64,000 nucleotides of DNA. Origin: Gemmatimonadota bacterium (GTDB lineage: Bacteria; Gemmatimonadota; Gemmatimonadetes; Gemmatimonadales; GWC2-71-9). The notes beneath the pieces were generated by a model. The model saw only the letters and a list, made by a program, of their open reading frames with translations. It was not told where the DNA came from and did not search any database. Position 1 is the first letter of the stretch. Each line of letters opens with the position of its first letter. This document shows, piece after piece, positions 1 through 64,000 of the stretch. The stretch covers positions 32,001 through 96,000 of the forward strand of contig JBDHAB010000001.1 of the NCBI GenBank assembly GCA_039588295.1, in the 5' to 3' direction. The translations under genes and the position numbers were made by a program.

Positions 1-1892
1 ACGAACTGGATTATCGGGCCGGCCTCGACCTCAAGTACCTGCTGACGTCGAACCTCACCCTGACCGCGTCGATCAACCCCGACTTCGGGCAGGTGGAAGT
101 CGATCCCGCCGTGGTGAACCTCTCCGCCTTCGAGACCTTCTTTCCCGAGCAACGTCCGTTCTTCATCGAGGGCCGAGGGCTCATCCGCTACGGCTGGCTG
201 AACTGCTTCTTCTGCAGCAACACGTCGTCACTCAGCCTGTTCTACTCCCGCCGCATCGGGCGACCGCCGCAGGGCGCCGGTGATGCCGAGGACGCCGGCG
301 AGTATGCCGACGTCCCGGGGAACACCACCATCCTGGGCGCGGCGAAGATTACGGGACGAACCGCCGGTGGCTGGTCCGTCGGTCTGCTCGACGCGGTGAC
401 CAGCCGTGAGCATGCGACCGTAGTTGGCAGTGACGGGTCACGCTTCGGTATGGAGGTCGAGCCGTTCACCAATTACTTCGTCGGCCGCCTTGCAAAGGAC
501 CTGTTAGACGGGAATCTCCAGATCGGCGGTATGGCGACCTCGGTCGTACGCGACCTTCACGACCCCGTCCTGTCAGATCGCCTCACCCGCCACGCCGAAG
601 GGTGGGGGCTCGAGTCGAACCTCTGGCTCAAGCAGCGGACCTACCGCCTGATGACGAACCTCGCGGTATCGCAGGTGAGCGGCGACACGGCGGCAATCCT
701 CCGCCTGCAGAACTCGAGCGCCCGTTACTTCCAACGACCCGACCGCGAGCACGGGAGCAACGGATTGTTTACCGACGCCTTCGACCCCTCCCTCGGGTCC
801 ATGCGCGGCTTCGCCGGATATGCCAGGTTCTCCAAGGAATCCGGGGACTGGCTCTGGGAAGTGTCCACCAACTTCCGAAGTCCGGGATTCGAGGTGAACG
901 ACCTAGCCTTCCTGACGCGGGCCGACTACGTCTGGATGAGTGGGAATCTCTTGCGCCAGTTCACCAGGCCGACCAGGATCTACCGGTCCCTAGCCTTCAT
1001 CGTGGGAGGACAACAGCAGTACAACTTCGACGGTGATCTCACTGACCGGCAGGTACAGGGCTTCGCCCAGATCGAGCCGCCCAACTACTGGAGCGTCACA
1101 ACGTTCTGGATCCATCGGCCGTCGGTGCTTGACGACCGACTCACCCGCGGTGGACCGGTCGTGCGACGACCCAGCAGCAACTTCTGGCTGCTAGCCGCCT
1201 CCACCGACTCGCGCAAAGCACTCGTCCTGGAAACCGAGCCCGAGTACGGCTGTGACAGTGAGGGGGCGTGTGACTATTCGATCGATTTGAGTATCACCTA
1301 TCGACCGGCATCGAACGTTTCGCTGAGCCTGGGTCCCGCATACACTCACGAAGAGGCATCGACGCAATACATCACCACGGTCGACGATCCAACGGTGACC
1401 GCCTTCGCCGGACGGCGCTACGTATTCGCCGACCTGGACCAGAACACCATCTCGATGGAAACGCGGCTCAACATCACCTTTACACCGACTCTCTCACTTG
1501 AGGTGTACGCGCAACCGTTCATCTCGAGTAGCAAGTTCACGAATTTCAAGGAATTCGACGCACCGCGTGCGCTGGCGAAGAGCACCTACGGTCGCGATGT
1601 CGGCACCATCTCGGTCACTGCTGAGACCTATGTCGTCGACCCGGACGGAGGAGGTCCCGCCGATTCCTTCACGTTCGACGATCCGGATTTCAACTTCCGC
1701 TCGCTGCGTGGCAACGCCGTGCTGCGCTGGGAGTTCAAACCGGGATCGACACTGTTCCTGGTTTGGACCCAATCCCGAGCTGACACTGCTCCCGTGGGCA
1801 ACATGGATTTCGGCCGCGATGTTCGCGCCCTGTTCGATGCGACGGCGGACAACATCTTTCTCCTCAAGGTGAACTACTGGTTCGGCCTGTAG
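1..1892 (+). CDS. DUF5916-family outer-membrane protein (5'-truncated by the window)
   Basis: Frame open from position 3 (ELDYRAGLDLKYLLTSNLTLTASINPDFGQVEVDPAVVNLSAFETFFPEQRPFF, typical DUF5916 motif); C-terminus LRGNAVLRWEF...KVNYWFGL. Confidence 0.8.
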   Translation, partial: ELDYRAGLDLKYLLTSNLTLTASINPDFGQVEVDPAVVNLSAFETFFPEQRPFFIEGRGLIRYGWLNCFFCSNTSSLSLFYSRRIGRPPQGAGDAEDAGEYADVPGNTTILGAAKITGRTAGGWSVGLLDAVTSREHATVVGSDGSRFGMEVEPFTNYFVGRLAKDLLDGNLQIGGMATSVVRDLHDPVLSDRLTRHAEGWGLESNLWLKQRTYRLMTNLAVSQVSGDTAAILRLQNSSARYFQRPDREHGSNGLFTDAFDPSLGSMRGFAGYARFSKESGDWLWEVSTNFRSPGFEVNDLAFLTRADYVWMSGNLLRQFTRPTRIYRSLAFIVGGQQQYNFDGDLTDRQVQGFAQIEPPNYWSVTTFWIHRPSVLDDRLTRGGPVVRRPSSNFWLLAASTDSRKALVLETEPEYGCDSEGACDYSIDLSITYRPASNVSLSLGPAYTHEEASTQYITTVDDPTVTAFAGRRYVFADLDQNTISMETRLNITFTPTLSLEVYAQPFISSSKFTNFKEFDAPRALAKSTYGRDVGTISVTAETYVVDPDGGGPADSFTFDDPDFNFRSLRGNAVLRWEFKPGSTLFLVWTQSRADTAPVGNMDFGRDVRALFDATADNIFLLKVNYWFGL

Positions 1893-1935
1893 CGGCCACG
1901 GAAGCCAACCAGCGATCCGGCTTGCATACTAGGGT

Positions 1936-2298
1936 ATGCCCACCAGGCGACGGAAACGGGATCCGCGATACTCCCGCACGACGGGCACGAAACCGCACAT
2001 CGGCCGGCGTTACGTAGAGAACGGCCGCGTGCGGATTGAATGGACCGAGAACGGGCGGTGGCGCAGTCGGACGGTCGGACCAAACAGCGCCGCGACACGA
2101 CGACGGGCCGACCACAACCTCGAGGACATCCTCGGACGGCTGCGGTCGGCTGGAGAATCCCCACCGGACCAGGAACACCCACCAACGCCACGCTTCGGCC
2201 GGACTCTCAGAGAACAGGCAGCCTCGATCCTGGACGTGGCCGATATCTTGGCCGACTGGATCCGCGAGGCAATTGGCGTCGGCACGAAGACTGAGTGA
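1936..2298 (+). CDS. Hypothetical basic protein (120 aa)
   Basis: ATG-started ORF filling the gap between two real genes; Arg-rich N-terminal half. Confidence 0.5.
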   Translation: MPTRRRKRDPRYSRTTGTKPHIGRRYVENGRVRIEWTENGRWRSRTVGPNSAATRRRADHNLEDILGRLRSAGESPPDQEHPPTPRFGRTLREQAASILDVADILADWIREAIGVGTKTE

Positions 2299-2323
2299 GC
2301 CATCCGTGAATCCGGCACGCCCC

Positions 2324-2369
2324 TTGACAGAGTTCTACCCAAGATTCAAATTTTGAACATCTGTTCAAA
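2324..2369 (+). promoter_or_regulatory. Putative sigma70 promoter (TTGACA at 2324) overlapped by palindromic operator TTTGAACA-TC-TGTTCAAA (2352-2369)
   Basis: Perfect 8-bp inverted repeat in an AT-rich patch 20 nt upstream of the TetR gene; -10 box (CAAATT) is weak. Confidence 0.65.
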
Positions 2370-2389
2370 TCCATAGGGTTGGCTCGGGT

Positions 2390-3010
2390 ATGGCTAGCAG
2401 CCGCACAACCGCCCCAGCACTCCGCTCAGACCACGTTCGAGAAAAGCGACGCCGCAGGCGCGCGCAGATTCTCCACGCTGCTCTGCGGGCGTTTCGGGAA
2501 CGGGGGTACCACGCCACGACCCTCGACGACATCGCCGAGCACGTGGGTGTCAGGAAGACCGCGCTCTATCATTACTTCCCCGACAAGGAAGCGATCCTCT
2601 ACGAATGTCACCAGGAATCGCTCGGCGAGTTGGATCGGCTGATCAAAGAGGCCAAACGGCTCGACACGGCCACAGAGAAGCTCAATCACGTCATACGCGA
2701 GCACGTCCGCGTCATGACGGAAACGCTGGAGGGTTCCCCGCTCGCCTTCGAGGTGACCGCGTTCTCGCCAACGCGGCAGCGAGAGATCATCGCCGCCCGC
2801 GACCGCTACGAGCGGGCGGTACGGCGGATCATCGACCAAGGAATCAAACACGGCGAGTTCCGGCCGGTGAATTCCAAGGTCGCCGTGTTCGCAGTTCTCG
2901 GCGCCATCAACTGGATTGCACGGTGGTACCGCCCCGAGGGCTCGATTCAGGCCCCCGAACTGGGCACGGAGTTCGCCGAACACCTAGTCGGGGGCCTGAC
3001 ATGCGGATAA
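2390..3010 (+). CDS. TetR/AcrR family transcriptional regulator (KstR2/PaaR-like C-terminus)
   Basis: HTH GYHATTLDDIAEHVGVRKTALYHYFPDKE; C-terminal LGAINWIARWYRPEG. Confidence 0.92.
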   Translation: MASSRTTAPALRSDHVREKRRRRRAQILHAALRAFRERGYHATTLDDIAEHVGVRKTALYHYFPDKEAILYECHQESLGELDRLIKEAKRLDTATEKLNHVIREHVRVMTETLEGSPLAFEVTAFSPTRQREIIAARDRYERAVRRIIDQGIKHGEFRPVNSKVAVFAVLGAINWIARWYRPEGSIQAPELGTEFAEHLVGGLTCG

Positions 3011-3059
3011 TCGAACGGAATTCCAGGACCCAGAACCACTTCGCCTGCGAGAGTGCATC

Positions 3060-4112
3060 ATGAAGGCCGTTCAACTGACAGCCGTGGGTGCGCCCCTGGA
3101 GATCAACGAGGTTCCCAAGCCGTCACCGGGCGACGATCAGGTCGTCATCCAGGTTGCAGGGTGTGGCGTGTGTCACACCGACATCGGCTTCTGGAAGGAC
3201 GGCGTTCCCACCAACAAACCCGTGCCACTGACGTTGGGTCATGAGATCAGCGGGACCGTGGTCGAGGCCGGCGCCGGACACCAGCGGCTCTTGCATCGCG
3301 AGGTGATCGTCCCGGCCGTCATACCGTGCGGGCAATGCCAGCTGTGCGCGACGGGACGAGGCAACGTCTGCCGCGCGCAGGTGATGCCTGGCAACGACAT
3401 CGACGGCGGCTTCGCCGAGTACGTCGCGACCCCGGGCCGCGGCCTGTGCGTCGTCGAAGACAAGGGCGATTACGCGCTGGCCGAATTGTCCGTCGTCGCC
3501 GACGCCGTAACCACTCCGTATCAGGCGATCGTCCGGTCCGGACTCACGGCCAACGATCTGGCGATCGTCGTCGGCGTGGGAGGCATTGGTACGTATTGCG
3601 TCCAAATCGCCGCTGCGATGGGCGCGCACGTTGTGGCGATCGACGTGGACGATGCCAAGCTCCACGCCGTGGCTGCGCACGGAGCAAAGCTCACCATCAA
3701 CTCCGCACAAACTGACTTCAAGGCGTTGAAGAAAGAAGTCCGCAGCAAGGCCAAGGAGTGGGGCTGTCCCGGTCACAGCTGGAAACTGTTCGAGTGTTCC
3801 GGCCACCCAGGTGGCCAGGAGACCGCGTACGGTCTCCTGACACATGCGGCCACGCTCATGGTCGTCGGATTCACGCTTGGCAAGATCGAGCTACGCTTGA
3901 GCAATCTGATGGCGTTCGACGCAACCGCCCAGGGCACCTGGGGCTGCAAACCGGAACTCTATCCAGCGGCCCTCACGCTCTTGACCGACGGCAAGATCAC
4001 ACTGAAGCCATTCATCGAGACCCACCCGCTGGATCAGGCACCCGACGTGCTGCAGCGCGTCGTCGATCATGAGATCCAGAAGCGCGCCATTCTGGTACCG
4101 AATTCGGCTTGA
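3060..4112 (+). CDS. had: 6-hydroxycyclohex-1-ene-1-carbonyl-CoA dehydrogenase (Zn-dependent MDR)
   Basis: CGVCHTD, GHE, structural Zn Cys, QVMPGNDIDGGFA, LSNLMAFDA-x-GTWGC; context with oah/dch/bcr. Confidence 0.9.
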   Translation: MKAVQLTAVGAPLEINEVPKPSPGDDQVVIQVAGCGVCHTDIGFWKDGVPTNKPVPLTLGHEISGTVVEAGAGHQRLLHREVIVPAVIPCGQCQLCATGRGNVCRAQVMPGNDIDGGFAEYVATPGRGLCVVEDKGDYALAELSVVADAVTTPYQAIVRSGLTANDLAIVVGVGGIGTYCVQIAAAMGAHVVAIDVDDAKLHAVAAHGAKLTINSAQTDFKALKKEVRSKAKEWGCPGHSWKLFECSGHPGGQETAYGLLTHAATLMVVGFTLGKIELRLSNLMAFDATAQGTWGCKPELYPAALTLLTDGKITLKPFIETHPLDQAPDVLQRVVDHEIQKRAILVPNSA

Positions 4113-4149
4113 TGTCAACGTTCGAACGGGAACGGGGGAGAGTCGTGCC

Positions 4150-5241
4150 ATGTTGAAAGACCACACGCTCGCTGGTGCCCGGGATTTCAAGGAAATCGGG
4201 TACGAGCTACGTCCTGCCCGCGATCCGGCCGGCAACGAGGCGGCCGGGCTCTACAACGCGTGGATCATCCTGAACAACCCCGGCCAGCTCAACAGCTACA
4301 CGACGGATGCGGTCAAGGAGGTGATCCTCGCCTTCCGCCAGGCAAGCATGGACCGAAGCGTGGTCGCATGCGTCTTCACTGCGGTGGGGGACAAGGCTTT
4401 CTGCACCGGTGGCAACACGAAGGAATACGCGGAGTACTACTCGGGGAACCCGCAGGAATACAAGCAGTACATGCGGCTGTTCAACGACATGATCGACTCC
4501 ATCCTGCGGTGCGACAAACCCGTGATCAACCGCGTCAACGGCATGCGGCTCGCGGGCGGTCAGGAGATCGGTATGGCGTGCGACTTCACCATCGCCGCCG
4601 ACACCGCCCGGTTTGGCCAAGCCGGCCCGAAGCACGGCTCGGCGCCCGACGGCGGGTCGACCGACTTCCTGCCCCTGTACGTGGGCTTTTCGCGGGCCAT
4701 GGAAAGCGGCGTCCTCTGCGAAATGTGGAGTGCCCATAAGGCGCTCTTCATCGGTCTCATCAACGAGGTCGTCCCGGTGCTCAAGGTGGACCGAAAGTGG
4801 ATACCCAACCCAATGGTGATCACGGACCGATTCGTCGACGACTTCGGCAACATCGTGTTCGGTGATTTCAAGACCGGTGAGGAGCGCGACGCCGCGAAGG
4901 CGGTGCTTGCCAGCGCCGAGACCGACCTCGCCAAGCTCGACGAAGCGGTGGAGACCCTGTGCACCAAGATTCTACTGCTGATGCCCGACTGCGTCTCGAA
5001 GACCATCAACGGGCTCCGCAAGCACAAGCAGTGGCACTGGGACAACACCAACGTGACGAACCGGGAGTGGTTGGCCCTCAACATGATGACGGAGGCCAAG
5101 GCCGGTTTCCGCGCCTTCAATGAAGGGCCCAAGGGCAACCGCGAGGTCGACTTCATCAAGCTTCGCCAACTGTTGGCCGACGGCCACCCATGGGACGACG
5201 ATCTACTGCGCGCGATCTCGCCGCAGTATCAAGAGAGTTGA
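4150..5241 (+). CDS. oah: 6-oxocyclohex-1-ene-1-carbonyl-CoA hydrolase (Oah/BamA)
   Basis: Signature motifs NSYTTDAVKEVILAF, FCTGGNTKEYAEYY, GQAGPKHGSAPDGGSTDFLP, WLALNMMTEA; ATG 4150 after GGGGAG. Confidence 0.95.
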   Translation: MLKDHTLAGARDFKEIGYELRPARDPAGNEAAGLYNAWIILNNPGQLNSYTTDAVKEVILAFRQASMDRSVVACVFTAVGDKAFCTGGNTKEYAEYYSGNPQEYKQYMRLFNDMIDSILRCDKPVINRVNGMRLAGGQEIGMACDFTIAADTARFGQAGPKHGSAPDGGSTDFLPLYVGFSRAMESGVLCEMWSAHKALFIGLINEVVPVLKVDRKWIPNPMVITDRFVDDFGNIVFGDFKTGEERDAAKAVLASAETDLAKLDEAVETLCTKILLLMPDCVSKTINGLRKHKQWHWDNTNVTNREWLALNMMTEAKAGFRAFNEGPKGNREVDFIKLRQLLADGHPWDDDLLRAISPQYQES

Positions 5242-5282
5242 GTCATCGAGGCGTCGAGCGCCACTGAGGGAGAAGGCGGGCA

Positions 5283-6032
5283 ATGGAGCTAGCACTGGAC
5301 GGCAAGAATGCCATCGTGACCGGCGGGAGTGTCGGCATCGGCGCGGCAATCGCGTTGCGGCTTGCCCAAGAAGGCTGCAACGTGGCGATCAACTACCGCC
5401 GCCACGATACCGAAGCCAAGAAAGTCATCGCCGACATCGAGGCGCTGGGACGACACGGTTTGGCGATCAAGGCTGACGTCGCGAGCTACGACGATGCCCA
5501 GAACATGGTCCAGACAGTCGTGAGTGCGTTCGGCCGCTTGGACATCATGGTGTGTAACGCCGGCATCAACTGGGACGGCGTCATTTGGAAGATGACTGAG
5601 GAGCAATGGGACACGGTCATCAACATCAACCTCAAAGGTTACTTCAACTACAACAAGGCCGCGGCTCTGGTGTTCAAGGATCAGAAGAGCGGCAAGATCG
5701 TGAACATCTCGTCCATCAACGGCATGCGCGGCAAGTTCGCCCAGGTGAATTACTCCGCCTCCAAGGGCGGTGAGATCGCGATGAGCAAGTCGCTCGCCCG
5801 GGAGCTTGGCAAATTCAACGTGAATGTGAACGTGGTGGCACCCGGCATGGTCATGACGGAGATGGCCGAGAACATTCCGCCGGAGTTCCTCACCAAGGCG
5901 ATGGACGAAACCGCGCTCGGTCGGTTCGCTACGCCGGACGAGTGCGCCGACTTGGTCGCCTTCCTGTGCTCCGACAGGGCCCGTCACATCACGGGCGAGG
6001 TGATCAAGATCGACGGCGGCCAATACATGTAG
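5283..6032 (+). CDS. SDR oxidoreductase, FabG-like (candidate 3-hydroxypimeloyl-CoA dehydrogenase)
   Basis: TGGSVGIG, NAG, YSASK motifs; operon context. Confidence 0.85.
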   Translation: MELALDGKNAIVTGGSVGIGAAIALRLAQEGCNVAINYRRHDTEAKKVIADIEALGRHGLAIKADVASYDDAQNMVQTVVSAFGRLDIMVCNAGINWDGVIWKMTEEQWDTVININLKGYFNYNKAAALVFKDQKSGKIVNISSINGMRGKFAQVNYSASKGGEIAMSKSLARELGKFNVNVNVVAPGMVMTEMAENIPPEFLTKAMDETALGRFATPDECADLVAFLCSDRARHITGEVIKIDGGQYM

Positions 6033-6044
6033 GGCGGTGCGGCT

Positions 6045-7199
6045 ATGAGACGAGTGGGAATCATCGGTATCGGGCACGGCGTGTTCGGACGGCGCAGCGA
6101 CGCCACCGTGCAGGAATTAGCCTTCGAGGCATTCCGAACGGCGACGCGCGACGCCGGGATCGGGCGAGACGTCATCGACGCATCGGTCGTCGCGGCCGTC
6201 CCGGAGTACCACAAGCAGCGCTCGCTGGCGGGGGTGGTACAAGAGTACCTCGGCCTCGTCCCCAAGCCCACTTGGCTCACCGAGGTCGCGTGTGCATCGG
6301 GGAGTGCCGCCATCCGCACCGCGTGGATGGCCATCCGGGCCGGTGTGCACGACGTCGTGGCGGTCATCGGTTGCCAGAAGATGACCGAGCTCTCCACTCC
6401 AGAGATCCTCGCACTCATGGGTCGAGTCGGCGAGGTGCAGTGGGAGTCGGGATTCGGCACCACCTTCCCCGGCTACTACGCGATGTTCGCCAAGCGGCAC
6501 ATGCACGAGTTCGGGACGACACGCGACCATCTGCTCGAGGTGGCCGTCAAGAATCACCACTACGGCGCAATGAACCCCTACGCGCTCTTCCGCAAGGAAA
6601 TCTCGAAGGAAAAGGCGGAAGCTTCGGAAGACGTGGCGACCCCGTTCCAGGTTTACGACTGCTGCGCCAACGCCGACGGAGCCGCCTGTGTCATTCTCGC
6701 AGCCGAAGAGAAAGCCACAGCGCTTTCCGACAAGGTTGTGTGGCTCGACGGCATGGCTTGCGCCACAGCTAGCATGTCGGTGCTGCGGCGGCCGAGTCTC
6801 ACCGGACTCCCGAGCGCCGCGAAAGCGGGCGCCGACGCCTACGCCATGGCCGGCGTCTCAGCCGACGACATCAAGGTCGCCGACGTGCACGACTGTTTCA
6901 CCGTCGCCGAGATCATGGCGTACGAGGATTTGGGCTTCTGCAAGAAGGGCGAGGGTGGTCCGTTCGTCGCCGATCGCCAGACGTATGTGGGCGGCAAGGT
7001 CGCGGTCAATGTCGATGGTGGCCTCAAGGCCAAAGGACACCCGATCGGCGCCACCGGGGTCTCGATGACCTACGAGATCGCCAAACAGCTCCGAGGCGAG
7101 GCCGGGGAGCGGCAGGTGCCCGACGCGGACGTCGGCCTCACGCACAACGTGGGTGGGATCGGTCAGTACTGCTTCGTGCAGGTGATGAGAAGGGACTGA
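6045..7199 (+). CDS. SCP2/archaeal-type thiolase
   Basis: EVACASG catalytic Cys, HDCF, KGHPIGATG, THNVGG. Confidence 0.9.
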   Translation: MRRVGIIGIGHGVFGRRSDATVQELAFEAFRTATRDAGIGRDVIDASVVAAVPEYHKQRSLAGVVQEYLGLVPKPTWLTEVACASGSAAIRTAWMAIRAGVHDVVAVIGCQKMTELSTPEILALMGRVGEVQWESGFGTTFPGYYAMFAKRHMHEFGTTRDHLLEVAVKNHHYGAMNPYALFRKEISKEKAEASEDVATPFQVYDCCANADGAACVILAAEEKATALSDKVVWLDGMACATASMSVLRRPSLTGLPSAAKAGADAYAMAGVSADDIKVADVHDCFTVAEIMAYEDLGFCKKGEGGPFVADRQTYVGGKVAVNVDGGLKAKGHPIGATGVSMTYEIAKQLRGEAGERQVPDADVGLTHNVGGIGQYCFVQVMRRD

Positions 7200-7202
7200 G
7201 CA

Positions 7203-7655
7203 ATGTTCAAGTGGTTCGGCAAGGTCAACTACACGCCGTACACCAAGGTCACCGAGTTCGCGCGGCACCTGCGGAACGGCCATCTCATGGGGTCGCGCTG
7301 CAAGCAGTGCGGCGCGACGTCATTTCCTCCGCGTGCAGACTGCGAAGCCTGCATGAGCGACGACTTCGAGTTCCTCGAAGTGAGTGGAAAGGCAACGCTC
7401 AACACCTTCACCAAGATCGTGGCGGCCCCCACAGGCTTTGAAGATGTCGCGCCATTCACGGTGGGCGTCGTCGATCTCGAGGACGGTGGTCGCGCACTCG
7501 CATGGTTCGGTGAAAGCATCACGGAAGACGAGATCACGATTGGCATGGAGATCCAGGTCGTGCCACGCATCTTCGAGGAGCTCGAGGAGATCAAGGTCTA
7601 CTACAGCCTGGAGCAACCCGGTACGACGTGGTCTAAGGTCGACAGCACCACGTGA
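7203..7655 (+). CDS. DUF35 Zn-ribbon/OB-fold thiolase partner
   Basis: RCKQCG..FPPRADCEAC Zn ribbon plus OB fold, directly after the thiolase. Confidence 0.9.
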   Translation: MFKWFGKVNYTPYTKVTEFARHLRNGHLMGSRCKQCGATSFPPRADCEACMSDDFEFLEVSGKATLNTFTKIVAAPTGFEDVAPFTVGVVDLEDGGRALAWFGESITEDEITIGMEIQVVPRIFEELEEIKVYYSLEQPGTTWSKVDSTT

Positions 7656-7702
7656 GTCGCTGATACCTCGGCGGCCCCGGTGGTGACAGGGAGCGACGGC
7701 GT

Positions 7703-8461
7703 ATGACGATAAAGTCGACAGTCACAGACGGGATTGGGACGCTCACGCTGGCGAGTCCACCACTCAACATTCTCACGCGCGGCCTCATGGCATCGCTGCG
7801 TCAAGAGCTGGCCGCTCTCGCTGAGCAGTCCGACCTGCGCGTGCTGCTGCTCTCTGCCGAGGGGAAGCACTTCTCGGCAGGCGCCGATGTCGGAGAACAC
7901 ATGCCGCCGGAATATCGTGAGCTGATCCCTGAGTTCATCGACACCATTCTGGCACTCAGCGACTTCCCGTTGCCGACGATTGCAGCCGTCCGCGGCCGCT
8001 GCCTGGGTGGCGGATTCGAGTTGGCACAGGCGGTCGACATGGTGCTGGCCGGTGAAGGAGCAATGTTCGGCCAGCCGGAGATCATGCTCGGCGTGTCGCC
8101 GCCAGCCGCATGTGCCCTGTTGCCTGAGCTCTGCGCGCCGGGACTGGCCGCGGAGCTCGTGCTGACCGGCGACCCGATCACGGCGCAGCAAGCCTATGGA
8201 GCCGGTCTCGTGCGACAGGTCGTGCCGGACGACCAGGTCGAGGACGCAGCGTCGGCGCTCGCACAGCGCCTGTCACGTCACAGCGCTGCCGCGCTCAGGC
8301 TTACGAAGCGTCAACTCCAAGTGGGGCTCGCGAGTCGGCGCGCTGAGTCGCTCCGCGCTGCGGCACAGATCTACATCGACGAGCTCATGGAGACTGCGGA
8401 CGCGGTGGAGGGACTTCAGGCCTTCCTCGACAAGCGAAAGCCCACGTGGACCCACGCATGA
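7703..8461 (+). CDS. dch: Cyclohexa-1,5-diene-1-carbonyl-CoA hydratase (crotonase family)
   Basis: GKHFSAGADVGEH, CLGGGFELA, GQPEIMLGV; immediately upstream of the reductase genes. Confidence 0.82.
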   Translation: MTIKSTVTDGIGTLTLASPPLNILTRGLMASLRQELAALAEQSDLRVLLLSAEGKHFSAGADVGEHMPPEYRELIPEFIDTILALSDFPLPTIAAVRGRCLGGGFELAQAVDMVLAGEGAMFGQPEIMLGVSPPAACALLPELCAPGLAAELVLTGDPITAQQAYGAGLVRQVVPDDQVEDAASALAQRLSRHSAAALRLTKRQLQVGLASRRAESLRAAAQIYIDELMETADAVEGLQAFLDKRKPTWTHA

Positions 8462-9627
8462 CGCACGACCTGTGTTTTCCGGAGTGGCAGGATCGACCGC
8501 TCGACGACGTGATCTACGGGTGTCGCGAGCTCCTGGAGGATGCCGACTTCCCCACCGTACGCCGGTGGCGCGAGCGAGGGGGCAAAGTCATTGGACACTT
8601 TCAGGTCTACTTTCCCGAAGAGATCGCCCATGCGGCCGGCATGCTGCCGTTCAAAGTGCGGGGTGCTCCCGTCGAGCCGACACAGGCCGATTCACGCTTC
8701 GGGTCCTACTTGTGCTCGATCGTCAAGACGTCGCTCGAGCTGGCACTGAGCGGTCGCGTGGAGCTGGATCTGTTCGTGACGCACCCGATCTGCGACGCGG
8801 CCCGGAACCTGGCCGGCGTCTGGGGACGGAACTTCCCATATCTGTGTCAGATTCTCTACCTGCCACAGAATGCGAACTCCCGACACGCGGCCACGTATCT
8901 GCGGGGCGAATACGATCGCCTCAGGCGCACCCTCGAGGAGGTCACGGGTCGCACCGTCGCAGATGACGCCATTCAGCGGTCGCTGATCGTGTTCAACCAC
9001 AACCGCGCCTTGCTGCGAGAGCTCTACGCGATCAAGCGTGACACGCCGTGGCTCGTCGCAGCCGACGAGGCCTATGCGCTCATGGCCGTGGGAGGCATGA
9101 TCCCCCGAGAGGAGCACAATGCGTTGCTCACCACGGTCCTGCCGCTCATCAGGAGTCGAGACGCGAAGCAACAGGACCGGATCCGGGTCGTCTTCGAGGG
9201 AGGGTTCTGCGAGCAACCACCACTCGATCTCATCCGCGCCATCAGCCGCTCCTGCTACGTCGTAGACGACGATTTGATGATCGGGCTCCGCTGGATCTTG
9301 GACGACATTCCTCTGGACGGAGATCCGCTGCAGCATCTGGCCCGCGCGTACTTGGAGCACTCCTCCTACAGCCCAGTACAGCACGATCTTCAGAAGCCCA
9401 AGGAGAAGATGCTACTGCAGCGGATCGAGTCGTCGCGTGCGCGCGCCGCCATCGTCACGGCAGCCAAGATGTGCGAGCCCGGTCTCGAGGAACAGGTCAC
9501 CTACACGCATGCGCTCGATCAAGCCAACATCCCGTATTTCGTGAGCGAGTTCGAAGAGAACATGACGAGCTTCGAGCATTTGGAGATTCAGCTGGAAACC
9601 TTCGTCGAGAACCTCCTGTTCGACTGA
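8458..9627 (+). CDS. bcrC: Benzoyl-CoA reductase subunit C (gamma; HgdB/2-hydroxyacyl-CoA dehydratase fold)
   Basis: VYFPEEIAHAAGMLP, SYLCS, ICDAARNL, FCEQPPLDLI, CYVVDDD, KMCEPG; ATGA overlap with dch. Confidence 0.85.
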   Translation: MTHDLCFPEWQDRPLDDVIYGCRELLEDADFPTVRRWRERGGKVIGHFQVYFPEEIAHAAGMLPFKVRGAPVEPTQADSRFGSYLCSIVKTSLELALSGRVELDLFVTHPICDAARNLAGVWGRNFPYLCQILYLPQNANSRHAATYLRGEYDRLRRTLEEVTGRTVADDAIQRSLIVFNHNRALLRELYAIKRDTPWLVAADEAYALMAVGGMIPREEHNALLTTVLPLIRSRDAKQQDRIRVVFEGGFCEQPPLDLIRAISRSCYVVDDDLMIGLRWILDDIPLDGDPLQHLARAYLEHSSYSPVQHDLQKPKEKMLLQRIESSRARAAIVTAAKMCEPGLEEQVTYTHALDQANIPYFVSEFEENMTSFEHLEIQLETFVENLLFD

Positions 9628-9643
9628 TGAAGAAAGGCACGCG

Positions 9644-10939
9644 ATGACGGGTTCCACCGCAGAAATCGTCGGACGCGGCAACAAGGAGGGCGCCCGCCTC
9701 TTCCGGGTCTGGTTCGAGGAGTTGACGCAGGCAGCAGAAGAGGGTCGAGGCGGCGCGTACGTGTTCGTGATGGGCAGCCTGGTCGAGCTGCTGCGGGCGT
9801 TCGATTTGCCCGTGGTGTTTCCGGAGATCAACTCCCTGCAGACTGCCGTGCGCCACGTCGCGCATGAATACCTCGACGAGGCCGAGGACCACGGCTACTC
9901 ACCGGACATCTGTGGATACGTGAAGGCAGATGTGGCCACGCAGCTTCGCAGGGGATCGCTGCCGATGGGCCGCATTCCCAAACCCGCGATCGCAGTCTAC
10001 ACCAACGCGTGCAACACCTACATCAAGTGGGCGGAGATCTGGGAGCGCATGCACGACTGCCCCACCTTCACCCTGGATGTGCCTGGGACCCGGGCGGCCG
10101 GCATGCAGACGTGGCAGGGGGACGTCGACTTCGAGAACGACCTGAACTACGTGGCGGCTCAGCTCAAGGAACTCATTCCGCTTTTGGAGAAAGTGTCCGG
10201 CGTCCGATTCGACATCGACCGATTGCGTGAGCACATGGGCCACGCCAACGCGATGAATCGCGGGTGGAAGCGCGTCCTCGAGCTCAATCGCAGCCGGCCG
10301 GCATTGTTCAACGCGCTGTCGGATGGAACGATTTACCTCGGTGTCGCCAACGGCCTCCGTGGCGCCGAAGCAGGAGCCACGTACTTCACCGACCTCGTCG
10401 AGGAAATGGAATACAAAAGCAGCCACCACATCGGCACGCTGACGGAGGAACTCTACCGGCTCATCTTCGTCGGCGTTCCGTGCTATCCGATTTTCCGGCG
10501 ATTTACGGAGTTCTTCACCGAGCTGGGCGGAACGTTCGTCAACTCGACCTATCTCTGGTTCGCGTCCGGCGGGTCCAACCTCGGGTTCCAGTACGACCTC
10601 ACCCATCCGCTCGAGAGCCTGGCTGAAGGCGTGCTGATCGGGGTACGTGACGCGATGGACAGCATGTTCTTCCAGACGAACGCGCTGGTGAGCATGATCG
10701 ACACGTACGAAGCGGACGGCGTGGTCTGGCACCCCATCAAGAGCTGCCGAACGGTTTCGACCGGTCTCGCCGACAACCGACGGGCGTTGATGGCGGAACG
10801 AGACATCCCGAGCCTGTTCATCGAGTCGGACATGATGGACCGTCGTGTCGTGTCGGAAGCACAGCTCAAGAACCGGATCGACGCGTTCTTCGAAGGCTTG
10901 GCCGCGCGGCGGCGCCGGGTGGCCATCGGAAACTCGTAG
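9644..10939 (+). CDS. bcrB: Benzoyl-CoA reductase subunit B (beta)
   Basis: [59 protein letters not shown]. Confidence 0.85.
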
Positions 10940-10962
10940 CACCACGAGCTGGAAGGAGCCTC

Positions 10963-11778
10963 ATGGCCTACGCAGCCGGCGTGGATGTGGGATCCACGCA
11001 GACCAAAGCGGTGCTCGTCGACGAGGAGAAATCCATCGTCGCTCGTGCGCTGACGGAGACGGGGGCAAACGTTATCCGGGCCGCCGAGAACGCGTTTCAG
11101 GAAGCGCTGTCCGCGGGGGATTTCCGTGAAGAGGAAGTCGAATACGTCGTCGGTACGGGGTACGGGCGCTACAAGGTCACGTTCGGCAATACGCAGGTGA
11201 CCGAGATCAGCTGCCACGGACGAGGCGCCGTCCACATGTTCCCGAACACCCGCACCGTGGTAGACATGGGTGGCCAGGACACCAAGGCGATTCGCGTTTC
11301 TGAGACCGGAGAGGTCCTGGACTTCTGCATGAACGACAAGTGCGCGGCGGGAACCGGGAGGTTCTTGGGCGCGGCGAGTAACGCGCTGGACATTCCGCTC
11401 GACGAGTTGGGGCCCACCGCACTCCGCGGTGAGCGCGCAGTCAAGATCAGCACCACGTGCACGGTGTTCGCGGAGTCCGAGGTGCTCTCCTGGCTGGGGA
11501 AGGGCAAGAAGATCGAGGACATTCTCCTGGGCGTACATCAGTCCATCGCGTCGAGGTCGGCTGGGCTCCTTCGCAGAGTGGGAATCGAGGAAGCCGTCAC
11601 CTTTACGGGAGGCGTCGCCAAGAACGTGGCGATGATCGACACGCTCAACCGGAGCCTCGGACTGGGTGTCAACGTGAGTGACGAGTCGCACTACATGGGA
11701 GCCCTGGGTGCCGCGCTCTTCGCGTTGGATCACATTCTGGCGAGCCGGGCCCCGACGGCCGGGCACGGAGCGTCATGA
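10963..11778 (+). CDS. Benzoyl-CoA reductase ATPase/activator subunit (BcrA/BzdQ-like, short HgdC-sized)
   Basis: ASKHA motifs [41 protein letters not shown]. Confidence 0.88.
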
Positions 11779-12581
11779 CCTACACGTCCGGCATCGACAT
11801 TGGCTCGACCTACACCAAGGCCGTGATCCTAAACGGCGATGATCAAATCGTCGGCCGCGCGATGGAGCCCACCGGGTTCAAACTCACTGAGATCGCCGAG
11901 GAGGTACACCGGCAAGCCGTCGAACGCGCCGAGCTCTCGAGCGAGGATGTCGGCTACACAGTTGCCACCGGCTTCGGCCGCCATCAGGTGCTTTCCAGCA
12001 ACGTCAAGGTGACGGATTTGACCGCCGCCGCGCGCGGCGCCGCCCATCTCTTTCCGGGCACGCGCACCATCCTGGATGTCGGCGGGCAGACGATGAAGGC
12101 GAGCCGGCTGAGCGACGGCGCGAAGGTCAAGTCGTTCCGGTTGAACGACAAGTGCGCCGCCGGAACAGGCGCCTTCCTCGAGAAGACCGCCCGCTACATG
12201 GGGTACAGCACCGCGGAGATCGGACCGCTTGTCGCCACCTCCAAGGAGCCGATATCGATCTCCGGCGTCTGCGCCGTATTTGCGGAATCCGAAGTCATCA
12301 ACCATCTCTCGCAGGGCGTGGCGCCTGCCGACATCATGCACGGCGCCGTTGTCTCGCTAGTTGGACGTTCAGTGCAGCTCATGAAGCGCGTCAAGATGGA
12401 ACCCGAATTCACGCTCATCGGCGGGATTCTCCGCTTCGAGACGATGGCGCACGTCGTCCGATCCGAACTCGACGCCGCGGTGAACGTCCCCGAGGGAGAC
12501 CTCGTCCAGTTCGTGCCGGCACTCGGCGCGGCAATCCTGGGCCAGCGCCGCCTTGCGAAGCTCGGCACACTGACCACCTGA
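11775..12581 (+). CDS. Benzoyl-CoA reductase second ATPase/activator subunit (BcrD/BzdP-like)
   Basis: [45 protein letters not shown] overlap with the previous gene. Confidence 0.88.
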
Positions 12582-12582
12582 T

Positions 12583-12915
12583 ATGCCGCTGCGCGATCCC
12601 AACGACACGCCGACTAGGGACGACGAACACGCCGCCAAGCCATTGAGCTTCCTCGTGCAGGCCGAGGCGCGACGGGTGCTTTCCGAGGCGCAGCTCGAGG
12701 GAGATCCCCAGCGTCTTGCCGATGGCTGGGAGCGACGCTTCATCGCCGACCGGCAGCGGGCGGAGGAAATGACTGCCCTCTATGAGGAACTGGGCTTCGA
12801 GGTAGCTGCCGATCCCATTCGTCCTGAGGACATGGATGACGATTGCGAGGACTGCCAGCTGCTCGCCAAGCTCCAGTTCCAGATGATCTACACGCGGAGG
12901 AAGCCGCCGACCTAG
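12583..12915 (+). CDS. Small acidic hypothetical protein with CxxC, last gene of the bcr operon
   Basis: Starts 1 nt after the activator stop; GWERRF...LYEELGFEV...CEDC...IYTR. Confidence 0.7.
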   Translation: MPLRDPNDTPTRDDEHAAKPLSFLVQAEARRVLSEAQLEGDPQRLADGWERRFIADRQRAEEMTALYEELGFEVAADPIRPEDMDDDCEDCQLLAKLQFQMIYTRRKPPT

Positions 12916-12925
12916 ATTCCCTGGG

Positions 12926-14005
12926 TCATTCCCCCCGGATTCGGCGTACCACCATCTCGCCCATCTCCGACGTGGAGATCCCGCTTCGTGCATCGGCGGA
13001 TGGCACCGCACCACTGCTCAGGAGGCCTGCAACGGCGTCCTCCGTGCGTTTTGCAGCCGCCGTCTCGCCCAGGAAGTCGAACATCATCGCCACCGCGCTG
13101 ATCGCACCGAGCGGACAGGCGACGTTCTTGCCAGCGTGTTTCGGCGCGGAGCCGTGAATCGGCTCGAACATCGATGTCTTGCCTGGATGAATGTTGCCCG
13201 ACGCGGCAATTCCCATTCCACCTTGCAACATGGCGCCCAGATCCGTGATGATGTCGCCGAACATGTTGGTTGTCACGATGACGTCGAACCATTCCGGGTT
13301 CTTGATCATCCACATGCAACAGGCGTCAACGTAGGCGTGATCCCGTTCGACTGCGGGATACTCTTCCGCAACTGCGGCGAACGCCCGAGTCCACACGTCG
13401 TGCGGGCGAACGGCGTTCGCCTTGTCGACGAGCGTGACCCGTGAGGCTCGTCCTGCACCGCCCTCACCCGCCCGCTTGCGAGCGAGCTCAAACGCATACC
13501 GCGAGGCTCGCTCGCACCCCTTCCAGGTGTAGATGCCGTTCACGATGGCCACTTCATCGGGCGTTCCCTTCCTGAGGTGACCCCCGACCTGCGAGTAGAG
13601 CCCCTCGGTATTCTCCCGCACGACCACGAAGTCGATGTGCTCGGGTCCCTTGTCCTTGAGAGGGCAGAGGTGAGCGGCGTACAGTTTGATCGGTCGGAGG
13701 TTGATATACAGATCCAGCCCGAATCGGAGACCCAAGATGACGGACCGCTCGACCAGTCCCGGCTCGACATCAGGGTGGCCAATCGCGCCGAGCAGCACCG
13801 CATCGAGCGTTCGCCACTCGTCGATCACCGCATTCGGCACCAGCTCCTTGGTCTCGAGATAGTACTCGCCGCTGTAGGGGTAGTCCGCCAGCCGGTACTG
13901 GAATCCCTCGATATCCGCGACAGCCTCCAGCACCTTCAGCGCTTCCTGCGTGACCTCCTGGCCGATGCCGTCGCCAGCAATGACGCCAATGTTGTAGGAC
14001 CGCAT
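12926..14005 (-). CDS. leuB: 3-isopropylmalate dehydrogenase (beta-decarboxylating dehydrogenase family)
   Basis: [45 protein letters not shown]. Confidence 0.8.
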
Positions 14006-14231
14006 CCCGTCTCCCCGTGGTATGATCGTTCAACTGATGGATCTGTGCTGCCCACTGGCAAAGCGGGCAACGGGATCAAAGATGGTGGACAGACCGAGTC
14101 ACCTCAACGGCCAACGGCGCCCGGCCGGGGACCGAGAGCTGATTCTGGTGCCGACGCCCATCCGAGGACATCTTTGTGATGATACCACGCGGGAGCAGGT
14201 AGCCCGCGGCAATCTGGAGGGGAGCACGATC

Positions 14232-14936
14232 ATGCGATGTTCGCGATGCGGCCATCTGGCGACCGAGAACGATAAGTTCTGCGCTGAGTGCGGCATGTTC
14301 CTTCGGGATGCCTACGTCGACCACCGGCTCCTGCACGCGCTCGTTTCCGAGAGCGAGGGCAGGCACCGCGAGACACGCCGAGAACTCGAGCGCTTGGTGG
14401 AGGCCGAACCCAATCACGTGATGGCGAACCACCTATTGGGCACCGTCTATTTCCATCAGGGAACGCTTGATCATGCCATCGAGCAGTATCAGAAGGCCCT
14501 CGAGCTGGCACCCAATTTCGTGGAGTGCTCGTACGATCTGGGTGTGGCGTTCTACCACCGTGGCAATATGCCGGGTGCCATCCGTGCCTTCCGCCGCTGC
14601 CTGCAAATCGATCCGAATTACAACGCAGCACATTACCGGCTGGCAATCTCGTTGTTTCACGCCGGCGAGCTCGATCAAGCACTCGAGCATTTCGAGAAGT
14701 GCACGGCGCTCACCCCGGAATACCTGATGGCGCGATATCACATGGGCGTGATTTACGAACGTATGGAGAACTTCGAGTCAGCGGCCCGCGAATTCCAGCG
14801 GAGCCTCGACGAAGGCGTCGAGGAGGCGAGCAGTCTCTACCACCTCGCACATATTCACAAATCACGGGGCGATACTGCGACGGCTTCCGGACTGCTCGAG
14901 CGCGCTCGGCAGTTTGGCCGAACCACCGTTTCGTAG
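14232..14936 (+). CDS. Zinc-ribbon + TPR repeat protein
   Basis: N-terminal CSRCG-x9-FCAECG then several TPRs; ATG 14232 after GGAGGGGAG. Confidence 0.8.
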   Translation: MRCSRCGHLATENDKFCAECGMFLRDAYVDHRLLHALVSESEGRHRETRRELERLVEAEPNHVMANHLLGTVYFHQGTLDHAIEQYQKALELAPNFVECSYDLGVAFYHRGNMPGAIRAFRRCLQIDPNYNAAHYRLAISLFHAGELDQALEHFEKCTALTPEYLMARYHMGVIYERMENFESAAREFQRSLDEGVEEASSLYHLAHIHKSRGDTATASGLLERARQFGRTTVS

Positions 14937-14970
14937 GACCTCGCTCCGACGCTCAGCTTCTGGGGTAGCT

Positions 14971-16218
14971 ATGGCGACTGTTCCTCCCGAAGGCAAATTG
15001 ATGTTCGACTGGTCCGACCCAAACGGACAGTCGCAGCCGCGCATGGCAATGCTCGACGACGAAACGCTGCGGGACGGACTGCAGAGCCCTTCCGTCATCG
15101 ATCCGCCGACTGACGTCAAGATCCAGATCCTGCACCTCATGAACAGTCTCGGCATCGAAACCGCCGACGTTGGCCTTCCCGGATCCGGCCCTCGGCAGCG
15201 GGACGCCGTGGAGCGGCTGTGTCGGGAAATCGCGGACGAGCGATTGCAGATCGGAGCGAACTGCGCGGCCCGTACGATGGTGGCAGACATCCAACCGATT
15301 GCCGACGTCGTGCAGAAGACCGGCGTCCCCATCGAGGCCTGCGTATTCATCGGCAGTAGTCCGATTCGTCAGTACGCGGAGGAGTGGGACCTGGAGCACG
15401 TACTACGTCTCACCAAGGAGGCGGTAGAGTTCGCGGTGCGCGAAGGGCTCGAGGTCATGTACGTCACGGAGGACACCATCCGTGCGTCACCCGACCATCT
15501 GCGCGTGCTGTTCGAGGCGGCACTCGCGGCGGGAGCCAAGCGCCTCTGTCTTTGCGACACCGTAGGCGCGGCCGTGCCGCACGGCGTCAAGAACCTCGTC
15601 ACGTGGGTGAAAAGCCTGCTGGACGAATTGGATATGGCCGAAGAGATCGGGATCGATTGGCACGGGCATCGTGATCGCGGACTGGATGTGGCCAACACGT
15701 TGGCCGCGCTCGAAGCCGGCGCCACCCGCGTACACGGCACAGCGCTGGGGGTGGGCGAGCGGGTGGGCAACACACCGATGGAGCAGCTACTCGTCAACCT
15801 CAAGCTCCTCGGATGGCGGAACGACGACCTCACGGTACTACCGGACTATGTCGAGACCGTCTCGAAGGCTGTGGGTGTGCCGATTCCCGTCAACACGCCC
15901 ATCATTGGCCGCGATGCGTTTCGGACGGCAACCGGTGTGCACGCGGCAGCCGTCATCAAGGCGCAGCGTAAGGGGCAATCGTGGCTCGCGGACCGGGTGT
16001 ATTCGGGCGTCCCCGCGAGCTGGGTCGGTCGGGGACAAGAGATCGAGATCGGACACATGTCGGGTGCGTCGAACGTGGTCTTCTACCTGAGCCAACGCGG
16101 CCTGCCAGCATCTCAAGAGGTCGTGCAGGCGGTGCTGGCGGAAGCCAAGAAGGCCGAGCAGTTGCTGACGGAAGAGGAGATTCTCGAAATAGTCAACTCA
16201 GTCACTGCGCAACACTGA
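14971..16218 (+). CDS. LeuA-family (DRE-TIM) 2-isopropylmalate/homocitrate synthase-like enzyme lacking the C-terminal regulatory domain
   Basis: DETLRDGLQSP, LCDTVG, HGHRDRG, GVGERVGN; only ~415 aa. Confidence 0.85.
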   Translation: MATVPPEGKLMFDWSDPNGQSQPRMAMLDDETLRDGLQSPSVIDPPTDVKIQILHLMNSLGIETADVGLPGSGPRQRDAVERLCREIADERLQIGANCAARTMVADIQPIADVVQKTGVPIEACVFIGSSPIRQYAEEWDLEHVLRLTKEAVEFAVREGLEVMYVTEDTIRASPDHLRVLFEAALAAGAKRLCLCDTVGAAVPHGVKNLVTWVKSLLDELDMAEEIGIDWHGHRDRGLDVANTLAALEAGATRVHGTALGVGERVGNTPMEQLLVNLKLLGWRNDDLTVLPDYVETVSKAVGVPIPVNTPIIGRDAFRTATGVHAAAVIKAQRKGQSWLADRVYSGVPASWVGRGQEIEIGHMSGASNVVFYLSQRGLPASQEVVQAVLAEAKKAEQLLTEEEILEIVNSVTAQH

Positions 16219-16221
16219 TCC

Positions 16222-16926
16222 GTGGGCGACCCGACTCGCGCCGGCCTCGCTGACTACCTGCAACCCTCGCGGTTCGTCGATAGCGACCACCCCCGCATCA
16301 TCGCATTTGCACGAGAACTCGCCGCGCCACACAATACCGATCGGCAACGGGCTGTCGCGCTCTACTACGCCGTCCGCGACCGCATCCGGTACGATCCGTT
16401 CCGACTCGATCTCACCCCTGAGGCCATGCGTGCCAGCACGGTGCTCGAGCGTGAATACGGCTTTTGCGTCGCGAAGGCCGTCCTCCTTGCCGCTGCTGCG
16501 CGCGTGCTGGGTATCCCAAGCCGGCTGGGTTTCGCCGACGTCCGGAACCATCTCACCACACCCCGGCTGCGTCGCTTGATGAGTACGGATCTCTTCGCGT
16601 TCCACGGCTACGCGGAACTCTACATCAACGACTGTTGGGTCAAGGCGACCCCGGCGTTCAACCGGTCGCTGTGCGAGCGGTTCGACGTCGAACCACTCGC
16701 GTTTGACGGCGAGCATGACGCGCTGTTGCAGCAGGCCGACCGCAAAGGCAACAGGTACATGGAGTACGTGCGCGACCGCGGCAACTTTGTTGATCTCCCG
16801 CTCGACGAGCTACGGGGGGTATTCGAGGAGCACTATCCGACGCTGTTGGCTCACGGTGCCGTCGAGCACGCCGCGAACTTCGAGCATGATGCAGCTCGGG
16901 AAGGAGACACCTCGTGCGAGAGTTGA
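16222..16926 (+). CDS. Transglutaminase-like domain protein
   Basis: YYAVRDRIRYDP, GFCVAKAVLL, DVRNHL, FHGY, WVKATPAFN. Confidence 0.85.
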   Translation: MGDPTRAGLADYLQPSRFVDSDHPRIIAFARELAAPHNTDRQRAVALYYAVRDRIRYDPFRLDLTPEAMRASTVLEREYGFCVAKAVLLAAAARVLGIPSRLGFADVRNHLTTPRLRRLMSTDLFAFHGYAELYINDCWVKATPAFNRSLCERFDVEPLAFDGEHDALLQQADRKGNRYMEYVRDRGNFVDLPLDELRGVFEEHYPTLLAHGAVEHAANFEHDAAREGDTSCES

Positions 16927-18647
16927 TGTCGGGAAATAGAGCGATTGCCCAGGGTGCCTGGGAGGCGGGTGTGGTATTCGCAGCCGGCTATCCCGGTACA
17001 CCAAGCACCGAGGTCCTGGAAGCGCTTGCCGAATACGACGAGGTGGACGCGCATTGGGCAACGAACGAAAAGGTCGCATTCGAGGAAGGAATGGGAGCTG
17101 CGCTCGGCGGCGTGCGGACCATCGTGACGATGAAGCACGTCGGTCTCAACGTCGCCGCCGATCCGTTCATGGTGTTCCCCTACGCAGGGACAAACGCCGG
17201 CTTCGTCGTGCTCGTGGCGGACGACCCCGGTATGTACTCGTCACAGAACGAGCAGGACAGCCGGTACTTCGCCAAGGTGGCCAAAGTCCCGATCTTCGAG
17301 CCGTCCGACGCCGATGAGGGAAGGGAGCTGGTGAAGCGGGCGTTCGATCTTTCTGAGCGTTTTCAGACGCCCGTCATGTACCGCACCACGACTCGGCTGG
17401 CTCACACCCGAGGCGTGATCGAGCGCGACGGGCGGACAGAGGTGCCTCGAAAGACCTTCTCACGCAACGCCAGCCAGTACGCCATCCCGGTCTACGCCAG
17501 ATTCCGCCGTCCCGAGCTGGAGGAGAAGCTGAACCGGCTGCGTGCCTTTGCCGAGGAGTTTGAGGGCAACAGCATCGAGGAGGGCGATCCCACATTGGCG
17601 GTGGTGAGCCACGGCACGCCCTACCAGTACGTGAAGGAAGTTGCGCCCGATGCCACGGTGTTCAAGCTGGGCATGGTCTACCCGCTCCCCGAGGAGCAGT
17701 TGCGCGAGTTCTGCGCCCGCTTCGAGCGCGTATTCGTGGTCGAAGAGAGCGAGGGGTTCATCCAGCAGGAGATGGCAAGCTTCGGAATCTTCAACGTGAT
17801 CGGAAAAGAGCGGTTCCCCAACATTGGGGAGTTGAGCGCCGACAAGGTGGCCACCGGTCTGACCGGTCGGTCCGTGCCCCCCGACTTCAGCGCGGAGGCC
17901 GCCATTCTTCCGCGGCCACCTGTCATGTGCGCTGGGTGCCCGCACCGCGGCGTGTTCAACTCGCTCCGGAAGTTGAATGTGTTGGTTACGGGGGATATCG
18001 GCTGCTACACGCTGGGCTGTCTCCCGCCGTTTGACGCCATGCATACCACGTTCTGCATGGGAGCCAGCATTGGAAACGCCACGGGCTTCAACAGAGCCGG
18101 TGAACAGAAGGTCGTGGCGGTCATCGGCGACTCCACATTCCTACACGCTGGCATTCCGAGCCTGATCAGCGCCGTGTACAACCAGGTGCCGACCACGACG
18201 GTCCTGGTGGACAACGGCACGACCGGCATGACGGGACACCAAGAACACCCCGGCACCGGACACACGCTCAAAGGGAGCACGGCTCCAGCTGTCGATTACG
18301 AGACGCTGATTCGGTCCGTCGGCGTCGAGCACGTTGCCGTCGTCGACCCGTGGAATCTCGACGAGACCGAGAAGGCTATCTCCGCCGGTCTGGCCCACCC
18401 CGGACCGGCGGTCGTGATTGCCCGGCGGCACTGCACGCTCTTGCCGGAGGAGAAGCTCAAGGAACACGTGGCCTACCAGGTGGATCCCGACGAATGCATC
18501 CTGTGTGAGGAGTGCTTCGAGACAGGCTGTCCCGCCCTGACGCAGACGGAGGACTACCCGTCCATTCGCGCGTGGGAATGCGTTGGCTGTGCCATGTGCG
18601 CTCAGCTCTGCCCCGCGGACGCCATAACTGCAGCGGGGGAGGCCTGA
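16914..18647 (+). CDS. iorA: Indolepyruvate:ferredoxin oxidoreductase alpha subunit
   Basis: GYPGTPSTE, MKHVGLNVAADP, SSQNEQDSR, RPPVMCAGCPHR, GDIGCYTLG, TPP motif GDSTF, C-terminal 2x[4Fe-4S] Cys. Confidence 0.93.
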   Translation: MRELMSGNRAIAQGAWEAGVVFAAGYPGTPSTEVLEALAEYDEVDAHWATNEKVAFEEGMGAALGGVRTIVTMKHVGLNVAADPFMVFPYAGTNAGFVVLVADDPGMYSSQNEQDSRYFAKVAKVPIFEPSDADEGRELVKRAFDLSERFQTPVMYRTTTRLAHTRGVIERDGRTEVPRKTFSRNASQYAIPVYARFRRPELEEKLNRLRAFAEEFEGNSIEEGDPTLAVVSHGTPYQYVKEVAPDATVFKLGMVYPLPEEQLREFCARFERVFVVEESEGFIQQEMASFGIFNVIGKERFPNIGELSADKVATGLTGRSVPPDFSAEAAILPRPPVMCAGCPHRGVFNSLRKLNVLVTGDIGCYTLGCLPPFDAMHTTFCMGASIGNATGFNRAGEQKVVAVIGDSTFLHAGIPSLISAVYNQVPTTTVLVDNGTTGMTGHQEHPGTGHTLKGSTAPAVDYETLIRSVGVEHVAVVDPWNLDETEKAISAGLAHPGPAVVIARRHCTLLPEEKLKEHVAYQVDPDECILCEECFETGCPALTQTEDYPSIRAWECVGCAMCAQLCPADAITAAGEA

Positions 18648-18650
18648 CCA

Positions 18651-19220
18651 ATGCGTGTCACGAACGTGCTCATTGCCGGCGTAGGGGGGCAGGGAGCCAT
18701 TCTAGCCAGTGAGTTGCTCGCTCTGGCTGCGATGGCCGCCGGTCACGATGTGAAGCAAGGCGAGTTCCATGGTGTCGCACAACGCGGCGGCTCGGTGTTC
18801 AGCCACGTGCGGTTCGGCGACCGTGTGTACTCACCCATGACCCCATGCGGAGCGGTCGACTATTTCCTCGCCATGGAGAAGCTCGAGGCGCTGCGCTACG
18901 CCCATTTCGTCAAACCGGGCGGCACGATCATCATGAATGACTACGAGGTCGAGCCGCTCCGCATCGGCGACGAGCGGCCGTACCCCGTCCAAGCGATCGA
19001 GTTTCTGAGGAGCAAGGAGTTCAACGTGGTCGTCGTGGGAGCGACGCAGAAGGCAATCAAACTGGGGAATCATCGCGCGGCCAATGTCACGCTGCTCGGC
19101 GCCTTGGCTGGGTTCCTGGATATCCCCGAAGAGACCTGGGCCCAGACGCTTGAACGCCGGATCCCCAAGAAGTTGTTGAGCTTGAACCAGCAGGCGTTTG
19201 CGGTGGGGCGCGACGTGTGA
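18651..19220 (+). CDS. iorB: Indolepyruvate:ferredoxin oxidoreductase beta subunit
   Basis: AGVGGQG, HGVAQRGGSVFSHVRFG. Confidence 0.92.
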   Translation: MRVTNVLIAGVGGQGAILASELLALAAMAAGHDVKQGEFHGVAQRGGSVFSHVRFGDRVYSPMTPCGAVDYFLAMEKLEALRYAHFVKPGGTIIMNDYEVEPLRIGDERPYPVQAIEFLRSKEFNVVVVGATQKAIKLGNHRAANVTLLGALAGFLDIPEETWAQTLERRIPKKLLSLNQQAFAVGRDV

Positions 19221-19230
19221 CTGATACCGT

Positions 19231-22068
19231 CTAGCGGCCGTCGCCCGGAAGCATCCGGCGATAGCGCTCAGCCTCCTCGGGCCGCCCCCAGTCCTCGTAT
19301 AGTCCTATCAGCCTGCCCAGAGCCCGCTGAACGGAGTCGGGTTCGAAGCCTCCCACGTCCCGCAGCTTCGTGTAGCTGTCCACCAAGAGTTGTTCCGCCT
19401 CCTCGAATCGGCCCTGGCTGGCGAGACAGACACCAAGCCCGTTCTGCGCGGCGACGACCTGCTCCTGAGATTCAGGCAGATTATCTCGCAGAATCTCCAA
19501 TACATCACGAAACAGGGGCTCGGCATCGGAGTACGCGCTTCGATCCAACAACAGCGTTGCGAGCCCAAGCATGGTCGTGGCGGCGAAACGCTGATCGATT
19601 GATGCCCCCCGCAATACTCCCACCGCCTCTCGCCAGAGTCGTTCGGGCTCACCTCTCTTCTCAAGCGCGTACAGCGTGGATGCGAGGTTGCCCTTCACGA
19701 TCGCGGTAAACGGATGGCCCTCCCCCAGCACCTCGACGTACACGGGCAGGGCCGCGCGATAGAGTTGCTCCGCTTGCGCAAACTCACCACGATCTCTCAA
19801 CCGTCCGGCGAAGTCGTTCTTGACCCGTGCCAACTGGGGTGTATCCGCGCCGAGCGCGTCTACATGCGCGGTCATCGAGGCCTCAAACAACGAGTCCGAA
19901 ACAGAATGCTGACCTTGCTCGGCCGTGATATTCGCAAGGCTCAGTAGGCTGTTGCCGATGTCCGGATGTCCATCGGGATAGAGTCGTCGTTGTAGCGCCA
20001 GCGCATCCCGCACTGACACTCCGGCCTCGTGCAGCTTGCCCTGCCGCAACTGCACGGCGGCGAGAGAATTGAGGCTCTTGGCAATGTGGGGGTGCGTGGA
20101 ACCGTACAGTTCGCGCCTGATCACCAGCCCGTCGCGGAAATGCCGCTCGGCCGCCTCGAGGTCGCCCCGATTTTCCTCAATCCATCCCAGATTCATCTTG
20201 AGGGTGGCGATGCCGGAGCGTACTTCCTCTGAGGCCCGCATTTCCCGGCCATAGATCTCCAGCGCCTCCTCGTACACCGACACCGCTTCATCGTGCTCAC
20301 CCTTCACCTGAAGGAGATAGCCAAGATTGTTCAGGCTTCGCCCAAGCTCCACCGGCCTCCTCCGACGACCACTTCGAAGGATGGCCACCGACCGTCGAAG
20401 CAGTGGCTCCGCCTCCTCAAGCTCACCAACATCGGCTCGCAACATCCCCAAATCCGTCAGGCTCTGAGCCACATCGGCGTGATCGGGTGGGAGGGTCCGC
20501 TCGCGCAGATCGAGAGCAGCTTCCCACTGGACAGCGGCTTCGTCGACGAGCCCCAGGGCGTGGTACACTTTGCCGAGTACCTGCATCAGCGTCGCCCCGA
20601 TCTCCGGCTGATCGGCCAGCTCGACCCGGATCCGTTCCGCGCCCCGATCTAGTACCTCGCGCACGGTGACCGTGTCGCCGAGTGTGACACGCGGGTCGGA
20701 GGTCTCAAAGATCCCGACCAGAAACGCCGTTACCTGTTCCGCCTTGTCCCGCTCGCGAGCAGTCCGTTCGGCTTGGATTCCCATCGTCACCGCGAAGGCG
20801 ACGACGGCCACAAGGCCCGCCACCGTCGTCACCACCCCAATCTTGTGCCGTCGCACGAACTTCGATGATCGATAGAGAATCGTATCCGGTTGTGCCGTCA
20901 CTGGCAGACCTTTTTGATGCCGGAGGACGTCATCCGCGAGCTGTTCGGCTGACCCGTAACGGCGTTCCGGCTCTTTGCGCAGCGCCACGAGCACGATGTT
21001 GTCCAGATCACCGCTGAGTTGGCGGCGGAGCTTCTCCGGCGTCGTGCCGCGTGCCCGACTCACGCACTCCGGTGTGATCGGCTCTGCGCGATCAAGATCT
21101 GTCAGCTCCTCCACGCGCGCGGCGGCCGCCGACGGCCGGTCTGGATCGGTCTCCGTAACCACACGCTCCACCTCCAAAAGCGGCCGGCCCGAAAGCCGAT
21201 AGGGTCGGTGGCCCGTCAGCAGCTCGTATAACAGGACGCCCAGCTGATACACATCGCTCGCGGTTGTCACCGGGTCACCGCGCACCTGTTCCGGCGAGGC
21301 GTACTCGGGCGTCATGATCCTGACGCCGGTCCGCGTCTCCGGTCTTGGCGACGCGAGTGCCTCGGGATCGAGGAGCTTGGCGATACCGAAGTCGAGCAGC
21401 TTCACCACGCCGTCGGGCGTTACCAGAACGTTGGCCGGCTTGAGATCTCGGTGAACAATCAGGTGACGATGGGCGTAGTGGACGGCTGAACACACGGCTC
21501 GAAAGAGGTCCAACCGCCGACTAATCGACAGGCGGTGCTCGTCACAGTAGGTATCGATAGGCACGCCGTCGACGTGCTCCATGGCGAAGTACGGCTGTCC
21601 ATCGCTCGTGACGCCACCGTCGAGCAGCCCAGAAATGTTCGGGTGGGAAACCTGGGCCAGGATCTGACGCTCGGCGAGGAAGCGTTGCCGGAGATCTTCG
21701 CTATCGAGATCCGCGCGCAGCAGCTTGAGGGCGACCCGCTGCTCGAATTGGCCGTCAGCCCGTTCGGCGAGGTACACGGCGCCCATGCCGCCATGCCCAA
21801 TCCGGTCGAGAATCCTGTACGGACCGATGAGCGAGGGCGGCGGTACCTCCGGGACTTGTGGCTCCCCCGCTCCCGGTCCACTCATCTCGCCGGCAAGGCG
21901 GTCGAACCGACCAGTCGCGGCGCACGATTCCAGTAACGCCATCACATCACGGCGCAGATCGGGATCACCCGCACAGTGCCCGTCGAGGAAGCGCGACTGC
22001 TCCGCTGCCGGCAGCTCGGACGCTGCAACGAACAGATCTTGGATCTCCTGCAGGCGTTCGGGATTCAT
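19231..22068 (-). CDS. Membrane Ser/Thr protein kinase with C-terminal TPR array
   Basis: GHGGMGAVY, VALK, HRDLKPAN, DFG, TPEYASPEQ; TM segment then many TPRs. Confidence 0.95.
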   Translation of the reverse strand: MNPERLQEIQDLFVAASELPAAEQSRFLDGHCAGDPDLRRDVMALLESCAATGRFDRLAGEMSGPGAGEPQVPEVPPPSLIGPYRILDRIGHGGMGAVYLAERADGQFEQRVALKLLRADLDSEDLRQRFLAERQILAQVSHPNISGLLDGGVTSDGQPYFAMEHVDGVPIDTYCDEHRLSISRRLDLFRAVCSAVHYAHRHLIVHRDLKPANVLVTPDGVVKLLDFGIAKLLDPEALASPRPETRTGVRIMTPEYASPEQVRGDPVTTASDVYQLGVLLYELLTGHRPYRLSGRPLLEVERVVTETDPDRPSAAAARVEELTDLDRAEPITPECVSRARGTTPEKLRRQLSGDLDNIVLVALRKEPERRYGSAEQLADDVLRHQKGLPVTAQPDTILYRSSKFVRRHKIGVVTTVAGLVAVVAFAVTMGIQAERTARERDKAEQVTAFLVGIFETSDPRVTLGDTVTVREVLDRGAERIRVELADQPEIGATLMQVLGKVYHALGLVDEAAVQWEAALDLRERTLPPDHADVAQSLTDLGMLRADVGELEEAEPLLRRSVAILRSGRRRRPVELGRSLNNLGYLLQVKGEHDEAVSVYEEALEIYGREMRASEEVRSGIATLKMNLGWIEENRGDLEAAERHFRDGLVIRRELYGSTHPHIAKSLNSLAAVQLRQGKLHEAGVSVRDALALQRRLYPDGHPDIGNSLLSLANITAEQGQHSVSDSLFEASMTAHVDALGADTPQLARVKNDFAGRLRDRGEFAQAEQLYRAALPVYVEVLGEGHPFTAIVKGNLASTLYALEKRGEPERLWREAVGVLRGASIDQRFAATTMLGLATLLLDRSAYSDAEPLFRDVLEILRDNLPESQEQVVAAQNGLGVCLASQGRFEEAEQLLVDSYTKLRDVGGFEPDSVQRALGRLIGLYEDWGRPEEAERYRRMLPGDGR

Positions 22069-22083
22069 CGCCGTACTCCGATG

Positions 22084-22653
22084 TCAGGAGTCGAGGACCC
22101 CCAACTCCTGATTGAGCCAGGCGCGGCAGATCGCCCAGTCGCGTTTGACCGATGCGACGGATATGCCGAGGGCTCCTGCGGTCTCCTTGAGCGACATACC
22201 GCCGAAGAACCGGCATTCCACCACGCGACACTGCCGCTCGTTCACGGATTCCAGTCTGGTCAGAGCCTCGTCGAGCGCGATCAAATCTTCCGCCCGTTCC
22301 TGTGCAACCTGAAAGGCGTCATCCAGCGGCACCTTGGCTAATCCCCCACCGCGCTTTTCGCGATTACGCGTCCTTGCGTAGTCGATCAGGATGCGGCGCA
22401 TGGCCCGCGAGGCCATGGCAAAAAAGTGCGTTCGATCCCGCCACTCGACGCGATCGACGTTGATGAGCTTGAGGTAGGCTTCGTGGACGAGCGCGGTGGT
22501 AGAGAGCGTGTGTCCGGCGCGCTCGCTGCGAAGGTGCCGATGGGCCAGCTGCTTCAGCTCATCGTAGACGATGGGCATCAGCTCGTCCCAGACCTCGGGA
22601 CGTCCACCCGATAGCGCGACGAGCTTTTCGGTTACGCTGTGGCGGTCTCTCAT
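22084..22653 (-). CDS. ECF sigma factor of the kinase-associated type
   Basis: VYDELKQLA, HTLSTTALVHEAYLKL, MRRILIDYAR, VVECRFFGG, SVKRDW; directly upstream of the kinase. Confidence 0.93.
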   Translation of the reverse strand: MRDRHSVTEKLVALSGGRPEVWDELMPIVYDELKQLAHRHLRSERAGHTLSTTALVHEAYLKLINVDRVEWRDRTHFFAMASRAMRRILIDYARTRNREKRGGGLAKVPLDDAFQVAQERAEDLIALDEALTRLESVNERQCRVVECRFFGGMSLKETAGALGISVASVKRDWAICRAWLNQELGVLDS

Positions 22654-22916
22654 GAACTTGGGCGAACGCTGACAGGCTCACACCCGTAGGAGCCTCGGGC
22701 CGCGTCCGATCCTCCGGATAGCCTATCCCGCGGCTCGGCTTTTCACAATGCTGTGGCTGCCGGGACTCCGGGCTCGCCAGGGCCACGATTGCCGGCCGTG
22801 AGCCGCTCTGCCGTCAAACGTCGCCTGTATCGATAGAGGGATTCGTACCGGGGTGGACGCCGTTATCGAGGGGCGCCTCCCTGTCCACACGGGACGTCAT
22901 ACCGGAGGGTACAACC

Positions 22917-23123
22917 ATGCGTTCGCTCAAAGCCGGTGCTCGCGTGATAGCTGTGTTGGTGTTCGCTGCCGGTGCTGCCGGTCTGGGTTGCGCGACTCTT
23001 GGACCGACCAACCTTGGCACCTGCTACGGGCTTAACGGAGAGTTCCAAAACGGCACGACTGAGTACGAATGCACGAACGACTGTCCGAATTGCTCTTGGT
23101 CTCCCGACCGCGGCCCTGAGTGA
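22917..23123 (+). CDS. Small Cys-rich putative lipoprotein, copy 1 (68 aa)
   Basis: RBS GGAGGG; signal peptide ending GLGC; 4 further Cys; conserved in the second repeat unit. Confidence 0.75.
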   Translation: MRSLKAGARVIAVLVFAAGAAGLGCATLGPTNLGTCYGLNGEFQNGTTEYECTNDCPNCSWSPDRGPE

Positions 23124-23408
23124 ACTCGGTTTCACCGACCTCTGCGGGAGAGCGCGGTGCCGGATCGTAGCGCAACAACTGCGTGCTGGGAATGTACCGT
23201 GGGTCCAACGGGCCGACGCGCTGCGGCACCGTCGTAGGTGTCAGTGTACTCGGGCGTGGCGATTCGAGCGTCACACCATGCAGGTCTTCACGTATTCGGC
23301 ACCGACCTGCTGTCGCCAGTATTGGTAGAGGGATTCGTACCGGGGTGGACGCCGTTGTCGAGGGGCGCCTCCCTGTCCACACGGGACGTCATACCGGAGG
23401 GTACAACC

Positions 23409-23612
23409 ATGCGTTTGCTCAAAGCCGGTGCTCGCGTGATAGCTGTATTGGTGCTCGCAGCAGGTGCAGTCGGCCTGGGTTGCTTCGATACTGGGCCAAA
23501 TGCCCTCGGCACCTGCTACCGTGCCGAAGAGAGCCAAAGCGGCCTGACCCAGGACGAATGCATGGACGACTGTCCGACCTGCTCTTGGTATCCCGACCGC
23601 GGCCCTGAGTGA
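23409..23612 (+). CDS. Small Cys-rich putative lipoprotein, copy 2 (67 aa)
   Basis: Paralog of copy 1 with the same RBS, lipobox-like GLGC, Cys pattern and PDRGPE end; differs by an in-frame 3-nt indel. Confidence 0.75.
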   Translation: MRLLKAGARVIAVLVLAAGAVGLGCFDTGPNALGTCYRAEESQSGLTQDECMDDCPTCSWYPDRGPE

Positions 23613-23760
23613 ACTCGGCTTCACCGACCTCTGCGGGAGAGCGCGGTGCCGGAGCGTCGCGCAACGACCGCGTACCGGGGATGTACCGCGGGTCGAACGG
23701 GGCGACGCGCTGCGGCAGTCTCGTAGGTGTCAGCGGGCTCGAGGCGTGGTGATTCGAGTG

Positions 23761-25860
23761 TCACACCATACAGGTCTTCACGTATTCGGCACCCACCCGC
23801 CCCTCCCGACACGCCGCGGACACCATGAACTCGGCCGAATGGTTCGCCTGCACCGTCAGCGCCTCGGACAGCGGAGTATGGCAGGCGCCGTCGATGCAGG
23901 CCATGATTGCCTTCCTGCCGGCGTCGCTCCCCGGTGTCCCCGCAGGGGGCAATGCACCCACCTCCTTCGAGACTCCGTCGAGCGCGCCCACTTCGACATC
24001 TCGACGGGGGAGGCCGTGGTCGGCCCCGGTGGCCACCTGCCACGCCTTCTGGATTGCATCCGCGAGGGGCGCCGCGTAGTCGATGAGCCACCCCACAGCG
24101 TCGGTCGCCCGCACCGACCGGCCTGTGAGCAACAACTCAACCAGCCGAGGCCAATCATCGGACCGGGCTTTCCGAAACGGCCAGTGGCAGCCCTCCATTC
24201 CGGGTACGACGGGCAACGTCACCTCGGGCATGCCGAGCTGTGCGCCGTCCACAGCGATGAGGTAGTGGCAGTGCATGAGCAGCTCCAGCATGCCGCCTAG
24301 ACAGCGCTTGCCGTTCACGAAGGCCACAGACGTCTCGAACTCGTCGTGCAGGCGTCGCGCGGTTCGCGACCAATCGCCCGCAATCCGAGAACCTTCGGCC
24401 GACTGCTCCAATGCGGGGAAGAACTCGTTTGTGTCGGCTCCTACCATCTGCGTTGCGAGATGGAAATCTCCGGTCACGATCACCCGGCCGATACCCGCGG
24501 CCTTGAGCGCGTCGATTGCCCGATTGAGCTCGACGTCGACGTCGGCATTGTAGCTCTCCCGGCTGATCGTGATCACGCCCGTCGAGCCGTCGTGTTCGGC
24601 GTTCACGTACAGCTGCCGCCACTCGGGCTCATCCATTCGCGCGCAGGTGTCCGGATACCACGCGTGCCCCGCTGCCTCCGGATGCAGCTGGTGATACGCC
24701 TCGACCATTCGAATGACGGCGTCGGGACCCATGCCGCGCATCACCGCGAGGACACCGCGGCGGAATTGCGCGCAGAGTTCACCGATTGCGTTTATATGCG
24801 CGAGGTGACTGCGACGCTCGTGAAGCATGAGACTCGTCATTTGGAACAGCGGTCCGAGAATCCAGGTGCGGAATTCCTCGTCGTCGTCACCCTCCAATGA
24901 CCAGTTCACCAGCGGCCGGAAGTGGTTGGGTGGATACCACGACTGACCGCTGTCCTTCTGTGCGATGAGCTCCACCGTCGGCTCGAATACCGCACCGTAC
25001 TGCTGACTCAGGTGATGCAAGCACGACCAGGTCAGGAAGTTGGCGCCCTTCGCGCCGATGGCGTCGTGCGCCCTGAAGGGGTTCGGCCCAAGCAGCTTGC
25101 GGGCGAACTTGTCGACCTTCCAGAAGGGCATGTTGCGCGCGTGGTGGAACCTGAGCGCCGCGAGTGTGAGGCCGCAAAACAGCACATCCAACACGAACGA
25201 CCAATGGTCACTCACGGGGATGGGCATCAGCCCCAGCGCCCAAAGGAGTTGTGTAATCGCGGACGGTTCCGGCTCGACCACTTCCCAGACCTTGTTGATC
25301 TCGTGGGGGAAGGCCGGGTGTGCAATTCCAACACCCAACTCCGAGCTTGGGAATCCGGACGTGACCGAACGGATCTCGATTTCCGGAAACGACTCGCGGA
25401 AGATCCCGTAGTGCGCCTTCTTGACCTCGAGGATCTCCGGGATCGCTTCCAGCAGAAAGCGCGGATTGAGGTTCTTCAGCTCCGATGGCAAGTGCGTGCC
25501 GTCGTAGCTCAGTCGGATGATGTTCCCCATGATCCGCGCGGCCCCCTCCGACCCAAACGCCTGCACCAACCCGGGATACTGCCTTCCCACGCCATCGGGC
25601 GCGTTAGGAAAATCGAGGGCTACGATCCGCACGTCGAACGGCTGCAACCTTGAGCCCAGCTGCATCGTCTTGCCGGCACCGACGATGCCATTGGCGCCGG
25701 AAATGACCAGGGACCCCCGTGCCCCTGGCTTGCCGAACACCTGATCCACCAGGTCGCCCGGATCCGCCGGGAGTCTTCCTTGGCGGTAGATGTCAATGAC
25801 GCCGCCGAGCCCAATCGTGTGGAGTGTCGGTTCCCGCATCGCCGTAATCATCGCCGTCAA
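23761..25860 (-). CDS. Divergent 3-hydroxyacyl-CoA dehydrogenase / enoyl-CoA hydratase fusion
   Basis: N-terminal Rossmann-like GANGIVGAG, LLEAIPEILEVK; C-terminal crotonase motifs CLGGMLEL, GMPEVTLPVVPG. Confidence 0.75.
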   Translation of the reverse strand: MTAMITAMREPTLHTIGLGGVIDIYRQGRLPADPGDLVDQVFGKPGARGSLVISGANGIVGAGKTMQLGSRLQPFDVRIVALDFPNAPDGVGRQYPGLVQAFGSEGAARIMGNIIRLSYDGTHLPSELKNLNPRFLLEAIPEILEVKKAHYGIFRESFPEIEIRSVTSGFPSSELGVGIAHPAFPHEINKVWEVVEPEPSAITQLLWALGLMPIPVSDHWSFVLDVLFCGLTLAALRFHHARNMPFWKVDKFARKLLGPNPFRAHDAIGAKGANFLTWSCLHHLSQQYGAVFEPTVELIAQKDSGQSWYPPNHFRPLVNWSLEGDDDEEFRTWILGPLFQMTSLMLHERRSHLAHINAIGELCAQFRRGVLAVMRGMGPDAVIRMVEAYHQLHPEAAGHAWYPDTCARMDEPEWRQLYVNAEHDGSTGVITISRESYNADVDVELNRAIDALKAAGIGRVIVTGDFHLATQMVGADTNEFFPALEQSAEGSRIAGDWSRTARRLHDEFETSVAFVNGKRCLGGMLELLMHCHYLIAVDGAQLGMPEVTLPVVPGMEGCHWPFRKARSDDWPRLVELLLTGRSVRATDAVGWLIDYAAPLADAIQKAWQVATGADHGLPRRDVEVGALDGVSKEVGALPPAGTPGSDAGRKAIMACIDGACHTPLSEALTVQANHSAEFMVSAACREGRVGAEYVKTCMV

Positions 25861-27062
25861 GCCCCTTCCGACACGTTGAAGATCGCCGCTATGCCCACAT
25901 CGCCGGCGGCACAGCCGAAGACCAAGACATTACCGCCACCTAAATCGACCGCTTCCTCGAGTGCCTCGATCAGTATGCGCGTGAGGGTTGGCCCCTGCGG
26001 GTGACCCCACACGAGGGAGCACCCCGTCTTGTTCATCTCGTGCCAGTCGTAATCCAGGAGCCTTCCAAAGACTGCGTCATTGACCGCAAATGGGTTGTGG
26101 TTCTTTACCACCGCCATGTCCCGCATTGTCAGGCCCGCCCGCTCCAAGAGTTGTTGGACCGCCAGCGCGGGTGCTTCGGGCATGAGGCTCGCGTGGGTAC
26201 GTAGCTCCGTCTTGGCCACGAATTGAATGTCGATCTCGGGACGGGGACTCAGTTCCCGGGCGCGTTCCTTGGTGGTCACGAGCAGGGTCGCCATGCCATC
26301 TGACGCGTGAGTCTGTGTGCCACCGGTGACGCACGTATCCAGCTCGCGCATCTCCCTGAGCCCCTCGAGCGTCAGCTGCCGCACCCCAAGGTCGTCATCA
26401 ATGCGTCCGAGGGGCCGGCCCTGGAGGTTCAGGACATCGAGCGGCACCAGCACCCGATTGAGGAAGCAGGACTTCTTTGCCTCGAAGTACTGCCGGTGAC
26501 GATGAAACGCGAGTTCGTCCACCTCTTGCCGCTCGATGCGGTATTTTCGAGCCGCAACACCGGCAGTCGTGATCATCGAGTTACCGGTCGCCGGATCGAA
26601 CCCGAAGTTGTCCCACACGTCCGCGAGTGCCTGAGTGCGCTCGTGGGCGCGTCGCTCGGGAAACACCCCGACGGGCGAGTCGCTCGTGCGGTCGAACGTC
26701 AGCACTCCGACGACATCGCTCGCAGCGGTTTCCACTTGGCTCCCAGCCAGGACCACAGCCTGGAGACCCGTCGCACACGCCTGTTCCACGTGATAGCCGG
26801 GAATGCGCTGCCCAAGGCAACTCGCCACCAGCGGGGCGTTCCAGAATTTCCAGTGCCACGGGATGGTTGACCCAATGACCAGGTAATCCAGCTCGCTCTT
26901 GGGCACACGGCGGAGGCTCAGGATTCGATTCATCGCCTCACCGGCGAACTGGCCAATATTTACTTCCGCCAGCGCGGAGGTCTGCCACGCGGGGAAATGG
27001 CTGCTGCCCCATGTGCCGTAGGGGATTCTGGCTCTTGGAAACATCGAGGTGTGCGCCGTCAT
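25857..27062 (-). CDS. Thiolase-family protein (divergent)
   Basis: EQACATG, THASDG, WGHPQGPT, FGCAAGDVG; ATGA overlap with the downstream fusion gene. Confidence 0.85.
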   Translation of the reverse strand: MTAHTSMFPRARIPYGTWGSSHFPAWQTSALAEVNIGQFAGEAMNRILSLRRVPKSELDYLVIGSTIPWHWKFWNAPLVASCLGQRIPGYHVEQACATGLQAVVLAGSQVETAASDVVGVLTFDRTSDSPVGVFPERRAHERTQALADVWDNFGFDPATGNSMITTAGVAARKYRIERQEVDELAFHRHRQYFEAKKSCFLNRVLVPLDVLNLQGRPLGRIDDDLGVRQLTLEGLREMRELDTCVTGGTQTHASDGMATLLVTTKERARELSPRPEIDIQFVAKTELRTHASLMPEAPALAVQQLLERAGLTMRDMAVVKNHNPFAVNDAVFGRLLDYDWHEMNKTGCSLVWGHPQGPTLTRILIEALEEAVDLGGGNVLVFGCAAGDVGIAAIFNVSEGA

Positions 27063-27217
27063 GCGTGTCAGTCCAATTGGCTCGAGGTGGTGCGTGTTGA
27101 GCGTGCACCGAGCCCGCGGGCGATCAGGTGCCGCTAATCAGAGACGAAAGATGCGCACGGATCACGCTCCAGGCGAGCCCGAGTTCATCATGCACCAGCG
27201 GTGTGGAAGGAGACTCC

Positions 27218-27267
27218 AAAAACACTGAGCCGCGTCGTTGGTACCGAATGCCCAACGGCGCGGCTCA
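27218..27267 (-). terminator. Rho-independent terminator
   Basis: Stem TGAGCCGCG-CGTTGG / CCAACG-CGCGGCTCA followed by GTGTTTTT on the minus strand. Confidence 0.7.
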
Positions 27268-27338
27268 TGACCTGCGCAACCTGGTACGACCGCCGTCTGG
27301 CGCTCGATCAAAGGCGCAGATCGCGATTCGGTCCTGGG

Positions 27339-27401
27339 TCAGCTACCGATGCGGCGATCGCTTGCCCATACCAGGTTGCGCTCTGGTTGATTACTAGACA
27401 A
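27339..27401 (-). CDS. Putative 20-aa peptide MSSNQPERNLVWASDRRIGS (TTG start)
   Basis: TTG 7 nt after GGAGG within AAGGAGGTGATCCA; TGA stop at 27341-27339. Confidence 0.4.
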   Translation of the reverse strand: MSSNQPERNLVWASDRRIGS

Positions 27402-27583
27402 TGGATCACCTCCTTGGCTGGGGTACGCGTTCGGGCGTGAACGCCCGAATACTAATAGGAACCGTCAGAAATGGCGAAGGTCCCCGCTCGATTCCACCCG
27501 CTCGCCCCCACCCCCGACACTACCCAGCCTTGCCGGTCCTATGTACTTTGCGTGCCCTTAGTTACAGCCACGGAGAGGTTGGT

Positions 27584-28321
27584 ATGAGGTATCGCAACAT
27601 TCGGACAATACCCGGCGCGTTGGCACTGGCCTTGATACTGGGCGCCCAACCGGCGAGTGCGCAGGACGAGAAGCCGGTCGTGGTCACCGTGGATCTCGGC
27701 TTCGTGAACACGGCTGGAAACTCGGAGGTGACCACCCTGAACGGCGGCGACAAGCTCGTGTACACGTCAGCGCCATGGGTCTTCACCCAGACGTTCAACG
27801 TGGTGTACGGCGAGACCGAGGGCACGACCACCACCAGCCAGTGGCAGGCGGGCGGGCGGCTAGACTATCAGATCCGGCCCCGAGTCTCCCTGTTTGGTCA
27901 GGGCCGGTTCGAGCGCAACACCTTTGCCGGTATCAGGCGCCGGTTCGAGGAGGCGGTCGGCGTTGCGGCGACGCTGCTCGAAGCGAATCGGAACAAACTC
28001 ACCGCCGAGGCCGGCGTGGCGTATAACCAGCAGACCTCGGATCAAACGGGTGTCACCGACAACTTCACATCCGGCCGCGCCGCTGCGGAGTTTCGGCGTG
28101 ATCTGACCGAAACCGCATTCTTGACGTTGAGCGGCGAGTTCCTGCCGAACTTCGAGGTCTCAGAGGACTACCGGGTCAACGGCATCGCCGCGCTGGTAGC
28201 ACCGATCTCGAGGGCGATCGCGCTCAAGGTGTCGTACGAAGTGCGTTACGATCACCTGCCGGAGCCGACCTTCGAGACGACCGACAGGATCCTGACGACG
28301 GGATTGCAGATCGTCTTCTAA
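27584..28321 (+). CDS. DUF481 outer-membrane beta-barrel protein
   Basis: Signal peptide ...ASAQ; LGFVNTAGNSE; TDRILTTGLQIVF terminal strand; RBS GGAGAGG. Confidence 0.85.
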   Translation: MRYRNIRTIPGALALALILGAQPASAQDEKPVVVTVDLGFVNTAGNSEVTTLNGGDKLVYTSAPWVFTQTFNVVYGETEGTTTTSQWQAGGRLDYQIRPRVSLFGQGRFERNTFAGIRRRFEEAVGVAATLLEANRNKLTAEAGVAYNQQTSDQTGVTDNFTSGRAAAEFRRDLTETAFLTLSGEFLPNFEVSEDYRVNGIAALVAPISRAIALKVSYEVRYDHLPEPTFETTDRILTTGLQIVF

Positions 28322-28529
28322 GCAGTGGGTCCTGGCATGTCGGCGCGCCGGGTGAATGCGTGGCAACGCATGAGGCACGGGTCAGAAGCCCGTGCCTCGC
28401 TTGTTTCCCCCCAGTGGCATACCCGACTCATATGCTCTAGATTGGCTCGGTGCTAGCAATGAACGTCCCCGGCAACGTGTGCTCATGCGGAGTCGAGCCG
28501 CCCTTGGGGTGACTGTCCTTGGAGATGGA

Positions 28530-28925
28530 ATGCCGATTCGATATACGATTGACTCGAAGAACGGCGTCGTCTACACGACGGCAAGTGGCACGCTAACGGA
28601 AGACGAGCTGTTGGCTCACAAGCGGGCACTGATGCGCGATCCCGCCTTCAACGCGGGAATGAAGGAGCTGTCGGATATCCGCGCCGTCGAGCATCTCGAT
28701 GTCTCGGTTGAGGCGATTCAAGGTTTGGCCAAGTTCGACCGTGAGCATACGAATGATGTTGGTGAGCACCAACTGGGATTGCTTGTCCCCACGGATTTCG
28801 TGTTCGGCATGGCGCGCATGTATGAGATGATGACGGAAGGCAATACGGCCGGCGTGGTGGTGTTTCGCGACGAAGCAGAGGCCAAGGCCTGGGTGGGGCT
28901 TGGCGAGGCACCACCGCTCGGGTGA
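28530..28925 (+). CDS. Hypothetical protein, SpoIIAA/STAS-like
   Basis: MPIRYTID...FGMARMY...VFRDEAEAKAWVG pattern; RBS GGAG. Confidence 0.7.
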   Translation: MPIRYTIDSKNGVVYTTASGTLTEDELLAHKRALMRDPAFNAGMKELSDIRAVEHLDVSVEAIQGLAKFDREHTNDVGEHQLGLLVPTDFVFGMARMYEMMTEGNTAGVVVFRDEAEAKAWVGLGEAPPLG

Positions 28926-28947
28926 GTTACCCCTTCGCAGGTGGCGG

Positions 28948-29580
28948 CTAGAAGAAGGCAACCGTTGCCCCGGCCACCCCCGTCAGGCGAAAGCCGTGAC
29001 CGATGTGAAACAGGAGGTCGGCCCTGGGCGTGATAACGACGCTGCCAACTGGCCATCGCGCACCAAAACCTGCGGTGGTAACAAACGCCACAAACGACTT
29101 GAGCGGCGACGCGTCCAGGACCGATGTGTCGATATCCCCTACGGCCCCTATGCCGATACCGACCTTGCCAAACGGACCGGACCGCCTGCCGTAGCGTGCA
29201 ACAACACTCGCCGCCCATCTCGCGATGGTGCGGGTCCGGCCCGGGTCGGGGAAAAACGCCCCGCCCTCTGCGAAATGCTCACGACGAAAGACGCCAACGA
29301 GTTCGCCTCCGAGCGACACCGTGCGCGAACGATCGCCGACCTCAATGATGGCGGCCACCGCCGGACCGCCAAACCGGCCGGTGCCGACGCCCATGCCCAA
29401 CCCCATGTCGACCCACTTACCACCGAGATTGTCGGTCGACTGCGCGGCGAGGACACACACGTCCGTCGCCGCCGCCGCCAGCACGACACCTACCGGCGCA
29501 AACAGCAGGGTCAGGAGTCTCAGTCTGCGGCGAACCCACCCTCGCTGGGGCTGCAGATGGGGCTGAACGGAGGCATGCAT
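28948..29580 (-). CDS. Hypothetical secreted / small beta-barrel protein
   Basis: Hydrophobic N-terminal segment, Gly-rich amphipathic strands, C-terminal Phe; start uncertain. Confidence 0.5.
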   Translation of the reverse strand: MHASVQPHLQPQRGWVRRRLRLLTLLFAPVGVVLAAAATDVCVLAAQSTDNLGGKWVDMGLGMGVGTGRFGGPAVAAIIEVGDRSRTVSLGGELVGVFRREHFAEGGAFFPDPGRTRTIARWAASVVARYGRRSGPFGKVGIGIGAVGDIDTSVLDASPLKSFVAFVTTAGFGARWPVGSVVITPRADLLFHIGHGFRLTGVAGATVAFF

Positions 29581-29686
29581 GGGCGTCAGGGCATCCGCAC
29601 GGTGCTATGTCAGCTACCTCGCCAGCATCGGCGAGGTCACGCCGTGAGCTGATCCGCACAGGCGCGGGTCGACCGGCGCGCCGGAG

Positions 29687-30133
29687 CTACGCACTGAACT
29701 GCCGCAGGTGATGATCGAGGTGCCGGTACATCAGGACGTCCCAATCGCGGGGTGTCATTCGACCGAACATCGGATGGGTTGGGGCGAGTTGACTGGCAGG
29801 CGCGGCCGCAAACCGAACGATCAGGTCCACGAGCGAGGCGCGATCTACCTCCCAGCCCGCTGCTGAAGTGCCGAGTGTTCCGGGCGGAGCCTTTGCTTTG
29901 CCCTTGGGCCACGGAAGCACATGGATCAAGAGATACCGGATCGGTGCAAGGCGCGTGTATCCACGCGGTGGAGCACACGGAATGTCCCCGAGTGCCAGCC
30001 GGAAACCATCTCCGAGGTGAGGGAGGACCTGCGAGTTCTCCATTCTTCCCCAGCGGCGCTCACTTCGTGGAGTCACACAGTCGATCCGCTCAGTAAACGC
30101 TGCGCGAGCGGCTTCACTCCGAAGCGATCGCAT
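29687..30133 (-). CDS. DUF1569 / DinB-like protein
   Basis: RWGRM...HL, HPMFGRMTPRDW, HLDHHLRQF. Confidence 0.85.
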   Translation of the reverse strand: MRSLRSEAARAAFTERIDCVTPRSERRWGRMENSQVLPHLGDGFRLALGDIPCAPPRGYTRLAPIRYLLIHVLPWPKGKAKAPPGTLGTSAAGWEVDRASLVDLIVRFAAAPASQLAPTHPMFGRMTPRDWDVLMYRHLDHHLRQFSA

Positions 30134-30293
30134 TGTCACCTCCGTCGGTGGACGCTGCACGGTGAAGGACCGGACAGTATTGACAACGGGAAACTTGGTG
30201 ATTCTTTGGACGTTCGACCCTTTCTACATTGCACATGCCAAGTTAACCGGATCCTTTCATCTCTTTCGAAACCAGCAGTCCAGGGAGCACGTG

Positions 30294-32117
30294 ATGCGAA
30301 ACAAGAGTAGGCCGGTGCGATGGGCGTCCGTTTTCGGTCTGGTCCTCGGTGTCCTTGTCGCAGCGCCCGGAGCGAGCCTCGGACAAGCCGCGGGTGACCG
30401 CGTTCCGGGCGACCTTTGGATGCGCTACGCGGACGTCGCGCAGGCCGGTTTTGACGCTGCGAAGCTCGCCGCAGCACGAGAGACGTGGGAAGGACTTCCG
30501 TCCTCGGCCTTCATGGTGGTCGCCGACGGTGCGGTCGTCGCTGCCTGGGGCGAGGTTGAGCGACGCTTCATGTGTCATTCGGTGCGGAAGAGTTTCATGT
30601 CCGCGCTCTATGGGATCTACTGGGACCGCGGAGACATCGAACTCAACAAGACGCTGGCCGATCTCGGCATCGACGACGAGCCGGACCCGCTCTTGGAAAC
30701 CGAGACACGGGCGCGGATTCTCGATCTCCTCAAAGCACGCTCCGGAGTCTTCCATCCCGCGGCCTATGCGGGTCGGACGGACTCGCGGCCACGAGGGAGC
30801 GAAGGTCCAGGTCGCTACTTCGCCTACAACAATTGGGACTTCAACACCCTGGCCACGATACTGGAACAGGAAACGGGAGACCGCGTTTTCGAGGCCTTCG
30901 ACCAGCACTTTGGTAAGCCGCTGCAAATGGAGGACTGGCGCGTTTCGGACGGCTACTACCACTTCGAGCGCGACAAGTCGAAATACCCGGCCTACCCATT
31001 TCGGATCTCGGCGCGCGACGCGGCTCGCTTCGGCTTGCTCTTTGCCCGCGATGGGACGTGGAACGACGAGCGGATACTCTCCGAGCACTGGGTTCGCCGC
31101 AGCTCCGCCCTCTACTCGATCGACAACGACATCATAGGATACGGCTTCATGTGGTGGGTGTTGCGTGAGCCCCGATTCACGCGGCATGGGATGTTCACCG
31201 CGCTCGGTGTCGGCAACCAGATGATCGCCGTGCTGCCGAAATCGGATCTGGTAATCGTGAATCGTGCCAACACCTACGAGGGCGAGGGGACACCGACGCC
31301 CGCGCTGCTCGACCTCATCGAGCAGGTCCTCGAGGCACGGACGGGCACTCCGGTTGCAGACCCAAGGCTCACGCCGCTCGAAGTCGGCTCCGACCCGAAG
31401 ATCACCGAGATGCCGAATGACCGCCTCGGGGAGTTCGTCGGCGAGTGGGACTTCCCTCCGTCACCCCTCGGATTGCCCGCGAGCATGAAGGTCCGAATCA
31501 CTGCCGGCGAAGGACATCTCGTGGGTTTTGCCCCGGTCGCAGGCACGTTCAAACTCTATCTCCAAGAGGACGGCTCACTGCATGAGGAAGACAGTCACCG
31601 TCGCTACGTGCCGGTCCGGGACGCTGCCGGTTCCTTCGCCGGGATTGCGGATGCGACTTCCCTCGTGACCGCCGCTATCACTGCCGCAGCCGATGGTCGG
31701 AGCGACCGTGCCGAACAGCTTCTGGCGAAGGTCGAGGGCGACGAAAGCGCCCAAGTCGGAGTCGCAAGAGCCGTTGTCAATCTCCTGGGCGGCCGGCAGC
31801 AGGCGGCGGAGCGCGCAGTTCGGGAGCTGGCGGAGCGCATCAACCCGGCCCGGGTCGAGGCCGAGGTCAACGCCGTGGGTTACGCGTTGCTACAGACTCA
31901 AAGGGCTGAACAGGCACTGGAGATTTTCGAGCTCAATACACGCGTCTTCCCCGAGGCGTTCAACACGTGGGACAGCCTCGCCGAAGCGCACATGGTTCTC
32001 GGCCATGACGATGACGCGATCCGCTTTTACGAGCGGTCTCTGGAACTCAACCCAAACAACACGAACGCGGAAACGATGATCTCCCGGATTCGAAGCGGTG
32101 CAAGGCAACCGAACTAG
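30294..32117 (+). CDS. Secreted serine hydrolase (beta-lactamase/AmpC-like fold) with C-terminal TPR
   Basis: Signal peptide; SVRK (SxxK), YNN (YxN), SARDAARFG; terminal TPR NTWDSLAEA...SLELNPNN. Confidence 0.88.
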   Translation: MRNKSRPVRWASVFGLVLGVLVAAPGASLGQAAGDRVPGDLWMRYADVAQAGFDAAKLAAARETWEGLPSSAFMVVADGAVVAAWGEVERRFMCHSVRKSFMSALYGIYWDRGDIELNKTLADLGIDDEPDPLLETETRARILDLLKARSGVFHPAAYAGRTDSRPRGSEGPGRYFAYNNWDFNTLATILEQETGDRVFEAFDQHFGKPLQMEDWRVSDGYYHFERDKSKYPAYPFRISARDAARFGLLFARDGTWNDERILSEHWVRRSSALYSIDNDIIGYGFMWWVLREPRFTRHGMFTALGVGNQMIAVLPKSDLVIVNRANTYEGEGTPTPALLDLIEQVLEARTGTPVADPRLTPLEVGSDPKITEMPNDRLGEFVGEWDFPPSPLGLPASMKVRITAGEGHLVGFAPVAGTFKLYLQEDGSLHEEDSHRRYVPVRDAAGSFAGIADATSLVTAAITAAADGRSDRAEQLLAKVEGDESAQVGVARAVVNLLGGRQQAAERAVRELAERINPARVEAEVNAVGYALLQTQRAEQALEIFELNTRVFPEAFNTWDSLAEAHMVLGHDDDAIRFYERSLELNPNNTNAETMISRIRSGARQPN

Positions 32118-32182
32118 GTGCACCGCGTGACTTAGGAGACGGTTCAGCCAGGGGTTCGCGGAGCACCCACGAGAAGAGACAC

Positions 32183-32211
32183 AGAGAGCCAACCTAACTG
32201 GTTGGCTCTCT
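32183..32211. terminator. Perfect 12-bp hairpin between convergent units
   Basis: AGAGAGCCAACC-taact-GGTTGGCTCTCT. Confidence 0.6.
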
Positions 32212-32216
32212 TATAG

Positions 32217-32236
32217 TTGCCCGCCTGGGATCGACC
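32217..32236 (-). repeat. Degenerate duplicate of the tRNA-Gln 3' end (att-like scar)
   Basis: CCCGCCTGGGATCGA at 32220-32234 is identical to 32326-32340 in tRNA-Gln. Confidence 0.6.
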
Positions 32237-32290
32237 GGAATGTTCTGAGCGCCAGCGAGGAACGACGGAAACGGACCGGCGAGGCAACAC

Positions 32291-32320
32291 GCAGGGGGCG
32301 GCCGTGCGGCCGCCCCCTGC
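32291..32320 (-). terminator. GC-rich hairpin downstream of tRNA-Gln
   Basis: GCAGGGGGCGGCCG-tg-CGGCCGCCCCCTGC perfect inverted repeat. Confidence 0.7.
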
Positions 32321-32321
32321 A

Positions 32322-32394
32322 TTGCCCCGCCTGGGATCGAACCAGGACTCTTCTGATCCAGAGTCAGACGTGTTGCCAATTACACCACGGGGCA
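32322..32394 (-). tRNA. tRNA-Gln(CTG), no encoded CCA
   Basis: TGCCCCG acceptor stem, anticodon arm TCTGA-CTCTGGA-TCAGA, T arm CCTGG-TTCGATC-CCAGG. Confidence 0.95.
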
Positions 32395-32406
32395 AGACAA
32401 CCTGCA

Positions 32407-32479
32407 TGGAGCTGAGGGGGCTCGAACCCCTGACCTCCTGGGTGCGATCCAGGCGCTCTCCCAGCTGAGCTACAGCCCC
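32407..32479 (-). tRNA. tRNA-Ala(CGC), no encoded CCA
   Basis: GGGGCTG/CAGCTCC acceptor with G3-U70, anticodon arm CCTGG-ATCGCAC-CCAGG, GGTTCGA T loop. Confidence 0.95.
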
Positions 32480-32559
32480 AGTCCGACCGTCGGGCGGCCC
32501 CGGCAGAGCCTTGTACCCGAGACACGACACCCCGCCGGCTCCGCCAGCAGGGCGTGTGG

Positions 32560-32588
32560 AACCTAGATTCCCCGAAAGTGGGCGTCAA
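32560..32588 (-). promoter_or_regulatory. sigma70-type promoter of the tRNA pair
   Basis: TTGACG-17 nt-TAGGTT on the minus strand, ~80 nt upstream of tRNA-Ala. Confidence 0.65.
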
Positions 32589-32618
32589 GACCATCCCGAC
32601 GCCGCGCCACCCAGAATG

Positions 32619-33533
32619 TTACTCGACATACGGCACGTCGATCACCAACCCGTCGCGAGCCACTATCGTGTTGGGAAATATCGGCTTGGCCTCCTTCAAC
32701 AGCACTTCGGGCGTGGCCGAGTAGCGCGCCGAGACGTGGGTCAGCACGAGCTGTCTCGCCCGGGCCGCGAGCGCAACCTGTGCAGCCTCCACCGCGGTCG
32801 CATGGTCAGTCTCGCGCGCCCGATCCTTCTCCTCATCCCCAAAGGTGGCCTCATGGATCAGCACGTCGGCGCCGTCAGCTGCCCGAACCACGTCCTCGCA
32901 CGGTCGCGTGTCGCCGGAATACACCACCAGGCGGCCTGGACGAGGCGGACCCACCAGTGTCTCGGGACCAATGGTGGTGCCATCGTCGAGTGTGACCGTC
33001 TCGCCTCGATGGAGATCTCCCCACCGCGGCCCCTCCGGAACCCCTAGCTCCCGCGCCTTCTCCGGATCGAACCGGCCGAGCCGCTGATGCTCCCGGAGCG
33101 CGAAGCCGACCGCGCTCTTGCCATGTTGTACCTCGATCACCTCCAGATCGTACGCCGTCCTCTGCAACACATCACCCGGCTTGAGCTCGTGGATCTCGAC
33201 CTCGAACGGCGCGCGCTCCACGCCGAGCTGCACCGTCGCACCGAGGTACCGCTTCGCACCTCTGGGCCCATAGAGCAATAACGGCTCTGTCCTCCCCTGT
33301 AGCCCGAGGGTGCGGACCAGGCCGGTGACGCCCAGAAAGTGATCGGCATGGAAGTGGCTGATGAAGATCTCCGACAGCGTGAAGCCGACGCCATATCGCA
33401 TCATCTGGCGCTGCGTCCCCTCACCGCACTCGAACAGCAGCGTCTCCCCCTCACGCTGCACGGCGAAGGACGATACCCCCCGCTCCACGGTCGGACGGGC
33501 GGCGGAAGTGCCGAGAAAGGTGAGGGAAAGCAT
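32619..33533 (-). CDS. rnz: Ribonuclease Z
   Basis: FLGTSAARPT, GEGTQRQ, SHFHADH, exosite GVPEGP, SGDT, HEAT, LTHVSARY. Confidence 0.95.
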   Translation of the reverse strand: MLSLTFLGTSAARPTVERGVSSFAVQREGETLLFECGEGTQRQMMRYGVGFTLSEIFISHFHADHFLGVTGLVRTLGLQGRTEPLLLYGPRGAKRYLGATVQLGVERAPFEVEIHELKPGDVLQRTAYDLEVIEVQHGKSAVGFALREHQRLGRFDPEKARELGVPEGPRWGDLHRGETVTLDDGTTIGPETLVGPPRPGRLVVYSGDTRPCEDVVRAADGADVLIHEATFGDEEKDRARETDHATAVEAAQVALAARARQLVLTHVSARYSATPEVLLKEAKPIFPNTIVARDGLVIDVPYVE

Positions 33534-33552
33534 GGCGAGATAATAACGTAGA

Positions 33553-33618
33553 GAGACGGGAGAAGGGATCGGGGACCTTCCCCCCTCCCTTATCCCTTAT
33601 CCCTTATCCCTATCGCCG
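33553..33618. repeat. Heptamer repeat tract (CCCTTAT x3) with a purine-rich upstream arm
   Basis: CCCTTAT at 33587, 33594 and 33601. Confidence 0.75.
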
Positions 33619-33620
33619 TG

Positions 33621-34526
33621 TCAGAACACCGTGACGTTGATGTACCGCCCCGGTCGCGCCCGGACATCGTCCAGCAACATCCGGAGCGACTGGAGCGTCT
33701 CGTGCATGTCGACGTACAGCGTGCTATCGGTCAGCATCTTACCCATCGAACCTTCGGGCGATCGCATCTGCTCGAGCAACAGCGCGAGACTCGTCGTGAC
33801 AGCGGCCAGGCCCTGAGTCATCTCCTGGACGCTTTCCGCAATCTCATCGAGTTGCGACAGGCTCTCATTGATCCCAGGGTTCGACAGTGTAGAATCGAGC
33901 GCTCGCGCCGCGCTCTTGAGCGCGCCCAGGGTCGCCGCCGCATCCTCGACGATCGGCCCGGCGCCCACGCGCCCCACAACATTCATAGCACGTTCCGTGG
34001 CCGCCAGCGTCTGGCGAACCTGGTTCACCATGTTCTCCGACAGCAGGTCTTGGGACGACTGGAGCAGCTGGGTTGCCTGTTCGGTGAGTCTCACCGCACT
34101 CGATGCAAGCTCAACTTCGTCGCCTCCCAAGATCACGCCGTCGTCCGGCAATAGCTCGTCCGCCTCACCGGGCATATAGGAAACGTATTTGGCGCCCAGA
34201 AAGTCGAGCGACCCGACCTCCGCTCGCGCGTCGGCACGGGGGCGCACCCGCCGGTCCACCTCGATGTAGACAAGCACTCGCCCGACCTCCGCCAGCTCAA
34301 CGCGGGCAACACGGCCCACGCCCACGCCGGAGATCTGCACCGGATCGCCCTCGGTGAGTCCGCTCACCATGGTGAACTGCACCGGCACCACCATCCGTCC
34401 CCGCGAGGTAATTGAGCGTCCAGTGAGCCACATGAGCAGCGCGATCAGAATTACAAGCGCCGCGATCACGAGCGCACCAACGGCTATCTCTTGTTTGTAG
34501 TAGAGGTCCATGCTGTTGCCACTCAA
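33621..34526 (-). CDS. MlaD/MCE-family protein
   Basis: N-terminal TM, GLTEGDPVQISGVGVGRV, C-terminal GSMGKMLTDSTLY...PGRYINVTVF. Confidence 0.9.
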   Translation of the reverse strand: MSGNSMDLYYKQEIAVGALVIAALVILIALLMWLTGRSITSRGRMVVPVQFTMVSGLTEGDPVQISGVGVGRVARVELAEVGRVLVYIEVDRRVRPRADARAEVGSLDFLGAKYVSYMPGEADELLPDDGVILGGDEVELASSAVRLTEQATQLLQSSQDLLSENMVNQVRQTLAATERAMNVVGRVGAGPIVEDAAATLGALKSAARALDSTLSNPGINESLSQLDEIAESVQEMTQGLAAVTTSLALLLEQMRSPEGSMGKMLTDSTLYVDMHETLQSLRMLLDDVRARPGRYINVTVF

Positions 34527-35272
34527 CTGACCGTAGGGGTACCGAAATCTCGCTCGAGGAATCGTCTGACAGCCGGATCGCGACTGTCCCGCATTTCCTC
34601 AGGCGTGCCCACCATGCGAATCTGGCCTTCGGTGAGGAGCGCGATGCGGTTCCCCACCCGAAACGAGCCGCGAACGTCGTGCGACACTACGATGCTCGTG
34701 ACGCCGAGTTCGGCCTGCAACTTCTGTATCAACGCGTCGATGATGTCGGCGTTCACGGGATCGAGGCCGGACGTCGGCTCGTCATACAACAGGTACGTCG
34801 GCTGCCCGGCGATCGCGCGGGCGATCCCCACCCGCTTCTTCATCCCACCAGACAGGTCGGACGGAAACTTGTCCGCCGTTGCCGGCGAGAGATTCACCAG
34901 ATCGAGGCACTGCTCCACGCGGCTCCCGCAGTAGTCACGATCCGACTGCCGTTCCAGGTCCGTGATGCCCAGTCGGATGTTCTCGAACACGCTCATCGAG
35001 TCGAACAGCGCACCGAATTGGAACACGTAACCGATCCGGGTCCGGAGTACCGCGAGCTCCTTCCGCTTGAGCAGGGTCACGACTTGCCCATCGACCGTGA
35101 CCTCGCCCACGTCGGGATGAATCAGTCCGTTGATGTGCTTGAGCAGGACGCTCTTTCCCACTCCGGACGGCCCGAGCAAGGAAACAGTCTCACCACCCTG
35201 GACCGCGAAGTCGACTCCGTCCAGGACGATGTTGTCGCCGAACCGCTTGTGCACGTTGCGCAACTCGATCAT
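34523..35272 (-). CDS. MlaF-like ABC transporter ATP-binding protein
   Basis: GPSGVGKS, FQFGALFDSM, LSGGMKKRV, LYDEPTSGLDP. Confidence 0.92.
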   Translation of the reverse strand: MIELRNVHKRFGDNIVLDGVDFAVQGGETVSLLGPSGVGKSVLLKHINGLIHPDVGEVTVDGQVVTLLKRKELAVLRTRIGYVFQFGALFDSMSVFENIRLGITDLERQSDRDYCGSRVEQCLDLVNLSPATADKFPSDLSGGMKKRVGIARAIAGQPTYLLYDEPTSGLDPVNADIIDALIQKLQAELGVTSIVVSHDVRGSFRVGNRIALLTEGQIRMVGTPEEMRDSRDPAVRRFLERDFGTPTVS

Positions 35273-35313
35273 CCGGCGACACCTCGATATCTTGTCCGCC
35301 TATGCCCGGACGA

Positions 35314-35991
35314 ATGCCGCGCAACGCCAATCGCTTCAAGCGCCGCCTGCTGGCGTGGTTCCGCTCGGCGGGCCGCGACCTGCCGTGGCGTCACACGCGC
35401 GATCCGTATCGCGTCCTGGTATCCGAGTTCATGCTCCAGCAGACCCAGGTAACGCGCGTTGCGGAGTACTACCCACGGTTTCTCGACCGCTTCCCGTCGG
35501 TCCACACACTGGCCGCGGCGGAGCCAACCCAGGTGCGCGAGGCATGGGACGGCCTCGGTTACTACCGGCGCGCGGCGAACCTGCACCGACTCGCCCGCAC
35601 CGTCGTCGGCGAGCACGAGGGAGCGATTCCGAGGCACCCCGATGTGCTTGCGTCGCTTCCGGGAGTCGGACGCTACACCGCCGGCGCCGTTGCGAGCTTC
35701 GCCTACCAGCGGCGTGTCGCAGCCGTCGATACGAACGCGGCCCGCGTGCTGCAGCGTGTCTTTCACGTGTCGCGAAGCCGCAAGCCGACCGCCAAAGCGC
35801 TGTGGAGCCTCGCCACGCGCCTCCTCCCCACGCGATCTAAGACTGCCTGGGAGTTCAATCAGGCGCTGATGGACCTGGGCGCGCGGATCTGTATCGCGCG
35901 TACCCCGCGATGCGACGGTTGCCCGGTGCAATCTGCCTGCCGCACCGGCAGCCGGAGGAATGGGCTGCGACCCGACGCCCGCGCGAGCTGA
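35314..35991 (+). CDS. mutY: A/G-specific adenine glycosylase, short form
   Basis: RDLPWR, VSEFMLQQTQV, WDGLGYYRRA, HhH LPGVGRYTA, VDTN, Fe-S Cys cluster; no C-terminal NUDIX-like domain. Confidence 0.9.
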   Translation: MPRNANRFKRRLLAWFRSAGRDLPWRHTRDPYRVLVSEFMLQQTQVTRVAEYYPRFLDRFPSVHTLAAAEPTQVREAWDGLGYYRRAANLHRLARTVVGEHEGAIPRHPDVLASLPGVGRYTAGAVASFAYQRRVAAVDTNAARVLQRVFHVSRSRKPTAKALWSLATRLLPTRSKTAWEFNQALMDLGARICIARTPRCDGCPVQSACRTGSRRNGLRPDARAS

Positions 35992-36017
35992 TCCGCAAGG
36001 CCGCCCCTCCCTTCCCT

Positions 36018-36851
36018 TCATACGAGCAGCACCTGCGACAGAAACGCATCGAGCGCAAGGATCAGCACCGAGGCACTCACCACGGCCCCGGTCGTCGCGC
36101 GACCGACACCTTCGGCTCCCTTCTGGGTGTTGAATCCCATGTAGCAGGGCACCACCGTCACTGCGAGGCCGAAGAATACCGCCTTGATCATCGAGTACCA
36201 CAGGTCGAACGGACGGAAGAAGTACCGCGCTCCGTACACGAAGTCGGCGTTCGTGATGTTGAGCGTGGATTGGGCGGCACCCCATCCGGACACAATGCCG
36301 GTCACATCCGCAAACAGGACCAGCACGGGAAGCATCGCAGTGCCGGCGACTACGCGGGGAATGATGAGGTGTGATACCGGCGACCGACCGAGGCTTTCGA
36401 GGGCATCGATCTGCTCGGTGACACGCATCGTTCCCAACTCGGCGGCATACCGGGCCCCGATGCGACCGGCGAGTACCATCGCCGTCAGTACGGGACCCAA
36501 CTCGAGAATGATCGATTCGACAATGACGCCGGCGGCGAAGTAGACCGGAATACTGCCGGTAAACTGGTAGCCCGCCTGAAGAGAGGTCACGCCGCCCGCG
36601 AACGCCGCCGTGAGCAATACGATGAACAGCGAGCCCACGCCGACGTGCATTGCTTGCTCGATCGTGCGCGGGAACCAGATCCGCCACTCAGGGAGGCCGC
36701 GCACGATCTCGACGACGAGATAGGAAAAGCGCCCCACGTGGGTGGCAACTCGCAGTGCGATCCGACCGAGGTGGCGCCTGGGGTCGAAAACCGGGCTCTC
36801 GTCTGGGATCCGATACGCCCGCGAGAGGCGCCAGCCCTCCTGTTCAGCCAC
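36018..36851 (-). CDS. MlaE-family ABC permease
   Basis: ELGPVLTAMVLAGRIGA, ELGTMRVTEQIDALE, GAEGVGRATT. Confidence 0.92.
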   Translation of the reverse strand: MAEQEGWRLSRAYRIPDESPVFDPRRHLGRIALRVATHVGRFSYLVVEIVRGLPEWRIWFPRTIEQAMHVGVGSLFIVLLTAAFAGGVTSLQAGYQFTGSIPVYFAAGVIVESIILELGPVLTAMVLAGRIGARYAAELGTMRVTEQIDALESLGRSPVSHLIIPRVVAGTAMLPVLVLFADVTGIVSGWGAAQSTLNITNADFVYGARYFFRPFDLWYSMIKAVFFGLAVTVVPCYMGFNTQKGAEGVGRATTGAVVSASVLILALDAFLSQVLLV

Positions 36852-36901
36852 GCGTCACCGCCAATTTGGACCGCGTATGCGCATCGAGGATCCGAGTGCG
36901 C

Positions 36902-37363
36902 TCACAACGCATACCAGGCAAGTAGCGCGACGACGGCCAACACACTCGAGATCAGGGAGACCGCCCACTGGCGTCTGCGGTAGGTCTCGAACGCCGGCGG
37001 TAGCTCACCTCGCTCGGATGCTACCGCGAGCGCGCCGACCCGAGAAGCAGTAGGCAGGCCAACGAATAGCACCATCAGTCCGGCGATCATTCCGGTGATG
37101 ATCATCACCCAGAGCCTGGGCTCACGCATCAGATCGCCGAGTCCCTCGGCGTCCAACGCCATGGTCAAGAGCACGCCCGACCCGAGCACGAGCAGCGCCC
37201 CGAAACCGATGACCATCGTGTGCAACCGCGAGAGAATACGGAACGCGCCGGCGCGGACTGCCGCCGGCTCATCACCCACCGCAGACGCCACGATCATCCC
37301 GGCTACGGCCCCTCCGATCCACAGCGTGCACCCCAGAACATGGACGAACATCACCAACGACAT
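36902..37363 (-). CDS. Hypothetical 4-TM membrane protein
   Basis: HVLGCTLWIGG N-terminal motif, four hydrophobic helices. Confidence 0.7.
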   Translation of the reverse strand: MSLVMFVHVLGCTLWIGGAVAGMIVASAVGDEPAAVRAGAFRILSRLHTMVIGFGALLVLGSGVLLTMALDAEGLGDLMREPRLWVMIITGMIAGLMVLFVGLPTASRVGALAVASERGELPPAFETYRRRQWAVSLISSVLAVVALLAWYAL

Positions 37364-37795
37364 CTACTCCGTCTCTCCCTTGACCAGTTCAGGTTTCACG
37401 GGCCGGCGTCCGGCGAAGCCCGAATCGACTTCGTGCCAATGCGACACCTCCGGCTCGCCGAGCTTCCAGCAGAGAAAGATATCCCGCTCGTCGCGGCGAC
37501 TGTGGAAATCGACGAGCCCGCCGTCGAATCCCTTGAAGATACAGCCCACCGATGACAGCTCGTTGATGAGATCGTTGATGCGCTGCGCGATGTCGTCCAC
37601 CTCAGTACGAAGCTGAACCTGCTCATCGGTTTCCCCGTCATCGCTCTTGCTCTCGGCCGCGATGATCTCGTAACGGTAGATGGAGTCCCGCCACTGCTCG
37701 TACTCCTCTACGATGTCCTCGACAATACGCTGAACGTACGGCAGCGTGGCGTTGGCCTCATCGACGGTGAAGTATTTCACCGCAGTCTCCGTCAT
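37364..37795 (-). CDS. DUF2203 family protein
   Basis: FTVDEANATLP...KGFDGGLVDF...LCWKLGEPEVSHWHE...GFAGR. Confidence 0.88.
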   Translation of the reverse strand: MTETAVKYFTVDEANATLPYVQRIVEDIVEEYEQWRDSIYRYEIIAAESKSDDGETDEQVQLRTEVDDIAQRINDLINELSSVGCIFKGFDGGLVDFHSRRDERDIFLCWKLGEPEVSHWHEVDSGFAGRRPVKPELVKGETE

Positions 37796-37910
37796 CGACG
37801 CAACCCCTGAATCTCGAGGGACCACACAACCCGCACCGAAAAGTAACAAGCCGTGCGCCGCAACAACGACCAGCGTACAGTGGAACTCGGCCCGGCCAGA
37901 CGCGCAGCGA

Positions 37911-38801
37911 TCACTCGCTGTCCGGCCTCTCGGCGCCTCCCCGCTCGAGGGCTCGTCGCTCGGTTTGGTGGAGGGCGAGCTCGGACGAGGTATCAAGCGC
38001 CCGACACGCGGCGCGGTAGCCTTCCTCCACATAGCCGACGACCTTGTCCACCGCGAACGTGGCTTCCTGCTCAACCTGAGGCTCGACGAGTACGAGTGGG
38101 ATCGGACCATCGCGCCACCGTGCGATGGTGGCGTCCGTCTGTGCCGCCATCAGGATGCGCATGGCGCTGTTGTGCGCGCGTATCAGTGGCGGTGCCCACG
38201 AGGAGCGCTCGGGCGGCTCCGCACTGAACGTGGGACCCACCCGCACCGCAAACAGGAGATCCGGGTCGAACACCGCGGCCACATCCAAGGGCAGCACCGC
38301 GCGCAGCCCTCCGTCTGCGTACGAGCGGCCTGCTATCTCCACCGGTGGGAAGTACAGTGGCAGCGAGCACGACGCCAGCAGTGCATCGAGAAGCGGCGTG
38401 CGCCGTCCACCGGCACCGAACAGCACGAGCTCACCCGTCCCCACGTCGACCGCCGTCACCGTGAGTGGGGTTTCGAGTTCGGAGAAGGCCCGGGCCGGAA
38501 CAAGCGTCGCGATGGTCTCGCGGAACCGCTCGGCGGACAGAAAGCTCTTGGCCAGGGGTCCCAGCAACAGCGTTGGCGAGGGCTTCGCCACGTGGCCCCT
38601 GGAAATCGAGAGGATTCGCTTGAGGACCTCGTCGTAGCCCAACCCGCAGGCGAAGCACGCCCCAACCACCGCTCCCATGGACGTGGCTACATAGTGCGTG
38701 GCAGTGAGCCGTCGCTCGTCCAGCGCCCGCAGCGCTCCAATGTGAGCAGCCGCTTTGGCGCCACCACCGCTCAACACGCCGACGACATGAGACGGCCGCA
38801 T
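37911..38801 (-). CDS. Patatin-like phospholipase
   Basis: LSGGGAK, ATSMG nucleophile elbow, ADGG. Confidence 0.9.
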   Translation of the reverse strand: MRPSHVVGVLSGGGAKAAAHIGALRALDERRLTATHYVATSMGAVVGACFACGLGYDEVLKRILSISRGHVAKPSPTLLLGPLAKSFLSAERFRETIATLVPARAFSELETPLTVTAVDVGTGELVLFGAGGRRTPLLDALLASCSLPLYFPPVEIAGRSYADGGLRAVLPLDVAAVFDPDLLFAVRVGPTFSAEPPERSSWAPPLIRAHNSAMRILMAAQTDATIARWRDGPIPLVLVEPQVEQEATFAVDKVVGYVEEGYRAACRALDTSSELALHQTERRALERGGAERPDSE

Positions 38802-39290
38802 CTACTGCTGCCCCCCCAGATGGCGCTTGCGAAGCTCGCGTCGAGCCTTGGCCTCCGCATGGCGTCGCTTCTCTTCTGCAGTCTCGGGGATGACCGGAGC
38901 AACGGCCCGTGGCCGCTCATGCTCGTCGATCGCAACAAAGGTGACATAGCACGTGTTGGTATGCCGCCGCTTCCCCGACGCAATCTGCTCGGCCTCTATG
39001 CGTACGCCCACCTCCATCGAGGTCCGTCCCACATAGTTGACGCTCGCCTGCGCAATCACCAACTCACCGACATGGATCGGCTCGCGGAAGTTCACCTGGT
39101 CGACGGACACCGTGACGCAGGGACCACCGGCATGCCGGATCGCCGCCACCGCCGCCACACGGTCCACAAGCGACAGAATGACGCCGCCGAATACGTTCCC
39201 GAGGACGTTCGCCATATGCGGCATCATCAGCTCGGTCATCGTGGTCTGCGAAGCCGCAACAGTGCTGGGGGTCAGGTCGTGGCCACTCAT
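38802..39290 (-). CDS. Hotdog acyl-CoA thioesterase (YciA-like)
   Basis: NVLGNVFGG, VNYVGRTSMEVGV, TFVAID. Confidence 0.92.
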   Translation of the reverse strand: MSGHDLTPSTVAASQTTMTELMMPHMANVLGNVFGGVILSLVDRVAAVAAIRHAGGPCVTVSVDQVNFREPIHVGELVIAQASVNYVGRTSMEVGVRIEAEQIASGKRRHTNTCYVTFVAIDEHERPRAVAPVIPETAEEKRRHAEAKARRELRKRHLGGQQ

Positions 39291-39396
39291 GTCGAGAAGG
39301 GAAGGGATAAACGATACGGGATATGAAACAAGGGGTAGGGGCGGTGGATGGTCCCTCTTGTCCTCCCGCTCTTACCCCCTTTCTCACTCACACCCG

Positions 39397-41205
39397 TTAG
39401 TAATCCACGGGCCGCAGATAACTCTCCCCGATCGCCGTGCTGCTCACCATGGCCACGGTCGGGAGCCGGCGCTTCCAGTGCGTGGAATGCAGCCTGCGGC
39501 TCACCAACTCCACTTCCTGTTTCGCGAATCCGTGGGAGACAATCCACTCCGGCTTCAGGCCGCGTAACAACCAGTGCAAGATCCGGTCGGCCTTCTCGTA
39601 GGAAATGCCGAGGTCGCTCTCGTCGGTCTGCCCTTGCACCAGATCGGCACTCGCTGGCTTGGTGACGATCACATCGGGGATCTCAAGGTGGCGGGCGAGT
39701 CGCATCACTTGTGTTTTGAATAGATCCCCGAGCGGGTTGACGGGCGGCGAGTCGTCGGCATGCCACGTGAAGTAGCCCATCAGCCGCTCGGTCTTGTTCC
39801 CGGTGCCCAGCGGCAGGGCACGGTACTTGGCCGAGAGGTCGAACAACGTGATCATGCGCATGCGGGCCATCACGTTGCCGCGCCGAGTTGGGTCGGCGCT
39901 CTCGTCAGCCGCACCGATGTAGCCATCCACTGCTCCGCTGATATCCACCGTAAGCAGCTCGACACCCAAGTGCGACGTCAGGAGCTCGGCGTGCTTCAAG
40001 CTCTCTGGACTCGAGGTTCGATATGGCATTCGTACCCCGATCACGTTCTCCGGCCCGAGCGCTCTTGCTGCAATGGCCGCTGTGACGGAGCTGTCCACCC
40101 CACCAGAGATGCCGACGACCCCTTTTGTGAATCCGCGACGCCGGATCACTTCATCTCGCAGGAAGGCGACGAGCCAACACTCGGTGAGTGCCGGATCGAT
40201 GTCCATGGGATCCACACCAGACGACGGCTTCAGGATGACATGGGACGTGGCCAATGGCGGCTCACTCGGGGCACCATCATCTGCTGCGGCAGCGTATTCG
40301 GCGGGACCGCCGCGGTCACTCTTCCTCGACTCGAGAAGATTCAGGAACTGGGTCTCCAAGTCGGCAAGGAGTGGCTGCTCGAAGCGTGCGCGTGTGATCT
40401 CATCATGATCGAGCTCGGCGGCGAGCAGCGATTCCTCGAACAGCGGTGCCCGCACCATAATCTCGCCGTGCGGGTCGACCACCATCGAGCTCCCCTGGAG
40501 TCCCTTGCCACCCTCGAACCCCGCCAGCTGCGCCAGCACGACGTAGAGCCCGTGCTCTCCGGCGATCTGTCTACCCAAGACCTCCCAGCGTCGGACGCTC
40601 GCCGGCCTCCGTTCGGTATCGTCCTCGCATTCCGGGTCGGGCGCGATCCCACGCGCCGGCGACGCGCTGGGAACAATGAGTAGCTGGGCGCCGTCGAGCG
40701 CCGCGAGCGTCGGCACGATCGAGTGCCACGCATCTTCGCACACGGCCAGTGCCGCGCGCCCCCACCGCGTCTCAAACGCTCTAATCGAACGGCCGTGCTC
40801 CACAAAGCGTTCTTCATCGAACAGGCCGTACGTCGGTAGAAACACCTTGCGGTGTACGTGCCGGATGCTCGGCTCTGCGCCGCCGAACGACGCATAGAGC
40901 GCCGCGTTGTAGTAGCGGTTGCGGAACTCCTCGTAGAAGCCGATGGCTGCATCCATCGGGGGCGCCGCAGCAAGTGCGTGCTGCGCCGCCAGGTCGCGGA
41001 ACAGCGTCCCGGCGGTAACGGCAAGCTCCCGAACGCCGCCCTCCAGGAAATACCCTGTCAGTGCCGACTCCGGGAATACGACGAGGTCGGGTGGCGCCTC
41101 CATTGCCCCCGCCTGAGCGAACACCCCACCCACCCGTCTCAAGTTTTCGGCATAGTCACCCTTCTTGGGGCGGAGCTGGGCAACCAGGAGGCGGAGCTTC
41201 TTCAT
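39397..41205 (-). CDS. nadE: Glutamine-dependent NAD+ synthetase
   Basis: Nitrilase domain E-K-C (FPES, RKVFLP, VCED) plus SGGVDS, GTGNKTE; start set at MKKLRLL. Confidence 0.93.
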   Translation of the reverse strand: MKKLRLLVAQLRPKKGDYAENLRRVGGVFAQAGAMEAPPDLVVFPESALTGYFLEGGVRELAVTAGTLFRDLAAQHALAAAPPMDAAIGFYEEFRNRYYNAALYASFGGAEPSIRHVHRKVFLPTYGLFDEERFVEHGRSIRAFETRWGRAALAVCEDAWHSIVPTLAALDGAQLLIVPSASPARGIAPDPECEDDTERRPASVRRWEVLGRQIAGEHGLYVVLAQLAGFEGGKGLQGSSMVVDPHGEIMVRAPLFEESLLAAELDHDEITRARFEQPLLADLETQFLNLLESRKSDRGGPAEYAAAADDGAPSEPPLATSHVILKPSSGVDPMDIDPALTECWLVAFLRDEVIRRRGFTKGVVGISGGVDSSVTAAIAARALGPENVIGVRMPYRTSSPESLKHAELLTSHLGVELLTVDISGAVDGYIGAADESADPTRRGNVMARMRMITLFDLSAKYRALPLGTGNKTERLMGYFTWHADDSPPVNPLGDLFKTQVMRLARHLEIPDVIVTKPASADLVQGQTDESDLGISYEKADRILHWLLRGLKPEWIVSHGFAKQEVELVSRRLHSTHWKRRLPTVAMVSSTAIGESYLRPVDY

Positions 41206-41258
41206 GGCAAGGAAGATAGGGGAGAATCCGTTGGGGCGGGAAGGCGCAGATGGGTGCC

Positions 41259-42098
41259 TTAGCGCGAACTCTTCGGCTGCCGGGCGGGCACGAACAGCCA
41301 CCGTCCCAGCTCCACCCGCCGATAGTCGGCAATCGCCTGCTGCGCCGCAGCATCCAGGAAGTAGTCCTGAAGCGCTGCGGCGCCCCGCTGGTTGAGCCAT
41401 GCGAACCGCGACGGATTCGGAACGAGAATGTGATACGGATTGGCCAGCTCCGCGTCACCGTCAACGAGAACGTCCAGCTCGAGCGAATGTTTGTGACTCA
41501 GCAGGGTGCCAATGTCGGTCAGCGTATACGCACCGAGTTCATTGGCAATCTGGAGCGTCGCGCTCATCCCTTGCCCCGACTCACGATACCACGCTCGCTC
41601 CGGGGTGACTCCCGCTGACTCCCACAGCCTGGTTTCTCTTGCGTGTGTCCCCGACCGGTCGGCACGCGAAACAAACAGCGCCCCCGTTGCAGCGATGCCA
41701 CCCATTGCGGCGAGAGCGGGCATAGCCCGTATACGAGCCGGATCCCACCGAGGGCCCACGAGGACGAACTCGTTCCGCATGACTGCCACCCGCCTCGGGG
41801 CGAACCCTTGCTCGACGAACTCCCGCTCGCCCGCCGGGTCGTGCACGATCAGAATGTCCGCCTCCCCGCGCCGTCCCAGTTCCATTGCCTGCCCGCTGCC
41901 GACTGCGACCACCTTGACACGATATCCCGTCATACGCTCGAAGGGCGGCAAGAGCATATCGAGCAACCCGGCATCACGCACCGACGTCGTCGTGGCCAAC
42001 ACGATTTCCGAATCCGCCGGAGCCTGTGCGAGGACGGACCGACCCGCAACTGCAAGAGCCAGGACAACAACCGCCCATCGGCTGGGGTTAGGCTTCAG
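41259..42098 (-). CDS. Tungstate/molybdate-binding protein, TupA-like (start uncertain)
   Basis: LATTTSVRDAGLL, AVGSGQAM, FVSRADRSGTH, GQGMSATL, LANPYH; no canonical start near the signal peptide. Confidence 0.8.
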   Translation of the reverse strand: MKPNPSRWAVVVLALAVAGRSVLAQAPADSEIVLATTTSVRDAGLLDMLLPPFERMTGYRVKVVAVGSGQAMELGRRGEADILIVHDPAGEREFVEQGFAPRRVAVMRNEFVLVGPRWDPARIRAMPALAAMGGIAATGALFVSRADRSGTHARETRLWESAGVTPERAWYRESGQGMSATLQIANELGAYTLTDIGTLLSHKHSLELDVLVDGDAELANPYHILVPNPSRFAWLNQRGAAALQDYFLDAAAQQAIADYRRVELGRWLFVPARQPKSSR

Positions 42099-42916
42099 AA
42101 GAGCTCCCCCTGCTCCCTCAACGAGTCGGGAGATACCGCCTCCTGTCCGACGAGCTGCTGCATTTCGCGCACGCTGTGTGGCGCGTGTCCCTCGTAATAG
42201 TTGTTGAAGTATCCGTAGATGCTCGTGACTCGAGTTTGGAGCGTCGCGAAGATCTGCGACCATGCTTTGAAGTCCTCGTCTCGATCGAGTTGCGGACGAG
42301 AGAAGTCGGCAAGCCGCCGGTCCTTTCCCAGCCAGCGGACGTAAGCGAAATCGGCCGTAGGCTCAAGCGCGAGATCCGCCATCACCTCCAGTCGGAGCCA
42401 GCGCCCGTCTACCAGTACGAGTGAGACGTTTCGAGATTTGAGGAGTTCGTAGGTGGCCGGCGTCATCCAACCGGGATCGCGGAACTCGACAGCCCATCGA
42501 AATCCTGTCGGCAGCGTTCCGAGAAACTCGCGCAGCGCGGTGCGATTGGCATCCGTAGTGCGGAAGCCGGGAGCCAGTTGCACGAGAATCGGCCCGAGGC
42601 GGTCCTCCAACTGTTCCACGCGGTCAAGAAAGCGCCGCAATAGTGTCTGCGAGTCTTTGAGGCGTCGCTCGTGGGTGATCTCCTGTGGCACCTTGAGGGA
42701 AAACACGAACCCCTCGGGAACGCGGGCGCGCCAGTTCCGCACGATCGGGTCCGCTGGAATCGCATACGCAGTGGAGTCCACCTCGACCGTCGAAAAGGCA
42801 CGCGCGTACACCTCGAGCATACCGGCAGGTTTCGTTCCTATCGGGTAGAACTCGCCGACCCAGGAACCGTAGTTCCATCCTTGTGTTCCAAGGCGGATCT
42901 CGACCTTATCCAACAC
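42095..42916 (-). CDS. DUF72 (YecE-like) protein
   Basis: IRLGTQGWNY, VEVDSTAY, KVPQEITH, AVEFR, YFNNYYEGHAP. Confidence 0.9.
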   Translation of the reverse strand: MLDKVEIRLGTQGWNYGSWVGEFYPIGTKPAGMLEVYARAFSTVEVDSTAYAIPADPIVRNWRARVPEGFVFSLKVPQEITHERRLKDSQTLLRRFLDRVEQLEDRLGPILVQLAPGFRTTDANRTALREFLGTLPTGFRWAVEFRDPGWMTPATYELLKSRNVSLVLVDGRWLRLEVMADLALEPTADFAYVRWLGKDRRLADFSRPQLDRDEDFKAWSQIFATLQTRVTSIYGYFNNYYEGHAPHSVREMQQLVGQEAVSPDSLREQGELF

Positions 42917-42920
42917 GGCG

Positions 42921-43319
42921 CTACCCGGCTCGCCGGTGCCAGTACATCCTGAGCTCGGAGATCTTGCCCTCGTCGGTCTCGCAGAAAATGGTGCCGCGCA
43001 CATCCACAGGTTCACCGGTACGGCGGCGGCGGAATGTGCATCTGAATTCGGTGGCGAACCACGGCCCCGCTACGAATATCTCCCCGTACCGGAAGGAGAT
43101 ATTCGACTGCTCGAGTGGTACGTCCGTCCAGTAGCGTTCGATGTCCGTCAGACCCGTGATTGGCTCAGCGAAGGGGTCGGGCACGAACACCGCGTCGTCC
43201 GTGAAGATTTCGGTGATGAGCTTGGAGCTGCCCTTCTCCCAGCCATGGCCGAACCGCTCAACGAGCTCGGCGTACGTGGAGCGCAACGCTTTCCAATTGT
43301 CCGCTGGTGTGGTGATCAC
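42921..43319 (-). CDS. NTF2/SnoaL-like protein
   Basis: FTDDAVFVPDPF...GKISELRMYW; start uncertain. Confidence 0.75.
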   Translation of the reverse strand: MITTPADNWKALRSTYAELVERFGHGWEKGSSKLITEIFTDDAVFVPDPFAEPITGLTDIERYWTDVPLEQSNISFRYGEIFVAGPWFATEFRCTFRRRRTGEPVDVRGTIFCETDEGKISELRMYWHRRAG

Positions 43320-43511
43320 AGATGACCTTGGCACTTCGCCCGAGACGACTTCAAGCTTAGGGCGAGAGCGGTGTGGACGCCAGAGAGGGGGCTGAGTGAC
43401 AGGCGGTAGGTGAAACGGCTGATGCACCGGGCCACCACCTCACCCGCGTTCTGGGCCCAACCACGACCTAACACCTACCACCTATCACCCACAACCTTCT
43501 AGACTTCCCCC

Positions 43512-44450
43512 ATGCCCGCTGCCCTTCCTGTCATCATTGATACCGATCCGGGCATTGATGACGTCGTAGCCCTGGCGCTGGCGGCGCGGTCACCGGAACT
43601 CGAGATCCTAGCCGTGACCACGACCTACGGTAACGCCACCCTTGCCGACACGACCCGTAACGCTGCCACGCTCCTGCACCTCGTCGGCAGGCCGGAGATC
43701 GCCGTCCGGCCCGGGTCCGACCGTCCACTCACCCGGCCGCTGGTGACTGCCCCTGAGACACACGGCCCTTCGGGCGTGGGCTACGCCGAGGTCCCGGCGA
43801 CGACGGCGGTCGCGTCCAACCCACACGTGCTCCTCGAAGTGCTCGCCGAAATCGGTACGCCCGCTGTGCTCATCACGCTGGGTCCCCTGACCAACCTCGC
43901 CCATGCACTGGCAAGCGATCCTGAGCTCGTTCATCGTTCTGTCGCGCGCCACATCGGGATGTTCGGGAACATCCACGAACGAGGCAACACGAACCGCTGG
44001 GCCGATTTCAATGCGTGGTGTGATCCCGAGGCCGCGGACCGGGTCATCCACGACCCGCTGGAAACGGCGATGGTCGGGCTGGACGTCACACGGAAGATGA
44101 CGTTTTCAGCACCAGAGGTCGGCCGGTTCGTGCGTTCCGGCGATCCGCTCATCGCGTGGCTCGGAAGAGCGCTCGAGTTCTACGTCGAGTTCCACCGTAA
44201 CCAGGAGCGACTGGACGGCTGCGTCGTCAACGACGTGCTCCCAATCGGTGAGCTGATCGTTCCGCACTTGCTCACCCTGGCGGAACTGCCGCTCGTGATT
44301 GACCTTGGTGATGACGAACATCGGGGTCACACTCGGGAGCACTCGGGAGGGACCCAGACCCGCGTGGCACTCGAGGTAGACACCGCCCGGATGCGGAGTC
44401 TGCTCGCACGCGTGTTTGGGCAGTCGGATGAGGTGAGAGCAGGCGGATGA
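43512..44450 (+). CDS. Inosine/uridine-preferring nucleoside hydrolase
   Basis: DTDPGIDD, LGPLTNLA, DFNAWCDPEAA, GLDVT. Confidence 0.92.
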   Translation: MPAALPVIIDTDPGIDDVVALALAARSPELEILAVTTTYGNATLADTTRNAATLLHLVGRPEIAVRPGSDRPLTRPLVTAPETHGPSGVGYAEVPATTAVASNPHVLLEVLAEIGTPAVLITLGPLTNLAHALASDPELVHRSVARHIGMFGNIHERGNTNRWADFNAWCDPEAADRVIHDPLETAMVGLDVTRKMTFSAPEVGRFVRSGDPLIAWLGRALEFYVEFHRNQERLDGCVVNDVLPIGELIVPHLLTLAELPLVIDLGDDEHRGHTREHSGGTQTRVALEVDTARMRSLLARVFGQSDEVRAGG

Positions 44451-44499
44451 GGACCAACACCATGGGGTGCGGGATGGCCAGCCCATTCGGGAGGGTTTG

Positions 44500-45456
44500 A
44501 TGACAGCGGCACAGGTGCGCGTGGCAATAGTGGGGACGGGGGATGTCGGGCGCGGCTGGGCGGCGATGTGTGTGGCCGCCGGATGGCCTGTCTCCCTATT
44601 CGATTCTGAAGGCGCCGCCCTCACGAACGCGACGCAGGAGATTGCGGCGCGGGCACAGGCGCTCGTTCAGATGGACCGTGCAGATGCAGCGGACCTCCGA
44701 TCCGGACTGGACCAGCTCATGGTCGGCCGGAGCATCCTCGAAGCCTGTCGCGAGGCACAATGGGTGATCGAAGCGGGGCCCGAAGACCTCCGCACCAAGC
44801 AGAAGATGTTCGAGGCGATCGAGTCGGTTGCGCGCAGCGTCCGCGTCATCACCAGCTCCTCGAGCGGTTTCACGATGGCGGACATCGCCTCGCGTTGTGT
44901 ACGTCAGAACCGCTGCATGATCGCGCACCCGCTGAACCCACCCGAATTGATCCCGTTGGTGGAAGTCGTTCCGGGCCCGATGACGGATCATGCCCTACTC
45001 GAGGTGGTGAAGGGGTGGCTCCACGCGTTGGGCCGCATACCGGTGGAGATCAAGAAACCGGTGCCGGGCAATGTGGTGAACCGCATCGCGGCTGCCGTGT
45101 GGCGCGAGGCGATTGACCTGGTACTCGAAGGCGTCATCGATGTCGACGACCTCGACCGGGCCGTGTCCGTCGGACCTGCACTGGGGTGGGCAGCGGCCGG
45201 CCCACACCTGACCTACCATCTGGCTGCCGGAGAGCGGGGCGTCACCGGTTTCCTGCAGCAGCTGCTCAAGACGTTTGAGATGATCTGGGAAGAACTCCCG
45301 ACATGGACCAAGCTCGAGCCGGAGCAGCAGCGTCGATTGATCCATCTGGTCGAACGGGCATACGATGAGAAGGTCGACCGGATCCGCCCCGCGCGGGACC
45401 GCAGGCTCGCAGCCATGCTGAAAGGGCTCGAGCAAGCACGGGGGGAGAGGAGATGA
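44500..45456 (+). CDS. 3-hydroxyacyl-CoA dehydrogenase family (carnitine dehydrogenase/lambda-crystallin-like)
   Basis: GTGDVGRGW, SSSSG, HPLNPPELIPLVEVV, NRIAAAVWREA. Confidence 0.88.
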   Translation: MTAAQVRVAIVGTGDVGRGWAAMCVAAGWPVSLFDSEGAALTNATQEIAARAQALVQMDRADAADLRSGLDQLMVGRSILEACREAQWVIEAGPEDLRTKQKMFEAIESVARSVRVITSSSSGFTMADIASRCVRQNRCMIAHPLNPPELIPLVEVVPGPMTDHALLEVVKGWLHALGRIPVEIKKPVPGNVVNRIAAAVWREAIDLVLEGVIDVDDLDRAVSVGPALGWAAAGPHLTYHLAAGERGVTGFLQQLLKTFEMIWEELPTWTKLEPEQQRRLIHLVERAYDEKVDRIRPARDRRLAAMLKGLEQARGERR

Positions 45457-45515
45457 CAGGCAGGAGGTCGTAGGTTCGTCCGTACCACCCGGCACCTGTC
45501 ACTACCACCTAGCGC

Positions 45516-46217
45516 TTATCCCACCTCCTGGCCCCGAACCACGCACCCGAGCGACTCTGCCAGCTCGTGGCCGATCACCTGCTCGCGGGGCATGGCGCCC
45601 CTGAGGCGGATGGTCACAGGCCCGCGGAACGGTTGGCGAGCAACGACCTCAAACACCGCACCGAGTCTGAGCCCAAGCGAGGAGAGATATCGCAGCCGCT
45701 CGGAGTCACGGTCGCTCACCATCCGCAACTCCGCTGTCTCGCCCACCGCGACGTCCGCCAGCTGCGTGACCGCCGGCTCCTCGATCTCCCCTTCCTTCGT
45801 CGGGATCGGCCCACCGTGCGGGTCGAATTGGGGGTTCCCAAGTGCCATCGCCATCCGCTCGATCAGCTCATCCGACACTGCATGCTCGAGGCGTTCCGCT
45901 TCCTCATGCACGGAATCCCAGTCGTATCCGAGCTTCGACGAGAGGTAGGTCTCGAGGACGCGATGCCGCCGCACCATGCGGAGGGCGGTGCGTCGCCCGG
46001 TCCGAGTCAGCTGCACACCTCGATACGGTACGTGCTCGAGCAACCCTGACTCCGACAGCCGCTTGACCATCCCGCTCACGGATGGGGGCGCAACCTCGAG
46101 GGCTTCGGCAATCGCACTCGTCTGCGCGGGGCGCCCCTGCGCCTCAAGCTCATGGATGGCCTTGAGGTAGTCCTCTGTCGAACGACTCAGACCGGACCGA
46201 GGCGAGGCGGGACTCAC
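45516..46217 (-). CDS. DtxR/MntR family metal-dependent regulator with FeoA domain
   Basis: TEDYLKAI, RRHRVLETYL, VHEEAERLEH, DPHGGPIP. Confidence 0.93.
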   Translation of the reverse strand: MSPASPRSGLSRSTEDYLKAIHELEAQGRPAQTSAIAEALEVAPPSVSGMVKRLSESGLLEHVPYRGVQLTRTGRRTALRMVRRHRVLETYLSSKLGYDWDSVHEEAERLEHAVSDELIERMAMALGNPQFDPHGGPIPTKEGEIEEPAVTQLADVAVGETAELRMVSDRDSERLRYLSSLGLRLGAVFEVVARQPFRGPVTIRLRGAMPREQVIGHELAESLGCVVRGQEVG

Positions 46218-46262
46218 GGTGGCTTGCCCCCGGGTGGAGAGATTTGCAACGCTTGAAACTTA

Positions 46263-46308
46263 AAATTTATGCGTGCCTAAACTTACGGATTTGGTGCCGT
46301 CCCGGCAA
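46263..46308 (-). promoter_or_regulatory. Promoter TTGCCG-17-TAAGTT overlapped by a DtxR/MntR-type box
   Basis: Imperfect palindrome TTTATGCGTGCCTAAA at 46266-46281 resembling TTTAGG-N4-CCTAAA; overlaps the -10 box. Confidence 0.65.
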
Positions 46309-46323
46309 GGCTCGTGGGCCGAG

Positions 46324-46902
46324 CTAGCCGATTAACTCAAAGAAATGGCTCAAGATACGGTGCGTGATTCCCCAAATCACGTGCGGCCCCGCACGGTACG
46401 CCGGTCTGGTCAGCTCCACGCCCCGCACCGAGACGGCGACCTCGGCCAGGGTTCCTGGCAACTCGGTCAGCGGGGTCCAGATGTGCAGCGCCACTTCATG
46501 GCTCGGCGTCACCACAGACCGGGCCTGGAGCCAAAACACAAACGGGCGCACGACGATCGGTGGGAGTGTCGGTGTCATCGGCGCGAGATCGTCGAGCACG
46601 CCAATCAGCGCCTCGGTCGGCAGCACGACGCCTGTTTCCTCCTGCGTCTCACGTTGCGCCGTCACGAGCAGATCCGCATCGTCAGCCTCGCGTCGCCCGC
46701 CCGGAAAGGCCATCTGTCCCGACCAGGGATCTCCTTCTACTTCGGCGCGCTTGATGAGCAGCAGGTCGGCCTTTCCATCTGACCCCGAGGCCAACACGAT
46801 CGCAACAGCCGCCTGAATCTTGCCCGTCGTCTCTGCCTGACGCGGCTCGCGTGACGAGAGTCGATCGCGCAAGGTACTAAACGTGAGAGGCGTCACTGAC
46901 AA
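46324..46902 (-). CDS. Nudix hydrolase, CoA pyrophosphatase type
   Basis: WSGQMAFPGG, AQRETQEETG Nudix box, IWGIT. Confidence 0.9.
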   Translation of the reverse strand: MSVTPLTFSTLRDRLSSREPRQAETTGKIQAAVAIVLASGSDGKADLLLIKRAEVEGDPWSGQMAFPGGRREADDADLLVTAQRETQEETGVVLPTEALIGVLDDLAPMTPTLPPIVVRPFVFWLQARSVVTPSHEVALHIWTPLTELPGTLAEVAVSVRGVELTRPAYRAGPHVIWGITHRILSHFFELIG

Positions 46903-47039
46903 ACTCGTGCAACAGAACCGAAACTTGCATAGAGGGTAATACTCGTATGACGAGCATCAGAAGCACTTGCACCCCAGCCTATATTTGATGCGGCCGTGAC
47001 CGTGATGACGAGAATCGCAGCTCTCACCAGGAGGTAGGT

Positions 47040-47177
47040 ATCCGAAGCTTTGGAGTCGGACTCATTGCACTTGCCACCGTGGCCGCGGCGAGCTTGCTGC
47101 TGCGCCGTCGGCTGCTCCCAGCAACGGCCGGTCGACGGGAGAGTGTCATCGACGCCCTCTACGCCGCCGGCCTCTAA
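47040..47177 (+). CDS. Putative 45-aa single-TM small protein (non-canonical ATC start)
   Basis: AGGAGGT SD at 47029-47035; IRSFGVGLIALATVAAASLLLRRR...DALYAAGL; followed by a hairpin. Confidence 0.4.
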   Translation: MRSFGVGLIALATVAAASLLLRRRLLPATAGRRESVIDALYAAGL

Positions 47178-47186
47178 CCGATCTCG

Positions 47187-47210
47187 GACGGCCCCATCCA
47201 CGGGGCCGTC
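47187..47210. terminator. Hairpin terminator
   Basis: GACGGCCCC-atccac-GGGGCCGTC followed by TTGGTTT. Confidence 0.6.
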
Positions 47211-47223
47211 TTGGTTTCCGCCA

Positions 47224-48072
47224 TCAGAACAGGTACCGACTGAACCACTCCACCGTCATATCCATGGCGGCATCCAGCTGAGGCGTGCTCCCCGCCCACG
47301 GGTGCCGCGCACCCAGCGTATGGGATCCCCCGTCAACGATCTTCAATTCCGCACTGCCGCGCGTCGCGGCACCAAACAGCTTCTCCGCGTCCGCCGGCGA
47401 CACCGATTCGTCGTCGGCTCCGTGCACGATGAGCCACGGAACGGCGATCTCGCCGGCCGCACGCTCGAGATCCAATGCAGCGCTGTTGGCGGAGAGGTCG
47501 TCGAGGTAATCGGTGTACAGCGGGAGGATGTCGCCGGTCCGCATGTTGGGCACATCGATCTTGCCCTTTGCACGCCACTGCGAGACGGTCGCTTCGTCCC
47601 AACGCAGGAGACTCGCAATGGCCGCCCAGGTAACCAACGCCCGACACTCGGGGTGTCTCGCCTCGTACAGCAGCGCTGCCGCACCGCCGCGACTGTGCCC
47701 GAACACACCGAGGGCCGATGGTGTGGCCAGGCCGGGCGCCAAGGAACCCTCGAGCAAGGACCGGCACACGGTGTCGACGTCAGCGGTGTCCCCGGTGATC
47801 GTTGCGTGTCCGAAGCGCTCCGGCTCCGAAAAGGATTCGCCGTCGGGGCCCACACCGCTCCCAGAGAAGTTGAACGTCACGGCAGTCATGCCAGCCCTGG
47901 CGATCCGCTCCGCCAGATAGGGGAAGAACCCCCAGTTCTTGAAGCCCTTGAATCCATGGCAGATAACCACTGCCGGCCGACCGTTACCGCGGATGGCCGT
48001 CCTGACCTCCCCGCGCAGTGGACCGCCGTCGGCCCCTCGCTGCTCAAACGATATCAAGCTGACCGTAGCCAC
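47224..48072 (-). CDS. Alpha/beta hydrolase
   Basis: CHGFKGFKNWG, GHSRGG, HGADDESV, GGSH. Confidence 0.9.
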   Translation of the reverse strand: MATVSLISFEQRGADGGPLRGEVRTAIRGNGRPAVVICHGFKGFKNWGFFPYLAERIARAGMTAVTFNFSGSGVGPDGESFSEPERFGHATITGDTADVDTVCRSLLEGSLAPGLATPSALGVFGHSRGGAAALLYEARHPECRALVTWAAIASLLRWDEATVSQWRAKGKIDVPNMRTGDILPLYTDYLDDLSANSAALDLERAAGEIAVPWLIVHGADDESVSPADAEKLFGAATRGSAELKIVDGGSHTLGARHPWAGSTPQLDAAMDMTVEWFSRYLF

Positions 48073-48158
48073 GATGTTATTTTTACCTCCTCATGGGTAA
48101 CGAATACATTCCTCCTCGGCCCTGTCCGTAGCATGACCGAAACCAGCGGACGGGTCCG

Positions 48159-48722
48159 ATGATGCGGCCTTCCAACCCGGCCCTCCTTGCGGTCACCACG
48201 TCCCTCAGCGAGCACCGTGACAAGCTCGTCTCGCAGTGGTCGGAGTGGATTGCGCACCGCATGTCTCAGGCCCCACACATCCAGCGACCGACGATCGAAC
48301 GTCACCTCGCATTGCTCGTGGACGTGATGATCGAGCTCGCCGGTCCGCTTCGGCGACAGGCGACCGAGTTCTGGTTCACCGCGTGCGAGGTGTATGGGCA
48401 GACCGCCGCGGCCCGAGGGCTCGCTGCCGGAGAGGTCGTCGAGGAGTTGCAGCAGTTTCGGGAGCTGCTGATCCGTTCGTTGTCGGAGACCATCGTGACC
48501 CTCCCGGCGCGCCAATCGATCGCGGCCGTGCTGCGTCTCAATCGCGTCTTCGACCGCGGGCTGACTCACGCCGTGGTCGGTTACACCGACGCGCTCGTCG
48601 AAACGCTGCTCAACCGGCGCGGCGTGCCCATCGTAGCGTCCGAGCCGGCGGAGGACGAAGTACTGCAGCGCCTCACCCATCTTGAGGAAGAACTCGCGGT
48701 CCTGAAGCAACAGAACCGGTGA
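48159..48722 (+). CDS. Hypothetical helical protein (RsbRD-N/globin-sensor-like)
   Basis: YGQTAAARGLAAGEVVEELQQFRE pattern; fills the gap between two real genes. Confidence 0.65.
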   Translation: MMRPSNPALLAVTTSLSEHRDKLVSQWSEWIAHRMSQAPHIQRPTIERHLALLVDVMIELAGPLRRQATEFWFTACEVYGQTAAARGLAAGEVVEELQQFRELLIRSLSETIVTLPARQSIAAVLRLNRVFDRGLTHAVVGYTDALVETLLNRRGVPIVASEPAEDEVLQRLTHLEEELAVLKQQNR

Positions 48723-48735
48723 CGTCGACGCGGCC

Positions 48736-49536
48736 CTAGTGGCCGGCGATCTCCTCGCCCCCATCCACGTTAATGACGTTTCCGGTGATCCAGTCGGTAC
48801 CCGGCTTGGACAGCGCCACAATCGCCCGGGCCACATCCTCGGGTATTGTGAGGCGTTTGTGCGGATTCCGTCGGGCCGCCTCGAGAAACAGCTGGTCGGC
48901 TTCGGGAATCCGCTCCGACGCGGGCGTCCGGGTCACACCGCCGCGCAAGGCGTTGACGGAGATGCCAAGCGGCGCAAGCTCCGTGGCGAGTTGCCGCGTG
49001 TGGGACTCCAGCGCGCATTTTGCGGCGGACACGGCTCCATACGAGGGAATCACACGCGTCGAGCCCGAGGATGTCATCGAGAAAATGCGGCCCCCTTCGT
49101 GCATCAGACCGCGCTGGACCAGCTCCTGCGTCCAGAACACCAGCGAATGCGCCATGACGTCGAGGGTCATGTGCATGTTTCTCTTGGTGATCGGCTCGTC
49201 GGCGATGTACGGCTTGAGGGTGCCGAACGCCAGGGAGTGCATGAGCACGGCAACGGTTCCACCGTTCTCCTCGATGTCGGCCTCCAGCGCATCAACCACT
49301 TCGCTGCGTTTCTCGTCATCGTTCGCATTGACGTTGAAGTACCACGCGCGGTGACCGGTTGCCTCGATTTCCGTCTTGAGCTCCTCGACATAGGCCTCGC
49401 GGGCAGCACGATCGAGATGCACACCGGCAATGTCGTAGCCGGCCCTTGCCAGCTCCTTTGCCGTGGCTTCACCGAACCCGCTCGAAGCACCGAGGATGAC
49501 CGCCCAGCGCGGTACCGTTCTCTGTGCGTGCCTCAC
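48736..49536 (-). CDS. SDR oxidoreductase, enoyl-ACP reductase FabL-like
   Basis: GASSGFG, HSLAFG, YGAVSAAK, NVINVDGG. Confidence 0.85.
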   Translation of the reverse strand: MRHAQRTVPRWAVILGASSGFGEATAKELARAGYDIAGVHLDRAAREAYVEELKTEIEATGHRAWYFNVNANDDEKRSEVVDALEADIEENGGTVAVLMHSLAFGTLKPYIADEPITKRNMHMTLDVMAHSLVFWTQELVQRGLMHEGGRIFSMTSSGSTRVIPSYGAVSAAKCALESHTRQLATELAPLGISVNALRGGVTRTPASERIPEADQLFLEAARRNPHKRLTIPEDVARAIVALSKPGTDWITGNVINVDGGEEIAGH

Positions 49537-49757
49537 GCCAGCCTCCTAGCTGCGAGGCATACAAGCTAGCCGCCAACCGTCTGGCTCGCCACGCCTCTCG
49601 GCGGGTTTAGCCCTTGGCCTGCTGGCCACACTTTGCATTCCGAGATACTATGGAAGGCGATTTTGCCGGCCTGAGTAGGTGCAAAACGCTGACGGGCTCC
49701 GTTCTCCCACAGCGCAGCGTTGCAGCACGGCGGAACCGACCCTACAGGATTGGTGTG

Positions 49758-50915
49758 ATGGATTACTTGCTCACGGAAGACCAGCTGATGGTCCGCGACC
49801 TGTGTCGCCAGATCGCGGAGGAGCGGATCAAGCCAGTCGCGGCCAAGTACGACGAGACCGCCGAGTTCCCGTGGGACATTGTGAAGGTGCTCGCCGAGTC
49901 GGACATCTTCGGGGTGTCGATTCCCGAACAATACGGCGGGATGGGTGGTGGCGTGTTCGAGATGGCGCTGGTGATGGAGCAACTGTCCTGGGGATGCGGT
50001 GGCATTGCGCTGGCGTTCGGCGGCACTGGCCTCGGGGCCTTTCCCATCATCCTGTTCGGCAACGACGAACAGAAGGACAAGTACCTCCCCCCAATCGCCC
50101 GTGGAGAGAGGCTCGCCGCCTTCGCCATCACCGAAGCGGACGCGGGCTCGGACGCCGCACGAATCCGGACGACGGCAACGAAGGACGGCGATCACTACAT
50201 CCTGAACGGTACGAAGCAGTGGATCACCAACGGGGGCGAGGCGGAGATCTACACCGTGATCACCTTGACGGACCGATCCAAGGGCGCGCGGGGTGCCAGC
50301 GCATTCATCGTCGAGAAGGACACGCCGGGCGTAAAATTCGGCAAGAAGGAAAACAAGCTCGGCATTCGCGCATCGGCGACCCGCGAGGTCATCTTCGAGG
50401 ACGCCAGAGTGCCGGCAGAGAACCTGCTCGCACGTGAGGGCATGGGGTTCATCATCGCGCTCAAGACCTTTGATGAAGCCCGTCCTGGTGTTGCCGCGCA
50501 GGCAGTCGGTATCGGACAGCGCGCGCTGGACGAAGCCGTGCACTACGCCACGATCCGTAAGCAGTTCGGCCATCCAATCTCGTCGTTTCAGGGTATCCAG
50601 TTCATGCTCGCCGACATGGCAATCGCCGTCGAGGCTTCGAGGGCGCTCGTCTATGCATCCGCGCGCATGATCGATTCCGGCGCCAAGGACATCGCGAAAC
50701 CCTCCGCCATCTCCAAGACGTTCGCCTCAGATGCGTGCGTCAAAGTCACTATCGACGCAGTGCAGGTCTTCGGCGGCTACGGCTACATGAAGGAGTATCC
50801 CGTTGAGAAGCTCCTGCGGGACGCCAAGATCACGCAGATCTACGAAGGATCGAACGAGATTCAACGCAACGTTATCGCCGCCAATCTGCTCAAGGAGAGC
50901 TCGAGGGGGAATTGA
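49758..50915 (+). CDS. Acyl-CoA dehydrogenase
   Basis: FAITEADAGSD, NGTKQWITNG, KLGIRAS, QVFGGYGY, RDAKITQIYEG. Confidence 0.95.
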   Translation: MDYLLTEDQLMVRDLCRQIAEERIKPVAAKYDETAEFPWDIVKVLAESDIFGVSIPEQYGGMGGGVFEMALVMEQLSWGCGGIALAFGGTGLGAFPIILFGNDEQKDKYLPPIARGERLAAFAITEADAGSDAARIRTTATKDGDHYILNGTKQWITNGGEAEIYTVITLTDRSKGARGASAFIVEKDTPGVKFGKKENKLGIRASATREVIFEDARVPAENLLAREGMGFIIALKTFDEARPGVAAQAVGIGQRALDEAVHYATIRKQFGHPISSFQGIQFMLADMAIAVEASRALVYASARMIDSGAKDIAKPSAISKTFASDACVKVTIDAVQVFGGYGYMKEYPVEKLLRDAKITQIYEGSNEIQRNVIAANLLKESSRGN

Positions 50916-50933
50916 GCTGATCTCGCGTACCCC

Positions 50934-52148
50934 ATGAAGCTCAACATCGCGATCGCGCTCGGCCTCGTCGCGGGCCTCGTCCTGGGGTTGACGGCGGCAG
51001 TTACCGAGTCACGACTCCTCATGGGCATCGCCAGTGGGGTGGAGCCCCTCGGCAACGCGTTTGTCAATCTCCTCAAGATGGTCGTCATTCCTCTGGTGAC
51101 GTCGGTGATCTTCGTCGGTGTCGCCACGTTGGGCGACCTGCGACGGCTCGGGCGCATGGGTGCGATCACGCTCCTGTTCTTTGCGGGCACGACCGTCATC
51201 AGTGTGCTCATGGGAATGGGCGTGATGAAGGCGCTCCTGCCAATGGCGAGCGAAGCCGTGAAAGAGGCCGTCGGAGCCGCGTCCGCCAACGCGCCCGTGC
51301 TGCCGGGCCCCGTCGAGTTCCTCCTGAGCCTGATCCCGAGCAACCCGTTTGCCGCCGCCGCCGACGGCGCGCTGTTGCCCCTCATTCTCTTCACGATCCT
51401 GGTTGCCGCCGCCGCAGGGGCACTGCCGAAGACCGAACGCGACCGGCTCATCCAACTAGCCAGTTCAGTCGCCGCGGCGCTCATCAAACTGGTGCACTGG
51501 ATCCTTCTGATCGCCCCGCTCGGCGTCTTCGCGCTCGCCGCTCCCGTCACGGCAAGGGCCGGATGGGCGATGCTGCAGAGCCTCGCAATCTTTGTGGTCG
51601 CCGTGCTCGTTGGAGAACTCATCTTCATCACCTCCGTCTACGTGCCCGTCGTGCGTTTCGCAGCGAAGATGAGCGTGCGCAGGTTTCTCAAGGGCTGCGT
51701 GAGTCCACAGATCATCGCAGCCACGACGGTCAGTTCGCCGGCTACGGTGCCGGCGATGCTCGAGGCGGCTGACCAGGAGTTCGCCGTCTCACCGGCCGTC
51801 GCCGGATTCGTGATCTCCCTCGGGGCCGGCCTCGGGCGGGCGGGCGCCGCGCTGTTCCAGGGTGCCGGGGTCGTGTTCTTGGCCTGGTTGTATGCCGTAC
51901 CGCTTCCGCTCGCCGGCGTCGGCGGTGCGCTACTCGCCACCATGCTCGTTTCGTTCACCGTTCCGGCGATCCCCGGCGGCAGCGTTCTGAGTCTTGCGCC
52001 AGCGCTCGGTACGATCGGCATTCCGCTCGACGGCATGGCCGTACTGCTCGGTGTGGACCGCATTCCCGACATGGCGCGCACGGCAACGAACGTGACCGGG
52101 ACGCTGACGGCCACCGTGCTCGTCGATCGGCTGGAGCAGGAGTCCTAG
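50934..52148 (+). CDS. Dicarboxylate/amino acid:cation symporter (DAACS)
   Basis: FVNLLKMVVIPL, SSPATVP, VDRIPDMARTATNVTG. Confidence 0.9.
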   Translation: MKLNIAIALGLVAGLVLGLTAAVTESRLLMGIASGVEPLGNAFVNLLKMVVIPLVTSVIFVGVATLGDLRRLGRMGAITLLFFAGTTVISVLMGMGVMKALLPMASEAVKEAVGAASANAPVLPGPVEFLLSLIPSNPFAAAADGALLPLILFTILVAAAAGALPKTERDRLIQLASSVAAALIKLVHWILLIAPLGVFALAAPVTARAGWAMLQSLAIFVVAVLVGELIFITSVYVPVVRFAAKMSVRRFLKGCVSPQIIAATTVSSPATVPAMLEAADQEFAVSPAVAGFVISLGAGLGRAGAALFQGAGVVFLAWLYAVPLPLAGVGGALLATMLVSFTVPAIPGGSVLSLAPALGTIGIPLDGMAVLLGVDRIPDMARTATNVTGTLTATVLVDRLEQES

Positions 52149-52250
52149 GTGATAGGTGATAGCTGGCGGGTGTTAGCATCAGATGTTGCACATCGGATCG
52201 GCAATCATCTGCGCCTATTCCTATCGCCTGTTACCTAACACCCAACACCC
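52146..52250. repeat. Bipartite inverted heptamer repeat (TAGGTGA-like arm / TCACCTA-like arm)
   Basis: TAGGTGA TAGGTGA TAGCTGG CGGGTGT ... CGCCTGT TACCTAA CACCCAA CACCC. Confidence 0.65.
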
Positions 52251-52254
52251 TGCC

Positions 52255-52620
52255 GTGCTCGCTCGCCTTGCCGCCGACCTTCTCCTCACATTCCACTTGG
52301 CGTTCATCGTGTTTGTGGTCGTCGGTGGCTTCATGGCGTGGCGGTGGCGTCGGCTTGCGTGGGTGCACGTTCCGTGTGCCATCTGGGGCGCCGTGATTGA
52401 GTTCATGGGTTGGATTTGCCCGCTGACCCCGTGGGAGGTCTCGCTCCGGCGACAGGCCGGGCAGGCAGGGTACGAGGGCGGCTTCGTCGAGCACTACATC
52501 ATCCCCATCATCTATCCCGGCGCGCTCACCCCGAAGATCCAGATCGGCCTTGGGCTGTTCGTCGTCGCCGCCAATGTCGTCGCCTATTCCATCTATTTCC
52601 GCCGCAGACCGGGCCGTTGA
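52255..52620 (+). CDS. DUF2784 membrane protein
   Basis: HLAFIVFVVVGG, WICPLTPWE, GFVEHYIIPIIYP. Confidence 0.88.
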   Translation: MLARLAADLLLTFHLAFIVFVVVGGFMAWRWRRLAWVHVPCAIWGAVIEFMGWICPLTPWEVSLRRQAGQAGYEGGFVEHYIIPIIYPGALTPKIQIGLGLFVVAANVVAYSIYFRRRPGR

Positions 52621-52815
52621 GTGTCCCTCGTGCCGCCACCGTCTCCCCTCGTCCACCCCATTCGGTTCCACCTAGGTAGATTCTGCTGTTCGAATGGCCT
52701 CCCAGGGGGGCCATCAACACCACATAGCCTCGGCAGACCGGCTGCCGACGTAACGCCGCGCCTGCCATGAACGCTGCCGAGTACCACCGCTGCGTGGTTC
52801 GATCACGGAGGTGAC

Positions 52816-54084
52816 ATGAAGCTCGCACTCCACTGGCAAATCCTGATCGCGATGGTTCTCGGCGTCATCGTGGGCATCGCGTTTCAGGTGATCTACGATG
52901 CCGAGCCCTCCGGATGGCTCTTCGGCCTCATCGCATCACTGGGCACAATATTCATCCACCTCCTGAGGATGGTTATCGTGCCCCTGATCTTGAGTTCCAT
53001 CGTCAGTGGAGTGGCCAGCGTCGGAGACGGCAAGAGCATCGGCAGACTGGGCCTCAAGACATTCACCTACTACTTCGTCTCGAGCCTCATCGCAATCCTG
53101 ATCGGCATCATGGTGACCAACGCGTTCAAGCCCGGGGTCGGCGCGAGCATCCCGATAGGTGAGGACTTCGACCCGTCCACGATCGTCACCCCGAGATCTC
53201 CGGGACAGATCCTCATCGACATGATTCCCCTCAACCCGATTGAGGCGATGTCGTCGGGTCACATGCTCGGGATCATCTTCTTCTCGATCTTTCTTGGTTG
53301 GGCGATTACCAGAACGGGTCACAAGAACCGTGAAACGTTGCGGGGATTCTTCGACGCGTTCTTCGAGGCGATGATGAAGATCACCCAGGTGGTGATCGCC
53401 GTCGCTCCGTTTGGGGTATTCGGCTTGATCGTCAGCACCGTGGCGTCGGCGGGCATCAGCCTGTTCATCACATTGGGCCTCTACATCATCACGATCATCA
53501 GCGGATTCCTGATCCACCTGCTGATCGTGCTGCCGTTGCTCTTCTACTTCACGACGCGGATCAACCCGATCTACCACTTCCGGGCGATGAGTTCCGCCAT
53601 GGTCACGGCGTTCTCGACCTGTTCATCGAACGCGACCCTTCCAGTGACCATGAGCGATGTTGAGAACAAGGCGGGCGTCTCGAATACGATTTCGAGCTTC
53701 GTGCTTCCCATGGGAGCCACGGTGAACATGAACGGCACGGCACTATACGAGTGCGCGGGCGTCATCTTCATCAGTCAGGTCCTGGGACTGCAGCTCGACC
53801 TGTCGCAACAGTTTCTCATCGTCCTGACCGCGTTGCTCTCAGCGGTGGGCGCGGCGGGTATTCCCGCCGCCGGCGTGGTCGTAATCTTCATCGTCACGCA
53901 GGCGATTGGCTTCTCAGATGCGCAGGTCGGACTTATCATCGGCACGATGCTGGCGGTCGACCGGCCCATCGACATGTTCCGCACAACCATCAACGTCTTC
54001 AGCGATAGCGTGGGTGCAGTGATTGTCGCCAAGAGCGAAGGAGAGACGAATCTGTATCCACACATGCTCCCCCAGCGCGCATGA
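52816..54084 (+). CDS. DAACS symporter (GltP-like)
   Basis: AFSTCSSNATLP, GATVNMNGTALY, VDRPIDMFRT; RBS GGAGG. Confidence 0.93.
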   Translation: MKLALHWQILIAMVLGVIVGIAFQVIYDAEPSGWLFGLIASLGTIFIHLLRMVIVPLILSSIVSGVASVGDGKSIGRLGLKTFTYYFVSSLIAILIGIMVTNAFKPGVGASIPIGEDFDPSTIVTPRSPGQILIDMIPLNPIEAMSSGHMLGIIFFSIFLGWAITRTGHKNRETLRGFFDAFFEAMMKITQVVIAVAPFGVFGLIVSTVASAGISLFITLGLYIITIISGFLIHLLIVLPLLFYFTTRINPIYHFRAMSSAMVTAFSTCSSNATLPVTMSDVENKAGVSNTISSFVLPMGATVNMNGTALYECAGVIFISQVLGLQLDLSQQFLIVLTALLSAVGAAGIPAAGVVVIFIVTQAIGFSDAQVGLIIGTMLAVDRPIDMFRTTINVFSDSVGAVIVAKSEGETNLYPHMLPQRA

Positions 54085-54125
54085 CCCTGCTCGAGCGCGA
54101 CGAAGGCGGAAGGGAAGGTCGAGCG

Positions 54126-55976
54126 ATGTCCTCTGAGCTTCCGCCGCTGATCCCTCGAACCGTCATCTTCGGGAATCCGGAGAAGGCCGACCCTCAAGTG
54201 TCGCCGGACGGCAAACAACTCGCCTATCTGGCGCCGCTCGACGGTGTGCTGAACGTGTGGGTTGGACCACTGGGTGGAGATGAGTTTCGCCCGGTCACTC
54301 ACGACGTTGACCGCGGCGTTCGCGTGTACTTCTGGGCACATGACGCGGAGCACATTCTGTTTCTCCAGGATGCTGGCGGTGACGAGAATTGGCGCCTCTA
54401 CAAGGTGCGACTCGATACCGACGCGACCGAGGACCTCACCCCGTTTGACGACGTCCAGGTTCAGATTGCGGGCCGCGACAAGCGTCACCCGAACGAACTC
54501 TTGATCGGCATGAACAAGGAGGACGTTCGGCTGCACGACGTCTATCATCTCGACCTCACCACCAATGAACTCACGCTCGTGGCCAAGAACCCCGGGAATG
54601 TCTTAGGCTGGGTGGCGGATCCAGACTTCGCCGTCCGAGGAGCCCTCGCATCGACACCGGACGGCGGCACGGAGCTGCGAATTCGTGATTCGATCGACGC
54701 CGAGTGGCGTACGCTCCTCGCCTGGAGCCCCGAGGATGCCATGAGCAGCGCGCCGCTCGGTTTCACCCTGGACGGCGCGTCGCTGTACTTGGCGGACTCG
54801 CGCCGCGCGAACGCGGCACGGCTTATGACGGTTCACCTAGGAACCGGCCGGACCGAGGTCATCGCGGAGGATTCGCAGTACGACGTGAGCGGGGTGATCG
54901 TGCACCCGGACACGCGAGAGATCCAGATGGTCGCGTTTACGCGGGCGCGGCAGGAATGGGATGTGCTCGATCCAGCCATCGTGCGGGACGTCGCGGCCAT
55001 CCGCGAGCTCGACCCAGGCGACTTCGATCTACACAGCCGCAGCAACGACGACGCTGTGTGGATCATCGAGTTCACCGAGGACGACGGTCCTGTCTCGTAC
55101 TACGCATTCGATCGGACACGCCGGACCGCGTCGTTCCTGTTTCACACCAGACCCGACCTCGCGCGGTACGATCTGGCGAGCATGGAGCCGATCGTATTCG
55201 ACAGCAGAGACAGGCTTACGATCCACGGGTACCTCACAACGCCCCCCGGGGTGCGCGGCGAGCCGCTGCCGATGGTCCTGAACGTCCACGGCGGACCGTG
55301 GCACCGAGACGTGTGGGGATATGATCCCGAGGCGCAGTGGTTCGCGAACCGCGGCTACGCTTGTCTGCAGGTCAACTTCCGCGGATCGACCGGTTACGGG
55401 AAGGCATTCCTCAATGCCGGCAACCGGGAGTGGGGCGGCAAGATGCATGACGACCTCGTCGACGCCGTGAGGTGGGCGGTGGACGCCGGGGTCGCGGACC
55501 CCGAGCGCATCGCCATCTACGGAGGCTCCTACGGCGGCTACGCAGCGCTGGCCGGCGCCACCTTCACCCCAGAGATCTTCACCTGCGCCGTAGACATCGT
55601 CGGGCCGAGCAACCTCATCACCTTCATCGAGACGATTCCACCATATTGGTCGAGTTACCTGGCCATGCTTCACGAGAGGGTCGGCAACCCCGAGATCGAC
55701 GCCGACTTCCTGAAATCCCGCTCGCCACTTTCCCACGTGGACCGCATCCAAATCCCGATGCTCATCGCGCAGGGCGCGAACGACCCTCGGGTCAAGCAGG
55801 CGGAATCGGAGCAGATCGTCGCCGTCATGCGGGAGAAGGGAATCGATCACGACTACATGCTCTTCCCCGATGAAGGGCACGGCTTCGCGAAGCCCGAGAA
55901 TCGGCTCGAGTTCTACGCGGCGGCCGAGCGGTTCCTGGCCAAGCATCTCGGAGGGCGGTTCGAGCCGGGGGACTGA
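54126..55976 (+). CDS. S9 prolyl oligopeptidase / acylaminoacyl-peptidase family
   Basis: [33 protein letters not shown]. Confidence 0.93.
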
Positions 55977-55980
55977 GCGA

Positions 55981-57093
55981 CTAGCCGAACCTCACACAGT
56001 AGATGGGTGGTAGGTGGGTCGAGATCGGGGTCCACGAGTCTCCCTGGTCCTGCGAGATCCAGAGTGATCCGGTGGTGCTGCCGAACACCAGACATTCGCC
56101 CGAGTCGTCGACATCGAGCGCATGGCGGAACGTGAGGTCGTAGGCGTGGTCCTGCGGCAGGCCGTTAGAGAGCACCTCGAACGATTTGCCACCGTCACGT
56201 GTCCGAGTGACCACCACACGCCCATCTACCGGAACGCGGTGCTCGTCGCTGACGCTCGGCACCAGCCACGCGGTGTCGGGATCACTCGGATGAACCGCCA
56301 CGGCGAATCCGAAGTTGGACGGCGGCACGCCAGCCACCTCCTGCCATGATCGGCCATCGTCGGTCGAGCGGAACACTCCATTGTGGTGCTGGACCCAGAA
56401 GGTGTCGGGGAAATGTCGGCACTGGACCAGGCAATGAGGATCCTGGATGGCTGGATCGTGCTTTCGCTCCGGCGGCATGTACGCGGCCCACATGCCATCG
56501 GAGTGGCATGCCCACGACCCGCCTCCGTCTTCGCTCCACCACACCCCACCACAGGAGATGCCCACCGCGAGCCGTCGCGCGTTCCGTGGGTCGACGCATA
56601 TCGAGTGAATACCGGGGTAATCGTAGCCGCCGCCGAACCACTGTTTCCGCAGTGGGTCATCCCAGAGTGACTTGACCAGCTCCCAGGATTCCCCGGCGTC
56701 CCTCGACAGGAACAAGCCTCCGGGAATCGTGCCACTCCACAGGAGCCCAGGCTCGTCGGACCCGCCCGGCTCGAGCGCCCAGATCATGCTGAGCTTCCAC
56801 GGAATCTCCCTGCCGATGCTGTTGACATCCGGTGGAGCGCCGTCCGGTCGCTCGGGGTAGGCTGGCGTCGCACACTCATCCCACCCGTTCCCGCCATCAC
56901 GCGAACGGTGAAGCTTGGCGCCAAAATGCCCGTGGGCCAGCGCTGCGTACGTGGTCCCGTCGCGCGAGTCTTCCAGGACCATTGACACGTGGTCACCGAG
57001 GAAGCTGGCGTTCGTGATGCGCCACACCCCAGATCCCTGACGCGACACGACGAATAGGCCCTTCCGCGTGGCGACGTGGACGCGGTCACTCAT
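55981..57093 (-). CDS. BNR/Asp-box repeat beta-propeller protein
   Basis: Repeated SxDGGxxW Asp-boxes (SRDGGNGW, SRDAGESW, SEDGGGSW, STDDGRSW, SQDQGDSW). Confidence 0.88.
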   Translation of the reverse strand: MSDRVHVATRKGLFVVSRQGSGVWRITNASFLGDHVSMVLEDSRDGTTYAALAHGHFGAKLHRSRDGGNGWDECATPAYPERPDGAPPDVNSIGREIPWKLSMIWALEPGGSDEPGLLWSGTIPGGLFLSRDAGESWELVKSLWDDPLRKQWFGGGYDYPGIHSICVDPRNARRLAVGISCGGVWWSEDGGGSWACHSDGMWAAYMPPERKHDPAIQDPHCLVQCRHFPDTFWVQHHNGVFRSTDDGRSWQEVAGVPPSNFGFAVAVHPSDPDTAWLVPSVSDEHRVPVDGRVVVTRTRDGGKSFEVLSNGLPQDHAYDLTFRHALDVDDSGECLVFGSTTGSLWISQDQGDSWTPISTHLPPIYCVRFG

Positions 57094-57111
57094 GGAACAC
57101 TCCCCCTGCCG

Positions 57112-57381
57112 TCAGCCGCCGGACAGCGCCTGAAGGATGAAGATCTCGTCGCTATCAGAAACGGCATCGCTCAGACTCAGCCGATCCGTGATTGGCTCGC
57201 CGTTCACGAAGATGACCATGTGGGGGCGAAGCGCGCCCTGCTCATCGAGCACGTAACTACGCGCACGCTCGTTCGTGGAGAACACGCGATCGAGTACTTC
57301 GCGGACGGTGCGTCCCTGCGCTTCGGTTGGAGGGAGGGCGACATGACGCTGCAGGTTCGCGGTGAATTCGACCTTGGGCAT
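57112..57381 (-). CDS. MoaD/ThiS ubiquitin-like protein
   Basis: 89-aa beta-grasp pattern ending QALSGG. Confidence 0.9.
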   Translation of the reverse strand: MPKVEFTANLQRHVALPPTEAQGRTVREVLDRVFSTNERARSYVLDEQGALRPHMVIFVNGEPITDRLSLSDAVSDSDEIFILQALSGG

Positions 57382-57391
57382 AGCTAACGGG

Positions 57392-58330
57392 CTAATCTTC
57401 GTCCGGTCCGTCGACGGTCTCGACCACGTGTTCGTACACGAGACGCGACAGGTCGGCGATCAACTCGTCGGCGACATCGTCATTCGCGATGCCGCGTGTG
57501 AGCACCACCAGCACGTATGCCCTGCCATTTGGGAGGTACACGATGCCGCCGTCGTGTCGGATCTCGGTGATCGAACCCGTCTTGTGCGCCACACGCACGT
57601 CGGGAGGGAGGCCTGCGGGAATTCCTTCGTTGAACTCCTGGCGGGCGAGAATGTCGATCATGTCACGGCTCGACTCGGGGCTCGCGGCTCGGTGTTCGGC
57701 AATAGCGGTGAAGATCACCCCTAAGTCTCTCGCGGTCGTAGTGTTGCTGAGGCCCGCCTCGTACGCTTTGATATCCTCCACCCCGCGGAGCACGGCAATG
57801 GAGTCGGCACCTAGTTCCCGCATGGTTGCCTGAGCGCGGTCTGCACCGACCAACTCGATCAAGATGTTGGTCGCGAGGTTGCTCGAGACCGTGATCATAA
57901 GCTCGGTGAGCCGGCGTAGCGATTCCCGCTGGCCGATACGACGATAGAGCGTCGTGTCGCCGTCGTCAGGCGCGCTCAAATCGTAGGCTGATCCATCAAC
58001 GATCGACCGGAACGTCTTCGTGAGAATCGTGCTGTCGTCCAACGACCGAATCCCCGCTTCCTGGTCCCGGAACAGCTGGATCATGACCGGGACCTTCATC
58101 ATGCTCGCAGCGTGAACACGGGCATCGGGACTCATGAGGACGGAATCCCCGGTCCCGAGGTCTCGGAAGTAGAACCCCACGGTTTCGGCTGAACTCCCGG
58201 CGACGGTGGACTCCAACACGAGGCGGAAATCGGCGAGACGATCACGCTGGCACGAAGTCGCCGCGAACAGGGCACTCGCGGTCATTAGCAGACGACGGAC
58301 GACGGGCATGGGACTCCGGATCATACGCAT
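57392..58330 (-). CDS. Class A beta-lactamase-like serine hydrolase (lipoprotein)
   Basis: ASMMK, SSN, AHKTG motifs; lipobox-like ATSC. Confidence 0.85.
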   Translation of the reverse strand: MRMIRSPMPVVRRLLMTASALFAATSCQRDRLADFRLVLESTVAGSSAETVGFYFRDLGTGDSVLMSPDARVHAASMMKVPVMIQLFRDQEAGIRSLDDSTILTKTFRSIVDGSAYDLSAPDDGDTTLYRRIGQRESLRRLTELMITVSSNLATNILIELVGADRAQATMRELGADSIAVLRGVEDIKAYEAGLSNTTTARDLGVIFTAIAEHRAASPESSRDMIDILARQEFNEGIPAGLPPDVRVAHKTGSITEIRHDGGIVYLPNGRAYVLVVLTRGIANDDVADELIADLSRLVYEHVVETVDGPDED

Positions 58331-58412
58331 GATGGGTCGGGAATATACCGACCGTTCTCATCCCCTCAAGCACGCTTCTTGTTGGAGCTTCGCCATTACA
58401 GTATTCCTCATC

Positions 58413-58937
58413 GTGACTCGCCTCATCCATCTCGAGTACCGTCGCCCCGGCAAGCCTGCCATGCCGTACCATGAGTGGCTGGTTCTGGATCGCCCCGATG
58501 TCAAGGTCCTTCTCTTGGAACCGTACGAGGGAAAGACCGTGCTGGTGGGCGGACAGCCGATCCAGGATTCCGGCGCTCCGATCGTATGGTTTGTATTCCC
58601 GGAACGCTGGTACGACATCGGACGGTTTCACCTCGGGGATGAGCGGTTCACGGGCTGGTACACCAATCTCTGCCGACCACCACAGATCGAAGGCGACCGC
58701 TGGATCGGCAACGATCTGTTCTTGGACCTCTGGCAACCGGTCCGTGGGCCGTCACAATGGCTGGACGAGGATGAGTTTGAAGCTGCTGTGCGCGACAGGC
58801 TCCTCGATGAGCCCACCCGGCAGCGAGTCCTGAACGAGCGGGTGTTGATCGACCTGCAGCTACGAGAGCAGGCCTGGCCGCCGGCCATTGCGCAAGACAT
58901 CGATCTGTCGCAGGCTCGGGTGCTGAGAAGGACCTAG
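58413..58937 (+). CDS. DUF402 family protein
   Basis: WYDIGRFH, GWYTNL, DLFLDLW, WLDEDEF. Confidence 0.85.
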   Translation: MTRLIHLEYRRPGKPAMPYHEWLVLDRPDVKVLLLEPYEGKTVLVGGQPIQDSGAPIVWFVFPERWYDIGRFHLGDERFTGWYTNLCRPPQIEGDRWIGNDLFLDLWQPVRGPSQWLDEDEFEAAVRDRLLDEPTRQRVLNERVLIDLQLREQAWPPAIAQDIDLSQARVLRRT

Positions 58938-59052
58938 CGGCCACCCGGCTGGCTCCAACCGGGCGTCGTTTCGATGTGCATCCGAGTTATTTCGACGCCG
59001 CCCCCCCACTCACTGTGTCCTACGCTGGTCCGGTGTGCCACGGGTCCGGATC

Positions 59053-62000
59053 ATGCTCAAAGACGCACTGCACCAACTCCATACCGCATCCCACGCCGCC
59101 GCATTCCTGAAGCGAATCGGCTATGACCCCGCCGACGAGTTGTCTGTCGACGGAGCGCAGGTGGTCGCACGTTGGAAAGGGTTCAAGGTCGTCGTGGCGG
59201 ACTCGGCGGAACCAAAAGAAGCCGCGCGGGCGCTAGCTCGACGGCTCGCAGCAGCGGGGGAACGTGCCCTCGTCCTCATCCTGGGAACGGAGCACCTGGC
59301 GGTTGCAGCGCCACGGCTGGGGTCTAGTGGTAGCTCCCGCGTCCTGCTGGTGTCCAAGTCGGAACCGTCCGCATGGGCACTGGATCAACTCGAGCGACTG
59401 CGACCTCGCGGTTCCACGAGCGCACTGGTGCACGCGCTGCGAATTGCGGACGTCCTCTCCGCCGAAGCCGCTGGCGACCGGTTCTTCACCGAGTTCCGCA
59501 TCCAGCTCGAGCAAATGGCTGCTTCGCTGGAACCCCGGGGGAGTCTGGCGGACCGTCGCATGGTGGCTCTGTTCGCGCTGACGCGAACCCTGTTTCTCTA
59601 CTTCATCCAGGCCAAGGGATGGCTCGACGGCAAGAACGACTATCTCCGCGTGCTGTTCGACAACAGCCTTGCCGATCGCGCCGACTTTCACCGTTCGGTG
59701 CTGAACCCCCTCTTCTTCGGCACGCTCAATCGCCCAGCCGCCGAACGGCGCTTCGATCATGCGCTAGGCAGTATTCCGTACCTCAACGGTGGTCTCTTCG
59801 AGCCACATCCGCTCGAGCGGCGCCTCGGCCTCGCGCATTTCTCCAACGAATCGTGGCGCAAGGTGTTCGAGCAACTCTTCGATCGATACCGCTTCTGTGC
59901 TCGGGAGGCCGACGAAGTGAACGCGATTGCTCCCGACATGCTGGGTCGGGTGTTCGAGCGAGTCATGGCGGCGGACTTGCGACGAAACACCGGAACTTTC
60001 TATACGCCGGAGACGGTGGTGCGGGAGCTCGTAGAGACGGCACTCGCCACTGCTCTGGTAGGAATCGGCGGCTTGACGGAGCAGACAGTTGCCCGGCTCA
60101 TGGCGCGTGGCACACTGTCCGAGAACGAGCGACAGCAAGCCGTAACGGCCCTGCGAAGTCTTCGTGTGGTCGATCCGGCGGCAGGCTCTGGCGCCTTTCT
60201 GCTCGGGGCGCTCGAGGTCCTCACGGAGTTGACGTTGCTGGTCGATCAGGAACCTGCTGCACGACCGAAGTCCGCCCTGCGCAAGCGGGTCCTGTGCGAG
60301 AATCTCTTCGGCGTCGACCTCAACCCAGTTGCGGTTCGTCTGGCGGAGCTTCGGCTCTGGCTGGCGGTGGTCGCCGACGACACGACGACCGACCCAGCAG
60401 AGGTTGCCCCGCTTCCCAACCTCGATGGAGTCGTCAGGCAGGGAAACAGCCTGCTGGATCCGCTGGGTGCCGCGAGACGGGACCAACTCGGGACCAGCCC
60501 CACCATTAGCCAGGCTGCCGCGGCGCTGCAAGCAACCCGAAAGCGACTGTTTCACGCTTGCGGCGGCGCGACGCAACGGATGCACCGCGAGCTCCGCCGC
60601 CGCGAGTTCCAACTCGCCCGTGAGACACTCACTCAGGCGCTTCGACAGACGGATCATGTGCTCGAAGACCTCCAGGCGGCTGCGAAAGGAAGGAATCTGT
60701 TCGGCCGTCGAAGCGGTCTGACCCGCACTCAACAACGGCGCTACCGAACGGTCAAGAGGAACCGCACCGACCTGCGTCGGGCACTCGCCGACCTCGACGA
60801 TGGGACCTTGCCATTCTTCTCATTCGAGATCCAGGCTGCCGACATTATCGCAGCAGGTGGCTTCCACGTCGTCCTCGGGAACCCGCCATGGGTCCGGGCG
60901 GAGCGACTGCCGGAACGCGAGCGCACGACGCTTCACGACCGGTTCAGCTGGTGGCGGAGCGAGACGCGCAGCGGGTATGCACACCTTCCCGATCTCGCGG
61001 TCGCCTTCCTGCAGCGTGCACTTGAGCTGACGGCCCCGGGCGGCACGGTCGGCTTTCTCGTTCCAAGCAAAGTTGCATCGGCTGCCTACGCGCAGGCTGC
61101 CCGGGACCATCTCGTGCGCGAGACGACCATGAAGTACGTGCACCGAATCCCAGACCGACAAGCCAACCGATTCGCTGCCACAACCTATCCACTGGCCATT
61201 GTCGTTCGGAACGAACCTCCCTCCGCACGGCACGCTGTGCGCCTCGGATTCGTCGATAGTGGTTCGGTTCAGCAGGCATCGCTTGCACGGCAGGGTCCGT
61301 GGATACTCGTGCCAGATCGATTTCGCGACGCGCTCGACGCGTTCTGCGAGAGTGGACGCCCGTTGGCGGAGATCGCCCGGCCCGCCCTGGGTGTGAAGAC
61401 GGGAGCGGATCGCATCTTCGTCGGTGTTCCGTTGGAGACGGGTCCAAGGATATGGCGGATCAAGATCGGCGGTGGTGTGGTCGAGCTCGAACCCGAGGTT
61501 CTCCGTCCGGCCCTCCGCGGGCGTGATGTCGCCGCATGTAGCGCTCGCCCCGTCAGGGTCTTGCTCTGGGGATACGATCAGGTGGGCCGACCGAGACAGC
61601 GACTTCCAATGCACGCTGCGAGCTATGTAAACCGGTGGCACCGCAGGCTCGCGAATCGGACGGATTATCACAGCGGACCACCCTGGGTGCTGTTTCGGAC
61701 GCAACCGGCCTTCGCTCGGCATCGCGTGGTGTGGCCGGACATTGCCCGCCGCCCGAAAGCCTGCGTCCTCGACGAGACTTCGGTCTCGGAGGCAATTCCG
61801 CTCAACAGTTGTTACGTGGCCTCTGCACCGGACCGCCGAACGGCGCTGGCAATCTCCGCCGTCATGAACAGCACCTGGGCCGCCGCTCTCGCGGCAATCA
61901 CGGCAGACGAGGCACGCGGAGGCTATCGTCGGATCAACGCCCGCGTGGTCTCGCGCCTCCCGATTCCCGTGAACGAGCAGGCCCAGAGGCAGCTCGCAAC

Positions 62001-62130
62001 AATCATGGACCATGCACACAAGGAGCCACACGTCGGTGGCGCGGACATCGACCTCGCGGTCGCGGAGGCGCTCGCGCTTCCCCGGCGCGTTCAAGACTGT
62101 CTTCGTAGATTGGCCGCGAATCACAGCTGA
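59053..62130 (+). CDS. Large N6-adenine DNA methyltransferase (Eco57I/Type IIG-like MTase-TRD)
   Basis: PYLNGGLF, GTFYTP, motif I DPAAGSGAFL, motif IV GNPPW, TaqI-C-like tail; start 59035 or 59053. Confidence 0.88.
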   Translation: MLKDALHQLHTASHAAAFLKRIGYDPADELSVDGAQVVARWKGFKVVVADSAEPKEAARALARRLAAAGERALVLILGTEHLAVAAPRLGSSGSSRVLLVSKSEPSAWALDQLERLRPRGSTSALVHALRIADVLSAEAAGDRFFTEFRIQLEQMAASLEPRGSLADRRMVALFALTRTLFLYFIQAKGWLDGKNDYLRVLFDNSLADRADFHRSVLNPLFFGTLNRPAAERRFDHALGSIPYLNGGLFEPHPLERRLGLAHFSNESWRKVFEQLFDRYRFCAREADEVNAIAPDMLGRVFERVMAADLRRNTGTFYTPETVVRELVETALATALVGIGGLTEQTVARLMARGTLSENERQQAVTALRSLRVVDPAAGSGAFLLGALEVLTELTLLVDQEPAARPKSALRKRVLCENLFGVDLNPVAVRLAELRLWLAVVADDTTTDPAEVAPLPNLDGVVRQGNSLLDPLGAARRDQLGTSPTISQAAAALQATRKRLFHACGGATQRMHRELRRREFQLARETLTQALRQTDHVLEDLQAAAKGRNLFGRRSGLTRTQQRRYRTVKRNRTDLRRALADLDDGTLPFFSFEIQAADIIAAGGFHVVLGNPPWVRAERLPERERTTLHDRFSWWRSETRSGYAHLPDLAVAFLQRALELTAPGGTVGFLVPSKVASAAYAQAARDHLVRETTMKYVHRIPDRQANRFAATTYPLAIVVRNEPPSARHAVRLGFVDSGSVQQASLARQGPWILVPDRFRDALDAFCESGRPLAEIARPALGVKTGADRIFVGVPLETGPRIWRIKIGGGVVELEPEVLRPALRGRDVAACSARPVRVLLWGYDQVGRPRQRLPMHAASYVNRWHRRLANRTDYHSGPPWVLFRTQPAFARHRVVWPDIARRPKACVLDETSVSEAIPLNSCYVASAPDRRTALAISAVMNSTWAAALAAITADEARGGYRRINARVVSRLPIPVNEQAQRQLATIMDHAHKEPHVGGADIDLAVAEALALPRRVQDCLRRLAANHS

Positions 62131-62179
62131 TCAGCTGCGCGCGGTCCGGGAGCCGATCGCCTGGAAGCTCACCGACTTC

Positions 62180-64000
62180 GTGCGAACTCCGCCGGCGCGA
62201 TTGGTACCGATATTCCGTCAGGCGGCCGCCGGTGTGCGGACGGACGGTTGGAATCCGCCCACCTGGCTCCTACCCCATCAGGTCGACGCGGCCAGACGCA
62301 CCGCGGCGAGCCTCGAGGTGTTTGGCGGAGCGCTGTTGGCTGACGCAGTCGGCCTGGGCAAGACGTTCGTCGCTCTCGCGGTTGCCACCCGCTACCACCG
62401 GCTCACTGCCGTGGTGCCGGCCGCCCTCCACGTCCAGTGGCGACAGGCTGCCGACAGGTTGGGAATCGACCTTACCGTCGTCTCACACGAAGCACTGAGC
62501 CATGGCGCCGCAGTGCCTGATGCGGACCTCGTGGTTGTCGACGAAGCCCATCGCTTCAGGAATCCGACGACGCAACGATATGACCGTCTCGCGCGAGGGC
62601 TCCGAACAGCACATCTGCTGCTCGTAACGGCAACCCCCGTTGTCAACCGACCAGACGATCTCGTCCACCTCCTGCGTCTGTTCCTCCCGGATCATGGTCT
62701 CGCCCTCCTGGGGCTGCCCTCGTTGGCGCTCGCCTTGGCAAAACGCGATTTAGCCGCCATCGCCCATGCGTCCACCCCATTGATCGTTGCCCGATCCCAC
62801 ACCGTCTTGGACAGACTTCGAACACCGTTCCCTCGGCCGCTCGACGGTCCTGTCCGTTGCTCCCCGCCCCTGCCAGCCCCGCTCCTGACCGATCTGCTGG
62901 CCACGCTCGACACGCTCGAGTTTCCGGCGTTTCGTGGTGAGCAGGCAGCACACCTGCTCCGGGCACACATCCTTCACCGGCTCGCCTCTTCGGCGGCGGC
63001 GTGTCGCGACAGCCTCCGACGGCACCTCGCCTATCTCGATCGCGCATTCGTAACCGGCGCGGACGGTCCCCTGGCTCGAGGTTCGGCCCGCAAGCTGTTT
63101 GGATCGGGAGACGCGCTCCAGCTGGAGCTTGCGGCGCTCGAGGCGATTCCGCTTCACCAACGCACTGTCGAGCGCGAGCGGGCCAGGATCCTCGCTGCCC
63201 TTGAGCGACTCCCAATGCGGTCACATCCGAACCCCAAGGCCCGCCAACTCGCTCAGATCCTGGCGGGGCGCGCTGATGGCCAGACCATCGTCTTTACCAC
63301 CGCAGCAGCGACGGCCTACGACCTGGCGAGCCGGCTGGGGTGGCGTGAGGTGGCAGTCGTGGCGGCGGGTCACGCTCAGATTGCCTCGGGCCGAATCTCC
63401 GTCGACGGAGCGCTCAATCTGTTCGCACCGCACGCTCGTGCCACCCCCAACTCGTCGCCAACCCAACGCGTGGTCACGCTCATCGCGACCGACCTCGTCA
63501 GCGAAGGCCTCGACCTCCAGGACGCCGATGCCATCGTGCACTACGACCTTCCATGGACACCGCTTCGCCTGGCGCAACGTCTAGGAAGAATCGCGCGACT
63601 CGGATCAACACACGCAGTTGCCCTCGTACACTGGTTCGTCCCGCCACCGCCGCTAGAACGCCGCCTTCAACTCTGCGTCAGGCTCGCGTGCAAACAGCGA
63701 TCGCAACTGTCGCTCGCCGTGCCTACAACGAGTGCAGTCGGGAAGGCTCAGGTGCTGAACAGCGTGCTTGAGTACCGGGAGCGACTGATCGCGAGGACAC
63801 TCGATGGGGAATCGCGCTCAATGCCACGCCCGCCGGAGCCGCCGCGCACCCTCAGAAGCGGCATCCCGTTCGCCGTGGTGCCCGAGATCGATGTTGTGGC
63901 CCTTGCCATTCGTTGGGACGTCGGCTCTCTGCCGGTACGGGAAATCGTGGTGATTCGCGATTCGACCGGGGACGACGTCGGGGACTTCGGGTACCTCCAC
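62180..64000 (+). CDS. SNF2-like SF2 helicase (3'-truncated by the window; absent from the ORF track)
   Basis: Manual translation of frame +2: LLPHQ, LLADAVGLGKT, VVVDEAHRFRN, TATPVVN, TDLVSEGLDLQ, YDLPWTP, QRLGRIAR; open to the window end; start approximate. Confidence 0.88.
   Translation, partial: MRTPPARLVPIFRQAAAGVRTDGWNPPTWLLPHQVDAARRTAASLEVFGGALLADAVGLGKTFVALAVATRYHRLTAVVPAALHVQWRQAADRLGIDLTVVSHEALSHGAAVPDADLVVVDEAHRFRNPTTQRYDRLARGLRTAHLLLVTATPVVNRPDDLVHLLRLFLPDHGLALLGLPSLALALAKRDLAAIAHASTPLIVARSHTVLDRLRTPFPRPLDGPVRCSPPLPAPLLTDLLATLDTLEFPAFRGEQAAHLLRAHILHRLASSAAACRDSLRRHLAYLDRAFVTGADGPLARGSARKLFGSGDALQLELAALEAIPLHQRTVERERARILAALERLPMRSHPNPKARQLAQILAGRADGQTIVFTTAAATAYDLASRLGWREVAVVAAGHAQIASGRISVDGALNLFAPHARATPNSSPTQRVVTLIATDLVSEGLDLQDADAIVHYDLPWTPLRLAQRLGRIARLGSTHAVALVHWFVPPPPLERRLQLCVRLACKQRSQLSLAVPTTSAVGKAQVLNSVLEYRERLIARTLDGESRSMPRPPEPPRTLRSGIPFAVVPEIDVVALAIRWDVGSLPVREIVVIRDSTGDDVGDFGYLH

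Follow-up and report, generated by a model that had tools for sequence, protein, structure and literature searches.

RcsF, which feeds the Rcs phosphorelay, and NlpE, which feeds CpxA, are small Cys-bearing accessory lipoproteins of the envelope, acting upstream of envelope stress systems. In plants, the small secreted Cys-rich peptide SCR/SP11 is encoded beside the receptor Ser/Thr kinase SRK, whose extracellular domain is large. As for bacterial Hanks-type receptor kinases, almost all of their ligands and accessory proteins are, to our knowledge, unknown, and the same is true of the signals reaching kinase-controlled ECF sigma factors. For ECF sigma factors encoded beside Ser/Thr kinases, activation by direct phosphorylation is assumed and, for some of them, has been demonstrated (PMC7826278, PMC13147305).

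Two tandem genes for small Cys-rich products, P0001 and P0002, were analysed in a window of 64,000 nucleotides from a Gemmatimonadota bacterium (GCA_039588295.1 JBDHAB010000001.1:32001-96000), to which all positions refer. By its gene arrangement, the neighbouring sigma gene can be likened to the ECF43-type pairs EcfP/PknT of Vibrio parahaemolyticus and EcfK/PknS of Xanthomonas citri: its stop lies 15 nt ahead of the start of a co-oriented transmembrane Ser/Thr kinase gene and there is no anti-sigma gene in the block described below, but no small Cys-rich partner is mentioned for those pairs in the parts of the reports at hand (PMC7826278, PMC13147305). With RcsF and NlpE, the P0001 family would have in common a small size, export, a possible lipid anchor, structural or redox-sensitive Cys residues, the company of a membrane sensor kinase and the periplasmic co-sensor role proposed for it. 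It differs from them by the absence of any sequence or fold similarity, by a mini-domain three times smaller, by a lipobox that is not conserved in the family and by the kinase, which is of the Hanks Ser/Thr type here and a histidine kinase for RcsF and NlpE. The likeness to SCR/SP11-SRK, also by analogy, lies in the pairing of a receptor Ser/Thr kinase gene with an adjacent gene for a peptide whose loops vary and whose frame is probably held by disulfides, although lineages and folds are unrelated and the ligand role is hypothetical here.

Organisation of the locus

The small genes had been described, from the sequence alone, as divergent from an ECF sigma/kinase pair, and this arrangement was confirmed: both are divergent from the ECF sigma gene, next to which lies a 945-aa Pkinase and TPR gene. 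The main features are the following.

19221..23760: block holding STK-TPR, the ECF sigma gene and the two peptide units, located between the POR-gamma and ECH-like genes in this genome only (tblastn synteny)
19231..22068, minus strand: receptor Ser/Thr kinase STK-TPR, 945 aa, with kinase domain, helix 410-428 and TPR region ~490-895
22084..22653, minus strand: ECF sigma factor, 189 aa (Pfam PF07638, 1.6e-54)
23761..25860, minus strand: ECH-like gene, 699 aa (weak ECH_1 match, 1e-5), a native neighbour convergent with peptide gene 2

In Pfam, STK-TPR matched Pkinase (4.9e-42), TPR_10 (1.9e-55) and TPR_12 (8.3e-51), and a Kyte-Doolittle scan showed a single hydrophobic helix; since the protein has one membrane helix, the TPR region should face the periplasm. 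The PADLOC matches of the kinase were limited to the generic kinase domain. No gene other than those for STK-TPR, the ECF sigma factor and the peptides is present in the block. A lanthipeptide (class III/IV) or other RiPP precursor was considered and rejected, as the kinase comprises only Pkinase, one helix and TPRs, the peptides have a Sec-like N-terminus and the block contains no maturase.

Orthologues of the ECH-like gene, with 69-85% identity, were found in eight of eight same-genus genomes. At the same site, the 4.5-kb block is missing from the three same-genus genomes compared by tblastn synteny (G007, G003 and G001): the ends of the ECH and POR-gamma genes are about 10 nt apart in G007, whose ECH protein is 85% identical, and 369 nt apart in G003, and in G001 ECH adjoins TGase/HMGL genes. 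The GC content of the block (0.634) does not deviate from that of its flanks, and no direct repeats of at least 8 nt were found on its two sides. Synteny shows that the peptide gene was inserted here in one block with the ECF sigma and STK-TPR genes, and it was then duplicated.

The duplicated cassette

The two tandem units of ~490 bp proposed in the sequence-only reading correspond to a true 492-bp tandem duplication, with the following elements.

22820..23311, plus strand: tandem unit 1, 492 nt (repeat finder and pairwise alignment)
22820..22916, twin 23312-23408, plus strand: leader of unit 1, with GGAGG 8 nt ahead of ATG
22917..23123, plus strand: peptide gene 1 (P0001, 68 aa), putative signal region 1-25 and mini-domain about 31-66
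22992..23078, twin 23484-23567, plus strand: fast-diverged loop core (codons 26-54)
23271..23311, minus strand: remnant, in unit 1, of the 3' end of the ECH-like gene (last 12-13 codons and stop)
23312..23803, plus strand: tandem unit 2 (repeat finder and pairwise alignment)
23409..23612, plus strand: peptide gene 2 (P0002, 67 aa; ORF translation and alignment)

Three co-linear direct-repeat families, spaced by 489-492 nt, were returned by the repeat finder (22820-23027/23312-23519, 88%; 23036-23252/23525-23741, 86%; 23253-23310/23743-23800, 91%), and they merge into one continuous unit by pairwise alignment. In both units, a leader and a ribosome-binding site precede the ORF (68 aa in unit 1, 67 aa in unit 2), and the final ~42 nt are the minus-strand 3' end of the ECH-like gene (...VGAEYVKTCMV-stop). 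The true end of that gene, at 23761-23803, gives the same translation, and the same C-terminus is conserved in G007. The copy in unit 1, which the earlier reading had missed, is a dead remnant, and its presence establishes that the segment was duplicated in tandem at this very site.

P0001 and P0002 are 70% identical and their sole indel is one codon, so that the frame is preserved, as had been stated. The motif read from the sequence also holds in all details, i.e. GTCY-x14 (copy 1) or x13 (copy 2)-C-x3-CPxCSW-x-PDRGPE behind a signal region ending in GLGC. Both N-termini read MR.LKAGAR followed by a 15-residue hydrophobic stretch, and K/R ahead of the hydrophobic run was found in 10/10 family members, as in the basic n-region and h-region of a signal peptide. 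Their designation as lipoproteins is only tentative: a loose lipobox (a PROSITE-like rule) is present in five of ten members, including both window copies (GLGC), but the strict form ([LVI][ASTVI][GAS]C or L-x-x-C at the end of the h-region) in none of the ten, and two have no Cys at all at that position. A GGAGG ribosome-binding site lies 5-9 nt ahead of ATG in both window copies, and likewise at the three distinct loci checked elsewhere (L066, identical to L116 and L126; L083; the second peptide gene of L087).

Divergence between the two copies

The near identity of the upstream non-coding DNA and the strong change between the Cys residues, both noted earlier, were borne out by counting. The leaders differ at 4 of 97 positions, and the leader taken with the first 12 codons (22833-22952) at 3 of 120, vs. 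28 of 84 aligned positions (33%) in the loop core. Relative to the distal 3' flank, where 22 of 147 positions (15%) differ, the loop core is more diverged (Fisher p=0.0015) and the leader with the first 12 codons less so (p=0.0005). For the core, pN is 0.355 and pS 0.418, and the Nei-Gojobori dN/dS, 0.62 overall, reaches 0.79 there without exceeding 1; with a dN/dS of about 0.8, the diversifying selection suggested earlier is therefore unproven, even though the core is more diverged than the flank.

Concerning the scaffold, defined by nine positions conserved in at least seven of eight outgroup members, none of the nine differs between the copies, vs. 19 of the remaining 34 in the mature part (p=0.0023 by a one-sided Fisher test). 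The neutral decay which the sequence-only reading had set against its own proposal does not describe these copies, because every scaffold residue is kept in both. The differences are located mainly in exposed loops. A target of a diversity-generating retroelement was rejected, the core substitutions involving all four bases with no A bias, and no reverse transcriptase was found among the neighbouring genes scanned.

The peptide family and its predicted fold

For P0001 and P0002, no sequence match was obtained in Pfam, NCBIfam, PADLOC or the PDB, in line with the undescribed family that had been supposed, and their products bear no annotation name in any source. They do have homologues: about 10 distinct sequences make up the family in the libraries searched, and the named records are all Gemmatimonadales. 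Among literature on ECF sigma/threonine kinase and Gemmatimonadota/cysteine-rich/Hanks-type topics, represented largely by titles and the first lines of abstracts, no paper on such a peptide family was found. The family occurs in 2 of the 401 sampled genomes of the phylum, and in uncultured organisms only. To judge from these sequence collections it is very rare and previously unnamed, a rarity that narrows its reach as long as the principle does not hold more generally.

Single-sequence searches are nearly blind to the family. The true G001 homologue was retrieved at no better than E=0.23 in a single-sequence search of 61 relatives, the word-indexed set of 5.8 billion proteins returned the query itself only, and P0004 as sole query found no match in the genome contigs. 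In the order-level profile search, 16 of 301 genomes matched at E<=0.01, of which only G000 and G001 (E<1e-20) are convincing; the remaining 14 (E 1e-3 to 1e-2), taken as a group, match chiefly across the signal peptide or within long ORFs. Motif scanning yielded 29 loci in genome contigs, two of them real (L066 and L068), one discarded after reading (L075) and 26 discarded by eye, and 51 loci in metagenome contigs, four of them real (L083, L087, L116 and L126), the other 47 being rejected for want of the G-[TNS]-C element and signal peptide. The best ESM Atlas score, 0.83, was below the useful range.

Members are at most 43% identical to P0001. Invariant across the 10 sequences are G, C, C-x3-C-P-x-C and W, with the exception of P0012 for the CPxC (CPGGPGC), and the four conserved Cys form a 1+3 framework, C-x15/16-C-x3-C-P-x-C. 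The AlphaFold2 model computed from the family alignment (pLDDT 84-88 for residues 31-60) has a helix at 49-55, preceded by strands 34-37 and 43-47 and followed by strand 60-63, that is, a predicted beta-beta-alpha-beta (E-E-H-E) mini-domain behind the signal peptide. Foldseek (best E 2.6) and VIA (best Z 2.4) gave no match with this mini-domain, although domains this tiny rarely score. The proteins retrieved, i.e. FSTL3 (Foldseek E 2.6), the leech Kazal inhibitor LDTI (Foldseek E 9.1) and the de novo E-E-H-E mini-protein gEEHE_02 (Z 2.0, rmsd 2.1 over 32 residues), are all at noise level. With four conserved Cys only, the framework does not correspond to the 6-8 Cys of the Kazal (6 Cys), CS-alpha/beta defensin (CxxxC and CxC) or knottin families.

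Association with receptor kinases in other lineages

In all four non-window lineages with readable context (G001; L066, identical to L116 and L126; L083; L087), an orthologous kinase gene is immediately followed, on the same strand, by one or two peptide genes. In L087, two diverged tandem peptide genes are found behind the kinase; tandem duplication thus recurs in the family. The partner kinases (~1000 aa) are 45-53% identical along their whole available length; they possess a single membrane helix and, at the C-terminus, an all-beta domain of ~680 aa, for which the best Foldseek matches were double beta-propellers, including periplasmic sensor domains of Bacteroides hybrid two-component proteins (E about 7e-9 to 9e-9, TM about 0.27); the model has a pLDDT of 55.6 overall and about 80-88 for residues 420-620.

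The link with receptor Ser/Thr kinases, which had been proposed for this locus, is thus real at the family level, but the partner elsewhere is of the beta-propeller type and not TPR. No orthologue of the beta-propeller-type sensor domain was found at E<=1e-5 in this genome, which is 96% complete. L131, the only orthologous ECF/STK-TPR locus read (kinase 58% identical in the TPR part), has no peptide gene, its divergent position being occupied by a gene for a 496-aa CBM96/Big_7 protein. No peptide gene was found either at the ECF locus of G004 (sigma factor 59% identical), although this sigma factor is probably a paralogue.

Proposed role and alternatives

The reading preferred here, held with a confidence a little short of even, is that the P0001/P0002 family is a periplasmic partner of receptor kinases. 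The two ORFs would be functional paralogues of a small exported protein, in which a Sec-type signal peptide or membrane anchor, possibly with a lipid-modified Cys25, would take the ~40-residue mini-domain into the periplasm, and the four invariant Cys would probably form two disulfides holding it. It would act with receptor-type Hanks kinases, in which one membrane helix joins the cytoplasmic kinase to a large protein-binding domain in the periplasm, as a ligand or co-sensor which binds or modulates that domain. In most carriers, the gene lies right behind a beta-propeller-type kinase gene, co-oriented; in this genome, it came as part of one block together with the genes for an ECF sigma factor and a TPR-type kinase, from which it is divergently oriented, and was later duplicated in place, the leader with its probable promoter and the scaffold being kept and the loops changed. 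Transcription of the cassette may depend on this sigma factor. A receptor kinase and a tiny Cys-framed, putatively periplasmic protein forming a conserved two-gene unit make a concrete candidate partner, and the present genome offers a natural experiment, with the same mini-protein family on a different sensor domain and freshly duplicated.

Adjacency to a kinase might also be incidental, the product being a small envelope protein that has nothing to do with signalling, the neighbourhood a result of the very high kinase density of these genomes and of the common descent of a few loci, and the loops unconstrained. With 76 Pkinase matches in the 4.5-Mb genome, chance adjacency to some kinase is a matter of a few per cent and not negligible; the four kinase-linked loci are orthologous and therefore amount to one evolutionary event; the core dN/dS near 1 fits relaxed loops, the sites varying between the copies vary family-wide, and L131 lacks the peptide. 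We nevertheless regard this explanation as rather unlikely, as gene order was kept although the kinases are only 45-53% and the peptides about 30-40% identical, the gene was co-inserted here with a second, unrelated receptor kinase, and the leader diverged far less than the neutral flank.

It is unlikely, too, that the mini-proteins are exported effectors, an output of the module and no input to it: peptides rich in disulfides, secreted to antagonise or protect in the manner of bacteriocins or defensins, with arms-race loops and switched on by the sigma/kinase pair. Such peptides would suit the conserved leader and signal region before a fast-changing mature part on a fixed Cys framework, the excess divergence of the loop core over the non-coding flank and the repeated tandem duplication in the family. 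The divergent position beside the ECF sigma gene is also typical of sigma targets. A very weak indication comes from short contigs of two sediment runs, which match the leader and signal region at ~95-98%, X1 ending at 23475 and the alignment of X2 reaching only to 23519. But the core dN/dS does not exceed 1, the block contains no immunity, transporter or maturation gene, and no structural match to known antimicrobial folds was obtained. Moreover, the gene lies within the kinase operon in four of four other lineages, which suits a partner better than a weapon.

Returning to the partner reading, its most specific form is a Gemmatimonadales peptide/receptor-kinase signalling system in which the secreted, disulfide-stapled mini-protein would be the cognate, possibly strain-specific, ligand of a Hanks-type kinase whose ectodomain is of the beta-propeller or TPR type, new ligand specificities would arise through tandem duplication and turnover of the loops, and the output would here pass through a phosphorylation-controlled ECF sigma factor. 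This form we consider improbable; if true, it would be a bacterial counterpart of the plant Cys-rich peptide/receptor kinase pairs.

A redox or metal sensor or chaperone, whose C-x3-C-P-x-C would take up a metal or switch between its thiol and disulfide forms and so report the redox or metal state of the periplasm, either by itself or as the sensor part of the kinase system, is very improbable. The invariant CPxC, accompanied by a third and a fourth Cys, recalls the active-site form of thiol-disulfide oxidoreductases, and RcsF and NlpE provide a precedent for small Cys-bearing proteins at the head of envelope systems. However, the family has no sequence match to any such family and no metal-handling genes lie nearby. 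Membership of the thioredoxin-like oxidoreductases was rejected, as the CxxC sits in a predicted E-E-H-E domain of ~40 residues vs. a fold of ~100 residues, with no Pfam match. Finally, that the genes are chance frames or decaying duplicates is barely credible: even though the products are tiny, carry no annotation name and come with no RNA among the sequencing runs listed, family conservation, ribosome-binding sites, the in-frame indel, scaffold retention and a confident mini-domain model all speak for function.

Leader region and sequencing records

Each copy probably has a promoter of its own in its leader. Neither a sigma-70-like promoter nor a terminator was found at the cassette, no ECF-type promoter was recognised, and Rfam gave a chance snoRNA match only (E 0.33). 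RNA folding was no better than that of shuffled sequences, with z-values of 0.09 for the leader and of -0.30 and 0.59 for the two 3' regions. The genome has no further copy of the shared leader.

Among the sequencing runs containing related sequence, none is listed as RNA. Three DNA runs provided short pieces only, mostly less than 90% alike, and no contig spanning the cassette. As regards further cases of tandem duplication, the records P0004 and P0005 are each found on two contigs, the longest being 9787 nt for both, which suggests, short of proof, that the two are located on one contig.

Distribution and features of the peptide family

Searches with P0001 and P0002, the products of the two peptide genes of the window, gave no match in Pfam, NCBIfam or PADLOC, or in PDB sequence searches. 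The genes and their neighbours are arranged as follows:

19231–22068, minus strand: STK-TPR, 945-aa receptor Ser/Thr kinase
22084–22653, minus strand: ECF sigma gene (PF07638)
22820–23311: unit 1, with the P0001 ORF at 22917–23123 (68 aa)
23312–23803: unit 2, with the P0002 ORF at 23409–23612 (67 aa)
Each unit: 97-nt leader ending in GGAGG and an 8-nt spacer to the ATG; a 3' stretch of ~190 nt after the ORF
23761–25860, minus strand: ECH-like gene

Four proteins (P0002 and P0003–P0005) reached E ≤ 1e-3 when 1.84 billion representatives were searched exhaustively with a profile, while P0006, from the same-genus genome G001, was found among weak tblastn matches read by eye and scored only E = 0.23. 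Scanning for the degenerate DNA motif [QE]-x-[QE]-C-x3-C-P-x-C-[ST]-W gave 2 real loci out of 29 matches in species-representative genomes and 4 out of 51 in metagenome contigs. At the level of the order, the profile search found two convincing genomes out of 301, plus 14 weaker matches that were not inspected singly, and in the phylum sample, 2 genomes out of 401. As a whole, the family counts ten distinct sequences (alignment A5) and is tiny, very rare and confined to uncultured bacteria, all members with titled records belonging to the Gemmatimonadales. Outside the P0001/P0002 pair, identity to P0001 is 27–43%. G34, C36, C52, C56, P57, C59 and W61 are invariant in all ten sequences, and T35 nearly so.

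As for the fold, the AlphaFold2 model built on the ten-sequence alignment reaches a pLDDT of 84–88 at residues 31–60, with predicted strands at 34–37, 43–47 and 60–63 and a helix at 49–55, which bears C52 and is directly followed by C56. Structure searches with the peptides gave only noise-level matches, e.g. a designed EEHE mini-protein (Z 2.0) and a follistatin/Kazal-like module (E 2.6). The N-terminal part resembles a Sec signal. A lipobox was recognised in five of the ten members under a loose rule and in none under a strict one, the Cys being absent from two, and it is doubtful as a trait of the whole family. P0001 and P0002, described as lipoproteins in the sequence-only reading, are putative ones.

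A 121-aa lipoprotein-like ORF, P0007 (L004:1339–1701, minus strand, genome G027), has GTC..(19)..C-x3-SW-x-PDR-x-P in common with the window peptides (34% identity over 35 residues, pairwise E 9e-5), including the otherwise unique SW-x-PDR-x-P tail. It has no C-x3-CPxC cluster and possesses a further domain at its C-terminus, and the resemblance may reflect distant kinship or chance.

Association with receptor kinases

In all four readable lineages other than that of the window (G001, L066 with its identical loci L116 and L126, L083 and L087), a same-strand, orthologous kinase of ~1000 aa precedes the peptide gene or gene pair. Where measured, the distance from the kinase stop to the peptide gene is 80 nt (L066) or 101 nt (L083). 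These kinases are 45–53% identical over all available length and, since the loci are orthologous, they represent one conserved arrangement and not four independent events. The earlier interpretation is supported in part: its proposal of an undescribed family linked to kinase signalling holds, given this adjacency and the lack of database matches. Kinase genes of this type are located at:

L047:5888–9076: conserved receptor Ser/Thr kinase
L066:6294–9215, minus strand: conserved receptor Ser/Thr kinase

They possess one membrane helix followed by a C-terminal domain of ~680 aa, for which no Pfam or PDB sequence match was found. Its model is all-beta, with a mean pLDDT of 55.6 and values of ~80–88 at residues 420–620. 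The best Foldseek matches were double beta-propellers, including periplasmic sensors of Bacteroides hybrid two-component systems; the domain looks like such a double propeller, with low confidence in its N-terminal half, and the TM score of only ~0.27 makes this a fold class and not a family assignment.

L087 carries two diverged tandem peptide genes behind its kinase (431–1118, minus strand): in P0012 the signal ends without a Cys and the motif is expanded to CPGGPGCTW, and P0013 has the standard CPTCTW. P0004 and P0005, each recorded on two contigs (longest 9787 nt for both), appear to be this same pair. The peptide gene was therefore duplicated more than once.

The 4.5-kb block of the window

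In the window, the peptide genes are divergent to the ECF sigma gene, 263 nt away, and 15 nt beyond the latter begins the kinase gene, whose product has a single membrane helix and an extended TPR region. No orthologue of the ~680-aa beta sensor domain was found in this genome. Upstream, positions 14914–19220 contain ordinary metabolic genes (HMGL-like, transglutaminase-like and a 2-oxoacid:ferredoxin oxidoreductase, POR, with an alpha/beta fusion carrying a ferredoxin domain, then gamma), used only as a synteny anchor; they are syntenic in G007 and G003, and G001 matched the HMGL-like and transglutaminase-like genes only. In G007, these genes, the ECH-like gene and a thiolase gene are contiguous, ~10 nt separating the ends of the POR-gamma and ECH genes; G003 has the same order with a gap of 369 nt, and in G001 the ECH-like gene adjoins the transglutaminase gene. 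Positions 19221–23760, i.e. kinase, sigma gene and peptide units, are therefore extra in the window's genome. The block has a base composition like that of its flanks, and no flanking repeats were found around it. In the simplest history, kinase, sigma gene and one peptide gene would have come as one block, in which the peptide unit was then doubled; alternatively, this site may have received two insertions separately.

Three results speak against the local link being conserved. The one readable orthologous ECF/STK-TPR locus has no peptide gene, and its divergent position is taken by another gene:

L131:2620–4110, minus strand (another Gemmatimonadales genome): exported protein of 496 aa carrying Big_7 and CBM96 domains

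The place beside this sigma/kinase pair is thus again occupied by an envelope protein, one unrelated to the peptides. Apart from the window's own, none of the sampled genomes (301 of the order, 401 of the phylum) combines the peptide with ECF/STK-TPR. As the window's genome (4.5 Mb) has 76 Pkinase matches and no fewer than three pairs of a PF07638 sigma gene and a kinase, such adjacency would arise by chance with a probability of a few per cent. Two other PF07638 sigma genes of this genome (C34:37746–39352 and C2:161650–163100), 50–61% identical to that of the window, each lie beside a kinase-domain gene; no peptide homologue was found beside either pair.

Proposed role

Since the kinases next to the peptide genes, of either kind, are of receptor type and have large periplasmic domains for protein interaction, and the peptide appears to be exported there, the mini-protein is proposed to be a periplasmic kinase partner, either a tethered co-sensor or a ligand. 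RcsF and NlpE are tethered co-sensors of this kind, and the role suggested here is likened to theirs: a new small-protein family, associated with Hanks-type kinases, would resemble accessory sensor proteins already known. Peptide export, disulfides, binding and regulation are what we infer. In the window's genome, the kinase would relay the signal by phosphorylating the ECF sigma factor, a route described for ECF43-type sigma/kinase pairs (PMC7826278, PMC13147305), and the peptide genes, read as ECF-regulated from the sequence alone, could themselves be controlled by this sigma factor. The conserved kinase and mini-protein unit and the natural domain swap in this genome are attractive, though the family is very rare and its function putative.

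Duplication and divergence of the two copies

Positions 22820–23803 are a 492-nt unit duplicated head-to-tail: the repeat finder returned three co-linear families (spacing 489–492 nt, 86–91% identity), and both units align pairwise without a break. This bears out and refines the tandem cassette of the sequence-only reading, whose motif details for both peptides (GLGC end, Cys pattern) were all correct on alignment. The final ~42 nt of each unit correspond, on the minus strand, to the 3' coding end of the ECH-like gene including its stop (..VGAEYVKTCMV-stop), a C-terminus kept in G007, the closest relative. Unit 1 thus holds a useless remnant of that gene, and the duplication was therefore made in place, once the peptide gene already adjoined it. 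Divergence between the units is strongly mosaic.

Table. Positions differing between the two units
Leader and codons 1–12: 3/120
Rest of the signal region: 7/39
Core, codons 26–54: 28/84, plus a 3-nt indel
Codons 55–68 and proximal 3' region: 4/86
Distal 3' flank: 22/147

The core diverged more than the distal flank (Fisher p = 0.0015) and the leader less (p = 0.0005). With conserved positions defined from the eight outgroup members only (kept in at least seven), the window copies differ at none of nine vs. 19 of the 34 other mature positions (one-sided Fisher p = 0.0023), and their single indel is in frame. The Nei–Gojobori dN/dS is 0.21 for the signal region and 0.79 for the core (core pN 0.355, pS 0.418), the overall value being 0.62, and with two sequences only, positive selection is not separable from relaxed loops and conversion of the flanks. 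The diversifying selection suggested earlier is thus a possibility, favoured by the excess core divergence but not by the core dN/dS. In our reading, the leader has been kept alike by purifying selection or by a recent homogenisation, the scaffold of both copies is conserved, and the loops have changed at the neutral rate or somewhat faster. A retroelement-type mutator is an unlikely source of the core changes, as their substitution spectrum has no adenine bias.

Finally, short contigs from two sediment metagenome runs (X1 and X2) match the unit-2 leader and signal region (window 23312–23519), with 4/164 and 10/208 letters differing, respectively. X1 stops at 23475, within the signal region; X2 aligns only to 23519, just within the variable core, and its 33 further letters do not fit. 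Short as they are, these contigs may point to further alleles among related strains.

Follow-up and report, generated by a model that had tools for sequence, protein, structure and literature searches.

In Bacillus mRNAs, STAB-SD elements, reportedly described by Agaisse and Lereclus in 1996, are said to carry a perfect Shine-Dalgarno (SD) sequence near the 5' end that binds the 30S subunit. Their role is to stabilise the long mRNA that follows rather than to have it translated efficiently, and they are not known to possess a start codon of their own. Closer to the RNA considered here are the rre small mRNAs, i.e., rreB of the Bradyrhizobiaceae and rreR of the Rhodobacterales (Hahn et al., RNA Biol 14:1353; PMC5711450). 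According to that paper, rreB was detected as a transcript of 165 nt whose SD measures 17 nt. In Bradyrhizobium it co-sediments with 30S subunits, and its localisation to the ribosome needs the SD extension. The RNA is weakly translated and becomes stabilised when its start codon is changed to a stop codon. Overproduction of rreB in Bradyrhizobium had no growth effect or phenotype, and a simple ribosome-sequestering role is therefore unlikely (PMC5711450). Hahn et al. treated rreB and rreR as small-protein genes with peptides conserved within clades, and reported that the synthetic RreB and RreR peptides are unstructured (PMC5711450). Their search, which required at least 16 nt complementary to the 16S 3' end, yielded analogues in four alphaproteobacterial orders only (PMC5711450). 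Moreover, the Caulobacter sRNA CC2171 (Rfam family RF01867) has been validated by Northern blot in Methylorubrum (bioRxiv 10.1101/2022.01.24.477521). Our literature search found no report of an rre-type RNA outside Alphaproteobacteria, none on Gemmatimonadota and no later work on rre.

The locus studied here is part of a 64,000-nt stretch of a Gemmatimonadota contig (hereafter the window). The divergent spacer between a DUF481 outer-membrane gene and a thiolase gene is the site of a small-RNA element on the minus strand (Table 1). A sequence-only reading of this DNA had described an AT-rich -10-like sequence, a TTG-started frame of 20 codons, a helix extension with a G-U pair and an intrinsic terminator about 155 nt ahead of the thiolase. 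All of these were recovered, and the distance from the terminator end (27218) to the thiolase ATG is 156 nt. Two further structural features are likewise present but need a qualification. The 5' hairpin is perfect in the window, but only some relatives have one at this place; conservation is limited to its 3' arm GTTCACGCCCG, in which GCCC is invariant in 13/13 aligned sequences. Likewise, the 13-bp helix, termed P1 here, is perfect in the window, whereas its last two pairs are not kept in most relatives. A box resembling TATTAGTAT, CCTAT(N3)AT, is found at equal spacing in the relatives. A scan of the locus for the sigma-70 consensus returned no promoter, and the terminator scan of the promoter/terminator tool missed the long-loop terminator. 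The predicted fold of the 256-nt stretch has a z-score of -5.4, and none of 200 shuffles folded as well.

Table 1 Features of the small-RNA locus and its flanking genes in the window (P1, long-range helix; sORF, short open reading frame).
Feature	Position	Strand	Basis or remark
Thiolase ORF	25857-27062	-	ORF list and domain match
DUF481 gene, ATG	27584	+	ATG precedes a signal-peptide-like stretch and the start of the DUF481 match
Putative -10-like AT-rich box TATTAGTAT	27457-27449	-	sequence; promoter role inferred
5' stem-loop TTCGGGCG-TTCA-CGCCCGAA, perfect, 8 bp, loop UUCA	27449-27430	-	sequence and predicted fold
Extended SD AAGGAGGTGATCCA (RNA AAGGAGGUGAUCCA), 14-nt complement of the 16S tail	27415-27402	-	sequence
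sORF, 20 codons, MSSNQPERNLVWASDRRIGS	27401-27339	-	sequence; TTG at 27401, TGA at 27341-27339
P1, 5' strand (sORF codons 8-12)	27381-27369	-	perfect 13-bp pairing with 27286-27274
16S-tail look-alike GGGCAAGCGAUCGCC	27367-27353	-	two alternative partners (SD/start or 27294-27287)
Inward P1 continuation, CGAUCGCC with GGCGGUCG	27360-27353 with 27294-27287	-	one U-G pair
P1, 3' strand	27286-27274	-	pairs with 27381-27369
Intrinsic terminator, 15-nt arms (14 pairs), 10-nt loop, then AGUGUUUUU	27266-27218	-	stem 27266-27252 with 27241-27227

Two observations concern the thiolase side of the locus. After the small-RNA terminator, the thiolase leader holds a weak second terminator-like site (27167-27153, minus strand), consisting of a 5-bp stem followed by ATCTTTCGTC. 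Furthermore, a 699-codon ORF (23761-25860, minus strand) overlaps the thiolase stop. Its residues 439-610 match ECH_1 only below threshold (25.4 versus 27 bits); the product probably partners the thiolase as a divergent FadB/FadJ-like protein.

To assess the claimed complementarity to the ribosome, the 16S tail was read in genomes of the same family, as the assembly of the window does not include a 16S 3' end. The tail string was present in 33/121 family genomes (32/120 when genome G099 is set aside). In 8/8 family genomes inspected the 16S rRNA ends with ...CUGCGGCUGGAUCACCUCCUUUCUGG, and one of these eight tail loci was confirmed as SSU rRNA with 1513.5 bits. As the family tail reads ...CUGCGGCUGGAUCACCUCCUUUCUGG, the complement in the window is 14 nt long, so that the perfect anti-16S match is borne out, as is the statement that it far exceeds a canonical 6-nt SD. 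The 14-mer occurs exactly once in the window, against 0.01 expected matches at one mismatch or fewer, and once in the 4.5-Mb assembly; it is thus more than a chance occurrence. The computed energy of the duplex between the SD and the 16S tail is -26.0 kcal/mol. AGGAGGTGATC within the extended SD is invariant in 13/13 sequences. Among the 21 loci of the subfamily with a 20-codon frame, the complement measures 13 nt in eight, 14 nt in eight, 15 nt in one and 16 nt in four.

Shorter or imperfect versions of the site were also present. GGAGGTGATC has 30 copies in the genome versus one for the reversed word, mostly in apparent Glu-Val-Ile codon strings of coding-looking sequence, and apart from the small RNA only one copy heads a sizeable ORF. 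On contig C12 of the window's genome (around position 1311, plus strand), GGAGGTGATCCAATG heads a 90-codon ORF, and an ordinary gene of this genome therefore also uses an 11-nt SD. In the window itself, a one-mismatch copy of the 14-mer, AAGGAGGTGATCCT, is located at 4315-4328 (plus strand) in a coding-looking Lys-Glu-Val-Ile codon string with no start codon behind it.

We then examined the conservation of the element. The 522-nt spacer was searched in 61 genomes including that of the window (G000) at E <= 0.001 and was matched in 18 of them, including 7/8 other genomes of the same genus; the only same-genus miss is a genome that is 78% complete. The eight long matches (seven from the genus and one from another genus) show 81-85% identity. 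The alignable block corresponds to query positions 131-366, from just before the SD through the terminator, and the flanks are unalignable even within the genus. The nearest titled homologues of the element are from Gemmatimonadales or Gemmatimonadota. As it has only one copy in the window's genome, a reading as repeat or mobile element was dismissed.

The sequence-only reading had proposed gathering homologues, and those that we collected display covariation and keep the extended anti-16S match. Thirteen sequences were aligned, among them the window, eight relatives and three Gemmatimonadota metagenome-assembled genomes (MAGs), while the contig-truncated locus L010 was left out. RNAalifold predicts 44 consensus pairs across these sequences, with compensatory changes in 18. 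In P1, both sides change in 7/13 pairs, compared to 3.6 +/- 1.0 in shuffles, of which 1/500 reached seven; controls with a slid partner strand gave 0-2 pairs changing on both sides. Outside the window, only a few relatives have the two innermost P1 pairs. The predicted terminator shows compensatory changes in 9/13 pairs, each in at least one sequence. The stop codon changes from UGA to UAA in two sequences, and its predicted pairing partner changes too (pair 110/151: GC in 11, AU in 2). The extension of P1 with GGCGGUCG comprises eight pairs with 86.5% of cells paired and is without covariation. Thus, both predicted structures, P1 and the terminator, are supported by compensatory changes, and comparison of the homologues indicates a conserved, free-standing small RNA gene that is real and non-random.

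Conservation of this kind could also stem from a coding frame on the plus strand or from chance. Indeed, three ORFs on that strand run across it, with 89 codons (27128-27397), 79 codons (27201-27440) and 306 codons (an extension of the DUF481 gene starting at 27401). However, variation shows no 3-base periodicity in any phase, alignment gaps between relatives span 1, 2 and 4 columns within the element, and the antisense frames carry stops in most sequences. As to the extension, the DUF481 match and the signal-peptide-like stretch both follow the ATG listed in Table 1. We therefore regard an origin in plus-strand coding or chance as exceedingly improbable.

Sequencing data were also inspected. 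No sequencing run contained at least half of the words that make up the stretch. In X13, the only clear RNA library, eight short contigs of relatives (151-173 nt, 80-95% alike, depth up to 173) fall on 27264-27429. The flanks are without cover, but they are unconserved in the relatives and so provide no control; moreover, contig ends may be branch points of the assembly graph, and DNA may be in the library. For these reasons, the X13 contigs are a weak hint at most and are not counted as evidence of transcription.

As to the reading frame, its start and stop columns are kept in 13/13 sequences, and all 21 loci of the 20-codon subfamily start with TTG. Of the 21 columns per codon position, 11 vary at the first, 15 at the second and 12 at the third position, which thus shows no excess, and pairwise codon differences comprise 98 synonymous versus 681 nonsynonymous changes. 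Codons 4-9 and 18-20 each encode 3-8 different residues, whereas codons 13-16 are invariant at every base, as constraint on the RNA would predict. Codon 2 is TCT in 11 and TCC in 2 of the genus set (n = 13), which was obtained independently of any pattern; among motif matches TCT is universal because it was built into the search pattern. The alignment thus points to a retained frame and constraint on the RNA, with a peptide that is not conserved.

These data bear on whether the locus is a genuine small-protein gene, in which the 20-residue peptide would be functional and the strong SD would merely set its expression. The constancy of start, frame length and stop position in all 13 sequences would fit such a gene, as would the view of Hahn et al. 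that the RreB and RreR peptides are clade-conserved (PMC5711450). The substitution pattern speaks against it, and peptides of different subfamilies share only Met-Ser, of which the Ser codon was part of the search pattern. The lack of structure in the synthetic RreB and RreR peptides (PMC5711450) points in the same direction. On balance, we consider a functional peptide unlikely and favour a working RNA fold. A side observation concerns three loci (L054 and L072, both titled Azospirillum, and L133) in which the extended SD and an ATG head an ORF of 59-60 codons with a signal-peptide-like N-terminus; judged from sequence, this variant is probably truly coding. Hahn et al. mention a plasmid-borne ATG form in Azospirillum (PMC5711450).

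Downstream of the start codon, within the frame, the invariant segment GGGCAAGCGAUCGCC resembles the GAUCACC stretch of 16S rRNA. It can pair with GGUGAUC in the 3' half of the SD and with UUGUCU, which comprises the start codon and codon 2. Each of the 13 pairs of this putative masking helix can form in 13/13 sequences, and 12/13 pairs never vary. As both strands are invariant, the helix has no covariation support; the invariant pairs are consistent with masking of the SD and start but do not prove it. The computed duplex between SD and look-alike has an energy of -17.7 kcal/mol versus -26.0 kcal/mol for SD and 16S. The energy of the masked fold minus that of the SD-free fold ranges from -13.3 to +7.2 kcal/mol over the 13 sequences, and the masked fold is the minimum-energy state in 3/13 sequences only. 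As an alternative partner, the look-alike can use GGCGGUCG, which adjoins P1. A minimum-energy pairing of the SD with CUCCUU beyond the terminator was rejected, as this stretch comes after the U-run and is not conserved.

To learn how widespread such a complement to the SD and start is, the 90 nt downstream were compared to dinucleotide shuffles. The complement is enriched in 20/21 loci of the 20-codon subfamily of the window, in 16/19 loci of the 14-codon type that includes rreB and in 3/3 loci of the 11-codon type. Enrichment was seen in 22/61 loci of the CC2171 type and 2/16 others, and in 0/14 loci of the rreR type.

The order of sORF, helix, terminator and a same-strand thiolase 156 nt further on is reminiscent of a leader peptide. 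The sequence-only reading had offered a translation-coupled attenuator of the thiolase operon. In such a device, terminator formation would hinge on translation of the sORF. Like trpL-type attenuators, the element combines a short ORF, alternative helices and an intrinsic terminator; in contrast to them, we see no conserved downstream operon, no run of regulatory codons in the sORF and no antiterminator pairing. Specifically, pairing of a P1 strand with a terminator arm was found neither by eye nor in the minimum-energy and consensus folds. Seven same-genus loci include both flanks; their terminator is followed by a thiolase gene in one (the window), by a Ser/Thr kinase gene in three and by a convergent SLT-domain gene in three. 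In 91 loci of the wider family, the next gene by a crude ORF call shares the strand of the RNA in 48 and has the opposite orientation in 43, and no common partner was apparent in the gene neighbourhood of the family loci. As the downstream genes differ within the genus, the small RNA is not a thiolase attenuator in our view, and we rate this explanation as very unlikely. For annotation, this removes a false reading as leader of the thiolase operon.

Several neighbourhoods recur among subsets of loci. A Kdo-transferase gene (Glycos_transf_N) adjoins the RNA gene in six loci (L012, L015, L016, L019, L026 and L030), three from relatives of the window and three from Gemmatimonadota MAGs, whose sORFs belong to the 20-, 14- or 11-codon subfamilies. 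The occurrence of this neighbour whatever the subfamily suggests that the sORF subfamilies are positional orthologues. In three Rhodobacterales loci (L024, L040 and L056; 3/5 scanned loci of the 18-codon rreR type), the RNA gene is situated between a Vut_1 transporter gene and a same-strand ORF of ~139 residues with an RF-1 domain, which looks like arfB, known from ribosome rescue. Two Bosea loci (L046 and L048) have a same-strand RNase R gene after the RNA gene. The arfB-like and RNase R neighbours may be a functional hint or mere local synteny. Finally, in Bradyrhizobium loci L076 and L097 a tRNA gene is directly beside the rreB-type RNA gene, in agreement with the published context of rreB next to tRNA-Gly (PMC5711450).

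With the homologues at hand, we scanned more broadly for the motif. An exact 18-letter motif (17 fixed bases and one N) was present in 87/401 genomes of the phylum (86/400 when genome G176 is set aside), always as one copy per genome, while the reversed control motif was found in 0/401. By family, it occurred in 64/166 (f1), 12/93 (f2), 9/30 (f6) and 1/7 (f4) genomes and in none of the remaining 104 genomes sampled. Since the pattern is exact, these counts are lower bounds. A scan with AGGAGGTGATCCANTGTCT over one genome per species gave at least 120 loci. Among the matches listed, 80 loci carry a title: 58 are alphaproteobacterial, 10 are from Gemmatimonadota, two from Gammaproteobacteria, one from Planctomycetaceae and nine from unresolved Proteobacteria. 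The motif is followed by a frame of mostly 10-27 codons (133 loci), with up to 60 in the three Azospirillum-type loci, and the start codon is GTG or TTG in 119/136 family loci. The sORF subfamilies include a 14-codon type corresponding to rreB and an 18-codon type corresponding to rreR.

We also compared the locus to catalogued RNA families. At gathering thresholds, the Rfam scan of the window returned no family at the locus, as the sequence-only reading had anticipated; the sole matches were two adjacent tRNA genes elsewhere (32322-32394 and 32407-32479, minus strand). Permissive scans gave miRNA and snoRNA matches, which were dismissed as chance level. The best sub-threshold match at the locus was RF01867 (CC2171) with 15.7 bits versus a cutoff of 75 (E = 0.3), and its alignment to the window rests on the SD, the start codon and the terminator. 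The RF01867 consensus begins with GAAAGGAGGUGAUCCAGUGUCU, the start AAGGAGGUGAUCCA-NUG-UCU is common to it and the window, and both place a long-range helix between the early codons and a stretch just before the terminator. The RF01867 model passes 4/4 alphaproteobacterial loci with 21-25 codons and fails on the 13 others (0/7 Gemmatimonadota, 0/2 rreB, 0/2 rreR, 0/1 gammaproteobacterial and 0/1 Planctomycetaceae). A match of this strength does not establish common descent with the alphaproteobacterial RNAs.

Rfam files RF01867 as an sRNA, and one may ask whether the element is a base-pairing small RNA or a sponge, whose SD-like 5' end or inner loops would target other RNAs. Its organisation as a stand-alone unit with a terminator would suit this, and so would the inner segment GGACCGAAUCGC, which is conserved and unpaired in the consensus fold. 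However, in several phyla the conserved 5' sequence exactly complements the 16S tail and invariably precedes a canonically spaced start codon and a short frame, and rreB co-sediments with 30S subunits (PMC5711450). Targets other than the ribosome thus appear improbable to us.

The comparison to the rre RNAs (PMC5711450) is closer. Both, the RNA of the window by prediction, are stand-alone units of ~165-230 nt with their own terminator, with an SD that covers the free 16S tail and a non-ATG start directly after the complement. Both contain a very short sORF (14, 18 or 20 codons) inside RNA structure as well as an internal segment able to mask the SD and start, and both are clade-conserved genes with variable neighbours. 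The differences are also clear. The named relatives found here belong to Gemmatimonadota, whereas the paper has Alphaproteobacteria only. The complement measures 14 nt in the window (13-16 nt in its subfamily) instead of 17 nt, which places the window below the 16 nt that Hahn et al. set as their minimum. The TTG follows the complement without being part of it, whereas the complement of rreB includes the G of the GTG. Moreover, the peptide is unrelated and the inner fold different. With STAB-SD elements the RNA shares a perfect SD near the 5' end that would bind the 30S subunit for a purpose besides efficient translation, but in the window this site opens a tiny frame of its own, and the start codon of rreB reduces the stability of the RNA.

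Taken together, the locus probably represents a free-standing small RNA gene of ~225-230 nt (~27449-27218, minus strand) of the rre kind, which would dock on 30S subunits and in which the fold rather than the peptide would be the working part. As judged by its sequence features, it is an uncatalogued Gemmatimonadota branch of a published kind of RNA. The suggestion of a ribosome-binding small RNA agrees with the conserved anti-16S site, start and short frame and, by analogy, with the co-sedimentation of rreB with 30S (PMC5711450). The label 'undescribed' was apt for the missing Rfam match only, as the kind had been published for Alphaproteobacteria in 2016/17 (PMC5711450).

A mechanism can be proposed, mostly by analogy with rreB. 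A 30S subunit would dock on the exposed AAGGA seed and would then displace the look-alike GGGCAAGCGAUCGCC, which can otherwise cover the start codon and the remainder of the site. The subunit would thereby be held in a very stable, poorly productive initiation complex. Rare translation through codons 8-17 would unzip P1 and its extension and expose the RNA to decay. The working part would be ribosome engagement together with the RNA fold, not the peptide.

More speculatively, we entertain a cross-phylum superfamily of single-copy, ribosome-docking mini-mRNAs that sense free 30S subunits or initiation capacity, which we regard as conceivable though doubtful. If true, it would span Gemmatimonadota, Alphaproteobacteria, some Gammaproteobacteria and Planctomycetaceae, and each RNA would carry both the complete complement to the 16S tail and an internal mimic of it. 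Docking would open such an RNA, translation of the tiny frame would destroy it, and a partner would read the status of the ribosomes from its level or fold.

Few bacterial RNAs pair with the entire free 16S tail, and the rre and CC2171 RNAs belong to these. The design is kept at one copy per genome in about a fifth of the sampled genomes of a second phylum, which argues for selection on the design itself. Its elements are the extended site for docking, the weak start codon, the very short frame enclosed in a helix and the internal segment that resembles the 16S tail. The Gemmatimonadota form escapes both Rfam and the published 16-nt search rule. Gemmatimonadota thus offer independent lineages in which the purpose of this ribosome engagement may be tested.
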